A stretch of DNA of 64,000 nt from an uncultured Thermoplasmata archaeon (GTDB lineage: Archaea; Thermoplasmatota; Thermoplasmata; UBA10834), in contig CAVRDX010000003.1 of assembly GCA_963719945.1 (NCBI GenBank), forward strand, positions 1-64,000, in the 5' to 3' direction. Shown here piece by piece: positions 1 to 64,000 of the stretch; position 1 is the stretch's first letter; every line of letters starts with the position of its first letter. Under the pieces are notes generated by a model. It was not told where the DNA came from. It saw only the letters and a program-made list of their open reading frames with translations, and ran no database searches. The translations under genes were made by a program, and so were the position numbers.

Positions 1-871
1 CGAAGCCCATGTCGAACTCGTTGTCCACCTTGACTGGACAGACATCGGTACACACACCGCATCCCACGCACTTGTCTTCGTGAACGAATCGCGCCTTCCG
101 CCTTACCTTCACATCATAATTGCCGATGTATCCCTTGACTTCCTCGACCTCTGAGTATGACAACAACTCGATGTTTGGGTTACGCGATAACTCGACCATC
201 TTCGGCGCGAGTATGCATATCGCACAGTCCCCTGTCGGGAAAGTCTTGTCAAGCTGTGCCATCACTCCGCCGATGCTCGGCTTGCTCTCGACCAAGTATA
301 CTTTGAATCCCATGCTGGCCAGATCGAGCGCGGACTGTATACCGGTGACCCCGCCTCCGACCACGAGTGCAGCCCTCTCGACAGGGACCTCTCTCGCTTC
401 CAAAGGCTCCAACCTAGCTGCCTTGGAGACTCCCATCCTCACGAGGTCGATCGCTTTCTGAGTCGCGTTTTCCTTCTCATGTGCATGGACCCACGAACAC
501 TGCTCGCGGATGTTGACCATGTGCAATACGTATGGATTTAGCCCCGCCCTCTGTATGCATGTCCTGAATGTCGGTTCATGCAGTCTCGGAGAACACGAAG
601 CGATGACCACTCTGTTGACATTCCCCTCCTTGATCGCCTTCAGGATCTTTTCCTGACCAAGGTCGGAGCAAGTGTACTTGTTGTCTCGAGCGATCACCAC
701 GCCCGGCAGCTTTTCAGCTGCATCTCGCACCTTGGCGCAATCGACCACACCTGCGATATTGCTACCGCAGTGGCATACGAAAACTCCTATACGTGGTTCG
801 GTCGCGTCGCTTGTCCCTTGTGACGGCGTTTTTTCAACAGAGTCCTTTTCCAGAGGTTCGGGCGAGCCCAT
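1..871 (-). CDS. hdrA: Heterodisulfide reductase subunit A-like flavoprotein, N-terminal part; runs off the left edge
   Basis: Not in the ORF track. Manual translation from ATG 871 (SD GGAGGGGGG) gives [69 protein letters not shown] and [12 protein letters not shown]. Confidence 0.95.
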
Positions 872-1341
872 CGTCCCCCCTCCTCGACCTGATTGTGTCG
901 AAGTTATACGGCCGAATGACCCCGCGAATGCGCCATTTCCTGCCGACTGGCGCTTCCACTCGGCCCAAGTGTCTGACGGATTTGGATAACTGACAAGTGG
1001 TTAATATAGGTTTCGACGGACTCATTTCGAAAAACGCAGGTCTCGAGGCGATAATCGTTAAAGTCGCTCCAAGTAGTTGCAGTTTCTATTTCATAAATGG
1101 CGTCGTAAATTCGAAAATCGTTTAATTGATGGTTCTCGATACTATGGGTGGCTACGAACCAGCAGATTCCTATCCGAACCGAGGGCCCGTAAAGTCGAAA
1201 TCACGATGGACTTGCCATCCTAAAGGCGTCTCGTCTCGAAGTTCGTCGCATGCCCCTTATGGTCTTAGTCATATTTGCAGTATGTCATCATCGATTCGGC
1301 GCTCGAGAACACGGTCACGAATGATGTGACGATGCGCACAT

Positions 1342-2430
1342 TCACTTCGCTGCTTGCTTCTTTCTGTATCTATATGATATGTAACAGCTGCCTTCTCTGG
1401 AGACCATGCATGGACCGAGTGGATTGGCAGGGGTGCATCTGGTCGCAAACAAGGGGCATTCCTCGCTGGTCAGGATACCTCTCAACATCTCCCCGCATCT
1501 GCATCCCTTGACCTCGGAGAACTCTCTCTCGTGCACGGGGGCGAGAAGGTCAGAATATCTGCTTCTTGCATCGTTGGCTTCGAATCTCTTTCTGATGGAG
1601 AGCCCGCTCCCGTTGATCACCGGGAAACCTCTCCATAGTACGTCGGAAGGTTCGAACACCTCTTCCAACACCTTCATGGCGGTCAAGTTGCCCTCTCTGT
1701 GGACGACTCTGGAGTATTCGTTCTCCACTTCGGCTCTTCCTTCCTTCACCTGATTCGCCAGCATGTACACTCCCATCATCAGGTCGAGAGGTTCGAATCC
1801 TGCAACCACCTGTGGCATCTTGTACTTCTCAGAGAGGAACTCGTACGGTCTGGTCCCTATTATGGTGCTGACATGGCCTGGCTGTATCATCCCATGTAGA
1901 CGGATCTCGCCCATCTCTGCGATGGCTGCCAACGCCGGAGGTACCGTCCTATGGCAGCTCAGGACACTGAAGTTGGCGGGCGGATCGTTCCGGATCGCAG
2001 CGGCTACGGTGGGAGCGGTCGTCTCGAAGCCTATTCCCATGAATACGACCTCCTTCTGGTTGTTCCTGGCGAGTGCCACGGCATCATCGACTCCGAATAC
2101 GATCCTGACATCGGCTCCATCTGCCTTCGCGTCGTTCAGGGAACCTTTCTCACCCGGGACCTTCATCACATCTCCGAACACGGCCACGGTCACACCTGCA
2201 CGCGCGATGGCCAAGATCTCCTCTATCTCTCCCGGCGGCGTGACACATACCGGACATCCAGGGCCCTGCCGTATGTCTATCCCGATCCTTTTGAACTCGC
2301 TGTCCAGACCGAACCTGACGAGGGTATCCTGATGGGTTCCGCAGACGTGCATCAATGTGAGGTCAAGGCTCATGTGTTCGAGTTTCTCGATTATCTTTCT
2401 CGACATCTCCCTGTCTCTCAACCTAAACAT
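1342..2430 (-). CDS. hypD: [NiFe]-hydrogenase maturation protein HypD
   Basis: MHVCGTH, GPGCPVCVTP, GFETTAP, PGHVS and GPCMVSREGSC motifs. Start placed at MFRLRD (ATG 2430). Confidence 0.96.
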   Translation of the reverse strand: MFRLRDREMSRKIIEKLEHMSLDLTLMHVCGTHQDTLVRFGLDSEFKRIGIDIRQGPGCPVCVTPPGEIEEILAIARAGVTVAVFGDVMKVPGEKGSLNDAKADGADVRIVFGVDDAVALARNNQKEVVFMGIGFETTAPTVAAAIRNDPPANFSVLSCHRTVPPALAAIAEMGEIRLHGMIQPGHVSTIIGTRPYEFLSEKYKMPQVVAGFEPLDLMMGVYMLANQVKEGRAEVENEYSRVVHREGNLTAMKVLEEVFEPSDVLWRGFPVINGSGLSIRKRFEANDARSRYSDLLAPVHEREFSEVKGCRCGEMLRGILTSEECPLFATRCTPANPLGPCMVSREGSCYISYRYRKKQAAK

Positions 2431-2797
2431 CTGGAACCACCAGCCGCAAATTCTTGATCGTGCATTCCCTGCCACTCACGATCTTGGCAGGCCCTCTGCA
2501 CTTGGGACATTCTAGAATCGGGACGATCCGGTGTGGAGAATCCTCGGACGGTGACATCTCTCCCTTGAATCCGCAATTGCACTCGATGGTCCCCTTGACA
2601 TGGTTTATCGTCAGAGTCGAGCCTTCAAGGATCGTGCTCTTTGAGAGGACCTCGTATGCGAACTTCAATTGCTCCTCACCGAGCATCGTGAAATCGCCGA
2701 GGTCCAGGAACACCTCCTCAACTTTGACCGCATTCCATCTCTTGGACTCCTCGAGAAGCCCATCGATGATCTGACTCATCACGGAAAATTCATGCAT
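2423..2797 (-). CDS. hypA: Hydrogenase nickel incorporation protein HypA
   Basis: N-terminal MHE, CNC and CPKC zinc ligands, SGREC motif. Confidence 0.95.
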   Translation of the reverse strand: MHEFSVMSQIIDGLLEESKRWNAVKVEEVFLDLGDFTMLGEEQLKFAYEVLSKSTILEGSTLTINHVKGTIECNCGFKGEMSPSEDSPHRIVPILECPKCRGPAKIVSGRECTIKNLRLVVPDV

Positions 2798-2800
2798 AGT

Positions 2801-3028
2801 CTATGCCCCAGCATTCTCCTGTTCTAGCATCTCACGGAAGAGTTCGAGGGTCTTCTCGGCCTCCTCCTTATCCAGGAGTTGGATGGCATAGCCGGCATGG
2901 ACGATGACATAGTCTCCGATCTTCGCATCGACAAGACTTATGTTGGCGGTTCTGGATACTCCTCCGAAATCGACGGTGGCCATCATCCCGTCAATCGACT
3001 TGATCTCGGCTGGAACTGCTAGGCACAT
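2801..3028 (-). CDS. hypC: Hydrogenase assembly chaperone HypC
   Basis: True start MCLAVPAEI (ATG 3028); GDYVIVHAGYAI motif. Confidence 0.96.
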   Translation of the reverse strand: MCLAVPAEIKSIDGMMATVDFGGVSRTANISLVDAKIGDYVIVHAGYAIQLLDKEEAEKTLELFREMLEQENAGA

Positions 3029-3063
3029 CTGGCGGTCAGTATGCGGGGTCCATTCATAAAGCT

Positions 3064-5271
3064 TTAGCCAAGTCTGGCTCCGACGATTGCGTTCTGCCCG
3101 GTCGATATGCCCCCGTCTCCGTTGCAGATACGCCTGTGACCGACGAATGTCAATCCTCTTGCCGTCACGGTCTCCCTGACCCATGCCGTTATCGGGCCGT
3201 TGTACGAGACACCTCCCGTGAGGCCGAGCTGTTTCAGCCCCTTCTTCTCAGCCGTCTCGCACGCCCTCTCCGTCAGACCTACCACGAGGGTTTTCACGAA
3301 TGAAGCTGCGGCGTCTGCCCTTTCCTGATCGGATACGATCTTCATGTCCAGGAGCGTATCGAACATGTGGACGGTCTTGGCGATCTCCAGCTTTCCCGAT
3401 CTCTCGAACCCTAGGTCGAACTCGAATCGTGGTTCGCCGATCTCGAGCCACCTCTCGAGTTTTATGGCAGGCTCTCCTTCGTAGGTCCTTCTGCAGCTTA
3501 TGCCGAGTATGCACGATACTGCATCCAGTACCCGTCCCATGCTGGACGCTTTCACGCTCTTCGCCATCATCTTGGAGAATAGGTCGCCGGCCTTGTCGTC
3601 TGCCATGGTCGTCTCCCTATCCAGCATGAGCTGTATCGCGGATACGACCCTCTTGGGATCGATGACCGCCTTATCTCCTCCGAGCAGCGGTATGCCTTCT
3701 ATCGTCCCGATCCTTTCGTATCCAGAATGATCTGCGAGAAGCGTCTCGCCTCCCCACGAAGTGCCATCATCTCCGAAGCCAGTTCCGTCCCATGTCAGGC
3801 ACACGAGCGGCCCTTCGATATTCCTATCTATCATCAACGAGGCAGCGTGGGCGTGATAGTGTTGTGTCTCGATCATCTCGCAATCGAACTCGTTCGCCAA
3901 CCTCTTAGCCACGATCCTGGTCGAATATCTCGGGTGCTTGTCCAATCCGATCGCGTCGATCTCTTTCACTCCGAGTAGTCTTGCGAGATGATGTATCGAA
4001 TCATCCAGGTATTGCAGGGTCGGATGCTGTTGCGATTCTCCGATATACTGCGTTAGGAATATCTCGCCGTTTCTTGTGACCGATCCGGTGACGTCCCATT
4101 GGGCGCCGACACCAATCACTGCATGCGTGTGGTTGGCTTCGACCGGGACAGGGACGAACCCTCTTGATTTCCTCAGGAAGTTCATCCCATCGGAATTGGT
4201 CTTGACCACACTGTCATCGCATCGATGGATGATCCTCCTATCGTGCATCAGATAGACGTCCAGTCCAAGTTCGAACGCCTTATCGTTGTCGATGACCATC
4301 GGCTCACCTGGTGGGTTCGCGGAGGTCATGATCACGCCGTCTTGCTCGAGGTGTTTGAACAGAAGCAGGTGGGCTGCCGAATATGGAAGCATGACTCCAA
4401 TATTGTTCAGGCCAGGTGACACTCCTTCGAGTTCACTCAGATGCTCCTCCAGCTTCTTCATCAGGACGATCGGTCTCTGAGGTGATGTCAGGAGCTCCTT
4501 CTCGTAATCGTCCATCGACACATACTTCATCGCCGTTTCGAGGTCACGCATCATGACCGCGTAGGGTTTCTCTCCCCGTCGGTAGATGCTCCGGAGTCTA
4601 GCCGCGTTCGCGAAGGAACAGACTATGTGCATTCCGCCCCAGCCTTTGAGAAGGCCGACGGAATCCCCATCTATCCTCTTTGCGAACTCAACGAACGGGT
4701 CTCCGCTTATTTCCTTCCCTTCTCTCTCGAACAGGCGATATTTCGGACCACATTCTGGGCACGAGATCGTCTGTGCATGGAATCGTCTATCCTCGGGAGA
4801 AGCATATTCGTCGTTGCACGAGGGACACATCGGGAAATCCGACATGCTCGTCCTGGCACGGTCGAACGGCAGGTCCGCGATGACCGTGAACCTCGCTCCA
4901 CATTCCGTGCAGTTCGTGAATGGGAACAAGTGCCTCTTGTTCCCGCTGTTTGAAAAATCATCCATGCACCGCGAGCAGATGGCAGTGTCCGTCGGTATCA
5001 GAGAGACTCTGACACCATCCGTGCTCTTGGATATCGAGAACTCTCCAAGCTCCTCGTCGGATTCGGATATGTCCGCCCGGTCTATTCTGGCAAGGGTGGG
5101 CAAAGCCTCTTCGAGTCTCTTCAGGAACTCATCCGCATCCTTGTCCACATGGATGACGACGTTGGAGCCGTTGTTCAGGACGTAGCCGCGCAGCCCCATC
5201 GCTTTCGCGACCCTGTACACCGTCGGCCTGAAACCGACACCCTGGACTATGCCATAGACCGTTATCTTCAT
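3064..5271 (-). CDS. hypF: Carbamoyltransferase HypF
   Basis: GIVQGVGFRP acylphosphatase domain, CxxC zinc fingers, QHYHAH, WDGTGFG, GDGGISTGQ. Confidence 0.97.
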   Translation of the reverse strand: MKITVYGIVQGVGFRPTVYRVAKAMGLRGYVLNNGSNVVIHVDKDADEFLKRLEEALPTLARIDRADISESDEELGEFSISKSTDGVRVSLIPTDTAICSRCMDDFSNSGNKRHLFPFTNCTECGARFTVIADLPFDRARTSMSDFPMCPSCNDEYASPEDRRFHAQTISCPECGPKYRLFEREGKEISGDPFVEFAKRIDGDSVGLLKGWGGMHIVCSFANAARLRSIYRRGEKPYAVMMRDLETAMKYVSMDDYEKELLTSPQRPIVLMKKLEEHLSELEGVSPGLNNIGVMLPYSAAHLLLFKHLEQDGVIMTSANPPGEPMVIDNDKAFELGLDVYLMHDRRIIHRCDDSVVKTNSDGMNFLRKSRGFVPVPVEANHTHAVIGVGAQWDVTGSVTRNGEIFLTQYIGESQQHPTLQYLDDSIHHLARLLGVKEIDAIGLDKHPRYSTRIVAKRLANEFDCEMIETQHYHAHAASLMIDRNIEGPLVCLTWDGTGFGDDGTSWGGETLLADHSGYERIGTIEGIPLLGGDKAVIDPKRVVSAIQLMLDRETTMADDKAGDLFSKMMAKSVKASSMGRVLDAVSCILGISCRRTYEGEPAIKLERWLEIGEPRFEFDLGFERSGKLEIAKTVHMFDTLLDMKIVSDQERADAAASFVKTLVVGLTERACETAEKKGLKQLGLTGGVSYNGPITAWVRETVTARGLTFVGHRRICNGDGGISTGQNAIVGARLG

Positions 5272-5281
5272 CAGGTATCCT

Positions 5282-5932
5282 CTAGAATCCCAACGCGGCG
5301 ATCAGGTCATCCAACCCGTTTCCGTGCCTTGCGTCCATCTTGACGATCTTCGCGCCTGGGTTTATTCTTCGGGCATCCCTCTCTAGTATCTTCGGATCGA
5401 CCTGCATCGCTTCGGCCAGATCGATCTTATTGATCACTATGACATCCGAGAAAGCGAATATGGCGGGATGCTTCCTGACCATATCATCACCTTCCGTGAC
5501 GCTGATCACGACCACTCGGACATGAGACCCGAGCGGGAAGTCCACCGGGCATACCAGGTTCCCGACGTTCTCGATGAACAGGTAGTCTATCTTATCCAGC
5601 GGCAGATCCTCCAATGCGTGGTCGACCAGATGGGCGTCCAGGTGACACTCCTTTCCGGTGCTTATGTTGGCTGCTGGTATGCCATGGGCCACGAGCCTCT
5701 GATAATCGTCATCGCCGGAGACGTCACCAGCGATCGCAGCGCTCTCCTTGCCCTTTGATTTCAGATGGTCGACCAACTTCTCGATGATCAGGGTCTTCCC
5801 TGAACCTATCGCACCGAGGAAATCGAACGCCCTTATGTTATGCTCTTCAAGAAGGGCGCGGTTCTCGTCCGCCAAGCGACGGTTCTCCGAGAGGATGTCT
5901 TTCTCCATGTCCACGGTGACGACTTTGTGCAT
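5282..5932 (-). CDS. hypB: Hydrogenase nickel incorporation GTPase HypB
   Basis: GAIGSGKT, ECHLDAH, ENVGNLVCP, SVTEGDD, NKID. Confidence 0.97.
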   Translation of the reverse strand: MHKVVTVDMEKDILSENRRLADENRALLEEHNIRAFDFLGAIGSGKTLIIEKLVDHLKSKGKESAAIAGDVSGDDDYQRLVAHGIPAANISTGKECHLDAHLVDHALEDLPLDKIDYLFIENVGNLVCPVDFPLGSHVRVVVISVTEGDDMVRKHPAIFAFSDVIVINKIDLAEAMQVDPKILERDARRINPGAKIVKMDARHGNGLDDLIAALGF

Positions 5933-6074
5933 GCTCGTGAATCCGAGCTTTCGCTTTAATATTTTGGCCCAGATGATTGAGCCCGAATGGTTATGGCATA
6001 TGATGGTAACCAGTTGATTTCACTGCCATACATGCAGGGTACTTTATATCGGGCCAGGTCTATGTCAGAATGCC

Positions 6075-6725
6075 ATGCGGAAGCTGACAATCGAGATGGT
6101 TCCTCAGCAGTCCCTGATGGATCCTGTGAAGGATCAATTGCCGAAGGTAGAATGGGTCAGGGTCCTGGACATACTGAGATTGGATTTCGACGAAGGGGTT
6201 ACTGTAGCGCTATCCGAGATCAAACTCACTCCGGGTCATGTCATTGAGGATATCGAGTACTCCGATGGCTCTGAAATACTCGCCATATTGAAGCATGAAG
6301 GGCAAGTGTATACCACTATAGCGAAACTACAGACACCGGACGAGTTCAAATCCGTTCTCGATAAATTGAAGCTCGATCTCGTATGGGACACCCCCTTGTT
6401 CAAATCCAGGGAAAGAATAGTCATGAGTGTGATTGGTGCGGACTGCGAACTCAGGCGCTTCCTGGCAAACATGAAATCGATGGGAGAGGTCACGAGCGTG
6501 AAGTTCTCGAAACCGACTTTCAAAGCTGTCGAACCGATGGGTTGTCTAACATCTCGCCAGAGGGATGTTCTGGTCGCCGCTTATGAGAACGGTTATTATG
6601 ATTACCCTCGCAAAGTGAATGCCGGCGAACTGGCGAGCAAGTTGGGTTTGAATAAAGCCACGGTGATCGAACATCTGAGGAAGGCAGAAGGTCGTATGAT
6701 GGCCCAGCTCATGGCAGGATTCTAG
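6075..6725 (+). CDS. Transcriptional regulator with C-terminal HTH_10 (bacterio-opsin activator-type) domain
   Basis: LTSRQRDVLVAAYENGYYDYPRK...ELASKLGL...EHLRKAE. Divergent from hypB. Confidence 0.88.
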   Translation: MRKLTIEMVPQQSLMDPVKDQLPKVEWVRVLDILRLDFDEGVTVALSEIKLTPGHVIEDIEYSDGSEILAILKHEGQVYTTIAKLQTPDEFKSVLDKLKLDLVWDTPLFKSRERIVMSVIGADCELRRFLANMKSMGEVTSVKFSKPTFKAVEPMGCLTSRQRDVLVAAYENGYYDYPRKVNAGELASKLGLNKATVIEHLRKAEGRMMAQLMAGF

Positions 6726-6798
6726 CGCATCAACGTCTTTCTTAGAGCATTATCTGTCAATCTCGTGCTCGATTCGTTTCGAAAGATATATCTACTCG

Positions 6799-6836
6799 AT
6801 GTTAGATATTTGTCACAATATGTTAGAAATAACACA
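6799..6836 (+). promoter_or_regulatory. Candidate tandem operator for the XRE regulator
   Basis: Direct repeat ATGTTAGA at 6799 and 6820 (21 bp period), each opening a TGT...ACA-bounded box, directly upstream of the membrane protein/XRE pair. Confidence 0.45.
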
Positions 6837-6860
6837 TATTAGGCAATCAATGATTCATAG

Positions 6861-7319
6861 GTGGTAATAGACATGGAAAATGCTCCAATGGATAAACGTG
6901 GCAGATCTAGAATAATAATCTTGACGGTCCTCATAATCGTGGTTTCCTCCTCGTTCTTCGCATGGGCGACCTTCTCTTCTAACGGGTCTATGATTGATTC
7001 ATTTGTCCTGATCGCAATCGGCGTGGCAATCGTTGGCATCGCCGCTGCAATGATCATGCGCAGATGGAATTCCCGAAAAGAAGGCTTTCCATTGGAGGAC
7101 GAGCTCGCCAAAGCAAGCAGAATCCATGCGGCTGCATGTGCTTTCACTGGGGGCATGTACTTTCTCGTGGCGCTCATGTTCTACAACATCCTCAACGATG
7201 ATAACTCACGCCTGCCTGAGATTAGCGCCGATCACACGATTGCTCTCATCGTAATCGCAAATGCTGCGCTGTTCCTTTGCTCGTGGCTATACTTCTCGAA
7301 GAAAGGCGTGCCAACTTGA
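6861..7319 (+). CDS. DUF2178-like four-TM membrane protein
   Basis: Four hydrophobic segments and a GFPLEDE motif. Its pairing with a small XRE gene is typical. Confidence 0.7.
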   Translation: MVIDMENAPMDKRGRSRIIILTVLIIVVSSSFFAWATFSSNGSMIDSFVLIAIGVAIVGIAAAMIMRRWNSRKEGFPLEDELAKASRIHAAACAFTGGMYFLVALMFYNILNDDNSRLPEISADHTIALIVIANAALFLCSWLYFSKKGVPT

Positions 7320-7329
7320 GGTCGAATAG

Positions 7330-7530
7330 ATGAGAAGCAGGATCAAGGAACTGAGGGCTCGTTATGATATGACCCAGGACGATCTCGCCAGAAAGGTCGG
7401 CGCGAGGAGAGAGACGATACTATTCCTCGAGAAGGGCAAATACAGCCCCTCTTTGAGGCTCGCTCATGCCATCGCAAAGGCTCTCAACACGACAATCGAT
7501 GAACTGTTCATCTTCGATGAACATGAATGA
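7330..7530 (+). CDS. XRE/Cro-family HTH transcriptional regulator
   Basis: [41 protein letters not shown]; SD GAGGT. Confidence 0.93.
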
Positions 7531-7545
7531 AATGATCGATAATTT

Positions 7546-7566
7546 AAGAAAATAAAAAGAGAAAGG
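7546..7566 (-). terminator. Oligo-T/pyrimidine terminator
   Basis: Minus strand reads CCTTTCTCTTTTTATTTTCTT about 15 nt after the TAG of the small ORF at 7581. Confidence 0.55.
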
Positions 7567-7580
7567 TTGGGGAGCAGTGT

Positions 7581-7652
7581 CTACTGCTTCCCCTTCTCCT
7601 TGGTTCTTACGGGTTCGGGCTCAGGTGCTGGCTCGCTCGCATCCCACTTCAT
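7581..7652 (-). CDS. Putative 23-aa microprotein MKWDASEPAPEPEPVRTKEKGKQ
   Basis: Manual translation. TATA-like CTTAAT near 7705-7710, purine-rich leader and a T-rich terminator. The frame is open back to GTG 7700. Confidence 0.4.
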   Translation of the reverse strand: MKWDASEPAPEPEPVRTKEKGKQ

Positions 7653-7780
7653 CTTCGCGCCTTCTTTCGCTCCATTATTCTTCTCTAAGACGCCCCTCAC
7701 ATCAATTAAGGATTACTCCACCGCGATGCGTTCGGTCGTGGTCACATCAATCATTCCATATTCAATCGAGAAGGTTGAGT

Positions 7781-8428
7781 TCAGCTACATTCGGACAGGA
7801 ATTGTCTGCGTGAAGAGATGATTAGGGCAAGGGCAATCAGACTGAAGAATGCGCCGAGTAGAAGACCAATAGCGAATATCCCGAAGATCGCCCCTGTCAC
7901 GGACATCCTGAACCTCGATTGATTCAGAGTGAACACGCTCCCAAAGATTGCTATCGCGCCCGAAAGGAATATCGCTATCTGTAATAGGATGTAGTCGGCG
8001 ATGAGGTTATCCGCCGTTTCCATGCCTGGTATGAACTTCTCAAACAGTGCAAGAAAATCGTCTCCGAGACCAGGAGTGAGGGACAACGTTACCTGTGCGA
8101 TACCGAGCATACCTGCTGTGAGCATCATTATGCCTGCTACAGATACCTTGGCCGCTCTTCCCGCAGAAGCTGGTCCATCTGACCAATGCCTGCAATCCTC
8201 TCCCTCAGTTTCCTCCGGGAGGTTTGCCTTGATCACATCTCGCATCGGTGTCTTACACGAGTTGCATAGTTCAGCCTCTTCAGAGTTATACGCTCCGCAC
8301 ACCGCGCACACTGAACGACCTTGTATGTATGTGTGTTCATGATGTCGCTTCTTCCCACATGCGCTGCACTCCTCCATATCGGGTGTGAGTATTGCCCCGC
8401 AATTGGCGCACTCCTCCGAACCTATCAT
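7781..8428 (-). CDS. Double zinc-ribbon membrane protein
   Basis: Four CxxC pairs (CANC, CSAC, CAVC, CNSC) followed by 3-4 TM helices. Confidence 0.8.
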   Translation of the reverse strand: MIGSEECANCGAILTPDMEECSACGKKRHHEHTYIQGRSVCAVCGAYNSEEAELCNSCKTPMRDVIKANLPEETEGEDCRHWSDGPASAGRAAKVSVAGIMMLTAGMLGIAQVTLSLTPGLGDDFLALFEKFIPGMETADNLIADYILLQIAIFLSGAIAIFGSVFTLNQSRFRMSVTGAIFGIFAIGLLLGAFFSLIALALIISSRRQFLSECS

Positions 8429-8473
8429 CGCAAGCTAATTAGACGAACTGGGAATAATATCATTGCGGCGATT

Positions 8474-8863
8474 TCACAAACTAGCGCCGCATGAAACACA
8501 TTTCTGGTCCGTCTGTTCGTTCAAAGTGCCGCAATAGCGGCACTTGAGCTTCGCATTGATCTGTTGGTGATATCTCTCTTCGTGCTTCTTGTTGGCTCTT
8601 GTCAAATATACTCCAGCTCCGACCATGGCAAGTCCCGCAACGACCATGAGCAACGCGCCGACCCACAGGCCCATGAACATCGGAGCCAGAGCGAAGAAGA
8701 GCATCATGAATGCGAGGCCGAACAGCATCATGGGAAGGAAGCTATCGTCTGAATCGTCTGTCTGCCCATTCGCAACCTCGGTTGGAGATTGGATGCTCTT
8801 GCCACAGTTCAGACAGAATCGTGAAACGTCGGGTATATCGACATTGCAGTTAGGGCATTTCAG
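8474..8863 (-). CDS. Zinc-ribbon / 2-TM / zinc-ribbon protein with an apparent CTG start
   Basis: The frame extends upstream of the track start as (CTG)KCPNCNVDIPDVSRFCLNCGK. C-terminal CRYC...CVSC. Confidence 0.75.
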   Translation of the reverse strand: MKCPNCNVDIPDVSRFCLNCGKSIQSPTEVANGQTDDSDDSFLPMMLFGLAFMMLFFALAPMFMGLWVGALLMVVAGLAMVGAGVYLTRANKKHEERYHQQINAKLKCRYCGTLNEQTDQKCVSCGASL

Positions 8864-9168
8864 CGGATCACGCTCTGCTCACAAGACTCGTATGAATACT
8901 CATATTGGTTGCTTCGAGATTATCGAAGTCGATAATGGTCGCTGTCTGTTCTGGAAAGTATCTCTTAGGCGATTTGGTTTTGGGAGTGGCACACAGGGGT
9001 CGGGACCTATCCAAGCTGGTATGTCGACAGCTGCCTTTGAAATCCCGTGTGTGCTCAAAATTGATCTTCGAAATGGGCGCTATATAACACTGCTTATTCC
9101 TTCGAAACGGGATGCGGGCTGTGCATCACATCGTTATATATATCTGACCTTCTATAAAGCCATCCCTC

Positions 9169-10659
9169 ATGCGTGAACTGTCTGGCGGTGGCATCTATGG
9201 AAACCGTATGCCCGAATCGAGGAGCTCCCGCGCTAAACGACCGCGAGCGACTCGCGTGGTGATATCCGCACGCACGCGTAGGTTCGTCATATCTCCACCG
9301 TTCTCAATTCTGATGGTCGTAGCCTGCACTGCATGTCTTGTATTAGCTCTCTCGATTGGTGGAGCGCCAGTTGGTGGCGAATCACAGGTTAACGTCACCA
9401 CAGCCGCTGATCAAGGTTCTCCCTCAGTTGCTATGACTTCCGGAGGGGAATTCGCAGTCGTATGGGAATCGTCTGGCCAGGACGGGAATGGCTATGGCAT
9501 TTACGCACGGAAGTACGATAGCACCGGAACGCCGATAGCCACTGAGTTCGGAGTGAACACCAATACCTCTGGCGATCAGAGGTATCCAAGCGGAGACACT
9601 GACTCTGATAGCAACCTCATGATCGTATGGCAGTCACCAGGTGATTATTGGGATGGTGTAGGATATTCCACGCTGGGTGTCTGTATCTTGAGATTCGACA
9701 GTTCTGGCATTTCGTGGAACCCCACAGAGCAACAGGTCAATGATCAGACCGCCGGTGATCAGTTCGACCCTGTCATTGCTGTCGCATCCAATTCCAAGCA
9801 CGTTGTGATTTGGACCGATTCAGGACTGGATGGAAGCGGGAACGGGATATTCGGCAAGCTGTTCAATCAAATGGGTAAAAGGATTCTGAGTTTCCAGGCT
9901 AATACATATGTTACTGGGTCTCAGTCCCAACCAGCTATTGCGATGAGCGACTCTGGCGATTTCGTCGTCACGTGGAACTCATATGGTCAAGATGGGGCTG
10001 AGGGTGGCATATATGGACAACGGTTCTCCAGCGGTGGATCTTTACGAGGTTCAGAATTCCGTGTGAACACATATACTTCCGGTGACCAGAATTCTCCTTC
10101 AGTGGCCGTTCATTCCTCGGGTACGTTCATGGTCGTATGGTCTTCTTACGGTCAGGATGGTGATGGCTACGGGGTATTCGGACAGCGCTACGATGACGCT
10201 GGAACGCCCTTGGGATTGGAGTTTCAAGTGAACTCTCATGTCATCGGCGACCAGGTTAAGCCCTGTGTGTCTCCAGGTTCAAACGGTTCCTTCCTAGTGA
10301 CCTGGAGTTCTCAGAGTGCGGGCAGTGGTTTCGATGTATATGCTCAGCAATTCGATTCTAACGGCTCTCCGATCGGTCCTGAGTTCAGGGTCAACTCGCA
10401 CGTGCCAGGAGACCAGATGGATGCAGTGATCTCTGCTGACTCCTTGGGCAACTATGTAGTCGCATGGTCGTCAGCAGATCAGGATGGCGACGGCCTCGGC
10501 ATCTTTTGTCAGAGGTATGATACGGTTGCTATCCCTGAATTCGGGGAAGTGATCGTTCCAGTAATGGCGACTCTGCTGGTATTCGTTGTATTCATGAAGC
10601 GTCGAAGCAGAAAGGGCAAGACCGAATCGCAAGATGCTGGTCAATCTTCTATGCGATAG
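9169..10659 (+). CDS. Secreted repeat (probable beta-propeller) protein with a PEF-CTERM sorting signal
   Basis: About 7 repeats of EFxVNTxTxGDQxxPxVA...FxVxWxSxxQDGxGxGIxxQ. C-terminus IPEF + TM + KRRSRK. Start uncertain. Confidence 0.85.
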   Translation: MRELSGGGIYGNRMPESRSSRAKRPRATRVVISARTRRFVISPPFSILMVVACTACLVLALSIGGAPVGGESQVNVTTAADQGSPSVAMTSGGEFAVVWESSGQDGNGYGIYARKYDSTGTPIATEFGVNTNTSGDQRYPSGDTDSDSNLMIVWQSPGDYWDGVGYSTLGVCILRFDSSGISWNPTEQQVNDQTAGDQFDPVIAVASNSKHVVIWTDSGLDGSGNGIFGKLFNQMGKRILSFQANTYVTGSQSQPAIAMSDSGDFVVTWNSYGQDGAEGGIYGQRFSSGGSLRGSEFRVNTYTSGDQNSPSVAVHSSGTFMVVWSSYGQDGDGYGVFGQRYDDAGTPLGLEFQVNSHVIGDQVKPCVSPGSNGSFLVTWSSQSAGSGFDVYAQQFDSNGSPIGPEFRVNSHVPGDQMDAVISADSLGNYVVAWSSADQDGDGLGIFCQRYDTVAIPEFGEVIVPVMATLLVFVVFMKRRSRKGKTESQDAGQSSMR

Positions 10660-11671
10660 GTTTGCGATACCATGTGTAATGCTTGACGACTTTGAAACCC
10701 ATGCCCTTGTAAAGTCTAATGGGGTCGTGCGGGTTCTCGATTTCCATGCCCAACGTGGCATCATCCATTCCACGGTCTTTAAGGACCTGGAAGCTGCTCG
10801 CAAGAAGGGCACGTGCCAGGCCTATGCCCCTGAACGGCTCTCGGACGAAGACGTGTTCAGTATGTCCGCGTTTCCTTTCGGATTGCCTATTCTCCTCGTC
10901 CACTATGTAGTTGAGAACCATCCCTGCTAGTGTATCCCCTTTCCATGCCACCTGCCACAGGTCTGGCTGGAAGCCACTCGTTTTCTTGAATGCTTCGAAA
11001 TGCTCATCGCTCCAAATATCATCAGAGTAGTCCCATTCCTTTTGCTTGGATTCCCTGCACGCCTCCCATATCTTGCGATGATGCTCTGGACGTACTGGTC
11101 GTATCTCAAAGCCGTCGGGAAGCGGCATCTCTGGAATATCTTCCAGGCTCCTGACCATATCAATGACATGCTGGACTTCGCCGTATCCGTTCTTCACAAT
11201 GATGGACTTCCATTCGTTGTCTGTTTGGTGGGCCCAAAGCTCTAGGTATCCTGCTCTACCTTTGCTATCCATCCTGGCGGTTCTCAGAATGTGACTCTCG
11301 TTGTGTCGGAACAGCGCCTCTCTGATGCCCTGGCCACGCCATTCGCTCAATAGCTCTGCTGAGTGACGGTAGCTTCTCTTACCGTCCGCTCTGTCCTCCC
11401 ATCCGACTCTCGCTAGCCCTATCATCTTCCCATCGGCCTCCGCAATTAGGACATCGGTCATTGGGTCGAAATCGAGATGGTCGCTGAAGTCAGCCGCGAT
11501 GTCCTCCTCGGTTGTGATGAAGTCAACGCCGTCGGCTTGTCTGCTCTGGTTTATCACTGCGACCATCGCAGGGATGTCCTCCTTTCCGAGATAGCGGCGG
11601 AGAACCAATCCACTGATTGCTGGGAAGTCTGCGATCTCAAAATCCTCCGCCTGTTTCTCACTGCTAGTCAT
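10649..11671 (-). CDS. Tandem GNAT N-acetyltransferase
   Basis: Two acetyl-CoA motifs (EWRGQGI, PFRGIGLARALL) and LYKGMGF. Confidence 0.88.
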   Translation of the reverse strand: MTSSEKQAEDFEIADFPAISGLVLRRYLGKEDIPAMVAVINQSRQADGVDFITTEEDIAADFSDHLDFDPMTDVLIAEADGKMIGLARVGWEDRADGKRSYRHSAELLSEWRGQGIREALFRHNESHILRTARMDSKGRAGYLELWAHQTDNEWKSIIVKNGYGEVQHVIDMVRSLEDIPEMPLPDGFEIRPVRPEHHRKIWEACRESKQKEWDYSDDIWSDEHFEAFKKTSGFQPDLWQVAWKGDTLAGMVLNYIVDEENRQSERKRGHTEHVFVREPFRGIGLARALLASSFQVLKDRGMDDATLGMEIENPHDPIRLYKGMGFKVVKHYTWYRKPIA

Positions 11672-11920
11672 TCGCTTTATCCCTCATCAGATGCTCAGAA
11701 CACGATTGCATATCATGGCCGGGGCAGGTATTGACAAGGCTTCTGACTCTATCTATTTTAGGGAAGTCATCTCTGATTGGAGATCACGCAGGATTTCGTA
11801 CCGGGGACAAGCCCTTTCCTGTCATTCCTTGTGGTTTTCAGCCAAGTCGGATAGTGGCAATGCCACCTCTCATCGAAATGGAGATATATTGCCCTGGTCC
11901 TATCAGAATAGGGTCTGAGG

Positions 11921-13231
11921 GTGGCGGGCCACGACAGAATTGAAAAGCGGTCAGGCATTAGATTGAGTGCACTAGCTGGAATTGTGGCGCTGGTAGTAAT
12001 TGTGTCTGTCGTCACATCCTTTGTGTTGTATTCCGCTGCGAAGGTTGAGTGGAAGGTTGACAGGATTGATGGGACATACTACGAAGTGCAATGGCCATAT
12101 GTAGCAACCGACGACACAGACACCCTACACATGACCTATTATATGAACAGCTCATTGATTCACTCTGCCCTGACGGATGATGGTTGGGTGCACTCCACTG
12201 TCGTTGACGATAGCATATTTGGGGCCTCTCCTATCGTATTCGATGGTGCAGGGAATCCACACATCTGCTACATGGTCGAAGGAGGGGATTCCGCGTATTC
12301 ATCCTTGAACTGGACCTTGGTGTATGCGAAGAAAGTTGCCGACGACTGGACTAGGTCAGTCATCAGCAGCGTTGCTTTGGAAGGGTCTCACTCGATGGCG
12401 CTTGACGCATCTGGCAATGCACATGTCGCCTTCGTTCGGTCAGGAGACATCGTCTACGCAAACAACACGAACGGTAGTTGGGAAGAGACTTTGTTATTGG
12501 ATCACCCAGATGCTCCAGAAAATATTCTCGCCTCTAATTTCGGAATGACTTCTATCGCAATTGATGCATCGGGCCACCCACATGTGGCAGTTGGATACAA
12601 CAGGGGGTTCGTGGGGGTTTACTCCGAAGTCAGCGGCAACTGGAATCTCACGACCCTTTTCTACTGGGACCTCACCTTCAATTCGGTATCGATGGACGTC
12701 AGTGATAATGGCACGCTCCTTGTCGGTTACTGGGGATATCCAGTGGGCGAACCAGACAAACGAGGCGTGATGTTGGCCACTAAAGATCCCGATGGTTGGG
12801 CAGTCGAGCCTGTGTATACACCGGAGTCTGACACGGATGAATTCAGATGTTCAATCAGTGCTGCCAATGGAGGATTCGTTAAGATCGCAGTGGAGAGGCG
12901 CGACGATAGAGACTGCAGGCTGGCGGTAATCACTTCATGCGAGGGAGGTTGGGAGTACAGCGAGGTGATAGGTCCCTACAACAATCCACATTACTCTATG
13001 TATCAGTCGCAGTTGTCAATCTGCTCAGGCGAAGATGGGCACGCGATTGTGTCGGTCAGCCGTGGGTTCGCAGAGTATGCCACAGACTCACTCGACTTCT
13101 CAGATCGCCTATCCTCGGTGTCATTGATCGCATTGGCCGGTTACTCCATCGGATTAGTGGTCTGGGTCGTCGTGCTGAGAGTCGTGAGAGTATTCTCAAA
13201 CAGAGTCGAAAGAAGTGCGAGAGATCGCTAG
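11921..13231 (+). CDS. Membrane-anchored extracellular beta-propeller-like protein
   Basis: N- and C-terminal TM segments; SxAxDxxGxPHIxY/W repeats. Confidence 0.7.
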   Translation: MAGHDRIEKRSGIRLSALAGIVALVVIVSVVTSFVLYSAAKVEWKVDRIDGTYYEVQWPYVATDDTDTLHMTYYMNSSLIHSALTDDGWVHSTVVDDSIFGASPIVFDGAGNPHICYMVEGGDSAYSSLNWTLVYAKKVADDWTRSVISSVALEGSHSMALDASGNAHVAFVRSGDIVYANNTNGSWEETLLLDHPDAPENILASNFGMTSIAIDASGHPHVAVGYNRGFVGVYSEVSGNWNLTTLFYWDLTFNSVSMDVSDNGTLLVGYWGYPVGEPDKRGVMLATKDPDGWAVEPVYTPESDTDEFRCSISAANGGFVKIAVERRDDRDCRLAVITSCEGGWEYSEVIGPYNNPHYSMYQSQLSICSGEDGHAIVSVSRGFAEYATDSLDFSDRLSSVSLIALAGYSIGLVVWVVVLRVVRVFSNRVERSARDR

Positions 13232-13268
13232 GTCGCCTAGGCTGAGGGAACGCCGTGATGATCTGAAG

Positions 13269-13443
13269 TGGGGGCAGAGGGATTTGAACCCCCATCAACG
13301 GGTTTCCACCACGCGGAGAGCGACTCCGGGTGTTACGGACATCATGGGTCATCGCTCCAGTTACTCATCACTGGTCAGCAAACCCAATGGAAATCATTCC
13401 CATAACTGGAGCCCGTAAGGATACCAGGTTACCCCATACCCCC
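13269..13443 (-). tRNA. tRNA-Trp(CCA) with a 102-nt intron at 37/38
   Basis: Acceptor GGGGGTA/TGCCCCC-A; anticodon stem ACGGG/CCCGT with CT-CCA-G|A; T arm GGGGGTTCAAATCCCTC; intron 13304-13405. Confidence 0.96.
13304..13405 (-). ncRNA. Intron-encoded box C/D guide sRNA targeting C34 and C39 of tRNA-Trp
   Basis: C-like AATGATT, D' CTGA, C' GTGATGA, D ATGA. Guides GGGTTTG and TAACTGGAGCG are complementary to the tRNA, with the fifth nucleotide opposite C39 and C34. Confidence 0.9.
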
Positions 13444-13467
13444 GTATGGTTTGGGACGTAGGCGCGC

Positions 13468-13575
13468 CTACTTCTTCCTAAGCCGCTGAGCTCTCTTTCT
13501 TCTTCTCATCTTCTTCTTGCGCCATTTCCAGCGCTGCTTGCCTTTCTTCTTCCAGGCGCGTGAGCTTCGTTTCAT
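13468..13575 (-). CDS. rpl41e: Ribosomal protein eL41 (L41e)
   Basis: MKRSSRAWKKKGKQRWKWRKKKMRRRKRAQRLRKK; SD AGGGAG; below the ORF-track size cutoff. Confidence 0.88.
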   Translation of the reverse strand: MKRSSRAWKKKGKQRWKWRKKKMRRRKRAQRLRKK

Positions 13576-13643
13576 GAATTAGACTCCCTTACGTCGTTTG
13601 GGCGTACATCGCTCCCTTTTAATATGCCTTTTGGAGGGCCAAG

Positions 13644-13764
13644 CGGGCCGGTCGGGAATTTCGGGCGTTTTTGGCGCCTTTCGAACCCGAGACCACTGGC
13701 TCCCTCCGTCCCCCATGAGGGGACTTAGAAGGCCAGTGCTATATCCTGACTAAGCCACCGGCCC
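13644..13764 (-). tRNA. tRNA-Arg(TCT) with two introns (24 nt at 37/38; 22 nt at 59/60)
   Basis: Acceptor GGGCCGG/CCGGCCC-G; anticodon CTGGC CT-TCT-A|A GCCAG. Introns 13702-13725 and 13658-13679 each form a bulge-helix-bulge. Confidence 0.93.
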
Positions 13765-13896
13765 ATGCTGGCCAAAGTCCACATAATTCGCCTATGTATA
13801 AAACCTTGGTTGTCGCACCCCCCTCTTTCCGATCAATGGTCGGAAATCGTTTAATGAGTTAATTTAAAAACACTGCACCTCCCTCAGGTCTCTTGC

Positions 13897-14667
13897 ATGG
13901 GCAACATCAACATATTCGAATTGAAGAAAACGGATCTTAGAAACGCCGTCGTCATCGATGGTTTCCCCAGTGTCGGACTGGTCAGTTCGATAGTGGCCAG
14001 TTATCTGATAGCTCTTCTGAAGATGGAATACATCGCGGTGATGGATTCAGATATGTTCCCCACCGTCTCCTTGATAAAGAACTCCGAACCACTGGGTCCT
14101 GCGAGGATATACGCTCGTCCACACCTGAAGGAGGGCGAGCAGCAGATAGTCGTCTTCTCGACCGAGCTGCAGCCATCTGGGGCGCTGCTAAGGCCTCTCG
14201 GGGCAGCGATGATAGATTTCGCCATCGAGCAGAAATGCCGCCTCGTGATTTCCGCAGGCGGATTGATCGTCGAACGAGGTGAGGAAGAGCCCGAAGACTC
14301 CTCTGGTGAGGTCGCGGTCTATGGGATCGGTAGCACGGAGGCCGCGCAGGATCTGCTCAAGGAGGCCGATGCCGAACCGTTCATTGAAGGCGTGATCTCG
14401 GGTACCGCAGGCGTTTTGTTGAACGAAGGTACACGACGAGGGGTCGATGTCATCACACTACTCGCAGAAGCCCGTCCAGATGTTGCGGATGCGCGAGCCG
14501 CAGCACTCATACTCGCTGCGATTGACCAGATGGTCCTTCATCTCAACCTAAACGTCGAACCACTCTGCAAGGAAGCTGAACGTCTAGAAGCCCAGCTGAA
14601 GGTTCTTCACAGGGATGCAGAGATGAAGAGTGATGGTCAGAGACCGGATCTTGCTGGCTACTATTGA
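13897..14667 (+). CDS. Proteasome assembly chaperone (PAC2/Pba family)
   Basis: IDGFPSVGLVSSIVASYL, PARIY, GVISGTAGVLL, DARAAA. Confidence 0.9.
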   Translation: MGNINIFELKKTDLRNAVVIDGFPSVGLVSSIVASYLIALLKMEYIAVMDSDMFPTVSLIKNSEPLGPARIYARPHLKEGEQQIVVFSTELQPSGALLRPLGAAMIDFAIEQKCRLVISAGGLIVERGEEEPEDSSGEVAVYGIGSTEAAQDLLKEADAEPFIEGVISGTAGVLLNEGTRRGVDVITLLAEARPDVADARAAALILAAIDQMVLHLNLNVEPLCKEAERLEAQLKVLHRDAEMKSDGQRPDLAGYY

Positions 14668-14868
14668 GCGTTCGAGCTTTTAGACCATCAGACTTCCAAT
14701 AGTCAGTATTGCGAGCGCGAGCTACCAAACTTTATTAGATATACTGGTGATTCTTCTCACGATGCGGGCCATCGGTTCCAAGTTCAGACAACAATTGTCG
14801 ATGTCCGATCGAGAAGGAACCGGAACCATTCATCATGAGTCGTTAGCGGGGGACTGGCAGGTGATGCG

Positions 14869-16041
14869 ATGCTAGATGTTCTCTACAACCTCCTCATCAT
14901 TCTGATGGTCCTATTTTGGTTTCTGAGCATCAAAAAGGCGAAGAGACCTGGGCAGCTCAGGAGAATCGTGGCGAAGAACGCGTTGGTCATTGGCGTTTCA
15001 CTTTGGATATTGGCATCGGTCCTCGTGGCCGTATTCGTGGTCGAATTCGACTATTTCGGGGATAGCCGCGATGTGGATGATGCAGTGGATGCAGCTGTTG
15101 TCAATTGGACGAGCGGGATCAACCCCTACGCTGAATTCGTCGTCCCGAGGTTCAGCGAGATGGGGCATTTTGCCATTTTTGGCGATAATTCGGACAGCAT
15201 CGCCGTGTGGTCATATGGTCCATATAATTACTTGCCATTCGACCTGATGTTCTATTCAGTTGCCCACGCAGCTCTGGGCGAATTCGGGTCCCCGGTCTGG
15301 TTCGTCATCACCAATATCATATGCGCATCCTGCGCGCTCTTCCTGTTCTACAGACTCCTCGACATCAAGAATCCTTATCTGTACTCTCCATTTGCCATAA
15401 TGCTCGTGATTTTCTATGCGTTCGATAACACCAGCCTGACCATGCTTTTAATAATCGGAGCTTTATATTTAAAGGAACGGTCCAAGTTCATGCCTGAAAC
15501 ACTCGCCGTGATTGTGATGGGTGTGGCATGTCTGACCAAGATATTTGCCGTGATTCCATTCATCGTCCTCGTACTCATCATTCTTCAGAGGGAGATCAAG
15601 AATCGCGATTTCAGAAAACTCGTGGAGGCCGCTGTCGCAATAGGTGCCGTCTGCATAATTGCCATCCTTGTCATTGCACCGTTCGGGATGTCCGATGTGC
15701 TGGATTCCACTGTGTTCGTCTATTCTTCCGGTGAGGTCCGCGATGACATGCCGATCGGGGGGACCGTTCTGAGCGAACTCATCGGGGGCAATACATACTA
15801 TTCCTATATCTGTCTGGGAATGATGGCTGCTGCAATCCTCACTGGGCTGCTTCTGCGCTCGTCGAACGACAGAGTCCTCCTGTTCCTCAGCGTCTTCCTG
15901 CTAGTCTCGGTCAAGAGCACGCTGGCCCCATTCTGCATAGCCTGGATATTCCTCGCCCTCAAGTACCGCGATGTGCTCGTGCTCAGGGACAAAGAGCTCG
16001 AGACTGCCGAAATTCCACCCGCTCAGGTATCGGATTCTTGA
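14869..16041 (+). CDS. Polytopic GT-C (GT87-like) glycosyltransferase
   Basis: About 10 TM helices; GINPY, YNYLP and LTKIF motifs. Confidence 0.6.
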   Translation: MLDVLYNLLIILMVLFWFLSIKKAKRPGQLRRIVAKNALVIGVSLWILASVLVAVFVVEFDYFGDSRDVDDAVDAAVVNWTSGINPYAEFVVPRFSEMGHFAIFGDNSDSIAVWSYGPYNYLPFDLMFYSVAHAALGEFGSPVWFVITNIICASCALFLFYRLLDIKNPYLYSPFAIMLVIFYAFDNTSLTMLLIIGALYLKERSKFMPETLAVIVMGVACLTKIFAVIPFIVLVLIILQREIKNRDFRKLVEAAVAIGAVCIIAILVIAPFGMSDVLDSTVFVYSSGEVRDDMPIGGTVLSELIGGNTYYSYICLGMMAAAILTGLLLRSSNDRVLLFLSVFLLVSVKSTLAPFCIAWIFLALKYRDVLVLRDKELETAEIPPAQVSDS

Positions 16042-16162
16042 GATCACCCTCTGGCATACTCGTTCCCATATCAAATGAGCGGCTCCAGTTGTTCCTAAAG
16101 AAATATCTATTGTTTCAACCATCCGCAATTGAAAACCCTTTTCATCGCACGAACTTCGAGGT

Positions 16163-17506
16163 ATGTTCATGACTGCGCAAAAAGCTTCAATCAAGACCGA
16201 GGTTCCTGGGCCGAAGTCCAAGGAACTCGGAAGGCTTAGGGAGGAGTACCTCTCAAAGGGGGTCGGGATCGTGGCACCGATCTTCATTGAGACAGCTGAA
16301 GGATCAATATTGAATGACGTGGACGGGAACGCATTCATCGATATGGGCAGCGGGATCGGGGTCAATAATGTTGGAAACAGACCCCCTGAGGTCGTAGCTG
16401 CCGTGAAGGGGCAGGCGGACAAGTTCCTGCACCTGTGTTTCCAGGTGACCCCGTACGAGAGCTACATCAGGCTCGCTGAGAAGCTCGCCAAGATCGCACC
16501 TGGCAAGGCTCTGACCAAATCCGTCCTATTCAACTCTGGCGCCGAAGCCGTCGAGAACTCTGTCAAGATCTCGAGGCATTACACGAAGCGGCCAGCAGCG
16601 TTCTCGTTCGTCCACGCGTTCCATGGCAGGACGATGATGGCCATGGCCCTCACATCTAAGGAGATGCCTTACAAGGCAGGGTTCGGCCCGCTCCCCGAGA
16701 CGTACAAGGTCGATTTCGCATATTGTTACAGATGTCCATTACAGATGAGTTATCCATCCTGCGGCATCGCATGTGCGGACAAGATAGATGAGATATGGTC
16801 CGCCCCGCAGTTCGAGGGGAAGGTTGCATGCCTGATCGGCGAACCGATATCGGGCGAAGGTGGATTCATAGTCCCACCGAAGGAGTTCTACCCCAAGATA
16901 ACCAAGATATGCAGGAATCACGGGGTCGTCTATGTCGACGACGAGATCCAGACTGGTGCTGGCAGGACGGGGCGCATGTGGTGCGTGGAACATTGGCCCG
17001 GGACCGAACCAGACATGCTCGTCAGCGGAAAGGGCATCGGTGGTGGATTCCCGGTCTCAGCGACCACAGGCAGGCCGGAGATAATGGATGCACCCCAGGT
17101 CGGAGGTCTGGGCGGAACCTTCGGAGGGAACCCGGTCGCGTGCGTCGCCGCACTCGCACAGGTGGACCTCATCGAGAAAGCCCTAAAGAACGTCTCCAAG
17201 ATCAATGTGTACCTGACCCGCCGATTGTTGGAACTCCAGAAGAGGTTCCCGATCATCGGGGATGTCCGCGGAATGGGTGCCATGATGGCTGTGGAGTTGG
17301 TCGGTGATCCAGTGACCAAGACTCCGGCCGCAAAGGAGACGAAGGAGGTCAAAGCTGCTGCGCTTCAGCACGGCCTCCTATTGTTGACCTGTGGCACCTA
17401 CGACAATGTCATCAGGCTCCATCCTTCGATGGTGATGCCTCCGGAGACGCTCGAGCAGGCGATGGACCTGCTGGAGAAGAGCTTCGAGGAAGTGATGAAG
17501 AAATAA
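16163..17506 (+). CDS. gabT: 4-aminobutyrate aminotransferase (class III PLP enzyme)
   Basis: NSGAEAVENSVK, FHGRT, EPISGEGG, DEIQTGAGRTG, SGKGIGGG, GGTFGGNP. Confidence 0.88.
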   Translation: MFMTAQKASIKTEVPGPKSKELGRLREEYLSKGVGIVAPIFIETAEGSILNDVDGNAFIDMGSGIGVNNVGNRPPEVVAAVKGQADKFLHLCFQVTPYESYIRLAEKLAKIAPGKALTKSVLFNSGAEAVENSVKISRHYTKRPAAFSFVHAFHGRTMMAMALTSKEMPYKAGFGPLPETYKVDFAYCYRCPLQMSYPSCGIACADKIDEIWSAPQFEGKVACLIGEPISGEGGFIVPPKEFYPKITKICRNHGVVYVDDEIQTGAGRTGRMWCVEHWPGTEPDMLVSGKGIGGGFPVSATTGRPEIMDAPQVGGLGGTFGGNPVACVAALAQVDLIEKALKNVSKINVYLTRRLLELQKRFPIIGDVRGMGAMMAVELVGDPVTKTPAAKETKEVKAAALQHGLLLLTCGTYDNVIRLHPSMVMPPETLEQAMDLLEKSFEEVMKK

Positions 17507-17571
17507 TCTCATCACCTCGATCCGGCGAGATTCCAAACCATTTAACCTTCATTCCAATCTCATTTATCTGG

Positions 17572-18159
17572 TCACAGGTTTCGCTTTACGGCTATTCTGT
17601 TTGCTCTAGTCAGATCTTCTTCTGTATTGATGTTGATCGTGAGGAGAGGATCCTCGATCATCATTAGTCTCGTCTCTGCCTCATTGGAGACGACGTTCAA
17701 ACCCGCCCAAACCATCCTTCTCCCCTCCGGTGAAATCAAGACCGATTCGGGGTCTATCTCTCCAATGGCGATCTCGGCTGGGACAACTGCAGCGCAGCTG
17801 CCCCTTATCGCGCCCCTGATCATTGCCTCTGTATGCTCTGCGCGCGCGAAAGGAACATCCACATTCAAGCTCGCAAACCTCCCCAATCGGTCGATGAGCT
17901 CCAGGGTGTCTTCGTGATATCCGATGCCGGAGGTGATGATGACCTCGATCCCTGCTCTATCGGCCAACTCCATGGTTCCGATGTTCCTGTCTGTAATGGC
18001 GACTAGTACACCCTCGAGTGAGCCGCATCTCAGAGCCTCTGCTGCGCGATGCAATAATGTCTTGCCATTGACTTCCAATAATGCTTTCTCGGTCGGTCTG
18101 CCGAATCTTGTCGCCCTGCCACCGGCCATCACTACGCCCTTCAAATCATCAACACCCAT
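17572..18159 (-). CDS. cobY: GTP:adenosylcobinamide-phosphate guanylyltransferase
   Basis: MAGGRATRF...EKALL and NINTEEDL nucleotidyltransferase motifs; directly downstream of cobS. Confidence 0.8.
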   Translation of the reverse strand: MGVDDLKGVVMAGGRATRFGRPTEKALLEVNGKTLLHRAAEALRCGSLEGVLVAITDRNIGTMELADRAGIEVIITSGIGYHEDTLELIDRLGRFASLNVDVPFARAEHTEAMIRGAIRGSCAAVVPAEIAIGEIDPESVLISPEGRRMVWAGLNVVSNEAETRLMMIEDPLLTININTEEDLTRANRIAVKRNL

Positions 18160-18911
18160 GCAAGGAGTGTCAGGAGCCGTCCTATCTCGTTCGCTGCACC
18201 AAAGACGTCTCCGGATACTCCTCCGAAGTTCTTTCTGGCCTTGAGAGCGACCCAAAGCCCACCAAACATGCCAACGAACACGATCGGGAATAACAATTCG
18301 GAAAGCAGGAAAGCCGCAGAACCCGCGATCACGATGGCGATCAAGAGCCGTTTCAAACTAGCTTCCTCTACGAAAGCCTGCCCCATCCCTGCATGCGCAC
18401 TTGGGCCGATGCGGATCGCGGTGAGCAAGGCTAGTTTTCCCCCCATCTCTGCAATCGCGAATCCAACGGCGACGGAGAGGCCCCATGGTAGCCATATCAG
18501 ACCGAGCGTGTCTCCGGCACTCAAGCATAATCGGCTGACTAGAGCGAACATGAGTATCAGATAGATGACGACTGCAAATACCCCGCCGACTCCGCAGTGA
18601 ACATCCTTCATCGCGCTGGTCTTGCGACCGTGGTCTCCACTCGCCATCAATCCGTCGGCGAAATCCGCCATTCCCTCAGTGTGCAAGATTCCGTTGATAT
18701 AGTACAGGAGTGCGATTACTAGCCCGCCCGAGACCAGGTACATTCCCGGCCCCAATGTAGAATCGAGAAACACCGTGACGATGGCAGCTGAGAGACCGAC
18801 TACGAGGCCTACCAGGGGGAAGAACTGCTGCTGCTTTGCAGCCTTCCTCAGATCCATCATGGCTCCAGGTATCCTGATCCTCGTGAGCAAGGCGAACATC
18901 TCAAGCGTCAT
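18141..18911 (-). CDS. cobS: Cobalamin-5'-phosphate synthase
   Basis: LLTRI, GILHTEGMADFADG, MKDVHCGVGG, FGGVSGDVFGA. Confidence 0.93.
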   Translation of the reverse strand: MTLEMFALLTRIRIPGAMMDLRKAAKQQQFFPLVGLVVGLSAAIVTVFLDSTLGPGMYLVSGGLVIALLYYINGILHTEGMADFADGLMASGDHGRKTSAMKDVHCGVGGVFAVVIYLILMFALVSRLCLSAGDTLGLIWLPWGLSVAVGFAIAEMGGKLALLTAIRIGPSAHAGMGQAFVEEASLKRLLIAIVIAGSAAFLLSELLFPIVFVGMFGGLWVALKARKNFGGVSGDVFGAANEIGRLLTLLAWVLMI

Positions 18912-19347
18912 GGTGCTCCTCGAACAGTTTTGTCATAGTCGCCGCTACGAGGGCCCCAACTGCGTCATCCATGAATGGGGGTAATCTGCCGATCACTCCT
19001 GGCTTCTCTCTGTCATATCGGACATAGTTGAACAGGGCCTTCTTCCCGCCGATGTATTCGGCTATGGACATCCCGATCAGCTCGTCCGCGACAAGGGAGG
19101 CGGGGTCGTCGGCACCATTGAAGATGCATTTCGAATCTGATGTCATGACCTCATCCAGATGGCTAGCGGCCTCGATGAGCAGAAATACGTTGGGGTCTCG
19201 CAGGTTCCGTTCCAGAAGCTCCCGGTACCTATCCTTGAGCTTATGGACAAGCGAATCCTCTGCATCTCCGACATATAGCTCGAAGCCGGCCTCTATGAGG
19301 TCATCGATACTGGCCCCATATTTTTCCAGAGTCCTGGTCACATTCAT
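18901..19347 (-). CDS. cobZ: Alpha-ribazole phosphatase CobZ (PgpA-like)
   Basis: DPNV, DDPASLVADELIG, FNYVRYDREKPG, PFMDDA. Confidence 0.85.
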   Translation of the reverse strand: MNVTRTLEKYGASIDDLIEAGFELYVGDAEDSLVHKLKDRYRELLERNLRDPNVFLLIEAASHLDEVMTSDSKCIFNGADDPASLVADELIGMSIAEYIGGKKALFNYVRYDREKPGVIGRLPPFMDDAVGALVAATMTKLFEEHHDA

Positions 19348-19421
19348 CGACTTTTGTGCCCCCGTGGCGGCGAAAGAGTAAAATATACTTTCAATATTTC
19401 AAGTTTGCTTTAGGTGCGCCG

Positions 19422-20486
19422 ATGAAACCTCTGAAATCGTATATCGAATCGACAATTGATCCAGACGCCTCGTCAATCGCTGCGTCCAAGATCCGACAGA
19501 GTAGTCTCACAAAGCCCCCTGGCAGTCTTGGGAAGGTTGAGGACCTGTCCATCAGATTGGCGGGAATATATCGGACGAGCACACCTACGATCGGCAAGAA
19601 GATGATATTCACCATGGCTGCCGACCATGGGATCACAGAGGAAGGCGTCAGCGCGTACCCCTCAGAAGTGACGGCCCAGATGGTGATGAACTTCGCCAAT
19701 GGCGGCGCCGCGATCAATGTGCTTGCGAAACATGTCGATGCAGAGATCAAGGTCATAGATGTCGGAGTGAAATCCGAAATGGAGTGGCCCCACAACATAG
19801 TTCGACGAAAAGTCAAGCACGGGACGGACAACTTCGCGATCGGTCCCGCGATGACTCATGATGAAGCGAGGACGGTGATCGAGATCGGTGCCGAACTCGC
19901 AGAATCCGCGGTCGCTGATGGTGTGAATGCGATAGCCATCGGTGACATGGGGATCGGCAACACGACGGCAGCAAGTGCAATAACATCTGTATTGACAGGC
20001 CGGTCTGTATCCGATGTGACCGGTCGTGGAACGGGAATCGACGATACCCGACTTGCGACTAAAGTGGCCGTGATCGAAAAATCTCTGAAACTGAATTCTC
20101 CTGATTCATCAAACGGTCTGGATGTGCTATCCAAGATCGGCGGGTTGGAGATCGGTGGTCTGGCAGGGGTCATCATAGGGGCCGCAGCCAACCGTGTCCC
20201 GGTATTCTTGGACGGGTTCGTTTCAAGCTCAGCGGCCCTGATTGCCGACGTCATTTCTCCAAAGTGCCGTGGCTACATGATTGCCTCTCATCTTTCGGTC
20301 GAGCCAGGACATGCGGTTCTCTTGAAGCACCTCGGTCTGACCCCTCTCCTGGATCTCAACATGAGGTTGGGTGAGGGTACTGGTGCCGCATTGGCGATGT
20401 CTATCGCTGAGGCGTCCTGTAAGATACTCGGAGATATGGCGACTTTCGAAGGAGCCAAGGTTTCGAAATCAATCAAGGAGGTATGA
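19422..20486 (+). CDS. cobT: Nicotinate-nucleotide:dimethylbenzimidazole phosphoribosyltransferase (bacterial type)
   Basis: LTKPPGSLG, AADHG, GDMGIGNTT, MRLGEGTGA. ATG 19422 follows SD AGGTG. Confidence 0.95.
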   Translation: MKPLKSYIESTIDPDASSIAASKIRQSSLTKPPGSLGKVEDLSIRLAGIYRTSTPTIGKKMIFTMAADHGITEEGVSAYPSEVTAQMVMNFANGGAAINVLAKHVDAEIKVIDVGVKSEMEWPHNIVRRKVKHGTDNFAIGPAMTHDEARTVIEIGAELAESAVADGVNAIAIGDMGIGNTTAASAITSVLTGRSVSDVTGRGTGIDDTRLATKVAVIEKSLKLNSPDSSNGLDVLSKIGGLEIGGLAGVIIGAAANRVPVFLDGFVSSSAALIADVISPKCRGYMIASHLSVEPGHAVLLKHLGLTPLLDLNMRLGEGTGAALAMSIAEASCKILGDMATFEGAKVSKSIKEV

Positions 20487-20489
20487 AGA

Positions 20490-21485
20490 ATGAAAGAGCG
20501 GAATGGTACGATGGCGACGAGCAGCATGATCATTGTCATTGCAGTTGTCATCTCGGCGGTGGCATCCTTCTCTGGAGGATACTACTTGGGAACTATGAAC
20601 GACGAGGAAGTCGCCGAGGAATCGGATGATTCGATCTCCATCGAGCTGGATGATGAAGGCGCTGTAGTGAGCATGACGATTACCGATGATTACAACCGGA
20701 CAATAACTCTGTCCGGTATTCCTCAGAGGATAGTGTCTATTGCACCCACGACAACGGAGATACTCTTCGCAGTGGGCGCCGGGGATCAGGTGGTGGGGGT
20801 GGATGACTATAGCGACTATCCTGCGGAAGCGCTCACGAAGACAAGCGTCGGCAGCTTCCAGCTCAGTATCGAGACGATACTCTCGCTCGAGCCTGACTTG
20901 ATCGTCTGCGGTGATCTCGTCCCAGTCGATGATCTCGAACCTCTTGAGGCGCAGGGCATTCCATACTTCGTGTTCGCCACGCGCACCATCGATGCCGTGT
21001 TGAAGGATATTGCTCTCGCGGGAATACTCACCGGACATGTGCAGGAGTCCGAGATTCTGCTGGATGATCTGAGGGCCAGGGTCGATGCGATAACTGAGAA
21101 GACGCTCGATTCCAGCGTTGAGACGCCGAAGGTGTATGTCGAATATTATCCTCTATGGACATATGGTCCAGGATCCTTCGGTGATGACTTGATCCGTCTC
21201 GCAGGTGGCATCAATATCGCCGCAAACACAAGCAGCGAATATCCTGAGGTCACATCTGAGTTCGTGATATCGTCTGACCCTGATGTCATAGTATTCACAC
21301 TAGGGGTCATGACGACGACCACCGCGGATGAGATATCCGAAAGACCAGGGTGGGATCAGATAACTGCCGTTGCTGACGGTGCGATATATTCGATCGATGA
21401 CAATATCGTCAGCAGGTATGGCCCAAGGATAGTGGACGGGCTTGAGCAGTTGGCGGAGCTCATTCATCCCGAACTCTTCGAGTGA
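20490..21485 (+). CDS. btuF: Corrinoid ABC transporter substrate-binding protein
   Basis: PQRIVSIAPTTTEILFAVGAG, SDYP, RYGPRIVDGLE; cob gene context. Confidence 0.88.
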   Translation: MKERNGTMATSSMIIVIAVVISAVASFSGGYYLGTMNDEEVAEESDDSISIELDDEGAVVSMTITDDYNRTITLSGIPQRIVSIAPTTTEILFAVGAGDQVVGVDDYSDYPAEALTKTSVGSFQLSIETILSLEPDLIVCGDLVPVDDLEPLEAQGIPYFVFATRTIDAVLKDIALAGILTGHVQESEILLDDLRARVDAITEKTLDSSVETPKVYVEYYPLWTYGPGSFGDDLIRLAGGINIAANTSSEYPEVTSEFVISSDPDVIVFTLGVMTTTTADEISERPGWDQITAVADGAIYSIDDNIVSRYGPRIVDGLEQLAELIHPELFE

Positions 21486-21497
21486 GGGAGTGATCAT

Positions 21498-22580
21498 TTG
21501 GTGGGCAGCACGGCACGAGAACAATCAGATCCGGACGGACAGCGACCCGTGATGGGTGGAAGACGTCCGGTTCTCGTATTGTCTGGATTATGTGTCGTGC
21601 TCGCCGCAACCTTTCTTATTGCCATTCTGGTAGGATACCGGGGACCTATCGGGCCATCCGTGGACAACCGTCTGTCCTTTGAGCAGGCCATCAACGGCAT
21701 ATTCGACAGCACATCTGCCGAAGCCTGGATATTCTGGGACGTCAGGATCCCGAGGGTGGCGCTTGCTGGGCTGATTGGCGCAGGTCTTGCGTGTGCTGGA
21801 ACAGCGATGCAGGCAGTGTTCAGGAATTCTATGGCGGATCCGTTCATAATCGGAGTCTCATCCGGGGCAGCGGTCGGTGCTGCTAGCGCGGGTTTGATCG
21901 GTCTGACTGTTGTGTTTGGTGTGTACGCTTCGCCATTGCTCGCGTTCGTTTGCGCGATCATTACGGTGTTCGTGGTCTACAGGATGGGGACCGTCCATGG
22001 CCGAGTCTATGTGGATACATTGCTGTTATCCGGTGTCGCCATCGCATCCTTCCTGGGAGCCGTCGTCTCCTTCCTCATATTCATAGCTAGGCAGCAGTTC
22101 GATCAGCTCATAGGTTGGCTGCTCGGAAGCCTTCCTCTTGTGACTTGGACGCAAGTAGGCATAGTCGCACTGCCAGTCATCATCGGTGTCTTCATAATAT
22201 TCGTCTACGGCAGGGAACTGAACGCCCTTCTTCTGGGCGAGGAGACTGCCCACAATCTTGGCGCGAATCCCGAATCACTGAAGCAAATGATGCTCGCTGT
22301 CTCTGCACTCATGACAGCCGCTGCGGTGGCCTTCGTCGGCATCATAGGATTCGTAGGTCTGATAGTCCCGCATATGATGAGGTTGATCGTCGGCGCGGAC
22401 CATCGGATATTGGTCCCGGCAGCAACGATCTTCGGGGCCATCTTCCTGATAGGCGCGGACACCGTTGCGCGAACCATAATCACAGGCCAAGAGTTGCCAG
22501 TGGGCATCATCACAGCTCTGTGCGGAGGACCATTCTTCCTATACTTGCTACGAAGAAGCAGGACCGGGGGCATGTCATGA
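21498..22580 (+). CDS. btuC: Corrinoid ABC transporter permease
   Basis: VRIPRV, FRNSMADPFIIGVSSGA, GIIGFVGLIVPH, ELPVG. Confidence 0.9.
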   Translation: MVGSTAREQSDPDGQRPVMGGRRPVLVLSGLCVVLAATFLIAILVGYRGPIGPSVDNRLSFEQAINGIFDSTSAEAWIFWDVRIPRVALAGLIGAGLACAGTAMQAVFRNSMADPFIIGVSSGAAVGAASAGLIGLTVVFGVYASPLLAFVCAIITVFVVYRMGTVHGRVYVDTLLLSGVAIASFLGAVVSFLIFIARQQFDQLIGWLLGSLPLVTWTQVGIVALPVIIGVFIIFVYGRELNALLLGEETAHNLGANPESLKQMMLAVSALMTAAAVAFVGIIGFVGLIVPHMMRLIVGADHRILVPAATIFGAIFLIGADTVARTIITGQELPVGIITALCGGPFFLYLLRRSRTGGMS

Positions 22581-23824
22581 ATCTCAAGATAGACGGGCTC
22601 TCTTTCTCCTTCGGCCAACGCAGAGTGCTGAAGGATATCTCCCTCGAGGTATCTGACGGAGAATTCGTGGGGCTCATGGGTCCAAACGGGTCAGGAAAGA
22701 CGACCATGCTTCGATGCCTGACCAGATTCCTCCCATCCGAATCCCGCGCAGTGCTGGTCGACATGAAACCCTTGCACACTCTGACGGATCGCGAAGTCGC
22801 CAGTATCTTCGCAGTGGTTCCTCAGAGCTCCTCGACTGATTTCCCTTTCACCGGCAGGGATATCGTATCCATGGGACGACTCCCCCATATGCGGAGCAGG
22901 CTCTCAGGCGCAAGGAAGGAAGATTCGGATGCGGTGCAGAACGCTCTAGATATCACAGGAGCTGCCCATCTGGCAGATAGAGCTTTCTTCCAATTGAGCG
23001 GTGGTGAGCGCCAGAGGATAGTGATCGCCAGGGCTCTTGCGCAGGAGCCAGCCGCACTCTTGCTGGATGAGCCGACCGTCTACCTCGACATAAGCGGTCA
23101 ATTGGACATGATGGACCTTGTCAAGAGGTTGAACAAGGAGAAGTCCCTGACCATCTTCGCCGTCCTCCATGACATAAATCTCGCTGCCAGATATTGCGAC
23201 CGGATTGCGCTCCTGAATCAGGGACGCCTCGAGATAATCGGGTCTCCGAGCGAGGTCCTGACGCCTGAGATGATCCAGAGCGTATATGGTGTGGAGGTCG
23301 CGGTCAGACGCGATCCGTTCACCAGTTCGATCTACGTGATGCCAAGGACCATTTCCACTTCGGTCGCCAGGCACGGGACCAGGGTACATCTGCTGTGTGG
23401 TGGTGGGTCCGGAGGCCCTCTAATGAAGACCCTATTCGACAACGGATATTCTGTCTCCACCGGAGTTTTGAACGTTCTGGACTCAGATTATGAAATCGCC
23501 AATGAATTGCATATTCCGGTCGTAGCCGAGGTCCCGTTCGCCCAGATAAGTGACGAAGCACATACGGAGAACTTGAGATTGCTCAACGAAGCGTCATTTG
23601 TCATAGTGTCTCCATTCCCAGTGGGTCCGGGGAACTTCAAGAACCTGGAAGCAGCCGAGAAAGCACTGGATATGGGGAAGCGCGTTGTCGTGATCACACC
23701 GAGCGACCCCGAGGCGATAGACTTCGTGGGGGGCAAGGCGACGACCTTCGTGAAGAACTTGATAAACCGAGGTGCATATAAGGTCAGTACCGTGGAAGAG
23801 GCCCTCGGCTCTATACGTTCATAG
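22577..23824 (+). CDS. btuD: Corrinoid ABC transporter ATPase with a C-terminal extension
   Basis: True start MNLKID (ATGA overlap with btuC); GPNGSGKT, LSGGERQR, LLLDEP. Confidence 0.9.
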   Translation: MNLKIDGLSFSFGQRRVLKDISLEVSDGEFVGLMGPNGSGKTTMLRCLTRFLPSESRAVLVDMKPLHTLTDREVASIFAVVPQSSSTDFPFTGRDIVSMGRLPHMRSRLSGARKEDSDAVQNALDITGAAHLADRAFFQLSGGERQRIVIARALAQEPAALLLDEPTVYLDISGQLDMMDLVKRLNKEKSLTIFAVLHDINLAARYCDRIALLNQGRLEIIGSPSEVLTPEMIQSVYGVEVAVRRDPFTSSIYVMPRTISTSVARHGTRVHLLCGGGSGGPLMKTLFDNGYSVSTGVLNVLDSDYEIANELHIPVVAEVPFAQISDEAHTENLRLLNEASFVIVSPFPVGPGNFKNLEAAEKALDMGKRVVVITPSDPEAIDFVGGKATTFVKNLINRGAYKVSTVEEALGSIRS

Positions 23825-23838
23825 GGTGGTGCGATCCC

Positions 23839-24636
23839 TTGGAAGAACTTCCTTTGAGAGATCTGAAGAGAAACACTGAATTGCTCATACTCGTGGAGAT
23901 GCTTCAGACTCCGTCGATCAAACTCAAGGATATCGCTAGCAGGATGGGTGTCACTGTCCAAGCGGTCAGCCAATACATCGCTGCTATGCGGAAGGAAGGT
24001 CTGCTCAGAGAGCAGAAAGGGGTCCTGAGGCCAACCAGGAAGGGCATGCAGATACTGCAGGAGCATTTTGGCCGCATCAAGCAGGATGTGGATTTCGTTC
24101 TCAGGAAGATAAGTGTAGTGGACAGATGCGTTGCTGTCGCAGGATGCAACATCGAGGAAGGTCAGCAGGTAGCTCTCATCATGGAGGATGGAATGCTCCT
24201 GGCATACTCTGGACGCGAGGGGCATTCTACGGGAGTCGCGCGTGAGTCAGCATCTGAAGGTGATGATGTTCTGATCGGCAATCTCGAAGGCATCGTGGAT
24301 ATGGATCTGGGGAGGCTGTTGGTTCTTGAAGCGCCTTCCGAACTAGATGGTGGATCGAAATCAGCGAACATCGAGATGGCTCGACAGAGGATAGATGAGT
24401 TCTCTCCTGGAATGCTCGCAGCGGGGGATACCGTTGGAGCGGCCTTGCTGATGAAGGCGAGCGGGGAGATGCTTACAATACACGCCCCAGTGGAATCTTC
24501 GATGAGCGCCCTGAGCAAAGGGGTGGATGTCGTCTTCTGTGGAACAAGAGAATCAATAGATCTGATGATCGAGGCCGTATCCAAACTCAAATCTGAGACA
24601 GGATACGAGATATCGTGGCATACATTCCATCTCTGA
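23839..24636 (+). CDS. Predicted archaeal wHTH transcriptional regulator (COG1497-like)
   Basis: KDIASRMGVTVQAVSQYI HTH; LEGIVD and ELDGGS C-terminal motifs. Confidence 0.75.
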   Translation: MEELPLRDLKRNTELLILVEMLQTPSIKLKDIASRMGVTVQAVSQYIAAMRKEGLLREQKGVLRPTRKGMQILQEHFGRIKQDVDFVLRKISVVDRCVAVAGCNIEEGQQVALIMEDGMLLAYSGREGHSTGVARESASEGDDVLIGNLEGIVDMDLGRLLVLEAPSELDGGSKSANIEMARQRIDEFSPGMLAAGDTVGAALLMKASGEMLTIHAPVESSMSALSKGVDVVFCGTRESIDLMIEAVSKLKSETGYEISWHTFHL

Positions 24637-24682
24637 ATATGCGGAACTAAGACTAAATCCTGATTCGTGGATTTCATCCCGG

Positions 24683-25262
24683 GTGAGGGCCGTGAATGTG
24701 GAGGATGCGATTCGGGCTAGGCGTGCGAAGCGCGTGTTTTCTGAAAGACCTATTGGCGACGACGAGGTGGATGCACTCATCGAGTCAGTCAGATTATCCG
24801 CTTCTTGTTTCAACAATCAGCCTTGGAGGCTCGTTTTCTGTCGGGGTTCTGATTCATTGGAATCCGTGAAGGCGTGCTTGGCCAAGGGAAACGTGTGGGC
24901 CACGAGAGCCCAGATGATAATAGTGGTATCAGCCAGAGTATCGGACGACTGTGATCTCAGTGATAGACGGAACTATTCGCTGTTTGATTGCGGACTGGCG
25001 ATCGGTCAACTACAGCTTCGAGCCACTGAGTTGGGCATGATCACGCACCCGATTGCTGGATACGACCCTGCGCGTGTGAAGCAGGCTCTCAAGATTCCGG
25101 AAGAATATGTTGTGATAGCCCTGGTCATATGCGGGCATCCTGGCTCAGATGATTCATTGCTATCGGAGAAGCAGAAGGCCGCGGAACAAGAACTGTCCGG
25201 CTCGCAAGCCAGAAGACGAGAACATGTTCATGGATGTCTGGGGCAGACAGTCTGTTGGTTGA
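24683..25262 (+). CDS. Nitroreductase-family protein with a 1-nt insertion near 25194
   Basis: IRARRAKR, SASCFNNQPWR, HPIAGYD. Removing T25194 restores ERPARKPEDENMFMDVWG and TGA 25260-25262. Confidence 0.85.
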
Positions 25263-25375
25263 GGTCGCATAAATCTGGCACCTGTATCCACCTCATTTCC
25301 CCTCACTACTGGCCTTCGAGAAGACATATATCCTGCCTGTTACCATGGGGACTCGATCAAGGAGGCACGCCGCTT

Positions 25376-26311
25376 ATGATGAGGCTCTACCGCACAGAGA
25401 AGGGCGAATTGAAGGAAGTAGAGAAGGTCGGATTCAGAGATGTACTCTGGATAGACTTGGTGGCCCCCTCCCCGGAAGAGGTCGAGATACTCCACAAGGA
25501 GTTTGAGATCTCGCTACAGGACCTGGCTGATTGTCTGGACCCTAACGAACGGTCCAGGGTCGATATCGATGAGAAGTACGATCTGCTGGTGCTCAGAAGT
25601 CTTTTGACCGACGAACGTTCGCCTGACAGGATTCAGACCATGCCTATAGGCATCATAGTGACTCCGAAACATGTCATAACGGTGAGGATCGGAGCGTCAT
25701 TCCATGGTCACGAGATCACATCTGACCTCAAGAAGAAACCACATTTCGACAGCAAGGAAGATCTGTTCCTATCATTGATCCGCAAGGTCCATCGCGACAT
25801 CGAACGTACTGTTCGTCCGATGGAACGGAAGATCTCTTCGATTCAGGACATGAATCTCGCTGCCAACAGTGCAACCATGGCGAACAGCGCCTTCGCGTTG
25901 AGCAACGGGCTCATCCTTCTGAACACATCATTACTCTCGAACCTGAATGCGATATCTATGATATCTCGGATGCGACAGTTGAAGATGACGAAGGACAAGT
26001 TGGATCTCGCAGAGGACATCGAGAACGATGTCGCTCAGCTCTACGAGATGACTACGATCTACAGGGAGATAATGTCCAACATCCTGACCGCTTATGAATC
26101 CGCGATATCTAACAACCTGAGTTCCATCATGAAGACACTGACTACTATCAGCTTGATCCTTATCCTCCCGACCCTAGTAGCGAGCTTATTCGGAATGAAT
26201 GTCGAGCTGCCCTTCAAAGACGATCCGAACGCGTTCCTATACGTCATAGGTATCTCATCGATATGCGTCATCGGCCTTTGGGTGCTGTTCCGGATGAAGA
26301 AGATTCTATGA
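25376..26311 (+). CDS. corA: CorA-family Mg/Co transporter
   Basis: WIDLVAP, DPNERSR, GMN signature (LFGMNV); own SD GGAGG before MMRLY. Confidence 0.92.
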   Translation: MMRLYRTEKGELKEVEKVGFRDVLWIDLVAPSPEEVEILHKEFEISLQDLADCLDPNERSRVDIDEKYDLLVLRSLLTDERSPDRIQTMPIGIIVTPKHVITVRIGASFHGHEITSDLKKKPHFDSKEDLFLSLIRKVHRDIERTVRPMERKISSIQDMNLAANSATMANSAFALSNGLILLNTSLLSNLNAISMISRMRQLKMTKDKLDLAEDIENDVAQLYEMTTIYREIMSNILTAYESAISNNLSSIMKTLTTISLILILPTLVASLFGMNVELPFKDDPNAFLYVIGISSICVIGLWVLFRMKKIL

Positions 26312-26470
26312 CCCAGTCTGGTCCAAGGGCATGAATTCCCACAATAGGCAGCGTCCGTCGTCTCCCTAACCCAATATCGCCCCGAAGAATGTGATTTTCA
26401 AGGCATTCAAATGGGTGATGCCAGCGTACTTATTATACACCGTGAAGACATATGGATAGTAAGATGTGAC

Positions 26471-26761
26471 ATGGTATCCTCTGTTGACACAGTCCTAGGA
26501 CTGCTGTTGGGCATATCAGTATTCCTTTTCTTGCTCTCCTCGATAGCCTACAGGAGGAGCGGAGTAAGGCGCATGCTCCTGCTCTCAGAGGGTCTCATCG
26601 TCCACATTTCCTTCTCTGTCATTGTCATAGCCTCATCCTATGCGACTGACTGGCTGGAGAATGTCGAGTCGACAGCTCTCGTGGTCGCTGATATCGCGGT
26701 CCTTGCCGCTGTTTTGTTTCTCGGTTTGATTGGAGGTAGGACTGATGTCGGATCCACTTGA
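26471..26761 (+). CDS. Small three-TM protein coupled to the wHTH regulator
   Basis: Three hydrophobic helices, AYRR motif; overlaps the next gene. Confidence 0.7.
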   Translation: MVSSVDTVLGLLLGISVFLFLLSSIAYRRSGVRRMLLLSEGLIVHISFSVIVIASSYATDWLENVESTALVVADIAVLAAVLFLGLIGGRTDVGST

Positions 26762-27320
26762 GCTCGAAAATCGCAAGAGGATCTTCGAATGCATCCGGAG
26801 CAGTCCTGGCATACATTTCCGGGAGATACAGAGACGGACCAATCAGCCAATCGGGGTACTGGAATATCATCTCAACTATCTCGTGCAGAAGGACATACTG
26901 ACACTCGATAAGCAAGAGAGCTTCTCCAGATACTTCCCCGCAGGTCAGATGAACGCTGATAAGCAGAGGATACTATCTGCCCTCAGGCAGGAGATACCGC
27001 GTGGGATCGTCCTCTATCTGCTCAGAAACCCTGATTCAACGCATGGCGAACTTCTCAAGAATTTCACGATCTCTGGGGGCACCTTGTCCTACCACCTAAA
27101 GAAGATGGTCAACAAAGGTATCATCAAGATTGAGAAGATGGGTCGAGAATCTCGATTGACGGTCATCGATCCAGATAAGGTAGCGGATCTCTTGATCGTT
27201 TACAGACGCACTTTCCTCGACAGGTTAGTGGACGAGTTCGTCGCATTCTATGTCGAAAAGAAGGGTCATGTAGCCTCATCGCCTTCGGAAAAGGATGAGT
27301 TGATTGAAGGTCCAGAGTGA
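26745..27320 (+). CDS. Double winged-HTH (ArsR-like) transcriptional regulator
   Basis: LELENRKRIF...PGIHFREI...LEYHL plus a second TLSYHLKK HTH; SD GGAGGT. Confidence 0.88.
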   Translation: MSDPLELENRKRIFECIRSSPGIHFREIQRRTNQPIGVLEYHLNYLVQKDILTLDKQESFSRYFPAGQMNADKQRILSALRQEIPRGIVLYLLRNPDSTHGELLKNFTISGGTLSYHLKKMVNKGIIKIEKMGRESRLTVIDPDKVADLLIVYRRTFLDRLVDEFVAFYVEKKGHVASSPSEKDELIEGPE

Positions 27321-27327
27321 GGCCGCT

Positions 27328-28566
27328 CTACTTCTTCCTGTAGTATCGGTTCTTCTCGAGCGAGACAAGGTCTGCTGGATCCTCATCCGAGCTTCTCTTC
27401 CTGACGGCCATATAGATGCCCGCCCCGCTCGCAGCGGCAAAGCCGATAAGAATGCCAACCATGGTGGACATGGCAGACGTGCCTATGATGCTGCCATCGG
27501 GCAGAATCACGATGATCGTATCAGATGTTCCGAACAGACCCAGGCTCGGATCATGCAGGATACTGGCAGTTTCGTTGTCTATCGGTGTCGCTAGGTACAC
27601 TTTCAATGCAGTGCCATCGGTCCTGTAGTATGCGGAGACATTCTCGAGCGATTCGTCCCCGTTTTCCCAGACCTGGAGTGCCTCGCTCGCCCAACAGAAG
27701 AAGCTGTTCGTCTCATTGACTGTCTCATTCTCATCTACGAATGTGAATATCTGCTTGAACTCGCCCCTGTTCTGGAACGGGTGCATGATGAGGGTAGTGC
27801 CATCGGTCTCATTGACCAGTGGATCGCTAATACTGATCTCATCACTCTGATATCCCTGGAACAGATATGGCTCATCCATCGATGTCGGGACGAAGGTCTC
27901 GAAATTCATCTTCATCACACCGAGATCGAGGGCAAGATGATCCGAATAGATGGGCACATTGAAGTCAAGGTTGACATCGAATTTCAGCTCGCTCGAGCCG
28001 TTGACGAGGTAATTCGGTGCGTCGTTGACATCGTAGTTGGATGAGTAGTTGCCAGAAGTTATCGTGAATTCGACAGTCGCATCTGCCCAGTCATCAATTA
28101 TCTCGGTGCCAGGGGTGCCTTGGGCCGGATTTCCTCCGTCGAAAGCTATCCTCCTGTTGATCGGCACGGAAGAGTGCAGAGCAACAGTTATCACGCTTCC
28201 TCTGTCGTCACTTATTTGGACCGGATCATCGATGGTCCAGGTGGCATGCTCGAAAGACGCGTGGTATGGAACGTCTTCAAGCACCAGCATGCCATCATCG
28301 GTTTCGTTGTATCCCAGCACCGATGATACAATCATTCCATATCCCGTCTCATTCGTGGAATTCAGCTCCCTGACAACGACTGCCGGGAGAGTCTTGTTGA
28401 TGGCAATTTCCATGCTGTTGGTTTGGATAACGATGACAAATCCGTTGTCTGAATAAGTCAATCCATCCGCCGCCGTCATTGCGCTCGAAGCAGAGCTCAG
28501 ACTGGTTAGAGCCCCAGAAAAGAGCACAATCGCTACGAATATGGTTGCCAGGAAAGATTTACTCAT
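27328..28566 (-). CDS. Acidic secreted protein with a C-terminal membrane anchor
   Basis: Signal peptide, many NxS/T sites, ELKFDV...LALDL, ILHDPS, TM, tail ending RYYRKK. Confidence 0.8.
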   Translation of the reverse strand: MSKSFLATIFVAIVLFSGALTSLSSASSAMTAADGLTYSDNGFVIVIQTNSMEIAINKTLPAVVVRELNSTNETGYGMIVSSVLGYNETDDGMLVLEDVPYHASFEHATWTIDDPVQISDDRGSVITVALHSSVPINRRIAFDGGNPAQGTPGTEIIDDWADATVEFTITSGNYSSNYDVNDAPNYLVNGSSELKFDVNLDFNVPIYSDHLALDLGVMKMNFETFVPTSMDEPYLFQGYQSDEISISDPLVNETDGTTLIMHPFQNRGEFKQIFTFVDENETVNETNSFFCWASEALQVWENGDESLENVSAYYRTDGTALKVYLATPIDNETASILHDPSLGLFGTSDTIIVILPDGSIIGTSAMSTMVGILIGFAAASGAGIYMAVRKRSSDEDPADLVSLEKNRYYRKK

Positions 28567-28954
28567 TCTGATAACAACATCACGCTTGACTTTATTAATT
28601 CATTTGGTACACAGCTAGAACTTGGATGAATAGACCGTCGAAAAGCGACGTTTTTTGACGGATGTCAACACAAATCGGTCATGATCCTGCATTCGATCAT
28701 TCATGGGTTCTCACATGCTCGTTCGAACGCTACTTCGTATGGGATTGTATCAGTCATGACACATATTGACACCTTTTAATTTCATGTGCAGACGATTTAT
28801 AAGGGGGTCAGTACAGCCCCTAACGTCGTTATTTGGCGGGGATATTTCGAACATTGTACTAACGTTCTTTTCTACTATGAGCGCATTATCCTCTCCTCGC
28901 GTCAGTCCAACACCTGACGCAGGACAAAGGAAAATTGGGGGAGTGATTGCAAAG

Positions 28955-30000
28955 ATGAGAAACACGAGAGTGACAGCTATCGCATTGGCAGCTTTCATGC
29001 TGATCCTGCCATTGTCGATGACGGCGAGTGCTAGCGATGAAGACGGGAAGGGCGGCCAATCATGGTGAGCGTTCCTCAGGGGCGGATGATGGTAGTCAGG
29101 TTATGCCTGTCGGCGTTTATTTCGCAGACAATATGGTCTACGGACCTCAGTGGAGGATTGGAAATTTCGTGCGAATAGAGATGATGGTCTTCGATATGAC
29201 GGCTATGGGACACCTGCGACCGATACGACACCAGCGATACCCGCGGTTCCGCAAGATATCTGTACGTCGGATTTTGAATTGTTCGATGATTACACAGATG
29301 GTGCTCGTGGACGAATATGATGTACCCGTACTCATGAAGACGGAAACGAGCAAATCGTGTACGATGGCGGAGCTCAGCAGGAAGACATATTGACGGAGTT
29401 CCAGTCGACATCCTTCCGAAGACTAGTATGGTTTCGGTCTTACATTAGGGTCACCATAACTGGCGACTATGGATGAGAGGATGATGAACCGATAGTCCTC
29501 GAGGCTGGATGGGACCTGAGGATAGCATGACGAAGGTTATCGATGAAGGCTGGGCCGAGAAGTCAACAAGGCCGGTCATGTGATCTATGGAACGCTCTGG
29601 GACATTCAAAATGTCTTGAGGATGTTCTATACAGTCAGCGTGGAGCTCGGAGCTGTTCATGGGGATGAAGCCAGTGGATACTTGGAAGTGTGGGCGAGTG
29701 GTACAGCGTCGAAGCACGCGATGGCCACTTCTACATCAGCGAGGACGAACTCAACGATCCAGACCATCCGTTCGTGGACCTCTCGATGGAGTCTATCGGA
29801 CCCGATGTACATCGACTACAAGATCGGCTTCGGCAACTGGAGGACGGCGTTGCATGGATTATAGCTCGGTGACCTGATTCCGCAGGGCTCGGGTGGCGGC
29901 AACAGCGACGAGAGTGGCGGTAACCATGGGAGAAGGCGGAACGGAAACGGCGATCACGACACTCGGTCAGAACGGTAACGGTAGCGGTCGCAAGAGGTAA
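28955..30000 (+). pseudogene. Secreted acidic protein with Gly/Asn-rich tail, broken by many frameshifts (pseudogene or sequencing errors)
   Basis: SD GGGGAGTGA then signal peptide MRNTRVTAIALAAF. Coding fragments switch frame repeatedly and end ...QNGNGSGRKR-TAA. Confidence 0.6.
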
Positions 30001-30088
30001 GCCTCACGCGCGCGCGTGACTCGATAACAAACCCCTTTCCTCATGATTTTTCGATTGTCTATGAACCATTAATAGAGGCTTGTGCTAG

Positions 30089-30109
30089 TTTTTGATACTT
30101 GTACCATAA
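30089..30109 (+). promoter_or_regulatory. Shared upstream motif, copy 1 (TTTTTGATACTTGTACCATAA)
   Basis: 19/21 identical to 32064-32084; both copies lie just upstream of a TATA-like element of a secreted-protein gene. Confidence 0.6.
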
Positions 30110-30185
30110 ACCACTTATCAAGTGCCCCTTGTTGGTCGTCTCAGAAGCGGTCGATACCGTTTCGAAAAGAGAAGGTGAAGGAAAA

Positions 30186-30479
30186 ATGTTTGCGAAAACT
30201 ATGCTCGCACTCGCACTTGGCGCGGTCTTTATGGTCGCCGGTGTTGCGACTGTTGCTGCGATCGGCGACATGAATGGCAACTTGAACGGTGACTGCGATC
30301 AGTTGCAGCTCAAGGACGGAACGGGCGACAACTGTCAGGATGACTTGAGTGAAGATGTGCCAGACGATATCGTTGAAGAGGATTGCGACTCCTGCAACGA
30401 CTATCTGTATGACTACAACTTCCTCTACGGCGAAACTGAAGAAGAGCCACCATACAGCTCTGCATGTGGACAGGAATAA
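30186..30479 (+). CDS. Small secreted, very acidic, Cys-containing protein
   Basis: SD AGGTGA; signal peptide MFAKTMLALALGAVF; DCDQLQLKDGTGDNC; CDSC. Confidence 0.8.
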   Translation: MFAKTMLALALGAVFMVAGVATVAAIGDMNGNLNGDCDQLQLKDGTGDNCQDDLSEDVPDDIVEEDCDSCNDYLYDYNFLYGETEEEPPYSSACGQE

Positions 30480-30609
30480 CCGCACACAAATCTCGTGCAA
30501 AGGGTCTCCCCCAAAGTCTCCTTTGTCTTTGAGCGGAATTCCTGCCCACCCAATTTTCTTAAAACAGCTTACGCTGGTGAAATCAACACCAGCTCAATTT
30601 TTATCATCT

Positions 30610-31932
30610 ATGTCGACATATCCCACTCTCATGAAGATTGATTCCAGATTCATCAGACAAGTTCGAAAGGAGTTTCCCTGGCGCTGAGATCGACCCAAAC
30701 GGTCGCAAGCGCGCATTCCTGGACAACGGGGCGGGCACGCTTGTCGCAATCAGAAGCGCCCAGCGAGAATCCATTGCTCGAATAGACTGGAGTGCCAATG
30801 TCGGCAACGTCTTCACGAATCAAAGGGTGCCGAAGATACGATTCTCGAGGGTCGTCAGTCGGTCGCCGATCTTTTGAACGCAGAGAATCCCAATACGATA
30901 ATCTCCGGGGAATCTGCAACTTCACTTCTGTTCAATCTCAGCTACGCCCTTGGCAAGGAATTCACTGGCCAGGGAGAATGTCGTCACATCAGGGTTCGAA
31001 CATTACACGAACATCAATCCCTGGGTGGAATTGGGGACCAATGGGAAGATCAAGGAATTGAGGTTCGCTGAGTTCGACATGGATACTGGCGAGCTCGACC
31101 CGAAGAAGATCGAATCACTGATTGATTCGGATACAAAGGTGGTATCCGTCACCGCTGCATCCAATGTGCTCGGTTCCAGAACGGACCTGAAGAAGATAGG
31201 CAAGATCGCTCGAGATGCTGGAGCGTACTTCGTTGTCGATGCTGTTCATCATATAGCCCATGGTCCGACTGATGTGCGATCCGTCAAGTGCGATGCTCTC
31301 GTCTTTTCCGGTTATAAACTGTTTTCGAGGCACGGCAGCTTCATGTACATGAAACCGGACCTGATGGAGAGAGTTGTGTCCATACAAGGTCCTGCCATCA
31401 CCGAAACACGGTCCTGGCAAATGGGAGATGGGCACGCGTGACCAGGCGATGTTCGCTGCCATGACTGGCGCGATTGATTACATCTCATGGGTCGGTCATC
31501 CCTCGGCGAAATATCCCCCAACCCTGGCAAACAGAGGCGGTCAAGATTGGCAAAGGCGTTTACTGCGATCGAGGATTATGAAGGGCATCTGGCGGTCCTT
31601 GCGCTGAATGGAAGGGGTCGTCTGAAGGGGTCTGAAAGACATTCCGGGAATCACTCTCTTCGGGCCAAAGGCCATCAATCCCAAGATTGGCAGGGACCCC
31701 ACCTTTTCCTTCAAACTGGATGGAAAGGACGATCGAGCAGTCTCCAAGAATCTATGGGACGATTATGCACTGGCCGTAGGCGCTGAGGATTACTATTCAC
31801 GGGTACCAGCACTGTATAAGGCAGATACTATGCTGAGAGCCACCTTTGTGCATTATAACACCGAGAATGAAGTAATTGCACTTATTGAAAGCACTCAACG
31901 AGATCGCTTCGAAAGGCAGGAAGAAACGCTGA
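30610..31932 (+). pseudogene. Cysteine desulfurase-like class V PLP enzyme with multiple frameshifts
   Basis: Fragments VRKEFP, FLDNGAGT, EHYTNINPW, TAASNVLG, VDAVH, FSGYK, WEMGT and HYNT lie in different frames. Confidence 0.8.
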
Positions 31933-32063
31933 GCGAAGTCTATTGGAATCTCCAGTTGGAATGAGACTGTTTCCCGCTCCTTTTATATAGCACACATACG
32001 AACATCTCGACGCGCCAGATCTTCACAACTGGCTGGCCGAGAATCATTCTACGTTCGTTCGAT

Positions 32064-32084
32064 TTTTTGATACTTGCACCACAA
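32064..32084 (+). promoter_or_regulatory. Shared upstream motif, copy 2 (TTTTTGATACTTGCACCACAA)
   Basis: Near-identical to 30089-30109. Confidence 0.6.
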
Positions 32085-32109
32085 CGGGTATAGTATGTGT
32101 TTGTAGGTG

Positions 32110-32252
32110 GCACCTCAGACACGCAAAGAGAGGTATCTAGGGGACATCCGAGACTACTCGGATATGATTGAACGCCTCCGCAGTTGCGTGCATCAGGCGG
32201 GTTGTCTGCTCTCTCAGGTATGAAGAGCAGTCGTTCGCCAACCCAGAGGTGT
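32110..32252 (+). ncRNA. Highly structured 5' leader sequestering the SD (riboswitch-like candidate)
   Basis: Five nested 6-7 bp helices; the closing helix GCACCTC/GAGGTGT covers SD GAGGTG. Confidence 0.55.
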
Positions 32253-32256
32253 AAGA

Positions 32257-32991
32257 ATGGAAAGGAAGTTCGAAAGTGAGCTGGCGGAAAAGGTAGCACT
32301 TCGTTCGAAGGGCAGTTTTTCCGGCAGGAAGGCTAGTGTATTGGTGCTGGCCATTATCTCGAGCGCAATCATGATCGGTGCAGCGGCGGTCACGTTCTCG
32401 ATGAAGGCAAGCGCGGAAGATGGTATATGGACTAATTACAGTCCCTGTGATGAATGCTGACTACGGATTATCTGGTGTATGACCCCGCTGAGGAAGCGGA
32501 ATACACTGATCTAGTCTATTCGGATGACCCAATATATGCGGATGACTTTGTCGTGAAACGGAGTTCTGACTTGAAGACTGCGTTATTCGACACTCCGATG
32601 GCAATGGACCGACATACACCAAGATCGTGTATTCAGTGAACGTGAAGTTGCGCCATACGGCGCCGTTCTGGGAGATGTAATTCGGACTGCGGGTTGCCAG
32701 TCTCGTCGTTACGGTCAGCGGGCTTCGATCAGATTCCGGGCCTGTGGCAAGGTCATATCGCTGAATGGTTTCGAAATCTCCATGGAAGGGAATATCAGTA
32801 TGATACCGTCTTCGGTGATGGTACGATTTCAGTGGACTTGTCATGCCCGACTTGACGGGACTGGATTCGAATACACATCATATGATTCGATATCCTTCTT
32901 CGTCATGTTCAAGGTGTCTCAACTGGCCATGAATCTATCGCGGAGGAGATCGGATTCCCGTCATACTCAATCTACACGGAAGAGTAACTAG
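32257..32991 (+). pseudogene. Secreted or membrane-tethered protein with several frameshifts
   Basis: Signal-like VLVLAIISSAIMIGAAAVTF. Consecutive fragments 32257-32460, 32454-32639 and 32782-32991. Confidence 0.55.
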
Positions 32992-33185
32992 TCATGCCTG
33001 AGTGATCGACGATCGTCGGTAGAAAACTATTTCAAGGGCGTCCTCCTGGCTAATACGCCGGGATGAATGCCTCATTAATGTTTTCCGTGATTGACTCATA
33101 CAATGCAGGTTTGAGATTTGAAAATGTAGAAAGTGTTGAGGGGGTTTGGTGGACCACTGACTCTTCCCAGTACCATCGTCGTCGA

Positions 33186-34658
33186 CTACTTCTTGTTGTA
33201 GTACTTGGACCAGTCACCTGGCTGTGAGCTCTTGCCCTTCTCGTAGCTCTCTCGTGATCCTTTGCGCGGCTTGTTGCCACCTGTCGCTGCGACAGCTATG
33301 GCGGCGATAATTATGACTATGATCACACCTGCAAGCAACAGCATCAGGCCTGGAAGCTGGAATCCACCATCTTCTGAAGATATGTCGACGAGAGCTTCTG
33401 TGGTGAATGTCGGGTCGTGCATTATCATATCCCCGCCGGGGAACACCATGCCTCCGAGGACGACGAATCCATTGAACGTCGCCCAAGTGCCTGCGACCTT
33501 CGCCATTGCGAGCACTCTGTGACCCGCCATGATCTGAGCCATCACCTGCTCCGGCTCTCCATCGACCGTGACATCATCGACCCATGTGAGGGCACCTACG
33601 CTGTTCCAGTCCGTTCCGAACTCAAGGCTCGTCCTTATGAGCTGCTTCGGAGCGATGAATGTGCCCGTGGTCTCGTTCACTTCGAGTTCGCCCGCGGTAG
33701 ACTCACAGTTCATGACGCTGATCTGGTTCATGTAGGTGTACATCTTCATCTCCATCCATGCGGCCATCAATGGAGATACGAAGTTGCCGACGATGCTATG
33801 GAATTCGAGCAGCAGTGCAGGGTTGGTGTTGTTCAGGTCGTAATCCCAGCCCTCTATCATCTGGTCCCATTTCACATCGTACTTGAACACCTTTCCGCTC
33901 ACCTGCATGTCGTCGAGTCTCTCCGCGCTGATTACGGTCATCGGGCCCTTGCTCACAATGATCCTCCACTGTGGCATGTCCATATCGTCGACCTGGACCA
34001 GATCGGCCTCAAGGTGGAAAGTCAGTGTGAAGTTGTTCAGGACATTGTCTCCTACGTCCTCAGTAGCATTCGCATCGACCAGTTCGTATGGCAAGTCATT
34101 TGCTGTCAGGCTGAACTCCCAGGTCTTGAGGTCATCCGTGGATTCCTCGATCACCTCGGATGCATTCCACGATGTGGTCAGGGCAACCTTCTTGTAGATG
34201 GGTTCGAGGGACTGATAGTCCGTGAATTCGTCACCATCGTAACTCCTGTTATACTGAAGCAGACCGTTATCGTCAAGGTCGTTGAATTCTATGATAGAAT
34301 CCAGCTTCACCGCGTACATGGAATAGATCTTGATCGTCCTGTTGCTCTCAACAAGCTCGCCCAAATTGTCATAGACCTGAGCCATGCCGAGATATCTCGC
34401 CTTTATTGCGACGAAGTAGACGTTGTTCTCATACTCGTCAGAGCCCCATACGATGCCAAAGGCCGCATCGGTGCCGAACTTCACGAAGAAGTGGTCTCCA
34501 CCGCCAAGTATCTCGGTGGCTCCGTCTTCAATCGTGATCTGATCCTCAAGCGCGACGGTTGCCGCAGATGTAGGGGCAGGTATGGCGATAGCCCCCAACA
34601 TCATCATGAGGACGGCTGCCAATGCGACAGGCATCTTCAATCCGATTTTATTCATCAT
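33186..34658 (-). CDS. Acidic secreted protein with a C-terminal anchor; probable distant paralog of 27328-28566
   Basis: Signal peptide, IEFNDLDDNG, VKWDQMIEGW...LLLEF, IMHDPT, TM, tail ending KYYNKK. Confidence 0.82.
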   Translation of the reverse strand: MMNKIGLKMPVALAAVLMMMLGAIAIPAPTSAATVALEDQITIEDGATEILGGGDHFFVKFGTDAAFGIVWGSDEYENNVYFVAIKARYLGMAQVYDNLGELVESNRTIKIYSMYAVKLDSIIEFNDLDDNGLLQYNRSYDGDEFTDYQSLEPIYKKVALTTSWNASEVIEESTDDLKTWEFSLTANDLPYELVDANATEDVGDNVLNNFTLTFHLEADLVQVDDMDMPQWRIIVSKGPMTVISAERLDDMQVSGKVFKYDVKWDQMIEGWDYDLNNTNPALLLEFHSIVGNFVSPLMAAWMEMKMYTYMNQISVMNCESTAGELEVNETTGTFIAPKQLIRTSLEFGTDWNSVGALTWVDDVTVDGEPEQVMAQIMAGHRVLAMAKVAGTWATFNGFVVLGGMVFPGGDMIMHDPTFTTEALVDISSEDGGFQLPGLMLLLAGVIIVIIIAAIAVAATGGNKPRKGSRESYEKGKSSQPGDWSKYYNKK

Positions 34659-34838
34659 AAGTTCTTCCTCTGCTGTTATTGATTGCTTATTCTCGATGAG
34701 GCGCATTCAAGGTATATGAACAGTCACCGTGGTTTTGCACTAGTTTTGCAGTAGGTTTTCGGGGTAGCTGGGTATGGCTGGCGAACTGATATCTGTCCCG
34801 AAAGGAGTATTAAGTAAACAATCGGTTCTCTGTCTGCA

Positions 34839-37580
34839 ATGGCACGCTTGGTTGTGTCCCAGAACGAGAGGCTGCTCATCCATCTGATGGAGTTCGACGA
34901 ACATCGCGATGAGCCAGATGTTCCATTGGCAGTCTGCCAGGAAGGCATCGCTCAGAGGTTGCATATACAGGTCCACGCAGTCTCAAGAGCCCTATCCTCT
35001 CTTCAGGCAGAAGGTCTCGTCAATGGGCGCCTAGCTCATGTCAGAGGCGCGCCGAAAAGACGGAAGACTTATTTCCTCACCGAAAAGGGTCACCAGACAG
35101 CCCATTCCATTCGAGACCAGCTCCTCAAGGGGCGGGTCATCTTTGAGGAGAATGGGAGGACAGTCGAAATCAATCTCTCAGAGATATCCGACCGCCTCTC
35201 AACGGGACGAGGGGGTACGATTCCATTCCTCAACCTGGTGGATCATGCTTGTGAAAACGATATTCTTCGCTTAGGGACGATTCTGGCTATGTATGGCGTC
35301 GGCGAAAAGGTTCGCCAATGTGTTACGGTCGGAATCGGTCGCCCAATCGCAGAAACACTATTTGGACGAGATGCGGAACTCGGCCATCTGCTGGAACGGA
35401 TCGGAGACGATTCGACTCATTCCATCCTGATATCTGGTATGGCAGGGATCGGGAAGACGTCACTTGCATCCAGGTTTTTCGAGGACCTATCTGGCAAGAA
35501 CCATGTCTTCTGGTATTCCCTGCATGCCTGGGATACAGAGGAGCGCGTATTATCCGTCCTGACCAGCTTCTTGAAATCATTTGGCCGGTCAGAGGCCAGC
35601 GAGTGTGTGAAGCGGGGCTATTCTCTCGGGGACTTGTTCACTCCTCTAGTATCTGACCTCAACGGGACTGGTGCAGTCATCTTCCTGGACGATGTTCATA
35701 AAGCATCCGATTCGCTCCAATCGCTATTATCCGTACTTCAGGATGCGGTAGGCGCATCGGGTTCATCGAAGCTTGTGCTGATGTCTCGTTCTCGCCCGCA
35801 ATTCTATTCCAAGGCATCCGCAGGCAGCTACGAAATCGAGCTCAAGGTCCTCGACGATACATCAGCTCGCAGATATGCAGAGATCGCGAAAGCGGCCGAC
35901 CCGGCCCGAGTAGTCAGTATGAGCAGAGGCCACCCGCTGCTGCTGAGCCTGATGTCCCGAGGCGGAATCACGGCCGTCACGCAGAACTTGGCCACCTTCA
36001 TAGAACAGGAAGTCTGTGCCATCCTTTCACCAGAAGAGAGATCCCTGCTGGAATTACTCTCGATATACCGTCATCCTGTCGAGGCCGTGGCGATTATTGA
36101 CAACGATGATCGTTCTCTTATCAGTCTCAAGAGCAAAGGATTGATCATGGAACAAGAGTCGGGCTTATGGACACATGATTTCCTCAGGGATTTCTTCCGC
36201 TCGCGGTTGAGCCTTCAGGCCAGGCTCATGATGCACAAGAAGGCCGTGTCCTATTGCAGCCAGAACCCGGGGATAGATTGGCAGTTGGAGACTCTGTTTC
36301 ATCATATCGAAGCACGCGATTGGAGCCCAGCGCTCAGATATTCCCTCGAGCACGCGATCGATATCGCGCATGAATTCCCAGGAGAGACCCTTTCGTTGTT
36401 GTCGAGGATTCCATTCGATGAATTGGATGATGGAACCAGGGCCGAGATGACATTCTTGCGCGGTCAACTGAAGGAGATGAATAATGATGACGTCGGAGCA
36501 GCGGATGATTACTCTTCCGCGCTCGGATTCATAGCCGGTGACGACGAATTCAGAGCGAGCATATTGGAGAGTTTAGGCAATCTAAAATCTCAGCTGGAGG
36601 AATGGAACGAGTCATTCCAGGCTCATGAATCCGCATTGAAGCTCTATGAGAAATCCCACAACGTCGACGGACAGATCCGTGAATGGCTGAATATGGGCGG
36701 GGATTTCAGGAATCGCAGAGAATATGGGGAGGCTCGAGATGCGTATTCGCGCGCTTTGACCGTTGCAAGCAAGAAGGAGGATCGTCCTGCCCAGGCGGCC
36801 TGCCTGAACAATATCGCACTTTTAGATTGGGACGAGGGCCGTATGAGAGATGCCGAGATGAGGTTGAAGGAATCAATAGGTCTTGCACACGCGGTCAAGG
36901 ATCATAGTGGGGAGGCAAAAGGGCTCGAGAATCTGGCCGAATTGCTGCGAGTCCAGCTCCGTATTCCTGAGATGACGAGCCTTCTCCACGAATCGGCCGA
37001 GGCGTTCAGAAGGGCGAATCAGGTAGAGGATTACAAGCGGCTTCTAGCGGCATGCGCGGAATCTCTCGGTTTGCAGGGGATGGGCGATGAAGGCGTTGAC
37101 TTGTGCATCACAACGTTCTCGAGGCAGGAGCTCAGGAAGCGAAGAGGGCTGATGGGCCGACCATCATACGATTACGGTGATGCATCACTCTCATTTGCGC
37201 TGACTGGACTGTTCCGCAACTCAGGCGACATCAAGCGCGGCCTTGAAGAATCGAATAGGCTGATGGATATTGCGGAGTCATTGGATGACCCCACTCTAAG
37301 AGCAAGGGGCATGATCGAAATCGCTCTCTTCAAGGAGGAATCTGGGGACATAGACGCTGCAGTGGATGAGCTCAAAACAGCGGAAGAACTTCTGCTTGCA
37401 GCAGGTGACAAGGAAGGGCTCATAGCAGTCCGAATGATTCGCGGTCGAATTGACGAGGAACGCGGCGAAGTCCAATCTGCAAGAGATCATTATAGGGTCG
37501 CCATCAGTCACGCCGAGACTTCAGGCAATTCAGATGCGCTGGCGATTGCGAACGAACGCATCATGAATCTGGATCGTTGA
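34839..37580 (+). CDS. STAND-class NTPase with N-terminal wHTH and C-terminal TPRs
   Basis: QEGIAQRL...VSRAL HTH, FGR, Walker A GMAGIGKT, Walker B IFLDD, GHPL, TPR helices. Confidence 0.88.
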   Translation: MARLVVSQNERLLIHLMEFDEHRDEPDVPLAVCQEGIAQRLHIQVHAVSRALSSLQAEGLVNGRLAHVRGAPKRRKTYFLTEKGHQTAHSIRDQLLKGRVIFEENGRTVEINLSEISDRLSTGRGGTIPFLNLVDHACENDILRLGTILAMYGVGEKVRQCVTVGIGRPIAETLFGRDAELGHLLERIGDDSTHSILISGMAGIGKTSLASRFFEDLSGKNHVFWYSLHAWDTEERVLSVLTSFLKSFGRSEASECVKRGYSLGDLFTPLVSDLNGTGAVIFLDDVHKASDSLQSLLSVLQDAVGASGSSKLVLMSRSRPQFYSKASAGSYEIELKVLDDTSARRYAEIAKAADPARVVSMSRGHPLLLSLMSRGGITAVTQNLATFIEQEVCAILSPEERSLLELLSIYRHPVEAVAIIDNDDRSLISLKSKGLIMEQESGLWTHDFLRDFFRSRLSLQARLMMHKKAVSYCSQNPGIDWQLETLFHHIEARDWSPALRYSLEHAIDIAHEFPGETLSLLSRIPFDELDDGTRAEMTFLRGQLKEMNNDDVGAADDYSSALGFIAGDDEFRASILESLGNLKSQLEEWNESFQAHESALKLYEKSHNVDGQIREWLNMGGDFRNRREYGEARDAYSRALTVASKKEDRPAQAACLNNIALLDWDEGRMRDAEMRLKESIGLAHAVKDHSGEAKGLENLAELLRVQLRIPEMTSLLHESAEAFRRANQVEDYKRLLAACAESLGLQGMGDEGVDLCITTFSRQELRKRRGLMGRPSYDYGDASLSFALTGLFRNSGDIKRGLEESNRLMDIAESLDDPTLRARGMIEIALFKEESGDIDAAVDELKTAEELLLAAGDKEGLIAVRMIRGRIDEERGEVQSARDHYRVAISHAETSGNSDALAIANERIMNLDR

Positions 37581-37609
37581 TGCCGGTATGTTCTTCAATG
37601 CAGCCGAGG

Positions 37610-38515
37610 TCATCTGAATGTGTACTCCGCTATTCCGAAACCCGTTCGTTCTCCCAAGTCATATTTCGCAAGCGTCATGAAAGCCGTCGCCCCATCCGCA
37701 TCATCGGCGTTCATGGCGGGCAGCTCCAGATTCTTCACGACTCTCCCAGTTATGACGTAGACCTGCCCCTCCTTATCATTGAGTGACAGTTTGAACGACC
37801 TGGGCTTCCTTCCAACATGGTAATCAGTATCGATTCTGGCTGATGTTATGGCGAAGTTCTTCCCTCCGTCAAACACGAATCCCGCATCGATCTCGGAATC
37901 GTCCGTCATCAGTTTGGATACACTCAGAGCACACTCATCCGAGAATTGACAATTGAGCCACTTCCGAGACTTCATCTCAGCCATCTCGCGGACTCCCCAC
38001 GAATGATATCTTCCACCCAGTGCTACGATCTTGAACTCATCGAGTCCGATGGAGAGCGTTCCAGTCAGCCTGCCAAACTGCTCGACTTGCTCCAGGGCAT
38101 GTTCGCCATCTTCTTCCTTATCAGTGCTAGTTGTGCATTCTCTATGATCGAAGACATCGTTCACACAATCGAACCTCAGGTCCATTTCGACCTGAGATTG
38201 TCTGAGCTTGCTGCCCATGGTCCTTGTCATCGTTCCTGTGTGTGCAAGTCTCCAGCTCTTCTCTGGTATTATCGGTTCGAACCGCAGATTTCTCACCTCG
38301 AGATCCGCTTTGTCAAACCCTACCTTATGCCGCGAACTGACAACAGAGCCATCTGGCATCATGAAGTGGCAGGACATGGTCTTCATCTTTCGATTCGGTA
38401 TCAGGGATATCATCATGGTCCCGCAGATGTCGTTCTTCCCGTCGTAGAAATTGAAGAAGTGTGTCTCGTTCCAATCTGGATGATTCCCGAAAGCGTGTAT
38501 GATGTCCGTCCCCAT
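37610..38515 (-). CDS. Beta-rich protein of the DUF7064/7065 (lipocalin/tocopherol-cyclase-like) type
   Basis: WNETHFFNFYD, EQFG, RYHSWGVR and GIAEY motifs. Confidence 0.6.
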   Translation of the reverse strand: MGTDIIHAFGNHPDWNETHFFNFYDGKNDICGTMMISLIPNRKMKTMSCHFMMPDGSVVSSRHKVGFDKADLEVRNLRFEPIIPEKSWRLAHTGTMTRTMGSKLRQSQVEMDLRFDCVNDVFDHRECTTSTDKEEDGEHALEQVEQFGRLTGTLSIGLDEFKIVALGGRYHSWGVREMAEMKSRKWLNCQFSDECALSVSKLMTDDSEIDAGFVFDGGKNFAITSARIDTDYHVGRKPRSFKLSLNDKEGQVYVITGRVVKNLELPAMNADDADGATAFMTLAKYDLGERTGFGIAEYTFR

Positions 38516-38586
38516 CCGATCAACTCCCTATAATCGCACGTGCTGATCTTGCGAAATCACTGTGCGTGTCCAAATATCGCGAGCGG

Positions 38587-39063
38587 TCACTCCCAGTGGT
38601 CTGCACTGAGTTTGAGGATATCAAGGCCGTTCAGTTCTTGGACGAGCTTATTCTGATTATCGACGACCGGCAGATCATTGAGATGGTTCTCCACCATGAG
38701 TTTGGTGACATTGGTCAACAATTCGTTCTCGAGCACCCGGACGGGCTTCGCCATGATGCTACTCGCCTTGTCGTTGGACATCTCAGCAAGCATCCTCAAG
38801 AATGAGGTCATGCCTGTCTCCCTTATGCCCATCCTATATGCTGCATGTCTCATCAGCGTCTCAAGGGTTATGGTTCCAACCAGTTTGCCCTGGTCGTCCA
38901 CTACATAGACTTTCCTCGTTTCACTGTCCTTGATTATCGCCATGACCGCATCCCGCAGGTTCGCATCCGAACGAACGGTTGCAGGCTCGACAATCTTACC
39001 TGCCCTCTCAAGAACATCGGATACTCTAATGTCACTTATTGGCTTATCAATGGGCATGCGCAC
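38587..39063 (-). CDS. CBS-domain pair protein
   Basis: VYVVDDQGKLVGTIT and LPVVD. Confidence 0.88.
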   Translation of the reverse strand: MRMPIDKPISDIRVSDVLERAGKIVEPATVRSDANLRDAVMAIIKDSETRKVYVVDDQGKLVGTITLETLMRHAAYRMGIRETGMTSFLRMLAEMSNDKASSIMAKPVRVLENELLTNVTKLMVENHLNDLPVVDNQNKLVQELNGLDILKLSADHWE

Positions 39064-39076
39064 AATCCTCCAGCAT

Positions 39077-40636
39077 TTAACTCTCCTCCTTCTTCAGATG
39101 AACCACCCTCTGCGGGAATGGGATCTCTATTCCAGCATCATTCAGTTTGAGATATATCTCCTCGATCAACCTATCTCTCGCTGCCATTCTGCTACCGTTG
39201 TCATTGATCCAACATAGGACCTTGAACACTAGAGCCGAATCTCCCATGGAATCGAACAGGATCAATGGTCTCCGGTCATCTCTCGTGAGCAGCGAGTAGG
39301 GGCTGGCTTCTATTGCCTTCATGATGGCCGCTCGGACCTCGTTGGGATTGGAGCCATAGCCGACCCCGACATCCACATTGACCCTCGCGGGGTCGTTGAC
39401 ATTGCTGACTCTCACGATCTTCTCGTTGACCAGCTTGTTATTGGGTATGCTGATCATGGTCGCATCGGAGAACCTGTACAAACGCGTGGTCCGCAGTCCT
39501 ATCCTCCTGACATCGCACCAGTCTCCATCGGACAGTATTATCATGTCCCCTTCGCCAAAAGGCCTGTCGAGCAGCAGGAAGATGCCGCTGAAGAAGTTGG
39601 AGATGGTTTCCTGGGCCGCATATGCCAACACCATTGAAATGACAACGCCGCCAGCTACGAACATCGTCAGATCAACGCTCAGGACGTTGAGCGCGTAACC
39701 CAATCCTGCGATGCCAATCACGACGACACCGATCTTCTCCACCACGGGGATGAGGACATCGTCGATCTTGCTGGCGGTCTTCTTTGCAATCATCTTGCCA
39801 TAGTAAACGAGTATCTGTTTGAACAGTTTGTATGCCAGATAGAATATCACGAGGACTATGACGGCCCCGTATAGTGAAAGGACGAGGTCTCGAACCTCGA
39901 TCGGGATATGCATGTGCAGGGCGTCCAGAGACTGAACTACTCCATATGCGAACACCAATAGCAGGACAGGGGTCCTGATTATCCCAAGGATGATGTCATC
40001 CAACATAGTCGTCGTCTTTCGTGTCACGGCCAGAGCGATGCCATCCATGACATAGGCGATCCCGAAAGCGATCGCCAGCCAGATGATCACGTCTAGCAGG
40101 AAGACGCCCCATTCGTTGTCCAGTGGGTCTGGGAGAGGGTTCTCGAAGTATCCGAGGACTTTGTTCGCGCTCGCGAACGCGCCTATGATTCCTGTGTAGG
40201 CGTTGTCTGACGCGACCTGAACGAGATATCCGTTCTCATATACTCTGAATACTACCGTGAAGTTCGAATCTAGATCTCCGCGCTCAAGAGGCGCATGGAT
40301 CGTGGCGGTGATGGTGGTGAGATCACCTGGTTCGAGCAGAACCGAAGGGGTGCTCAGGTCCGCGGACCATCCATCGTTTGCTATGCTAGCTTCGATCTCT
40401 ATCGTCAGATTGGCCCCGGAGTCGACGTTTCTTATCGTCCAGTTATAGAGTGCGCTTTCCCCTGCGTGGACTTCCTTTTCGTAATTGTCGATTTCTATTA
40501 TCTGCATGAACTCGGGAGTTTCTGCAGAAGCACAGCTAGACAATGGAGCGGTCAATGCTATTGCTGCGAAAACCAGAACTGCCCATGAGATCATCAATCG
40601 ATTATGTACTTCTGCCAAGTGGTTCATCCTCCGCAC
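39077..40636 (-). CDS. mscS: Small-conductance mechanosensitive channel with an N-terminal extracellular Ig-like domain
   Basis: AAQETISNFFSG...DRPF, IGLRTT, IPNN, GIEIPFPQR. Confidence 0.9.
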   Translation of the reverse strand: MRRMNHLAEVHNRLMISWAVLVFAAIALTAPLSSCASAETPEFMQIIEIDNYEKEVHAGESALYNWTIRNVDSGANLTIEIEASIANDGWSADLSTPSVLLEPGDLTTITATIHAPLERGDLDSNFTVVFRVYENGYLVQVASDNAYTGIIGAFASANKVLGYFENPLPDPLDNEWGVFLLDVIIWLAIAFGIAYVMDGIALAVTRKTTTMLDDIILGIIRTPVLLLVFAYGVVQSLDALHMHIPIEVRDLVLSLYGAVIVLVIFYLAYKLFKQILVYYGKMIAKKTASKIDDVLIPVVEKIGVVVIGIAGLGYALNVLSVDLTMFVAGGVVISMVLAYAAQETISNFFSGIFLLLDRPFGEGDMIILSDGDWCDVRRIGLRTTRLYRFSDATMISIPNNKLVNEKIVRVSNVNDPARVNVDVGVGYGSNPNEVRAAIMKAIEASPYSLLTRDDRRPLILFDSMGDSALVFKVLCWINDNGSRMAARDRLIEEIYLKLNDAGIEIPFPQRVVHLKKEES

Positions 40637-40726
40637 TGGCTCGGTCTATGCGAAGAGACAATACGGAGAGACCACTTAACGGTTTTGGATGTCCATCCCT
40701 TGCAAGACTGGCCCAATCGATGCATC

Positions 40727-41473
40727 CTATGTGCTGAACTCCCTGAAAAGGGTGCATCTTGCCCTTCCATCGCTGATATTCTGTTTATAATCCGAGCACA
40801 TATGACAGAACGGACAGTTGTCTGTGCAGTCCATTTCTGTGATGTCCTGACCAACCTCATCATGTGTATCCTTCCAGGGTTGGGTGGCCATCATCGTCCC
40901 ATGGCTAGTAGGAATCTTGGCACAGACAATGGAGCGTTCGATATGCGCAGATTCGATGGCCTTCGTGGCTTCCGGAGAAGTCTCCAGGCCTGTAACGAGG
41001 ACCTTGCCAATATGCACGCCCATGGCTCTGATCTCTCTTTCGTGTCTCATCCTGACCTGAACAGCCCGAGAAAGGTTCGGTCCGCTCACAAGCACATCTT
41101 CGATGGGCATCGTCCTGATCTCATCCCGGATCAGGTCGGCCATGATGCACCGGATCCGATTTCTGATACTGTTCATCGAATCGGATCTGTGCTTTCCAGT
41201 GTATGGATCCAGCTCGAAGTCGAATGCCGAGGCAGCCATTCTCGGATATGCTATCCTGAAGATGACGTCGACATCTGCGCTGACAGGTTGCATGTCCTTC
41301 GATCGCGCCTTGGCTTTCGTTCTGATATCTGAAGATTTGATCGGGACGGATATCAAGTTCGTGAACCTTGGAAGATAATGAAAATCCATTCCCCTTCCCT
41401 CGTTCACGAGCTTCCCCTTGACAAATCTCATGGTGTGGCTTGCGCTATCTGCCTTGTGATGTCTCAATATCAT
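40727..41473 (-). CDS. SPFH/band-7-like protein with a Cys-rich C-terminal tail
   Basis: N-terminus resembles SPFH proteins (GKLVNEGRG..F.Y.P); ADVDVIFRI; SD GAGGGG; tail CTDNCPFCHMC...C. Confidence 0.6.
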   Translation of the reverse strand: MILRHHKADSASHTMRFVKGKLVNEGRGMDFHYLPRFTNLISVPIKSSDIRTKAKARSKDMQPVSADVDVIFRIAYPRMAASAFDFELDPYTGKHRSDSMNSIRNRIRCIMADLIRDEIRTMPIEDVLVSGPNLSRAVQVRMRHEREIRAMGVHIGKVLVTGLETSPEATKAIESAHIERSIVCAKIPTSHGTMMATQPWKDTHDEVGQDITEMDCTDNCPFCHMCSDYKQNISDGRARCTLFREFST

Positions 41474-41621
41474 GAGAATCCCCTCGTCTGGAATGCGGAT
41501 TCATGATACTGGCTATGATATTGTGCTTGATCACTGGCCGAGACTGTGCCGCAGGGATCAACCTGCAGGTTTGCTTGCGAATGCCTAGCTTCACTCACGG
41601 TGAAGACCCCTCCCCCGAAAT

Positions 41622-41686
41622 GGGCCACGACTCGGAAAGTCACGGCACTCAATAGTACGGTCAGTCCGCTCTTTGAGTCCTGGCCC
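41622..41686 (-). ncRNA. Candidate structured RNA element upstream of the SPFH gene
   Basis: GGGCCA-G-GACTC/GAGTC-G-TGGCCC closing stem with inner hairpins; begins about 25 nt downstream of TTTTAAG (41711-41717). Confidence 0.35.
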
Positions 41687-41830
41687 GCCACCAATATCTG
41701 TAAACTGACCCTTAAAACTTGGTGAAGCTGACCTGCAACCTTGTTCCCCTTCCGGAGCTCTCATTCTGATATGTACAAATCTGAGCATTTATCTGCATAT
41801 TGTTGGTCAATAATGGGCAATACTATACTA

Positions 41831-41845
41831 CAAGGATATTAATAA
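41831..41845 (+). promoter_or_regulatory. BRE/TATA promoter of the trp operon
   Basis: CAAGGA followed by TATTAATAA. Standard spacing predicts a TSS near 41868-41870, at the ATG. Confidence 0.65.
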
Positions 41846-41869
41846 TACATCAAACATCACATAATTGCG

Positions 41870-41935
41870 ATGGCACACAGGGGAGATTTATTTTGGCGTA
41901 TCGAACGCAGACACTCAGCCTTCGCCAGTATCTGA
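41870..41935 (+). CDS. Leaderless Trp-containing leader ORF MAHRGDLFWRIERRHSAFASI (candidate zero frame of trpE)
   Basis: ATG at the predicted TSS; TTT-TGG at 41891-41896; TGA 41933-41935. Confidence 0.55.
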   Translation: MAHRGDLFWRIERRHSAFASI

Positions 41936-43322
41936 TTCTCACTTGACGACGAGTCTGTCAATCGAGAAAGAGTGCAGCCTGGATGCAATATCTGTATTCT
42001 CATCCCTAAGGTCGAGCTTTGCTGGCGAGTGTTTCCTGCTCGAGTCAGTGGAAGGTACGCGGAAGAACGCGCGCTACTCGTTTGTAGGGGTGGGTCAGGT
42101 ATCTCAGTTCAAATCGATAGGCAACAAGATCGAGATAGGGGGCCAGGCTGCGACGGTCCCCGATCCCTATGGCGCGCTCCGATCCTATTTTAAATCGCTT
42201 AGATCAGGGGCATCTGAGGTCGCGCCTTTCTCTGGGGGGATGGTCGGCTACCTCGGATATGGAATGGTCAACCAATTCGACGGCATCCCGATGCCTCCCA
42301 CAGACGGCGAATCCCTGCCCGATATGCATTTCATGGTTCCAGAGCACCTGGTCTGTCTCGATCACCTCAATTCACGAACATTCCTCGTATCTCATGGAAA
42401 AATGGCTGACCTCAAGGAAGCACTTTCGAAGGCTCGCCCGGCGCCTCCTTCCGATTTGAAGATAACTGCCGGAAGATCCTCGGTGAACCAGGCAGAATTT
42501 GAGAAGATGGTCTCGACCGCAAAGGATGAGATTCTTGATGGGGAGATCTTTCAAGTAGTCCTTTCCCGCAGCACAGATTTCACCGTGGATGGCGACCCTC
42601 TTGAGATGTATCGAACACTCCGCGCCCTCAACCCTTCACCGTACATGTTCTATCTTGATTTCGGGAAGGTGAAGCTGCTGGGCTCCTCGCCAGAGATGTT
42701 GGTCAGGCTCGAGGGGAACAGATTGACCACCCGTCCTCTGGCAGGCACCAGGCCTAGATCTCCTGACATCGAGGATGATGAGAAGCTAAAGAACGAGCTC
42801 CTCCTCGATGAGAAGGAGCGGGCGGAGCACTTGATGCTGGTCGATCTTCATCGGAACGATATGGGACGAGTGTCCAAGTATGGTACTGTGAAAGTGACTG
42901 AGCTGATGGAGATCGAGAAGTACTCTCATGTTCAACACATCGTCAGCAACGTGGAGAGCGAGATACGGCCGGATGCTGATGGCTTCTCTGCGCTTCGTTC
43001 TTGTTTCCCAGCAGGTACCGTTACTGGCGCCCCAAAGATCAGAGCCATGGAGATAATATCTGCTCTGGAAGGTTCGCACAGAGGACTCTATGCCGGAACC
43101 GTCGGTTACTTCGATTTCACAGGTAACATGGACTTTGCCATCACCATCCGTTCAATAGTGGTCAACGGGAACCGTGCGAGACTCCAGGCAGGTGCTGGGA
43201 TAGTGGCCGATTCCGTGCCGGATCGAGAGTTCTCAGAGACCGAGCACAAGATGGGTGCCACACTGGAAGCTATCGAATCAGGGGACCCGAGGAGGGAAGG
43301 TCATGCGCATCTTACTCGTTGA
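41870..43322 (+). CDS. trpE: Anthranilate synthase component I (start unresolved: ATG 41870 via +1 shift, or TTG 41943)
   Basis: FLLESVEG, GEIFQVVLS, NPSPYMFY, SSPEML, PLAGT, EHLMLVDL, FPAGTVTGAPK. Confidence 0.95.
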
Positions 43323-43875
43323 CAATTATGATTCATTCGTCTACAACATCGCGCAATACCTGGGCGAGATCGGTGTCGATATTGAGGTGGAGAGGAACGA
43401 TTCAGGACGCATCGATGAGTTGGTTGATATCGTGGATGGGTTCGTGATTTCGCCAGGCCCTGGCCATCCAAGATCCGCCAGAAAGAGTCTCGATATTCTG
43501 AATCAGGGTGGATTCGGAAAACCGATACTCGGTGTCTGTCTCGGTCATCAGGCAATCGCGCATGTGCATGGTGGGTCGGTCGTTCGCGCGGACCAGGTAA
43601 TGCACGGCAAGGTCAGCAGGATAACGCATACGGAAGACCCACTTTTCGAGGGAATACCTCCATCGTTCACTGCGACCAGATATCATTCTCTATTGGTCGA
43701 TAGAGCAACTATTCCAGACTCCCTGGCGATCCTGGCTGAGACAGATCGGGGGGAGATCATGAGCCTAAGGGTGAAGGGGAAACCGATCTTTGGAGTTCAA
43801 TTCCATCCGGAATCCATAATGACCTCACACGGGAAGCGCCTGCTCCATAACTTCGCAAGGATGTGCGAACGATGA
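43303..43875 (+). CDS. trpG: Anthranilate synthase component II
   Basis: DNYDSF, SPGPG, GVCLGHQ, RYHSL, QFHPES. Confidence 0.95.
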   Translation: MRILLVDNYDSFVYNIAQYLGEIGVDIEVERNDSGRIDELVDIVDGFVISPGPGHPRSARKSLDILNQGGFGKPILGVCLGHQAIAHVHGGSVVRADQVMHGKVSRITHTEDPLFEGIPPSFTATRYHSLLVDRATIPDSLAILAETDRGEIMSLRVKGKPIFGVQFHPESIMTSHGKRLLHNFARMCER

Positions 43876-45833
43876 TACAGCAGGCGATTCGGGAAGTCAT
43901 CGACGGCAAAGACTTGGGTGCAGATGTGGCACAACAAGTGATGCGCGAGATGATGAGCGGTACTTCTACCTCGAGTCAGATCGCAGCCTTCGCGACCGCT
44001 ATGCGGATGAAGGGCGAAACTCAGGAAGAGCTACTGGGCTTCGCAAAGGCCATGCGAGAAAGTGCAACCCCTGTTTCATGTCCTCCGAATGCTGTCGATC
44101 TCTGCGGTACAGGAGGGGATGGGTGTAGCACATTCAACATCAGCACCGTCTCTTCGTTCGTCGTTGCTGCCGCTGGAGTCCCAGTCGCCAAGCACGGCAA
44201 CCGTGCCGTCTCAAGCAGGTCTGGCTCGGCGGATCTACTGGTTGCCCTCGGCATCCCAGTCGACCTCGGTCCTGATCTGGTTGAGAAATGTGTGGAAAAG
44301 GTCGGGATCGGCTTCATGTTCGCCCCGAGATTCCACGAAGCGATGAGAAACGTCGCTGCCACTAGACGGGAGATTGGGTTCAGGACATTCTTCAACATCC
44401 TGGGCCCAATCTCCAATCCCGCCAGCGTAAGGCACCAGCTGATGGGTATCTACGATCCCGAACTCGCCACGAAGGTTACAGGAGTCCTCCGAGATCTCGG
44501 GACCAAGAGAGCGCTTGTGGTCCACGGGAATGGGTTGGATGAAATCACGGATACTGGTCCGACCAGTGTCGTTGAATTGAGTTTGGGCAGAATCAATCGA
44601 TATGAGATCACACCAGAATCGTTCGGGTTCGAAGTCAATGATCCTTCCACCCATGTCGGTGGGAGTCCAGAAGAGAATGCAAGGATTGCTCTTTCCATTT
44701 TGAAGAATAGAGATCATATGAGGTCTCCAATCGTCGCGATGAATGCCGGAGCTGCTCTCTACGTGTCCGGTCACTCATCGACTATCGAGGACGGGGTCGA
44801 GACTGCCAAGAAAATGATTCACAATGGCCACGCGCTGAAGAAATTGGTGGAATTCTCATCTCTCGCAAATGAACTCGAGAAGAATCGTCAGATGTCGGAA
44901 GATGCATCCAACCTCCGAGAGTCCCGGATACATCCTGATGTTCTAAGGTCGAGATGCTCCGACCTGACTGCCGATATGCTATCGATGATAAGTGAGACCG
45001 ATCAAGGCGATGACATCCTAAGCACGCTCGATCAAGCATTATTCACCGCTCCTAATGTCCTCTCCGTCATAGTCGCTCGTCGAATTTTGAGCCTATCCCA
45101 GAGGTCGGGCATCGAAGGTGTCCAGCTTCCTCGTTCGAAGACTAGGATGTCCGAATCGATATCTTCGGAGGGTGGGATATCGCTGATAGCCGAATACAAA
45201 CCGCGATCACCTTCGACCCCACCACTAAGGGTCCCCCCGAATCCGTCCTCTGCTGCTCGAATACTGGATGAATCAGGATCCTCAGGGGTATCTGTTCTAG
45301 TTGAACCGGACTTCTTCGGCGGTGGGGAAGACCTGTTCGCAAGTTTCCGTTCGATAGTGTCCAAGCCCATGCTGTTCAAAGATTTTGTCGTGACCGAAGA
45401 CCAAGTCAGAATCGCCAGATCGCTTGGGGCCGATGCGATACTCCTGATCGCAAAAGCGCTTACTAGCCAATCTTTGGATGGGCTCATCAAGGCATGTATA
45501 TCAAATGGAGTCGAGCCTCTCGTCGAGACGCATGATTCCGAAGATATCGCTAAACTGTCCTCATGTCGATGCATGGATGCGGTGGACATGATTGGGATAA
45601 ACAGCAGGGATCTACGAACCCTCGATGTTGATCTTGCACAAGTGAACGAGTTGAGAAAACAGGCTCCACCAGGGAAGATACTCATTGCCGAGAGCGGACT
45701 CCGCTCTCCTGCAGATCTTCGCATGCTCCGAGGATTCGACGCGGTTTTGATGGGCTCCACCCTGATGGATTCAGATGATCTCCAAGTCATGCTGAGTGAT
45801 ATGGTATCCGTCGGGCGGAGCGTGGTCCGTTGA
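43872..45833 (+). CDS. trpD-trpC: Fused anthranilate phosphoribosyltransferase / indole-3-glycerol-phosphate synthase
   Basis: TrpD motifs DLCGTGGDG, FNIST, KHGNRAVSS, GLDE; TrpC motifs IAEYKPRSPS, KDF, GINSRDL, AESG; all in one frame. Confidence 0.93.
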   Translation: MIQQAIREVIDGKDLGADVAQQVMREMMSGTSTSSQIAAFATAMRMKGETQEELLGFAKAMRESATPVSCPPNAVDLCGTGGDGCSTFNISTVSSFVVAAAGVPVAKHGNRAVSSRSGSADLLVALGIPVDLGPDLVEKCVEKVGIGFMFAPRFHEAMRNVAATRREIGFRTFFNILGPISNPASVRHQLMGIYDPELATKVTGVLRDLGTKRALVVHGNGLDEITDTGPTSVVELSLGRINRYEITPESFGFEVNDPSTHVGGSPEENARIALSILKNRDHMRSPIVAMNAGAALYVSGHSSTIEDGVETAKKMIHNGHALKKLVEFSSLANELEKNRQMSEDASNLRESRIHPDVLRSRCSDLTADMLSMISETDQGDDILSTLDQALFTAPNVLSVIVARRILSLSQRSGIEGVQLPRSKTRMSESISSEGGISLIAEYKPRSPSTPPLRVPPNPSSAARILDESGSSGVSVLVEPDFFGGGEDLFASFRSIVSKPMLFKDFVVTEDQVRIARSLGADAILLIAKALTSQSLDGLIKACISNGVEPLVETHDSEDIAKLSSCRCMDAVDMIGINSRDLRTLDVDLAQVNELRKQAPPGKILIAESGLRSPADLRMLRGFDAVLMGSTLMDSDDLQVMLSDMVSVGRSVVR

Positions 45834-46417
45834 AGATCAAGATATGCGGGATCACCAATCTGTCCGATGCCGCAATGTGCGAGGAACTTGGAGCGGACAT
45901 GCTCGGTTTCGTCCATGTAGATGGCCGGGCCAGAAGCGTGACACCCGAGGCGATCTCCGAGATTGGATCTTGCCTCGGACAAGGTCTGACCAAGATTCTC
46001 GTATGCTATCCACAGTCCGCATCAGATGCAATCGATCTTGGTAGAAAGAGTGATGTGGATGCTATCCAATTGCATACTCTCTCTCCGGATGATATGAGCG
46101 ATATACGCGATGCAGGGTTCATGGTGATAAGGGCCGTGAAGGCTGATCGTTCCACCGCCCTTCCGTTCTCCGAAGCGGTCGATGCGCTTCTATTCGAGAA
46201 TGGGCTTCCGGGCACGGGAAGCGCATACGACTACAGTTCCGTTCCCATGGATTGTCACCCTAGAACGATTATTGCGGGCGGACTCAGACCAGCGAATGTC
46301 CATCTGGCCAAAGCAATGAATCCATATGCAGTGGATGTTTCGTCTGGAGTTGAGCGGATCATCGGTGCGAAGGATAGGGGACTATTGTCTGAATTCATCA
46401 GGAGATGCAGGGAATGA
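45830..46417 (+). CDS. trpF: Phosphoribosylanthranilate isomerase
   Basis: KICGIT, IQLH, AGGL, DVSSGVE. Confidence 0.95.
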
Positions 46418-47592
46418 ACAAGAATGGTTACTTTGGAGATTTCGGCGGGTTCTTCGTTCCAGAGATACTTGTCAGCGCATTGAAGGAGCTAGAGCGAGAA
46501 TATCAATCATTGTCAACTGATACAGAGTTCGCCGATGAACTGAATCATCTCCTTGAGACATATGCAGGCAGGCCTACCCCGTTGTTCTCCGCAAAGAACC
46601 TGTCGAAAGAATGCGGGGGCGCGAAGATATATCTCAAGCGCGAGGACCTATTGCATACAGGATCCCACAAGATCAACAATGCGCTCGGTCAGGCGTTGCT
46701 GGCGAAGCGGATCGGAAAGACTCGCATCATCGCAGAGACAGGCGCTGGTCAGCACGGAGTGGCCACCGCGACTGCATGTGCGCTTCTAGGTCTGAGATGC
46801 GAGATATTCATGGGCGAAGTGGATGTCGAGAGGCAGAGTTCCAATTGTTATCGGATGAATCTGTTGGGTGCGAAGTTGAACGTGGTCAGGGGCGGTTCGC
46901 GCACCCTCAAGGACGCCATCAACGAAGCCATGCGGGACTATGCAGCGACGAGTGAGGATACGCACTATCTCATCGGAAGCGTCGTCGGCCCCCACCCGTA
47001 TCCGACGATGGTCAGAGATTTCCAGTCTGTCATTGGTCGAGAGGCTAGGTCTCAGATACTGTCGATTGATGGTAGACTGCCTGACGCACTTGTAGCCTGC
47101 GTCGGCGGAGGCAGTAATTCCATAGGGCTCTTCCATCCTTTTGTGGCCGATGCCTCCGTCCGCATGTTCGGGGTTGAGGCAGGTGGGAAAGGGATCGATT
47201 CAGATATGCACTCCGCAAGTGTTGTCAGGGGAACGGAAGGCGTTCTTCATGGAGCCAAGAGTCTGGTTCTTCAGGATGAAGATGGACAGATAAATGAAAC
47301 GCATTCTGTTGCAGCGGGACTCGATTATCCTGCAGTCGGCCCTGAGCACGCATTCTTCAGCAGGTCGAAGCGGATCGAGTATAGCGCGATAAACGATGAC
47401 GAAGCGGTGTCAGCTTTTCATCATCTGTCGGAATCGGAAGGAATCGTTCCAGCATTGGAGAGCGCACATGCGATCTCCTTCGCATCAAAGTTGGCCAGCG
47501 ATATGAGCCCAGGGCAATCGATCATCGTATGTCTCTCTGGACGCGGTGATAAGGATGTCAATCAGATAGCTGCAATGGAGGGGAAATTGTGA
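46414..47592 (+). CDS. trpB: Tryptophan synthase beta chain (TrpB1)
   Basis: [41 protein letters not shown]. Confidence 0.97.
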
Positions 47593-48398
47593 GCAGACTT
47601 GCCGATGCGTTCTCATCACTCGAACATCAGGGGTCGTGTGCCTACATCCCGTACATATGTGCTGGCGATCCCGACTTGAAATTCACCGCTGAATTGGTGA
47701 GGACTCTCGATAAGAATGGAGCCGACATCTTCGAGATCGGTCTTCCCTTCTCCGATCCAATCGCAGATGGCCCGGTCATTCAGGCTGCGATGAAGCGATC
47801 ATTGGTTGCCGGATTCCGAACAGAGAAGGTCTTCGAGCTAATATCCGACTTGAGGAAGTCCTCTGTGTCAAAGCCAATCGTCGTAATGAGCTATTTCAAT
47901 CCGATCTTCAAGTACGGTGTGAAGCGATTCTGCGAGAACCTATCATCTTCTGGCGGTGACGCATTATTAGTGGTGGATCTGCCACCTGAAGAATCCCAAT
48001 GTCTCCGAAACCATTGTCGAGACACTGGCCTTGACATAATCAGACTGGTTACCCCTACGACTGAAGAGTCCCGTCTGGACTACCTTTTGTCTGATGCGTC
48101 CGGTTATGTCTATGCCGTATCAGTCGCCGGAACGACTGGTCAGAGGGACAATGTCCACAGCAATGTGCCTTCACTGATACAGAAGATAAGGGGTAAGACA
48201 AGTCTGCCTATCGCCATTGGTTTTGGGATATCCTGCCCTGAGCATGTACGGTCGGCAGTATCGATGGGATCGTCAGGAGTCATCGAGGGATCTCAACTCA
48301 TCTCGATTTATTCCGCGAATTTAGATGACAGAAATCATGCACTCATCAATGTTGCAGAGCATGCTAGGTCCATGAAATCCTCCACGGGAACTGAGTAG
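47589..48398 (+). CDS. trpA: Tryptophan synthase alpha chain
   Basis: [35 protein letters not shown]. Confidence 0.96.
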
Positions 48399-48421
48399 TT
48401 GATTCAGATGTCTTGATGGAT

Positions 48422-49828
48422 TCACGCCTCGTTGAATCTGAATTTGCCATCGGGGACAAGAATCTCGAATCTCGCGTTAACGCCAAACTTGCCGTTCTCG
48501 GAAATGGTGATGCCAGTGATTCCAAGAATCTCCCTGATTAAGAACAATCCCATCCCTGTATTACGTCCATGGCCAGCTTCGAATATCTTCGTTTTCTCAT
48601 CGTCGGGGACTCCCTGACCATCATCTTCAATTATCAATACCAAGCCGTCCCCCCGCATCTCGGTCCCGAACCTGGTCTCGGTCACGCGGCCCCCATGCCT
48701 TTTGGCATTGTCAATCAGATTCCAGATCACCTTCTCGAACATAGGATCTGCGAACAGTTCGAGGGTTCGTACCTGATGGGGGATGATCACATTGGTGAAA
48801 TCAAAAGCGGTGGTCGCAGTCTTGATCGCAGTGAACACATTGGTCCAGCCCGGATTGCTCGTTCCCGCCTTCTGATAGTCTGCGGCGAACCTCAGTTGGA
48901 CATTTATGGCGCTCAATGATTCCTGCGCCTTCTTCATAAAATTCTTCTTCGAGTCTTCGCCAGAATCTCCTTCCAACAATTGGATGTAATTGGAGACGGC
49001 TGTGATTCGGTTGGCAATATCATGCCTCGTTATGGAACCCAAGAGACTGAGCTTTGCGTTGGCCCTCATCAACTCGTTCTCCATCATCTTCCTGTCTGTG
49101 ATGTCTCGGATGATTGTGAGCACGCGGGTCTCACCATCAATCTCTATGAGTCTTGCGTTTATCTCCGAGTATATGGTCCTGCCTTCAGGCGTAATGCCGA
49201 CGCTCTCTGCTATGAGCTTTCCTTCTTTCAGCAGAACAGCCATTCTATCTTTGAACCCTGTCGCCGACTCTGGTGTATTCATATCCAAAGGAGTCTTGTG
49301 GAGCAATTCATCTCGGCTCATCCCATATCTCTCACACATGGTCTTGTTTACTTCGATGAATCTTCCATTCACTTCATGGATGGCGATTCCATCTCCCGCA
49401 CTCTCGAACAGCGCCCTATACTTTGCCTCAGACGATCTGAGTGCCGTTTCGATTCGTTTGTAATCAGTGATGTCCCTTGCCACTGCGAGGATGGCGGGCT
49501 CATCAATGTAAGGGAATCTCGATAGCTTGATGTCTACTGGGAAGCTCGAACCATCCTTCCTGATGTGGGTGACTTCGAATCGTTCCTCTCCCTTTGAGAG
49601 TAATCGGTCGGTCCTTTCTCGAACCTTTGATGATGAACTTGGGTCAGTGATGTCCCTTGGTCCGAGCTCAAGCAATTCATCGCTGGTGTATCCCAGACTG
49701 GCGCAAGCTTCCCTGTTCACGACGAGGAATTTGCCACCTGGCCGATGGATGAATATCGAGTCACCTGCGCTATCGAGCAGGCGTCTATAGATTTCATCCA
49801 TTCGGCCATTAGAATCTGTCTGGACCAT
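48422..49828 (-). CDS. Cytoplasmic PAS-PAS sensor histidine kinase
   Basis: Two PAS/PAC domains, RHDIAN H box, NLIDNA, DDGQG, TGMGL. Start uncertain (up to 49912). Confidence 0.92.
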   Translation of the reverse strand: MVQTDSNGRMDEIYRRLLDSAGDSIFIHRPGGKFLVVNREACASLGYTSDELLELGPRDITDPSSSSKVRERTDRLLSKGEERFEVTHIRKDGSSFPVDIKLSRFPYIDEPAILAVARDITDYKRIETALRSSEAKYRALFESAGDGIAIHEVNGRFIEVNKTMCERYGMSRDELLHKTPLDMNTPESATGFKDRMAVLLKEGKLIAESVGITPEGRTIYSEINARLIEIDGETRVLTIIRDITDRKMMENELMRANAKLSLLGSITRHDIANRITAVSNYIQLLEGDSGEDSKKNFMKKAQESLSAINVQLRFAADYQKAGTSNPGWTNVFTAIKTATTAFDFTNVIIPHQVRTLELFADPMFEKVIWNLIDNAKRHGGRVTETRFGTEMRGDGLVLIIEDDGQGVPDDEKTKIFEAGHGRNTGMGLFLIREILGITGITISENGKFGVNARFEILVPDGKFRFNEA

Positions 49829-50091
49829 CTCACTCAACCGCAATACGGTGCATATTGCCTCGCAGAGTATTATAATATTCGACGACCGATTATTAATGTC
49901 TCGGATCATCACTGTCGACGAATCAACAAATCAATTGCGTTATCCTCTTCTCTGGTTGGTTATTGGATATTCATCATCCGCTCCAAATCTACTTATTCTT
50001 TTGATATCACCTGACTATAAATACTGGTTGATGTTGGAGAATCGCAAGCATAATGTAACAATTCACCTGTTACTGGATGGGGGAGAGGATT

Positions 50092-51120
50092 ATGAATCTC
50101 GGGAAACACGCAATGGCAGGGGCACTTGTGATATTCATGATGCTATCAACCATGATGCTGTCAATACCGGCATCTGGTGGAAAGACCACATACGAGTACT
50201 ATGTTGCTGGAGACTCGGCTGATGTGGTGACACCGACCACTGGAGGCTTATTGCTGGCCGGTGGAAGCAACGACATCGCTGCGGCAATGAAATGGATGAT
50301 TGACAAATCCGGTGGCGGAGATTTCGTCGTGATTCGTTGCGCTGGAACAGATGCTTACAATCCATGGATATACAAGCAGCTCGAAGGAGTTGATTCCTGC
50401 GAGACCATTATCTTCCTGTCTTCTGAGGCGTGCGACGATCCCTTCGTCCTAGAGAAGATACGGAATGCGGAGGCACTCTTTATCGCGGGTGGCGACCAAT
50501 GGGATTATGTCAGCATGTGGAAGGGAACACCGGTCGAGGACGCGATACATTATGTCGCCAGCAAGCCGGCTCCTGTCGGTGGCACAAGCGCGGGGCTCGC
50601 CATACTGGGAGAGTTCGTGTTTACCGCCGAGAACGATACTATCGACTCCGATGATGCACTCAAGAACCCGTACAACCGCCGTGTTGCTATCGACAACAAC
50701 TTCCTCAGCCTGTCCAACATGGATGGAAAGATCACTGATAGTCATTTCGTCGCAAGGGATCGTATGGGCCGGCTCGTGACATTCTTGGCCCGCATTGTCG
50801 AGGATGGATTGGCCACCGAGGCCAAAGGTATCGGCATTGATGAGAAGACGGCGCTAGGCGTAGAATTGAATGGGGATGTGACCCTGTTCGATTTGTGCAC
50901 ATGCGAAGGAGGAGCGGCATACTTCCTGAGCACGCCAGGTCGGCCGGAAGTCTGCGAACCCAAGACCCCGTTGACCTATCTCGACGTCTCCGTGTATCGG
51001 ATAACTGGAACGGCTACGTTCAACCTTGCGACATGGATTGGGGTCGGAGGTACTGCATATACCTTGTCCGCAGAGGATGGTGTACTCACTTCTGATCAGT
51101 TGGGTGGAAACATCTACTGA
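50092..51120 (+). CDS. Secreted cyanophycinase-like serine peptidase (S51)
   Basis: Signal peptide; GGDQ, GGTSAG, DSHF..RDR.GRL, GIDE. Confidence 0.88.
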   Translation: MNLGKHAMAGALVIFMMLSTMMLSIPASGGKTTYEYYVAGDSADVVTPTTGGLLLAGGSNDIAAAMKWMIDKSGGGDFVVIRCAGTDAYNPWIYKQLEGVDSCETIIFLSSEACDDPFVLEKIRNAEALFIAGGDQWDYVSMWKGTPVEDAIHYVASKPAPVGGTSAGLAILGEFVFTAENDTIDSDDALKNPYNRRVAIDNNFLSLSNMDGKITDSHFVARDRMGRLVTFLARIVEDGLATEAKGIGIDEKTALGVELNGDVTLFDLCTCEGGAAYFLSTPGRPEVCEPKTPLTYLDVSVYRITGTATFNLATWIGVGGTAYTLSAEDGVLTSDQLGGNIY

Positions 51121-51270
51121 ACGATGTTGTCGGTCAGAATGCCATACGCCCTCTCTCATCCATAATGAGAGCTGTAGACGATTCCAGTGATTGTCCACAG
51201 AGGGTGTCCGTGACGCGTTCAGATTCTCCGCCCCTTGGGCATGCTATGACTGACGATGTCGTATGACAAA

Positions 51271-52782
51271 TCATCCCCAGAGTGCAGAGTGCTTTTTCTC
51301 CAGATACTTCACGAACGGTTCCGATGTGAGAGAGCTCCCTGTGACCTTCTCCACTAGCGTCGCTGGATCGTACAGTGCGCCATATCGCTGGACGTTGTCC
51401 CTGAGCCACTCGATGACCATGCGGGGTCTGCCCGCTTCGACCTCGTGAGACCATTCAGGCATGACCTTCTCGAGCTTCTTCAAATACATCCCGTCGTACA
51501 CGTTCCCCATGACATAACTCTGCCAGTAGCCAAACGCCCCCGCACTCCAGTGGATGTCCTGCATTACTCCCTCGGCATCGTCCATGATCTCAACATGCAG
51601 GTACCTGTCGTACAGGTCGTTCCACATCTGGGGCAACTCCTTGACTGTCGCGTTGCCAGAGAAAAGCTCCCTTTCGATTTCGAATCTGATTGCAATGTGC
51701 AGGGAGTAAGTGACTTCGTCCGCCTTGACCCGTATCTTCGACCGTTCGACCTTATTGAGCGCCCTGACCAGATCATGGAGAGGGACGTCAGAGAACGCAG
51801 TTCCGGTCAATCTCTTCAGCCTCGGTAGATAGAATCTCCAGAATGCCTCGGATAGCCCGATCATGTTCTCCGGAAACCGCGACATGGATTCGTGCACTCC
51901 CATGCTTGCGCCGCTCGCAATTGGCTGGTACATCCAATCATGGTTGATATTCTGCCCGTATAGAGCGTGCCCGGCTTCGTGCAGACCTCCCATCATGGAA
52001 TCCATGATGCCAAGATCGCTGAACCGGAGCGCTATCCTCACATCGTCCAAGTAACCGGTCGTGAACGGGTGCATCGTGTCATCGATTCGTCCACGTGCCT
52101 CATCCGAGGTCGTGTCATAGCCCAGGAGGCTTATAGCATCCCTTACGACTTCACGTTGGACTGGCAATGGCACGGGCCGTTTGATGCATGAAACATCTAC
52201 ACCTTTGGACGCCTCGCTGAATCTGTCCGCGAGTGGGACGAGGGCCGTTCTGAGGTCCGTCAAGAGACTCGCAGCCTGCTCATTTTTCATCCCCAGCTCA
52301 TAGTCGTCAATCATAGCATCGAAGACGCACGCCGCCCCTCTAGCTTCCATGGTTGCCTCGGCGCGCTTGATGCTTAGCTCGACCAGCTTTTCCAGTTCGG
52401 GCTCGAATATACTCCACTTCTTTGCTTCCTTAGCCTTGGCCCAGGCACTTCTTGATACTGCTTGTTGGGTCGCCAGGGCAGCCACGAGTGTCTCGGGCAT
52501 GCTCACGGCTATCTCGCGCTCCCTACGGATGAGGTACAGGTTCCTGGAGGTAATCTCGCCGGTTGAGTCATTGTTCTTCTCCGACTCCTTGATGAGATTT
52601 GCGAGTTCGTCGCTCGTCAGCATCCTGTGTCTTAGGCGTTCCAGAATGCCAAGCTGATCACTCCTGAGCGTTATCCCTTTCGGGGGCATGTATGTCTCAA
52701 GATCCCAGTTCATCATCTGGATGGTCGTGTCGATGAGCGTAATCTCCCGGTACTTCTCAATCAACTTGTCGTAAGCCTTCAT
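51271..52782 (-). CDS. Carboxypeptidase M32 (Taq-like)
   Basis: HPF, LHEAGH, HESMS, IRVKADE, GVMQDIHW; start MKAYDK. Confidence 0.95.
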   Translation of the reverse strand: MKAYDKLIEKYREITLIDTTIQMMNWDLETYMPPKGITLRSDQLGILERLRHRMLTSDELANLIKESEKNNDSTGEITSRNLYLIRREREIAVSMPETLVAALATQQAVSRSAWAKAKEAKKWSIFEPELEKLVELSIKRAEATMEARGAACVFDAMIDDYELGMKNEQAASLLTDLRTALVPLADRFSEASKGVDVSCIKRPVPLPVQREVVRDAISLLGYDTTSDEARGRIDDTMHPFTTGYLDDVRIALRFSDLGIMDSMMGGLHEAGHALYGQNINHDWMYQPIASGASMGVHESMSRFPENMIGLSEAFWRFYLPRLKRLTGTAFSDVPLHDLVRALNKVERSKIRVKADEVTYSLHIAIRFEIERELFSGNATVKELPQMWNDLYDRYLHVEIMDDAEGVMQDIHWSAGAFGYWQSYVMGNVYDGMYLKKLEKVMPEWSHEVEAGRPRMVIEWLRDNVQRYGALYDPATLVEKVTGSSLTSEPFVKYLEKKHSALWG

Positions 52783-52977
52783 GTCAGTTGCCCTCCACAT
52801 GCGGTGGCGAGGTGATTGGGATTGCAGATGATTATGTTTATCTATGGTGTGATTTCCTCGTCCGCTATTGCGTGAATGCCTAGCCATTTCAATGAGCCAA
52901 TCTTAACATTGATGAGCCTGCGATCTGAGGCGAAATTTACATGAACCTCTAGCACATTGTGTGGACTGGTCGTGTGA

Positions 52978-53061
52978 CCAGGAGGTTCCCGGTGATGATG
53001 ATGTCCGAATTGGTTCTAGCCACTGCGCCGGGAGCCGTATGATTCCCAGCGAATCTCCTGG
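52978..53061 (+). ncRNA. Candidate structured leader with an embedded uORF upstream of the RIO kinase
   Basis: 11-bp stem CCAGGAGGTTC/GAATCTCCTGG enclosing three small hairpins. Confidence 0.4.
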
Positions 53062-53116
53062 CGTTTGGTGATTGTTCAGCTTGCACTGCGAATGCCATCG
53101 ATAGATTCAACATGAA

Positions 53117-53860
53117 ATGCCAAACGATCCTTACTTGGACGCCAGCGTCGTCTGGCGGATCAAATCCGGAACCCTAGACCTCCACGAGGCAGGGTATCGC
53201 ACGACCAAAGAGACCATCCTATCTTCTGGGCTGGCAATGGATGTCATCGGACTCATCAGTACTGGGAAGGAGGCGGATGTGTATCTTGCTCTGTATCGTG
53301 ACGTTCCGATCGCTGTGAAAGCCTATCGTCTGTACCGTTCTTCGCATCGTGGAGGTCGACCTGTGAAACTGGATTCAACAGGACGCCTAGCAGCCCACGA
53401 ATTCGAGATGACTCGGCAGGCATGGAAAGGCGGGTGCCGCGTCCCCGCAGTCGCCAGGAGGGTGGAGAACCTGTTCTCGATGAGGTATCTCGGGGACGAG
53501 AACGGCCCCGCGCCTAGACTACACGACACCGAACCGGATGATCCAGAAGCGTTCCTTGAGGAGGTGCTGCGCGGAGTCGAGGCCCTTGCGGGAGCGGGTG
53601 TTGTGCATGCTGATCTGAGTGATTACAACATACTGGTCTACAAGGGACAACCATGGTTCATCGATTTCTCGGAGGCGATTCGAGTCGATCGAACCGGCTC
53701 AGTGCCATGGATGCGACTAGAGGCGGCAAGAGTGGCATTGGATCGAGGCATGGGTGCGTTGCGCGTCTACTTCGGCAAGTTCGGAGTCGAAGTCGAGTCT
53801 GAACCTTTTATATCTCGCGTGCTGAAATCATTGGACCGATTCGGTGTCCTTGATGATTGA
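53117..53860 (+). CDS. RIO1-family Ser/Thr kinase/ATPase
   Basis: ISTGKEADVY, AVK, HADLSDYNIL, IDF. Confidence 0.9.
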   Translation: MPNDPYLDASVVWRIKSGTLDLHEAGYRTTKETILSSGLAMDVIGLISTGKEADVYLALYRDVPIAVKAYRLYRSSHRGGRPVKLDSTGRLAAHEFEMTRQAWKGGCRVPAVARRVENLFSMRYLGDENGPAPRLHDTEPDDPEAFLEEVLRGVEALAGAGVVHADLSDYNILVYKGQPWFIDFSEAIRVDRTGSVPWMRLEAARVALDRGMGALRVYFGKFGVEVESEPFISRVLKSLDRFGVLDD

Positions 53861-53919
53861 CCTCTGAACGTGATACATGAGGTCATGCTGCGTTCAGCTG
53901 GCTTCATTAAATATGATTC

Positions 53920-54420
53920 TCAACGAAGAGTTCGGTCGAATTCATTCACGGCAATGGTTCTGCAGATTTCATCTTCTGCGAACCGTACATGCTCCTCGCG
54001 ATGAGACGCCACGCCTCCCTTGACCAAGTATGGCTGGAGGTCATGATCCATCGCTCCGAAGTATGTTGCCAGTATGCAGCCGCTTGCGCTCAATCCTTCG
54101 ATGATAACCGTATCGCAACCTTCTCTCTTCAGTATGGAAGCCAATTCGGTCTTACCGAACGAGTTGGGGTAGGGTTTCGTGACTTTGATGTCAGACTCCT
54201 CAATCTTGACGGTATGGTGGACTTCGAAAGGCTTCGTCCCGGGCAACGATCCATACTCCTTTTCTTCGTGGTAGACTACTATGATCGGGAGCCTGTTGCG
54301 TCTGAACCATCCAATCGCTTCATTGATAACATCGATGCGCTTCTCGATCGATTTCTTCAAATCTTCGTTTTCGTCCAACCAGGCGTTTTGGATATCTACG
54401 ACGATGAGTGCTGGTTTCAT
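53920..54420 (-). CDS. Isochorismatase-family cysteine hydrolase
   Basis: ALIVVDIQN, K..PNSF..T.L, GCILAT. Confidence 0.9.
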   Translation of the reverse strand: MKPALIVVDIQNAWLDENEDLKKSIEKRIDVINEAIGWFRRNRLPIIVVYHEEKEYGSLPGTKPFEVHHTVKIEESDIKVTKPYPNSFGKTELASILKREGCDTVIIEGLSASGCILATYFGAMDHDLQPYLVKGGVASHREEHVRFAEDEICRTIAVNEFDRTLR

Positions 54421-54506
54421 GTCCTATTCCATCAGCCTTATGCACTCAGTATTATTACATCTTTCAGTGGAGCAAACAGAAATCCGATTGTCAAAGATGG
54501 ATCAAG

Positions 54507-54578
54507 TGGACCGGGCGAGATTTGAACTCGCGACCTCTCGCATGCCAAGCGAGCGATCTTCCGCTGATCTACCGGCCC
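54507..54578 (-). tRNA. tRNA-Ala(GGC)
   Basis: GGGCCGG/CCGGTCC-A with G3:U70; CTCGC TT-GGC-AT GCGAG; TTCAAAT loop. Confidence 0.97.
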
Positions 54579-54636
54579 ATTTGAGTGGCGATGTATATGG
54601 TAGGTGTAGTTAAATGTTGCCGAGAGCCACATCGGA

Positions 54637-56058
54637 TTAGGCGAAAGAATCCAGCTTCCTCTGGTACCTGACCTTCTCTCCCGGAACCGGGATGGGATAC
54701 TCCTCTGTGAGGCACCCGAGGCACAGGTCATTCGCATTGTGTCCTATGGCCTCTACTAGTCCTTCGACGGATAAGTATCCGAGGCTATCTGCCGTCAACA
54801 TCTTGCCTATTTCTTCTACTGTACGTCCCGTGGCCGCGAACTGGTCCCTGGCCTTCATATCGATGCCGAAATAACACGGAGCGATGATCGGCGGAGACCC
54901 TACCCTCACATGGACTTCCTTCGCACCTGCATTCCTTACGAGTTGTACTATCTTTCTCATAGTCGTGCCCCTGACTATGGAATCGTCAACCAACACCACT
55001 CGCTTGTCCTTGAGGACACTCTTTATGGGGTTCAGTTTGAGCATGACGCCAGTCGTTCGTTCAGCCTGATCCGGCATGATGAATGTGCGCTCAACATACC
55101 TATTCTTCATCAGTCCTTCCGAATACCTCATGCCGGAAGCTTCGGCATAGCCCATTGCATGCGACCTTCCCGAGTCCGGGATCGGGACCACTACATCGGC
55201 TTCCACTGGCTGTTCCTTCGCCAGCTGCTCCCCTATCCTGCGCCTGGCCTCATACACGAGCGTTCCATCCATGAAGGAATCCGCCCGGGCGATGTATACC
55301 CACTCGAACATACAATGGGCCTGTCCTTTGGACAACCCTGTCTTAATGGATTTTATCTCGCCTGGCAGCAGTTCGACGATCTCTCCTGGCTCAACGTCCC
55401 TTATCAGCTCTCCTCCAAGGGTATCGAACACCACGCTCTCAGAGGCCGCTGCATAACCAGTCTTCGTCCTGCCGACGCAAAGCGGTCGTATGCCATACGG
55501 GTCCCGCACTGCGAATACACGGTTATCGATCATTATTGCCAGGGAATATGCTCCTTGTATGGTCGACATCAGATTCCTTATCGATTTGATCGGGTCGCCA
55601 GTGTTCGCTATGTCGTTGGCGAGCAGTCTGATGACGATCTCTGAATCCGAAGATGTGATGAACGCCCATCCTTTCTTCTTGAGGTCGTTCATGATCTTGT
55701 CCGCGTTTACTATCTCACCGTTGTGTGCAAGTGCGATATCGCCATAGTTGGTTGAGACTACTATCGGCTGGGCATTCTCGATCGTGGACGAACCTACCGT
55801 CGAATACCTGACATGTCCGATGCCGAGGTCCCCTTTCAGGTTCTGGATGTCATCAGCCTTCAACGCCTGATGTGCCAGACCCATTCCCTTGATCGATTTG
55901 ATGCCGTTGTTGTAGACGGATATGCCCGCGGACTCCTGACCCCTGTGCTGGATTATTCTGAGAGCATAGAAAATATCAATTGAAACACTGGAAACCGACG
56001 CTATAGCGAAAACACCGCACTCCTCACGCGGGTGGTAATCGGGCTCCGTTAACCTCAA
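54637..56058 (-). CDS. purF: Amidophosphoribosyltransferase
   Basis: EECGV, QHRGQESAG, GHVRYST, VDDSIVRGTT, Fe-S cysteines. Confidence 0.97.
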   Translation of the reverse strand: MRLTEPDYHPREECGVFAIASVSSVSIDIFYALRIIQHRGQESAGISVYNNGIKSIKGMGLAHQALKADDIQNLKGDLGIGHVRYSTVGSSTIENAQPIVVSTNYGDIALAHNGEIVNADKIMNDLKKKGWAFITSSDSEIVIRLLANDIANTGDPIKSIRNLMSTIQGAYSLAIMIDNRVFAVRDPYGIRPLCVGRTKTGYAAASESVVFDTLGGELIRDVEPGEIVELLPGEIKSIKTGLSKGQAHCMFEWVYIARADSFMDGTLVYEARRRIGEQLAKEQPVEADVVVPIPDSGRSHAMGYAEASGMRYSEGLMKNRYVERTFIMPDQAERTTGVMLKLNPIKSVLKDKRVVLVDDSIVRGTTMRKIVQLVRNAGAKEVHVRVGSPPIIAPCYFGIDMKARDQFAATGRTVEEIGKMLTADSLGYLSVEGLVEAIGHNANDLCLGCLTEEYPIPVPGEKVRYQRKLDSFA

Positions 56059-56088
56059 CCCCCCAAATCATAGGAATGAGTTTGTCCT

Positions 56089-56256
56089 TCAATGCTGCTT
56101 GGCCCAGTTGTAATGCCTTATCTTTGCCGAAGCTCCGAAGCCACAGGACGCACAGGTCTTGTGCCTGACATGGTACGCTCTTCTTCCGCACCTTCTGCAT
56201 ACTATGTGCGTCTTCTTTGAGCTTCTCTTACCCATCGACGGAGTACCCTTTGTCAT
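56089..56256 (-). CDS. rpl37e: Ribosomal protein eL37
   Basis: [41 protein letters not shown]...WAKQH; conserved lsm-rpl37e pair; missing from the ORF track. Confidence 0.96.
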
Positions 56257-56267
56257 CTGATCCTACC

Positions 56268-56483
56268 TCATGGGGATATGTAAATCACATTATCGCCGCG
56301 GACGATAATCGAGTCGACCTTGCGGGTGACCTGACTTTCACGGATTTCCTCTGCGTTCTTCAGCACCAGGTTCATGTGAGGATCGTATCCGTCGAGGATA
56401 CCGCGGTATCCCCTCTTCCCCTTCAGCTCTACGATAACCTGCTGATTAATCGCCTTGTTCAGAACCGCCAGGGGTTTCATCAA
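56268..56483 (-). CDS. lsm: Sm-like archaeal protein (SmAP1)
   Basis: [14 protein letters not shown] and [12 protein letters not shown]. Confidence 0.96.
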
Positions 56484-56571
56484 ATTAAATCACCTGAATC
56501 CCGATAATCTGGTGCCGTACTTAAAGCTTTCCGAGCTGCTAACACGGCAATCCAAGACTCCTGGCACCCCT

Positions 56572-59500
56572 TCAAATCGTTTTGGGCCGCCTCTTCGGAG
56601 GACCTGCCGGACGACGTTTGGCTTGCATGCTCCTACGGTCTTCTTCAGCCTTCCTCTGCTTCATGACCGCTTTGCGTCTGATCAGAAGGAAGATGACGAT
56701 TCCAACCGCTGCCGCAGCTCCTGCGATTGCTATTATGACATATATGTTGAGCCAGGATGGGGCCTTCTCAACGATTATGATGATGTTCTCGCTGACCATC
56801 ACGGTAGGGTCGATCAGGGACCCGATATCGATATAGAGTTCATACGCTCCGAGCGGAGCGTCGCTCTCGATTGGGATCATGAGCATGACCGTGATCGAAT
56901 CTCGTGGGCTCAAGGAGACCTGCGGGAGCTGATCGGATTCGAGATCGTACTCTCGCTCGTCAATCACAGCCACCGAAGTGTTGAATATGTCCAGGTAGAC
57001 ATAGAGGTCGACAACATCCACTATGTTGCCCATGTTCTCTATCGTAAGGTTGACGAATATCGTGTTTCCCTTTCGCGCGTGTATCTCTGCAAAGTCGACG
57101 CTGGCGTACAAGTCATAAAATGGCAGCACATTGACACCCATTTCCTGAATGTCATATGCCTGGGAGTTGGCTTCCGAGACTGCACTGACATTGAATTCAT
57201 AGAACCCCGAAAGTATGTCCGTGCCGGGAATCATGGTCAATCTGAGGCTGCCGTTCTCTCCCGGTCCCAAGAACAGGTACGAAGTGTTCAGGTACATCCA
57301 GAACGAGGATGTCCCTGAGAGATCGACGCTGAATGTATCATTCGAGTTTCCAAGATTCTGCACCTGGAGCACATATACAATCTCCCTGCTCGATGGCACG
57401 GATAGGTTCGTGTATGCCTGCTGAGTCACTCGCAGGTCGACCTCCCTATGATGCCCTTGAAGGCACAAGAGGTTCGCTTCAGCCGTGTTCTCCGATAGAT
57501 TGGTTGATTCGACACTGAATGTGATCATATTGGATGTTCCTGGCGGATCGTATCTCGCAGGGATGACTGTTAGGGATATCTCCGCTCTCTCCTCTGGCAT
57601 AAGCTCCACTGATTCATGGGAGAGTTCGAGGGACCATCCTCTCTCGTCCATAGCTGATATCTCAAAACTGTCGTTCGAGTTCGCGGTATTCCACACCGTG
57701 AACGTGTATGTGACCGGGATTGTAGGCTCCACATTCCCTCCTGTGGGGGATATGATGGACAGAGCCCCGGTCTTGACCACGTCTATCATGAGTGTCAGGT
57801 TTGCATTTACGGAACCCCTCTCAGTGCAGTTGGTTTCTATGTAGAATCGCCTCGGGCCTGGCAGCGTATCCTGCGGGACTGAAACGATTACATGTGCGAT
57901 TGTGCTGGTTGCAGCAGGAATGGTGTACTGGTCTGCAGGACTGCCGCCGAGATTGATTTCCCAACCTTCTTCGAGAGTCGAATTCGATAGAGCGAATGTG
58001 AATGTCGAGGACCCCTCGTTCATGATCGTCAGGTTGAATTCGACATCCTCTCCCGGATTCGCTTGTCTGCTGGTCGCATCCGAAATCACGCTGACCCCAA
58101 GCATCCTGACTGCGATGGAGACTGTCTGGTCGTTATTATCGTCGTCTATCTCCCTGACCTGCTGATACGGATCGACGGCGATCCCGATGCTCGTATCGCC
58201 TTCTTGTGCCACATAGCTGAATGAGACTGTGATCGCAGACCCACTTGACAGCGACGTTATATTCGTTTCCTGTACGATGACCGAATCGACCTTCAGTGCC
58301 ACGACAAGATGTGGGATAGTGTCTCCTTCGAGATTCCTGACGGTCGCATTGAGCCAAATGGTCGAATCGACCAGCGGCTGGGTGGTGGAGACCCGCAGAT
58401 CCGGAGCAAGGATGCATGGGTCTGGCCGGTGAGTCCTCTGGAAGAAGAGTTCCTGATTCGGAGAATCGCCTATGAACAACACGAATGTGTTGTTGTCCCT
58501 CGCACACATGACGACTGGTCTGGTTGCATTGCCGACCAGATCCGCCGTTAGTGACTGGTCATAAACCTCGATGGTCCCTATGTATGACATCGCCGAGTAA
58601 TGAACGGTCCACGATTCTGTCGCGTTGTCCTGCCACACGACATCGACCGCATCAGAATCGCTCAGCGATATCCTCGGGTATCTCGATTGATAGTCATCCT
58701 TTGGGGAGATGTTCCTGTCATCGACCAATGTGTTTCCATCCTGGTCCAACAATGTGTAGAATATGTCGAAACTGGCATATCTGTCATCGTCGAACACAAC
58801 ATGGACATTTCCATCAGTATCGACTGCTATGTCCGGCCTTGATATTGGCGATGCGAAGGTGATTCTTGTTTCGTTCGTGACGGGGGTCCCGTCTTGGAGA
58901 ACCTTCCGATAGAAGACGCCATGGTTGATTACGAGTCCACTGCTCGAATCTCTGAAATCATACCAGACGATGTGGATCATATCATCAGGGCCAATGTCCA
59001 GCTTCGGATGTTCCGACATGCCAACGTCGCCGGTTATCCTCGTATCCGTGGTGAGGGATACGCCTGTTGCTCTCAACCTCTTGTAGTAGATCTCGAGGTT
59101 GCCATCACCGATGTCGTTTCTCGCGTCCGTCCATACCATGGCCACATTTCCGTCTGGGCATACGATTATGTCAGGTTCGGTCGAATTCGCCGGGTTCGAG
59201 TCAGAGACCCTCAACCCATTCTCGAGGAACGTGATATTGCCTGCGTAATACCATAGCTTCGCGAAATACAGTTCAGAAGTGCCGTTGGTCACGCTCTCCC
59301 AGACGATATAGACATGTCCGTCAGCGTCGACCGCGATGACCGGGTGTATTGATCGAGCCGAATCATTGGATATCTTGGCATCATTGGTCAGTTTGTTTCC
59401 TTCAGCATCTAACTTGACATAGTATATGTCCCCGTTGCCCGATCGATAGTCCTCCCATACGACATGGATATCTCCGTCGATATCCACGGCGGATGAGATA

Positions 59501-59673
59501 TTCGTCGTCACGTCCGGATTGAATGTGAGTCTGATGCTATCTCCAAAATCATCTATGGGAAATGCGTGAGCGGACGGCGCGGACGGTCCTTGGAGCAGGA
59601 CCATTAGCGTCATCGGAAGGAGCAGGACGCAGAGCAAACAGCTCGCGAGCGTCGTCCGACTCACGGTGGCCAT
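56572..59673 (-). CDS. Large cell-surface protein: beta-propeller repeats, CARDB and COG1470-type Ig domains, C-terminal TM
   Basis: Signal peptide; DG.IHVVW.D.R.G..DIYY repeats; VDP...V.E.D..NN; N.GN..D repeats; TM plus basic tail. Confidence 0.85.
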   Translation of the reverse strand: MATVSRTTLASCLLCVLLLPMTLMVLLQGPSAPSAHAFPIDDFGDSIRLTFNPDVTTNISSAVDIDGDIHVVWEDYRSGNGDIYYVKLDAEGNKLTNDAKISNDSARSIHPVIAVDADGHVYIVWESVTNGTSELYFAKLWYYAGNITFLENGLRVSDSNPANSTEPDIIVCPDGNVAMVWTDARNDIGDGNLEIYYKRLRATGVSLTTDTRITGDVGMSEHPKLDIGPDDMIHIVWYDFRDSSSGLVINHGVFYRKVLQDGTPVTNETRITFASPISRPDIAVDTDGNVHVVFDDDRYASFDIFYTLLDQDGNTLVDDRNISPKDDYQSRYPRISLSDSDAVDVVWQDNATESWTVHYSAMSYIGTIEVYDQSLTADLVGNATRPVVMCARDNNTFVLFIGDSPNQELFFQRTHRPDPCILAPDLRVSTTQPLVDSTIWLNATVRNLEGDTIPHLVVALKVDSVIVQETNITSLSSGSAITVSFSYVAQEGDTSIGIAVDPYQQVREIDDDNNDQTVSIAVRMLGVSVISDATSRQANPGEDVEFNLTIMNEGSSTFTFALSNSTLEEGWEINLGGSPADQYTIPAATSTIAHVIVSVPQDTLPGPRRFYIETNCTERGSVNANLTLMIDVVKTGALSIISPTGGNVEPTIPVTYTFTVWNTANSNDSFEISAMDERGWSLELSHESVELMPEERAEISLTVIPARYDPPGTSNMITFSVESTNLSENTAEANLLCLQGHHREVDLRVTQQAYTNLSVPSSREIVYVLQVQNLGNSNDTFSVDLSGTSSFWMYLNTSYLFLGPGENGSLRLTMIPGTDILSGFYEFNVSAVSEANSQAYDIQEMGVNVLPFYDLYASVDFAEIHARKGNTIFVNLTIENMGNIVDVVDLYVYLDIFNTSVAVIDEREYDLESDQLPQVSLSPRDSITVMLMIPIESDAPLGAYELYIDIGSLIDPTVMVSENIIIIVEKAPSWLNIYVIIAIAGAAAAVGIVIFLLIRRKAVMKQRKAEEDRRSMQAKRRPAGPPKRRPKTI

Positions 59674-59781
59674 ATGGAAAAATCACGCTCCTATACTCAT
59701 AAGCGTTAGGGCTCAATTCTCGCTCCTGACTATCACCAGGGTCAAACGGCGCGAAATATGGCCAGACATGCGTCATTAACA

Positions 59782-59813
59782 TCGATGAAAGAATCTCGAG
59801 AGATTTTCATCGA
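59782..59813. repeat. Intergenic inverted repeat / hairpin
   Basis: TCGATGAA-AG-AATCT-CGAG-AGATT-TTCATCGA. Confidence 0.6.
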
Positions 59814-59997
59814 GGATATTTCTGAACAAACGCTTATCTCACGATTTCAGGATTGTGCATCTAAGCGCCTGTCGTAAACCGGCGATGGCTCAAAGATTCA
59901 CGTTCTCTGTCCCGAGAACGATGTGGAAAGGCAAATTCGGTGGCCAAATTCTTTATCTGGGCCGCGACCGGGATACGCAGGCGCTTTCAACCATTCT

Positions 59998-61659
59998 TCA
60001 TGCTAGATTGAGGACCTTGTCCAGCATCAATTGGGTGACGATCGCGGTCACAGTGCATATCCATGTGAGTATCGCGAAATTGATGTAGAAACTGTGTTTG
60101 TGGCTGCCACTTGCGAATGATATCAGGTTCGCTGAGATGAGTGCATGCGCGAGCATGATGAGCAGGAATATCGTCTCTGCGAGGTCCAGATTGAACCCTT
60201 TCAGCGCAATGGGCATGGCGATGCTCGTCTCCGAGAGAGCGAACTGGTCGTTCATCTGATTAAGGAGTTGCATAAGGGATAGCGCCGAGAAAAGAGTGAA
60301 CGTTATGCCAACGGACATGCCGTACAGAGTCCCAAGCATGTTATCTGCTGACTGGTATCTCTTCCTTCGAACTCCCATCAACTTGACAAAATTGTCGCTG
60401 ATTATCTCTATGACCTCGTCTACCTTCCCACCGACCGACAGTCCGACTACGTACATCTCAGTGAACTTCGAGATTAGGTTGCTTCCGCTCTCAGCCGCGA
60501 AAGAGTTCCACGCACGTATCTGGTCGATTCTAGTCAGGAGTCTCTTGAACAATGTCACTACCGCGTCGGTCAGTTCCCCGAAATCATGCTTGCTCAGCCG
60601 CCCAACACCTTCCGTCACTGCGGATCCTGATGTCGATGCATAGCTTCCCACAGCTCGCATGAACGAATCATAATTCTCATCTCTGGCCCTTACTCTGCCC
60701 TCTTCCTTCCGGATGAGATATCCTGGATAGAGTAGCGGCGTGACCACCAATGCCACTATGGCCGTGAGCGGTACATTCACCATTATTCCAAACACAGCGA
60801 GTGATATGCAGGCGGCGTAAGTTGCGGGAAGGACCGTCTTCAGAGTCCTATCCACACCAGTTTTTTCTTCCATATTATGCCATATTGGGTCCGATGGTAA
60901 CAGCGATTTTACCATGTACAGCACCATCGACTCTATGACGACGAACAGGAGGGCTACTCCTGGCAGGATCAGCTCGATTGAAATGTCTATGAACACAGGC
61001 AGTAGTGATACGAAGACAAGCATGAACATCAATGAGATCAGGACTGCGACGAATATCTCGTTGAGGAGATCGAGGTCCTTCAAAGCCGTCTCATACTTGT
61101 TGATGTAGACGCTCATGGCGACATCCCTCTCCTTGTTGAGAAACTCCTCGAGATCCTCACCAGCGTCAGATGAGTGTGCAAGCCTGTCCAGGAAATCTGC
61201 CAGCATAGGCGACGGCGTCTTCCTGGCGACTGTTCTGGCGGCATCTGACAGGCCCATGTTCCAGTATTCCATTAGTTTGTAGATCTTCTCGACCTCAATG
61301 CTGAGCGCCTCGTACTCCTTCACTTTAGAGAGGATCTCCAGCATCTTCTTCCTCGGGAGCTTGGAGCTCGCAAGCACGCTCATTCTGATTATGAATAGGT
61401 GCATATTCCTCTCTATCTGCATCTTCCGCCTTTCTCCCTGGAGTGCCGGGAATATGACTGCGATTATCGAGAAGAGGATGGGAATGGCTATGATCACGTA
61501 TCTGAAAGTGGGATCGGTTGCCAAGCCTGGGAATATGATGACCACGGCAGCAGTGATCCCAATCCCAAGGATCATCATCGGGAGTGCGTACCTCGTGAAG
61601 TACTTCTCGATAGGCATGTCGAGGGACTGATAAAGCCGTTTGAAATTGCTGCCTTGCAT
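59998..61659 (-). CDS. arlJ: Archaellum membrane platform protein ArlJ (FlaJ)
   Basis: MHLFIIRM, RKTPSPMLADFLDRLA, HDFGELT, AESGSNLI; multiple TM helices. Confidence 0.92.
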   Translation of the reverse strand: MQGSNFKRLYQSLDMPIEKYFTRYALPMMILGIGITAAVVIIFPGLATDPTFRYVIIAIPILFSIIAVIFPALQGERRKMQIERNMHLFIIRMSVLASSKLPRKKMLEILSKVKEYEALSIEVEKIYKLMEYWNMGLSDAARTVARKTPSPMLADFLDRLAHSSDAGEDLEEFLNKERDVAMSVYINKYETALKDLDLLNEIFVAVLISLMFMLVFVSLLPVFIDISIELILPGVALLFVVIESMVLYMVKSLLPSDPIWHNMEEKTGVDRTLKTVLPATYAACISLAVFGIMVNVPLTAIVALVVTPLLYPGYLIRKEEGRVRARDENYDSFMRAVGSYASTSGSAVTEGVGRLSKHDFGELTDAVVTLFKRLLTRIDQIRAWNSFAAESGSNLISKFTEMYVVGLSVGGKVDEVIEIISDNFVKLMGVRRKRYQSADNMLGTLYGMSVGITFTLFSALSLMQLLNQMNDQFALSETSIAMPIALKGFNLDLAETIFLLIMLAHALISANLISFASGSHKHSFYINFAILTWICTVTAIVTQLMLDKVLNLA

Positions 61660-61668
61660 GGAGCTGGC

Positions 61669-63321
61669 CTATACTGGGAACGGCAGGCCACTCACCCCCT
61701 TCTTCTGGAATTCAGCAAACAGCTTGGCAACCTCGCTATATTTGAAAATCTTCCTCGCGACCATCTCTTCCAATATCTTCGTTCTCAATGCCAGATCGGA
61801 ATAGATTCTGCGCTTGTCACTATATCCTCTCTTGATCGCGATCTTCTCTTCCAGAATATACGAATTGTTCATTCCCTTGAAGACATGGCTATCGTCGGCG
61901 GCGTTCCAGAGGAAGATTGTTCTCGTCATTATCCCACCGAGCGCCTCGTTATACCCAACGATCTCATCTATGAACTGGGTCCTTCTGAGGAACTTGCCTT
62001 CACGATATATGCCCGCCTGGAAGAAAGCGACATTGAGGTTATCGATGAATGTAATCGGGACATTGATTGGGTCGCTCGTGAACCTCTGGATTAGCTTCCT
62101 GGTGGACGCTGCGTGGAAGGTGGAGAGGACAGGATGCCCTGTCTGCATTGCCTGGAATGCGACGCTTCCTTCTTTCCCTCTGATCTCACCCACTATTATG
62201 TAGTTCGGCCTGGATCTCAGCGCCGCCTTCAGAAGAGAGAATGTGTCGACCCTGCTCTCCTCTGGGCCGAAATCTCTTGTAGCAAGACGCTGCCAGACCT
62301 TGTGTGGTACTTGCATCTCGATGGTGTCTTCGGCCGTGTAGACTTTGCTGTCATATTTGATGAATGGCAGAGCAGCGCTCATCGTCGAAGTCTTTCCAGA
62401 TGCAGTTTCTCCGCAGAAGAATATACTCATTCCTTCTTCCAGACAAATCCAAAGGTATGCCGCTTCTTGAGCGCTGATGGTATTCCACATTATGAGTTGA
62501 GTGATGCTTATGGGGTCCTCTGCGAACTTTCTGATGGAAAAGCTGGGTCCCTTGACGCTGACATCGTCAGCGTAGATCAGGTTGATTCTAGACCCATCCT
62601 CAAGAGTGCCGTCGATGATCGGTCGTGCCATCGACGCGGGCCTCCCGATCCTCTCGCTCAACGCCCTCACGTAATTGTCAAGCTCTTCCATCGATTCGAA
62701 TTTGACATTGGTTGGCATAGCCTGGAAGATCTTGTGAACGAGGGATACATTCTCGTGACCTATGCAATGGATATCCTCGATGTACGGGTCGCGTAGGAGC
62801 GGTTCCAGAGGTCCTGCTAAGATTATACTCTGTTTCGCATGATATCTTATGAGCTCCCATTCTCTCTTGGTGACGTACACCTTTGGCTCGGTGAAGAGGT
62901 CTCCGAATAGTCTCTTCTTCGGATTGGCGTCCCCTGCATCCTCTGTCACCTCGGTCGATTCGTCTATCAGTTTCATCAGATTCGATTCGAACTGCTGGGT
63001 CGATTCATGGGGGTCCATGTATACTGCCTTGTTGTAGACCTGCTGGATAATCGCCCTGAACCTCTTTTGCAGATCTTGATTGAGCTGGGGTTGCACCGAG
63101 GTGTAACTGAGGGGGATACTCTTGGTGGAGAATATGTGTACGAACAATGGGTCTCCGATGGGGTGGATGACATTGATGTCCTGTTCGTCTCCCATCTCTC
63201 TGGTCAGTGCGACGTGGAATTCTGGAGGAGACCTATGTTTCCTTACGAATTCTTGAACATAGGTCATCAGGTGCGGGTTCTTCCTCATGGCCCTCTTGAG
63301 GCCCGCATCTTCTGCTGGCAT
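61669..63321 (-). CDS. arlI: Archaellum motor ATPase ArlI (FlaI), copy 1
   Basis: NPHL..Y, PIGDPLFVHI, DPYIEDI, GETASGKT, IIVGEIRG, QTGHPVLSTFH. Confidence 0.93.
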   Translation of the reverse strand: MPAEDAGLKRAMRKNPHLMTYVQEFVRKHRSPPEFHVALTREMGDEQDINVIHPIGDPLFVHIFSTKSIPLSYTSVQPQLNQDLQKRFRAIIQQVYNKAVYMDPHESTQQFESNLMKLIDESTEVTEDAGDANPKKRLFGDLFTEPKVYVTKREWELIRYHAKQSIILAGPLEPLLRDPYIEDIHCIGHENVSLVHKIFQAMPTNVKFESMEELDNYVRALSERIGRPASMARPIIDGTLEDGSRINLIYADDVSVKGPSFSIRKFAEDPISITQLIMWNTISAQEAAYLWICLEEGMSIFFCGETASGKTSTMSAALPFIKYDSKVYTAEDTIEMQVPHKVWQRLATRDFGPEESRVDTFSLLKAALRSRPNYIIVGEIRGKEGSVAFQAMQTGHPVLSTFHAASTRKLIQRFTSDPINVPITFIDNLNVAFFQAGIYREGKFLRRTQFIDEIVGYNEALGGIMTRTIFLWNAADDSHVFKGMNNSYILEEKIAIKRGYSDKRRIYSDLALRTKILEEMVARKIFKYSEVAKLFAEFQKKGVSGLPFPV

Positions 63322-63513
63322 CCTCTCCCATCCATTGAGGCATGATCGTGTCGCGCCCACTGGTGCCCTTTCCGGTGCATGACATGATTAGAGGTGAACC
63401 TGTGGAGCGTATGCTCGGTGGCCTCGGATACTCATCCCTGGCCAGCCGTTATAAGTATTAGTGCCCAATTCTCACGCCTGACTATCACTAGGGGGAAATA
63501 AGGTCGTCCCTCT

Positions 63514-64000
63514 TCATACGGTGAATGGCAACCCAGAGACACCTTCTTTCTGGAACGCTCTGATTATTTCGTTGGCGGTCTTATATGCCGTCATATTCGT
63601 CTCGATCATCTTCTCGATTATGCGCGTCCTCAGAGCGAGCTCCTTGTAGATGTCCCTCTTATCCTTGTATCCCCTCTTGACCGCAATCTTCTCCTCAAGA
63701 ATGAACGAATTGTTCATGCCTCTGAAGACATGTTGGTCGCTGACAGGGTTCCACACGAACACGGCTCTTGTCATCACACCGCCCATAGACTCGCTGTAAC
63801 CGAGGATCTCCTCGACAGCCAAGGTTCTCCTGATGAGTTTGCCTCCTCTGTAGACCCCTGCCTGGAACACTGCGACATTAAGGTTGTCCATGCTTGTGAT
63901 GGGAACGCTGATCGGTGCGCCAGTGAACCTCTGGATCATCCTCTTCACGGATGCGGCGTGGAAGGTGGCCATGACTGGGATACCGGTCTGCATCGCCTGG
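63514..64000 (-). CDS. arlI: Second ArlI paralog, C-terminal part (5' end outside the window)
   Basis: Gapless alignment to the copy 1 C-terminus, 98/159 identical by hand count. Confidence 0.9.
   Translation of the reverse strand, partial: QAMQTGIPVMATFHAASVKRMIQRFTGAPISVPITSMDNLNVAVFQAGVYRGGKLIRRTLAVEEILGYSESMGGVMTRAVFVWNPVSDQHVFRGMNNSFILEEKIAVKRGYKDKRDIYKELALRTRIIEKMIETNMTAYKTANEIIRAFQKEGVSGLPFTV

Follow-up and report, generated by a model that had tools for sequence, protein, structure and literature searches.

The window analysed here is a 64,000-nt stretch of contig CAVRDX010000003.1 from an uncultured Thermoplasmata archaeon. It carries a trp operon in which trpE is followed by trpG, a fused trpD-trpC gene, trpF, trpB and trpA (Table 1). 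An ATG at 41870–41872, out of frame with trpE, opens a leader frame, MAHRGDLFWRIERRHSAFASI, which ends at TGA 41933–41935. The only TGG of this frame (41894–41896) is located directly 3' of TTT 41891–41893. Reading one base further on (TTT 41892–41894, GGC 41895–41897, etc.), the +1 frame is open as far as 43322, and its product is a full TrpE with the Pfam domains Anth_synt_I_N and Chorismate_bind. This agrees with the preliminary description of the locus, which had proposed a 21-codon out-of-frame ORF with a single Trp codon and a trpE frame reached by a one-base slip from TTT 41891–41893 to 41892–41894. As judged from the reading frames, trpE can apparently be made only via the out-of-frame ATG and a one-base forward slip at the lone Trp codon. 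It had also been suggested that overlapping downstream genes could pass the control on through the operon. The overlap of trpE and trpG does exist; however, trpG has its own GGAGG and ATG 43303, so that spread of control along the operon is not required.

Table 1. Features of the trpE leader, the trp operon and the tRNA-Trp gene (positions in the window)
Feature	Position	Strand	Basis or remark
TGTACA box, possible operator of a TrpY-like repressor	41772–41777	+	Sequence; boxes of relatives
TATA-like TATTAATAA (41837–41845), then conserved TAATACAT (TAGTACAT in relatives)	41837–41850	+	Sequence; leaders of relatives
In-frame TTG (trpE frame), probably not used	41865–41867	+	TGA behind it in G010
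0-frame leader ORF, MAHRGDLFW..., 21 codons	41870–41935	+	Stop TGA 41933–41935
SD-like purine block AGGGGAGAT, consensus AGRRGGGAT	41879–41887	+	3 nt between block end and slip codon
Shift site TTT-TGG	41891–41896	+	P-site TTT predicted to re-pair with TTT 41892–41894; A-site UGG
trpE in the +1 frame, 476 codons plus stop	41892–43322	+	Frame and Pfam domains
Predicted TrpE product, 8 leader residues + 476			Junction ...GDLF/GVSNADTQ..., i.e., MAHRGDLF-GVSNADTQPSPVSDSH
TTG once proposed as alternative start; internal Leu codon	41943–41945	+	CTT in related strains
trpG	43303–43875	+	ATG 43303, GGAGG 8 nt 5'; 20-nt overlap with trpE
Fused trpD-trpC	43863–45833	+	Operon member, overlapping neighbours; operon remainder 43863–48398
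trpF	45830–46417	+	Operon member, overlapping neighbours
trpB	46405–47592	+	Operon member, overlapping neighbours
trpA	47589–48398	+	Operon member, overlapping neighbours
tRNA-Trp(CCA), 102-nt intron, proposed sensed molecule	13268–13443	−	ARAGORN, introns allowed; only such gene detected

The TATA-like box was present at the position claimed for it earlier. In the leaders measured, the T of TA(G/A)TACAT sits 24–28 nt 5' of the 0-frame start, and this constant distance fits a leaderless or nearly leaderless mRNA that would begin at or just before ATG 41870. A sigma-70-type promoter scan gave no match, as expected for an archaeon. No Pfam family was found in the small upstream ORFs (41591–41788 on the reverse strand and others). 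An Rfam search of 41300–42200 (E ≤ 1) gave no match, folding of the leader and linker (41868–41990) predicted no stable structure (z = 0.14 vs. shuffles), and no terminator-like site was detected on the forward strand after the leader.

The 3' end of the genome's own 16S rRNA, GGAUCACCUCCU, forms a duplex of −8.5 kcal/mol with the purine block of this leader. The mean over 28 leaders was −9.3, compared with a genomic background of −4.4 (sd 2.4). The prfB-like geometry noticed earlier, in which 3 nt separate an SD-like block from the slip codon, was found to be conserved, and the block pairs with the anti-SD of the genome. Genes for tRNA-Phe GAA and tRNA-Leu GAG are present, and re-pairing from UUU to UUU in this leader and from CUU to UUU elsewhere is possible. 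The tRNA-Trp(CCA) gene was missed by ARAGORN when the intron option was not used.

The loose motif has 26 matches in the 1.78-Mb genome, and a nearby ATG with a short 0 frame and a long +1 frame accompanies it only at trpE. The full combination (an ATG eight codons 5', a short 0 frame and a 476-codon +1 frame) occurs once. On the basis of this uniqueness and of the conservation in relatives, the layout is beyond chance.

Conservation of the leader and its occurrence before other genes

A set of 28 distinct trpE leaders was compiled from six families of the class (f1, f2, f6, f16, f33 and f35) and two Micrarchaeota. Archaeal relatives were also sought by an exact 16-mer scan of GTDB genomes, in which most of the 120 rows were chance bacterial matches and the archaeal matches alone were informative. 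As many of these genomes are relatives of one another and transfer of the trp operon between lineages is possible, the leaders do not count as independent sequences.

In 26 of the 28 leaders, a start codon is followed by 6–9 codons, AGRRGGGAT, three nucleotides, YTT-TGG and trpE at +1. The alignment of trpE 5' regions that had been proposed as a check therefore recovered an out-of-frame start, YTT-TGG and an open +1 frame in six families. The start codon lies 6–9 codons before TGG in the 28 leaders, and two of them have an additional in-frame ATG upstream. The 0-frame stop is located anywhere from 3 (as in L112) to 44 codons past TGG; thus, the tail of the leader ORF is not conserved.

The sequence TT-TGG was invariant in the non-redundant leaders (26/26). 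The P-site codon was CTT (15), TTT (9) or GTT (2) and never another Leu or Phe codon, and both main slip codons are rare in this genome (TTT, 11% of Phe codons; CTT, 14% of Leu codons). The A-site codon was followed by C in 17 of 26 leaders and otherwise by G (6), A (2) or T (1); C is preferred at this position but is not invariant. Columns of the purine block had an information content of 0.6–2.0 bits without 3-nt periodicity. Taken together, the invariant TT-TGG, the conserved block, the lack of codon periodicity and the rare slip codons indicate that the constraint is on nucleotides.

The linker from TTT to the LxTS motif of TrpE was 27, 39, 42, 45, 48, 51 or 57 nt long (26 of 28 leaders). 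All seven values are multiples of 3, which a separate downstream start would not impose. In four close pairs, about 27 linker substitutions were at third positions vs. 13 and 17, although the linker is weakly constrained and this test is only mildly supportive. The only stretch in which no sequence has a stop in either frame measures about 13 nt around TTT-TGG, and this limits where the frame switch can occur; a TAG in the trpE frame lies directly 5' of TTT in L120 and L123.

In nine of the 26 leaders, the part of the trpE frame that runs from the upstream stop to LxTS is devoid of ATG, GTG and TTG. In three more, the sole candidate is the Leu TTG of LxTS, which is CTT in strains related to the window. 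These strains have CAT CTT instead of CAC TTG at 41943, two changes that leave the amino acids of the trpE frame unaltered. TTG 41943, noted earlier as a codon without an SD, is an internal Leu codon.

Several leaders depart from this pattern. In two species (L033 and L037), the leader and YTT-TGG are kept, trpE is at +2 and the +1 frame contains TGA; an in-frame TTG follows a strong SD in these species. An in-frame ATG was also found 5' of the motif in L006 and L221, and within the linker in L007, L010 and L015–L019. In lineages with a plain in-frame ATG (g3, g4, G044 and G050), the SD-like block and the T run are both absent; in g3, g4 and G050, this ATG is at an equal distance from the TATA box.

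The cassette was also found outside the trpE genes of the class. Both Micrarchaeota carry it fused at +1 to TrpE. In L231, the ATG of the cassette is preceded by an SD, and the +1 frame continues into a TrpB-like enzyme (NF009057, E 1.5e-194, match from residue 4); TrpB2 homology begins 4 residues past the shift site and a stop lies just upstream. In three DPANN contigs (L176, L192 and L211), it lies 5' of a tRNA gene (a called tRNA-Trp in two cases) and is joined to no enzyme, which suggests that the leader may also act without fusion. In addition, a search of the whole genome that carries the window for NTT-T sites before long ORFs lacking a start gave 71 hits. Eight of these were inspected, namely the six whose SD-like pairing was strongest and the two in which TGG occupies the A site; they resembled ordinary genes with ordinary internal starts, or chance, and no sister cassette for another amino acid was found among them.

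A possible tryptophan-sensing frameshift and competing explanations

These characteristics allow us to assume that trpE is probably expressed via a programmed +1 frameshift like that of prfB, in which a slowly read UGG takes the place of UGA and low Trp-tRNA would consequently switch TrpE on. The ribosome would start at ATG 41870 and translate eight codons (MAHRGDLF), which would bring tRNA-Phe onto UUU in the P site and UGG into the A site, while AGGGGAGAU would pair with the 16S anti-SD 3 nt behind the P-site codon. Scarce Trp-tRNA would leave the A site empty, and in the meantime the P-site tRNA could re-pair one base further 3', from UUU to UUU in this leader and from CUU to UUU by tRNA-Leu GAG in most relatives. 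GGC would then be read, and the ribosome would proceed into the 476-codon TrpE frame. With plentiful Trp-tRNA, UGG would be decoded, and termination 12 codons later would yield no TrpE. The sequences themselves show the frames and how these are conserved, a constraint at the nucleotide level and complementarity to the anti-SD; the leaderless start, the slip and a response to tryptophan are inferred. The frameshift interpretation of the preliminary description is supported by the T4 run, the layout in relatives and the prfB-like geometry, and the retention of this layout in six families makes it resemble a built-in tryptophan sensor. We know of no demonstration of SD-stimulated +1 frameshifting on archaeal ribosomes.

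It is unlikely, in our estimation, that the short ORF is a regulatory leader peptide and that TrpE is initiated separately, at a downstream ATG, GTG or TTG or at a non-canonical codon, with stalling at UGG controlling initiation or mRNA fate without any frameshift. The two species with trpE at +2 retain the leader, some linkers or upstream regions (L006 and L221) offer in-frame ATGs, and the cassettes before tRNA genes have no fused enzyme; all this fits separate initiation. However, nine of 26 leaders have no canonical in-frame start and three more have only the internal Leu TTG, and the linker is always a multiple of 3, which a separate start would not need. In L120 and L123, a TAG separates the near-cognate candidate, the ATT of GIYFG, from TTT, and in other leaders ACG or GTT stands in its place. 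Separate initiation also fits poorly with the lack of a predicted alternative RNA structure, with the variable position of the 0-frame stop and with L231, in which so few residues separate the upstream stop and shift site from the TrpB2 homology.

All the frame and motif evidence is equally compatible with a +1 frameshift that is real but fixed, a "translational correction" or set-point in which UGG is kept for efficiency and not for sensing. This explanation seems improbable to us for several reasons. No leader has a Trp codon other than the one in the A site, and the cassette stands on trpE, on trpB2 and 5' of a called tRNA-Trp (two contigs) and on no other gene of this genome. Moreover, lineages have been able to replace the cassette with a plain in-frame ATG, yet six families retain it, which argues for a function beyond making the protein.

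The preliminary description held that the trpE frame has no upstream ATG. It overlooked TTG 41865–41867, from which the frame is open, which is sited where the transcription start is expected and which is shared by G006. Initiation of TrpE at this TTG at the mRNA 5' end, with the out-of-frame ATG being irrelevant, is nevertheless very improbable. The codon is not conserved: in G010, whose TrpE is 94% identical, a TGA lies two codons behind its position, and in most other relatives a stop in the trpE frame overlaps the 0-frame ATG (A-TGA). In addition, leaderless initiation strongly prefers AUG, and the conserved cassette would be left unexplained.

A homopolymer error, with three T in truth and the ATG in frame, is refuted for practical purposes: the genome consists of four contigs and may be a long-read assembly, which gives the caveat raised earlier the weight of a prior only, but the T4 run is identical in the independent assemblies G006 and G010 (...GATTTATTTTGGCG), the +1 relation is kept in 26 leaders of differing sequence, and Logan DNA contigs of related strains, assembled from short reads in two other studies, cross 41860–41958 without an indel. 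The count at 41891–41894 is therefore four T and not three, and the run is real.

Two further ideas were rejected. Transcriptional slippage would need longer runs than the 3–4 T found here. Initiation in the third frame, driven by the SD-like block at the TTG within TTTTGG (41893), with a stop at TGA 41944 and re-initiation at the overlapping TTG 41943, was discarded since neither the frame nor its stop is conserved and related strains have CTT at 41943.

Comparison with known regulatory systems

The bacterial prfB gene (release factor 2) contains an autoregulatory +1 frameshift with the layout AGGGGG-NNN-CUU-UGA-C, and prfB genes without the frameshift no longer carry either the SD-like block or the slippery run (PMC12421855). 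The trpE site has a similar purine-rich SD-like block, complementary to the 16S 3' end and 3 nt before the slip codon, followed by CTTT, or by TTTT with tRNA-Phe as in the prfB exceptions (PMC12421855). The A-site codon likewise begins with U, is proposed to be slowly decoded and is preferentially followed by C. The 0-frame product is short and the real protein lies in +1, lineages with an in-frame gene lack the block and the slippery run, and the sensed quantity is proposed to be the supply of whatever reads the A-site codon. In contrast to prfB, the A-site codon is the sense codon UGG (26/26 leaders) and not a stop, and Trp-tRNA would replace the release factor as the sensed molecule. The trpE site occurs in an archaeon, and the gene encodes a biosynthetic enzyme, so that the loop would run through the end product of the pathway. 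The site is 8 codons from a probably leaderless 5' end, compared with codon 26 in prfB. With TGG in the A site and trpE as the gene, the system would work like prfB but would not be a prfB-type member.

In yeast, Ty1, ABP140 and EST3 use a +1 frameshift at CUU-AGG-C with a "hungry" sense codon (review PMC5009743). Common to these sites and trpE are a slip of P-site tRNA-Leu on CUU and a slow A-site sense codon (both proposed at trpE), C as the next base and a +1 codon that begins with G. The yeast sites differ in that the slowness comes from a constitutively rare tRNA and not from amino-acid supply, and they have no SD-like stimulator and are not metabolic sensors. Bacterial trp attenuation (trpL, Rfam Trp_leader) and TnaC are similar in having a short leader ORF in which Trp codons and stalling report the tryptophan supply. 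The trpE leader, in contrast, has one Trp codon in place of tandem ones, no terminator/antiterminator fold and no Rfam match. Its ORF is not separate from the structural gene, for which 9–12 of 26 leaders offer no independent start, and the output would be a change of frame into this gene and not transcriptional read-through.

The occurrence of the cassette before trpE in Thermoplasmata and Micrarchaeota, before trpB2 in another archaeon and just 5' of tRNA-Trp in DPANN inclines us slightly towards a broader reading. Start-AGRRGGGAT-NNN-YTT-UGG would then be a portable and ancient archaeal "frameshift attenuator", set before different tryptophan genes in more than one phylum and reading tRNA-Trp charge at the ribosomal A site. 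If this is true, it would be an archaeal counterpart of bacterial leader-peptide attenuation.

Little is understood of the way in which archaea match amino-acid biosynthesis to supply, and to our knowledge only protein regulators of transcription (TrpY and TK0271) have been described for archaeal tryptophan control. Full-text literature searches, the Atkins 2016 review and the GeneTack survey yielded no frameshift in trpE or anthranilate synthase, in line with the earlier statement that trp control of this kind had not been described. If the proposed mechanism is true, this would be the first known case of a biosynthetic operon gated by a programmed frameshift at the codon of its own end product, uniting prfB autoregulation with trp attenuation, both of them textbook concepts. 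Among archaeal cellular genes it would add a rare instance of natural +1 frameshifting, and it would indicate that SD/anti-SD pairing is able to stimulate such shifts on archaeal ribosomes. Gene callers will truncate or mis-start trpE in the lineages that carry the cassette, and pathway-completeness calls for many MAGs may therefore be wrong. With its length of 25 nt, the cassette could also find use in archaeal synthetic biology as a compact switch that responds to tryptophan.

TrpY (mentioned in PMC6737238) is the repressor of the Methanothermobacter trpEGCFBAD operon and is associated with TGTACA boxes. This known archaeal trp operon control is transcriptional and protein-mediated; here it would be an additional layer and would leave the frame problem unexplained. 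By analogy, the TGTACA box upstream of trpE is possibly an operator of a TrpY-like repressor, and one to three GTACA boxes were found at similar positions in the promoters of relatives.

The start of trpE in the window

The preliminary description had derived a frameshift from an out-of-frame ATG (41870), a single TGG behind TTT and a trpE frame at +1, and all of these are present in the sequence. The eighth and ninth codons of the short leader ORF are TTT (41891-93) and TGG (41894-96), the latter being its sole Trp codon. The +1 frame (TTT 41892-94, GGC 41895-97 and onward), hereafter the trpE frame, is open as far as 43322; its product is a full-length component I of anthranilate synthase, with the domains Anth_synt_I_N and Chorismate_bind. 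The downstream genes of the operon, namely trpG, fused trpD-trpC, trpF, trpB and trpA, overlap. Elsewhere in the window, the only tRNA-Trp gene detected in the genome was found; introns of archaeal tRNA-Trp genes often encode a box C/D guide.

Features of the trpE start, the trp operon and other genes of the window
Feature	Position	Strand	Remarks
TATA-like box, then TAATACAT	41837-41850	+	
Leader ORF, 21 codons, MAHRGDLFWRIERRHSAFASI	ATG 41870, stop 41933-35	+	
SD-like block AGGGGAGAT	41879-87	+	three bases between its end and TTT
trpG	ATG 43303	+	own GGAGG
trpD-trpC	43863-45833	+	one fused 656-codon ORF (Glycos_transf_3 and IGPS)
PAS-PAS histidine-kinase-like protein	48422-49912	-	convergent with the end of the trp operon
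tRNA-Trp(CCA)	13268-13443	-	102-nt intron

A homopolymer error, which would mimic the offset by one extra T, was dismissed: GATTTATTTTGGCG recurs unchanged in G006 and G010, two further assemblies from this genus (TrpE 94% identical), and the T run shows no indels in short-read contigs that span it, which come from related strains in two other studies. The frame offset at the start of trpE is thus not an artefact. The preliminary description had overlooked an in-frame TTG that lies five bases 5' of the ATG, at 41865. This TTG cannot be a conserved start, since a TGA stands behind the corresponding TTG in G010. TTG 41943, considered as a fallback start, was also rejected. At 41940-45, the short-read contigs of related strains have CAT CTT, whereas the window has CAC TTG; neither difference alters an amino acid in the trpE frame, and therefore TTG 41943 is an internal Leu codon in a frame that is already translated there.

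Leaders of related genomes

The 5' regions of trpE were gathered from the genus, family, order and class, which yielded 28 distinct leaders with NTT-TGG behind a start codon. In 26 of the 28, trpE follows an out-of-frame start in the +1 frame; these leaders represent six families (f1, f2, f6, f16, f33 and f35) within the class. The leader start codon is ATG (GTG in two) and is usually followed by A, so that the resulting TGA closes the trpE frame. TGG is reached 6-9 codons from the start, and the elements share one order: AGRRGGGAT, three free bases, a P-site codon (CTT, TTT or, twice, GTT), TGG and then mostly C. A TA(G/A)TACAT promoter element starts 24-28 nt 5' of the start codon in the leaders measured, a distance that fits a predicted mRNA that is leaderless or nearly so.

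Column information reached 2 bits at TT-TGG and 0.6-2 bits over AGRRGGGAT, and was low between these elements and downstream; three-base periodicity was absent from it. As judged from the alignment, the selective constraint on the leader acts on the RNA and not on the peptide. The P-site codon ends in TT in every leader; in this genome TTT accounts for only 11% of Phe codons, CTT for 14% of Leu codons and TTA for 2%. Pairing between the 15 nt that precede the slip codon and the 3' end of the genome's 16S rRNA (GGAUCACCUCCU) averages -9.3 kcal/mol across leaders, against -4.4 +/- 2.4 kcal/mol for random genomic 15-mers, and the median leader lies at the 3.6th percentile of this background. GGAGG serves as a genuine SD for the internal trp genes, which shows that this organism has a working anti-SD.

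Frame change or separate initiation

The short ORF could alternatively be a leader peptide, with TrpE initiated separately and no frameshift. The linker from the shift-site TTT to the conserved L-x-T-S motif near the TrpE N-terminus has seven lengths (27, 39, 42, 45, 48, 51 and 57 nt), each divisible by three, and this preserved register speaks against a leader ORF that merely precedes an independently started gene. No ATG, GTG or TTG was found in the trpE frame from the upstream stop to LxTS in 9 of 26 leaders, and in three more the sole candidate is the Leu TTG of LxTS itself. LxTSVSIE must nevertheless be translated, since it is conserved while its codons vary synonymously (ACG/ACC/ACA, AGT/AGC). 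In two f16 genomes the trpE frame reads ATT TAG TTT GGC, which makes it untranslatable upstream of TTT. A stop ends the leader frame of genome G043 three codons past TGG. Taking all sequences together, both frames are jointly open over only ~13 nt around TTT-TGG. A near-cognate start at the Ile codon of an apparent 'GIYFG' peptide is unlikely, as some leaders have ACG or GTT at this position and in others a TAG separates the codon from TTT; the peptide merely seems conserved because the nucleotides GGGAT...TTTGG are.

The main support for separate initiation comes from the following exceptions. Loci L033 and L037 (Rifle MAGs RBG_13_57_23 and RBG_19FT_COMBO_56_21) retain the leader and CTT-TGG with trpE at +2; their +1 frame runs into TGA, and the TTG within CTTTGG lies in the trpE frame. 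Their purine block AAGGGGGTG is the best SD of all leaders (-14.7 and -13.0 kcal/mol). Probably the stimulator of these loci has evolved into a true SD for the TTG start, a derived condition in which frameshifting was given up. G019 (L062), a Nanopore MAG in which trpE is broken, looks similar: it has TTTGGG, trpE in the frame of the motif TTG and a near-perfect SD. L006 and the Micrarchaeota locus L221 have an additional in-frame ATG just 5' of the motif. As these exceptions demonstrate, a leader may be retained even where the +1 fusion is not obligatory.

The cassette at other genes and its putative function

GTDB genomes contain at least 120 exact matches to the 16-mer AGGGATTTACTTTGGC, and most of the 120 listed are chance bacterial ones. 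TrpE lies downstream at seven of the loci listed, directly so in at least five cases. At two Micrarchaeota loci among these seven, the TrpE domain begins 12 residues past the site. In L231:400-1751 (archaeon MEGAHIT-group-1.583, JBDRIL010000020.1), the cassette is fused in +1 not to TrpE but to a TrpB-like PLP enzyme (TrpB2; NF009057 match from four residues past the shift site, E 1.5e-194). The sequence runs from a canonical GGAGGT-N7-ATG to AGA AGG GAT TTA CTT TGG CAG TAA, the leader reads MKNKKTNRRDLLW, and the +1 frame has a stop just 5' of the site. The SD-led ATG ahead of a +1 TrpB-like ORF indicates that the out-of-frame ATG is a real start there; on sequence grounds, a second, unrelated tryptophan enzyme appears to depend on the same +1 switch.

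Three DPANN contigs (L176, L192 and L211) carry the cassette ~200 nt upstream of a tRNA gene. In L176:4260-4612 and L211, a leader M..RRDLLW precedes tRNA-Trp(CCA) without enzyme fusion (in L211 at ~190 nt, on the tRNA strand). For L192 an intron-containing tRNA-Arg(CCG) was called, perhaps wrongly, and trpE is located further downstream on this contig. The +1 ORF of L192 and L211 is a ~35-codon peptide ending in ...LYAWRW. In a Candidatus Iainarchaeum MAG (L207:5820-5915), two GAAGGGATTTACTTTGG copies at a distance of ~75 nt precede a trpE for which the N-terminal region could not be assigned to a frame.

The prfB frameshift is defined by an SD-like block, three bases, CTTT or, as a rare variant, TTTT, a U-initial A-site codon and then C, and lineages with an in-frame prfB have lost both the block and the slippery run (PMC12421855). 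The trpE cassette has the same elements in the same order. Likewise, in genera g3 and g4 and in genomes G044 and G050 the ATG is in frame with trpE, its distance to the TATA box is unchanged, and both elements are missing. G044 (L116/L043) and G050 (L114) lie inside the mostly cassette-bearing genus g2; G050 has TCT GGC GTG instead of the TTT TGG CGT G of its relatives, apparently through the deletion of one base, which brought the gene into frame.

We infer that the trpE device is a prfB-like autoregulatory +1 frameshift, in which the sensor would be a sense codon and the signal an amino acid. While the A site waits for Trp-tRNA, peptidyl-tRNA-Phe (or Leu) would re-pair at +1, so that TrpE would be made when tryptophan is short and its synthesis aborted when tryptophan is plentiful. 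Such a slip at TTT-TGG and its control by tryptophan are suggested because UGG is the sole Trp codon and occupies the A site in every leader, because the cassette occurs only on tryptophan genes among the loci and matches listed, and because prfB and Ty1-type hungry-codon sites give precedent. Full-text literature searches, a 2016 frameshifting review (PMC5009743) and the GeneTack survey (PMC3711429) yielded no frameshift in trpE or anthranilate synthase.

In addition, GTACA boxes are present in the trpE promoters of the window and relatives. GTACA/TGTACA repeats surround the trpE TATA box at 41772-41777 and 41843-41850 in the window and also occur in L005, L006, L016 and L017, ~10-13 nt apart in some relatives. 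These boxes are similar to the TRP boxes to which TrpY binds in Methanothermobacter, and their presence suggests an additional TrpY-like transcriptional layer on trpE.
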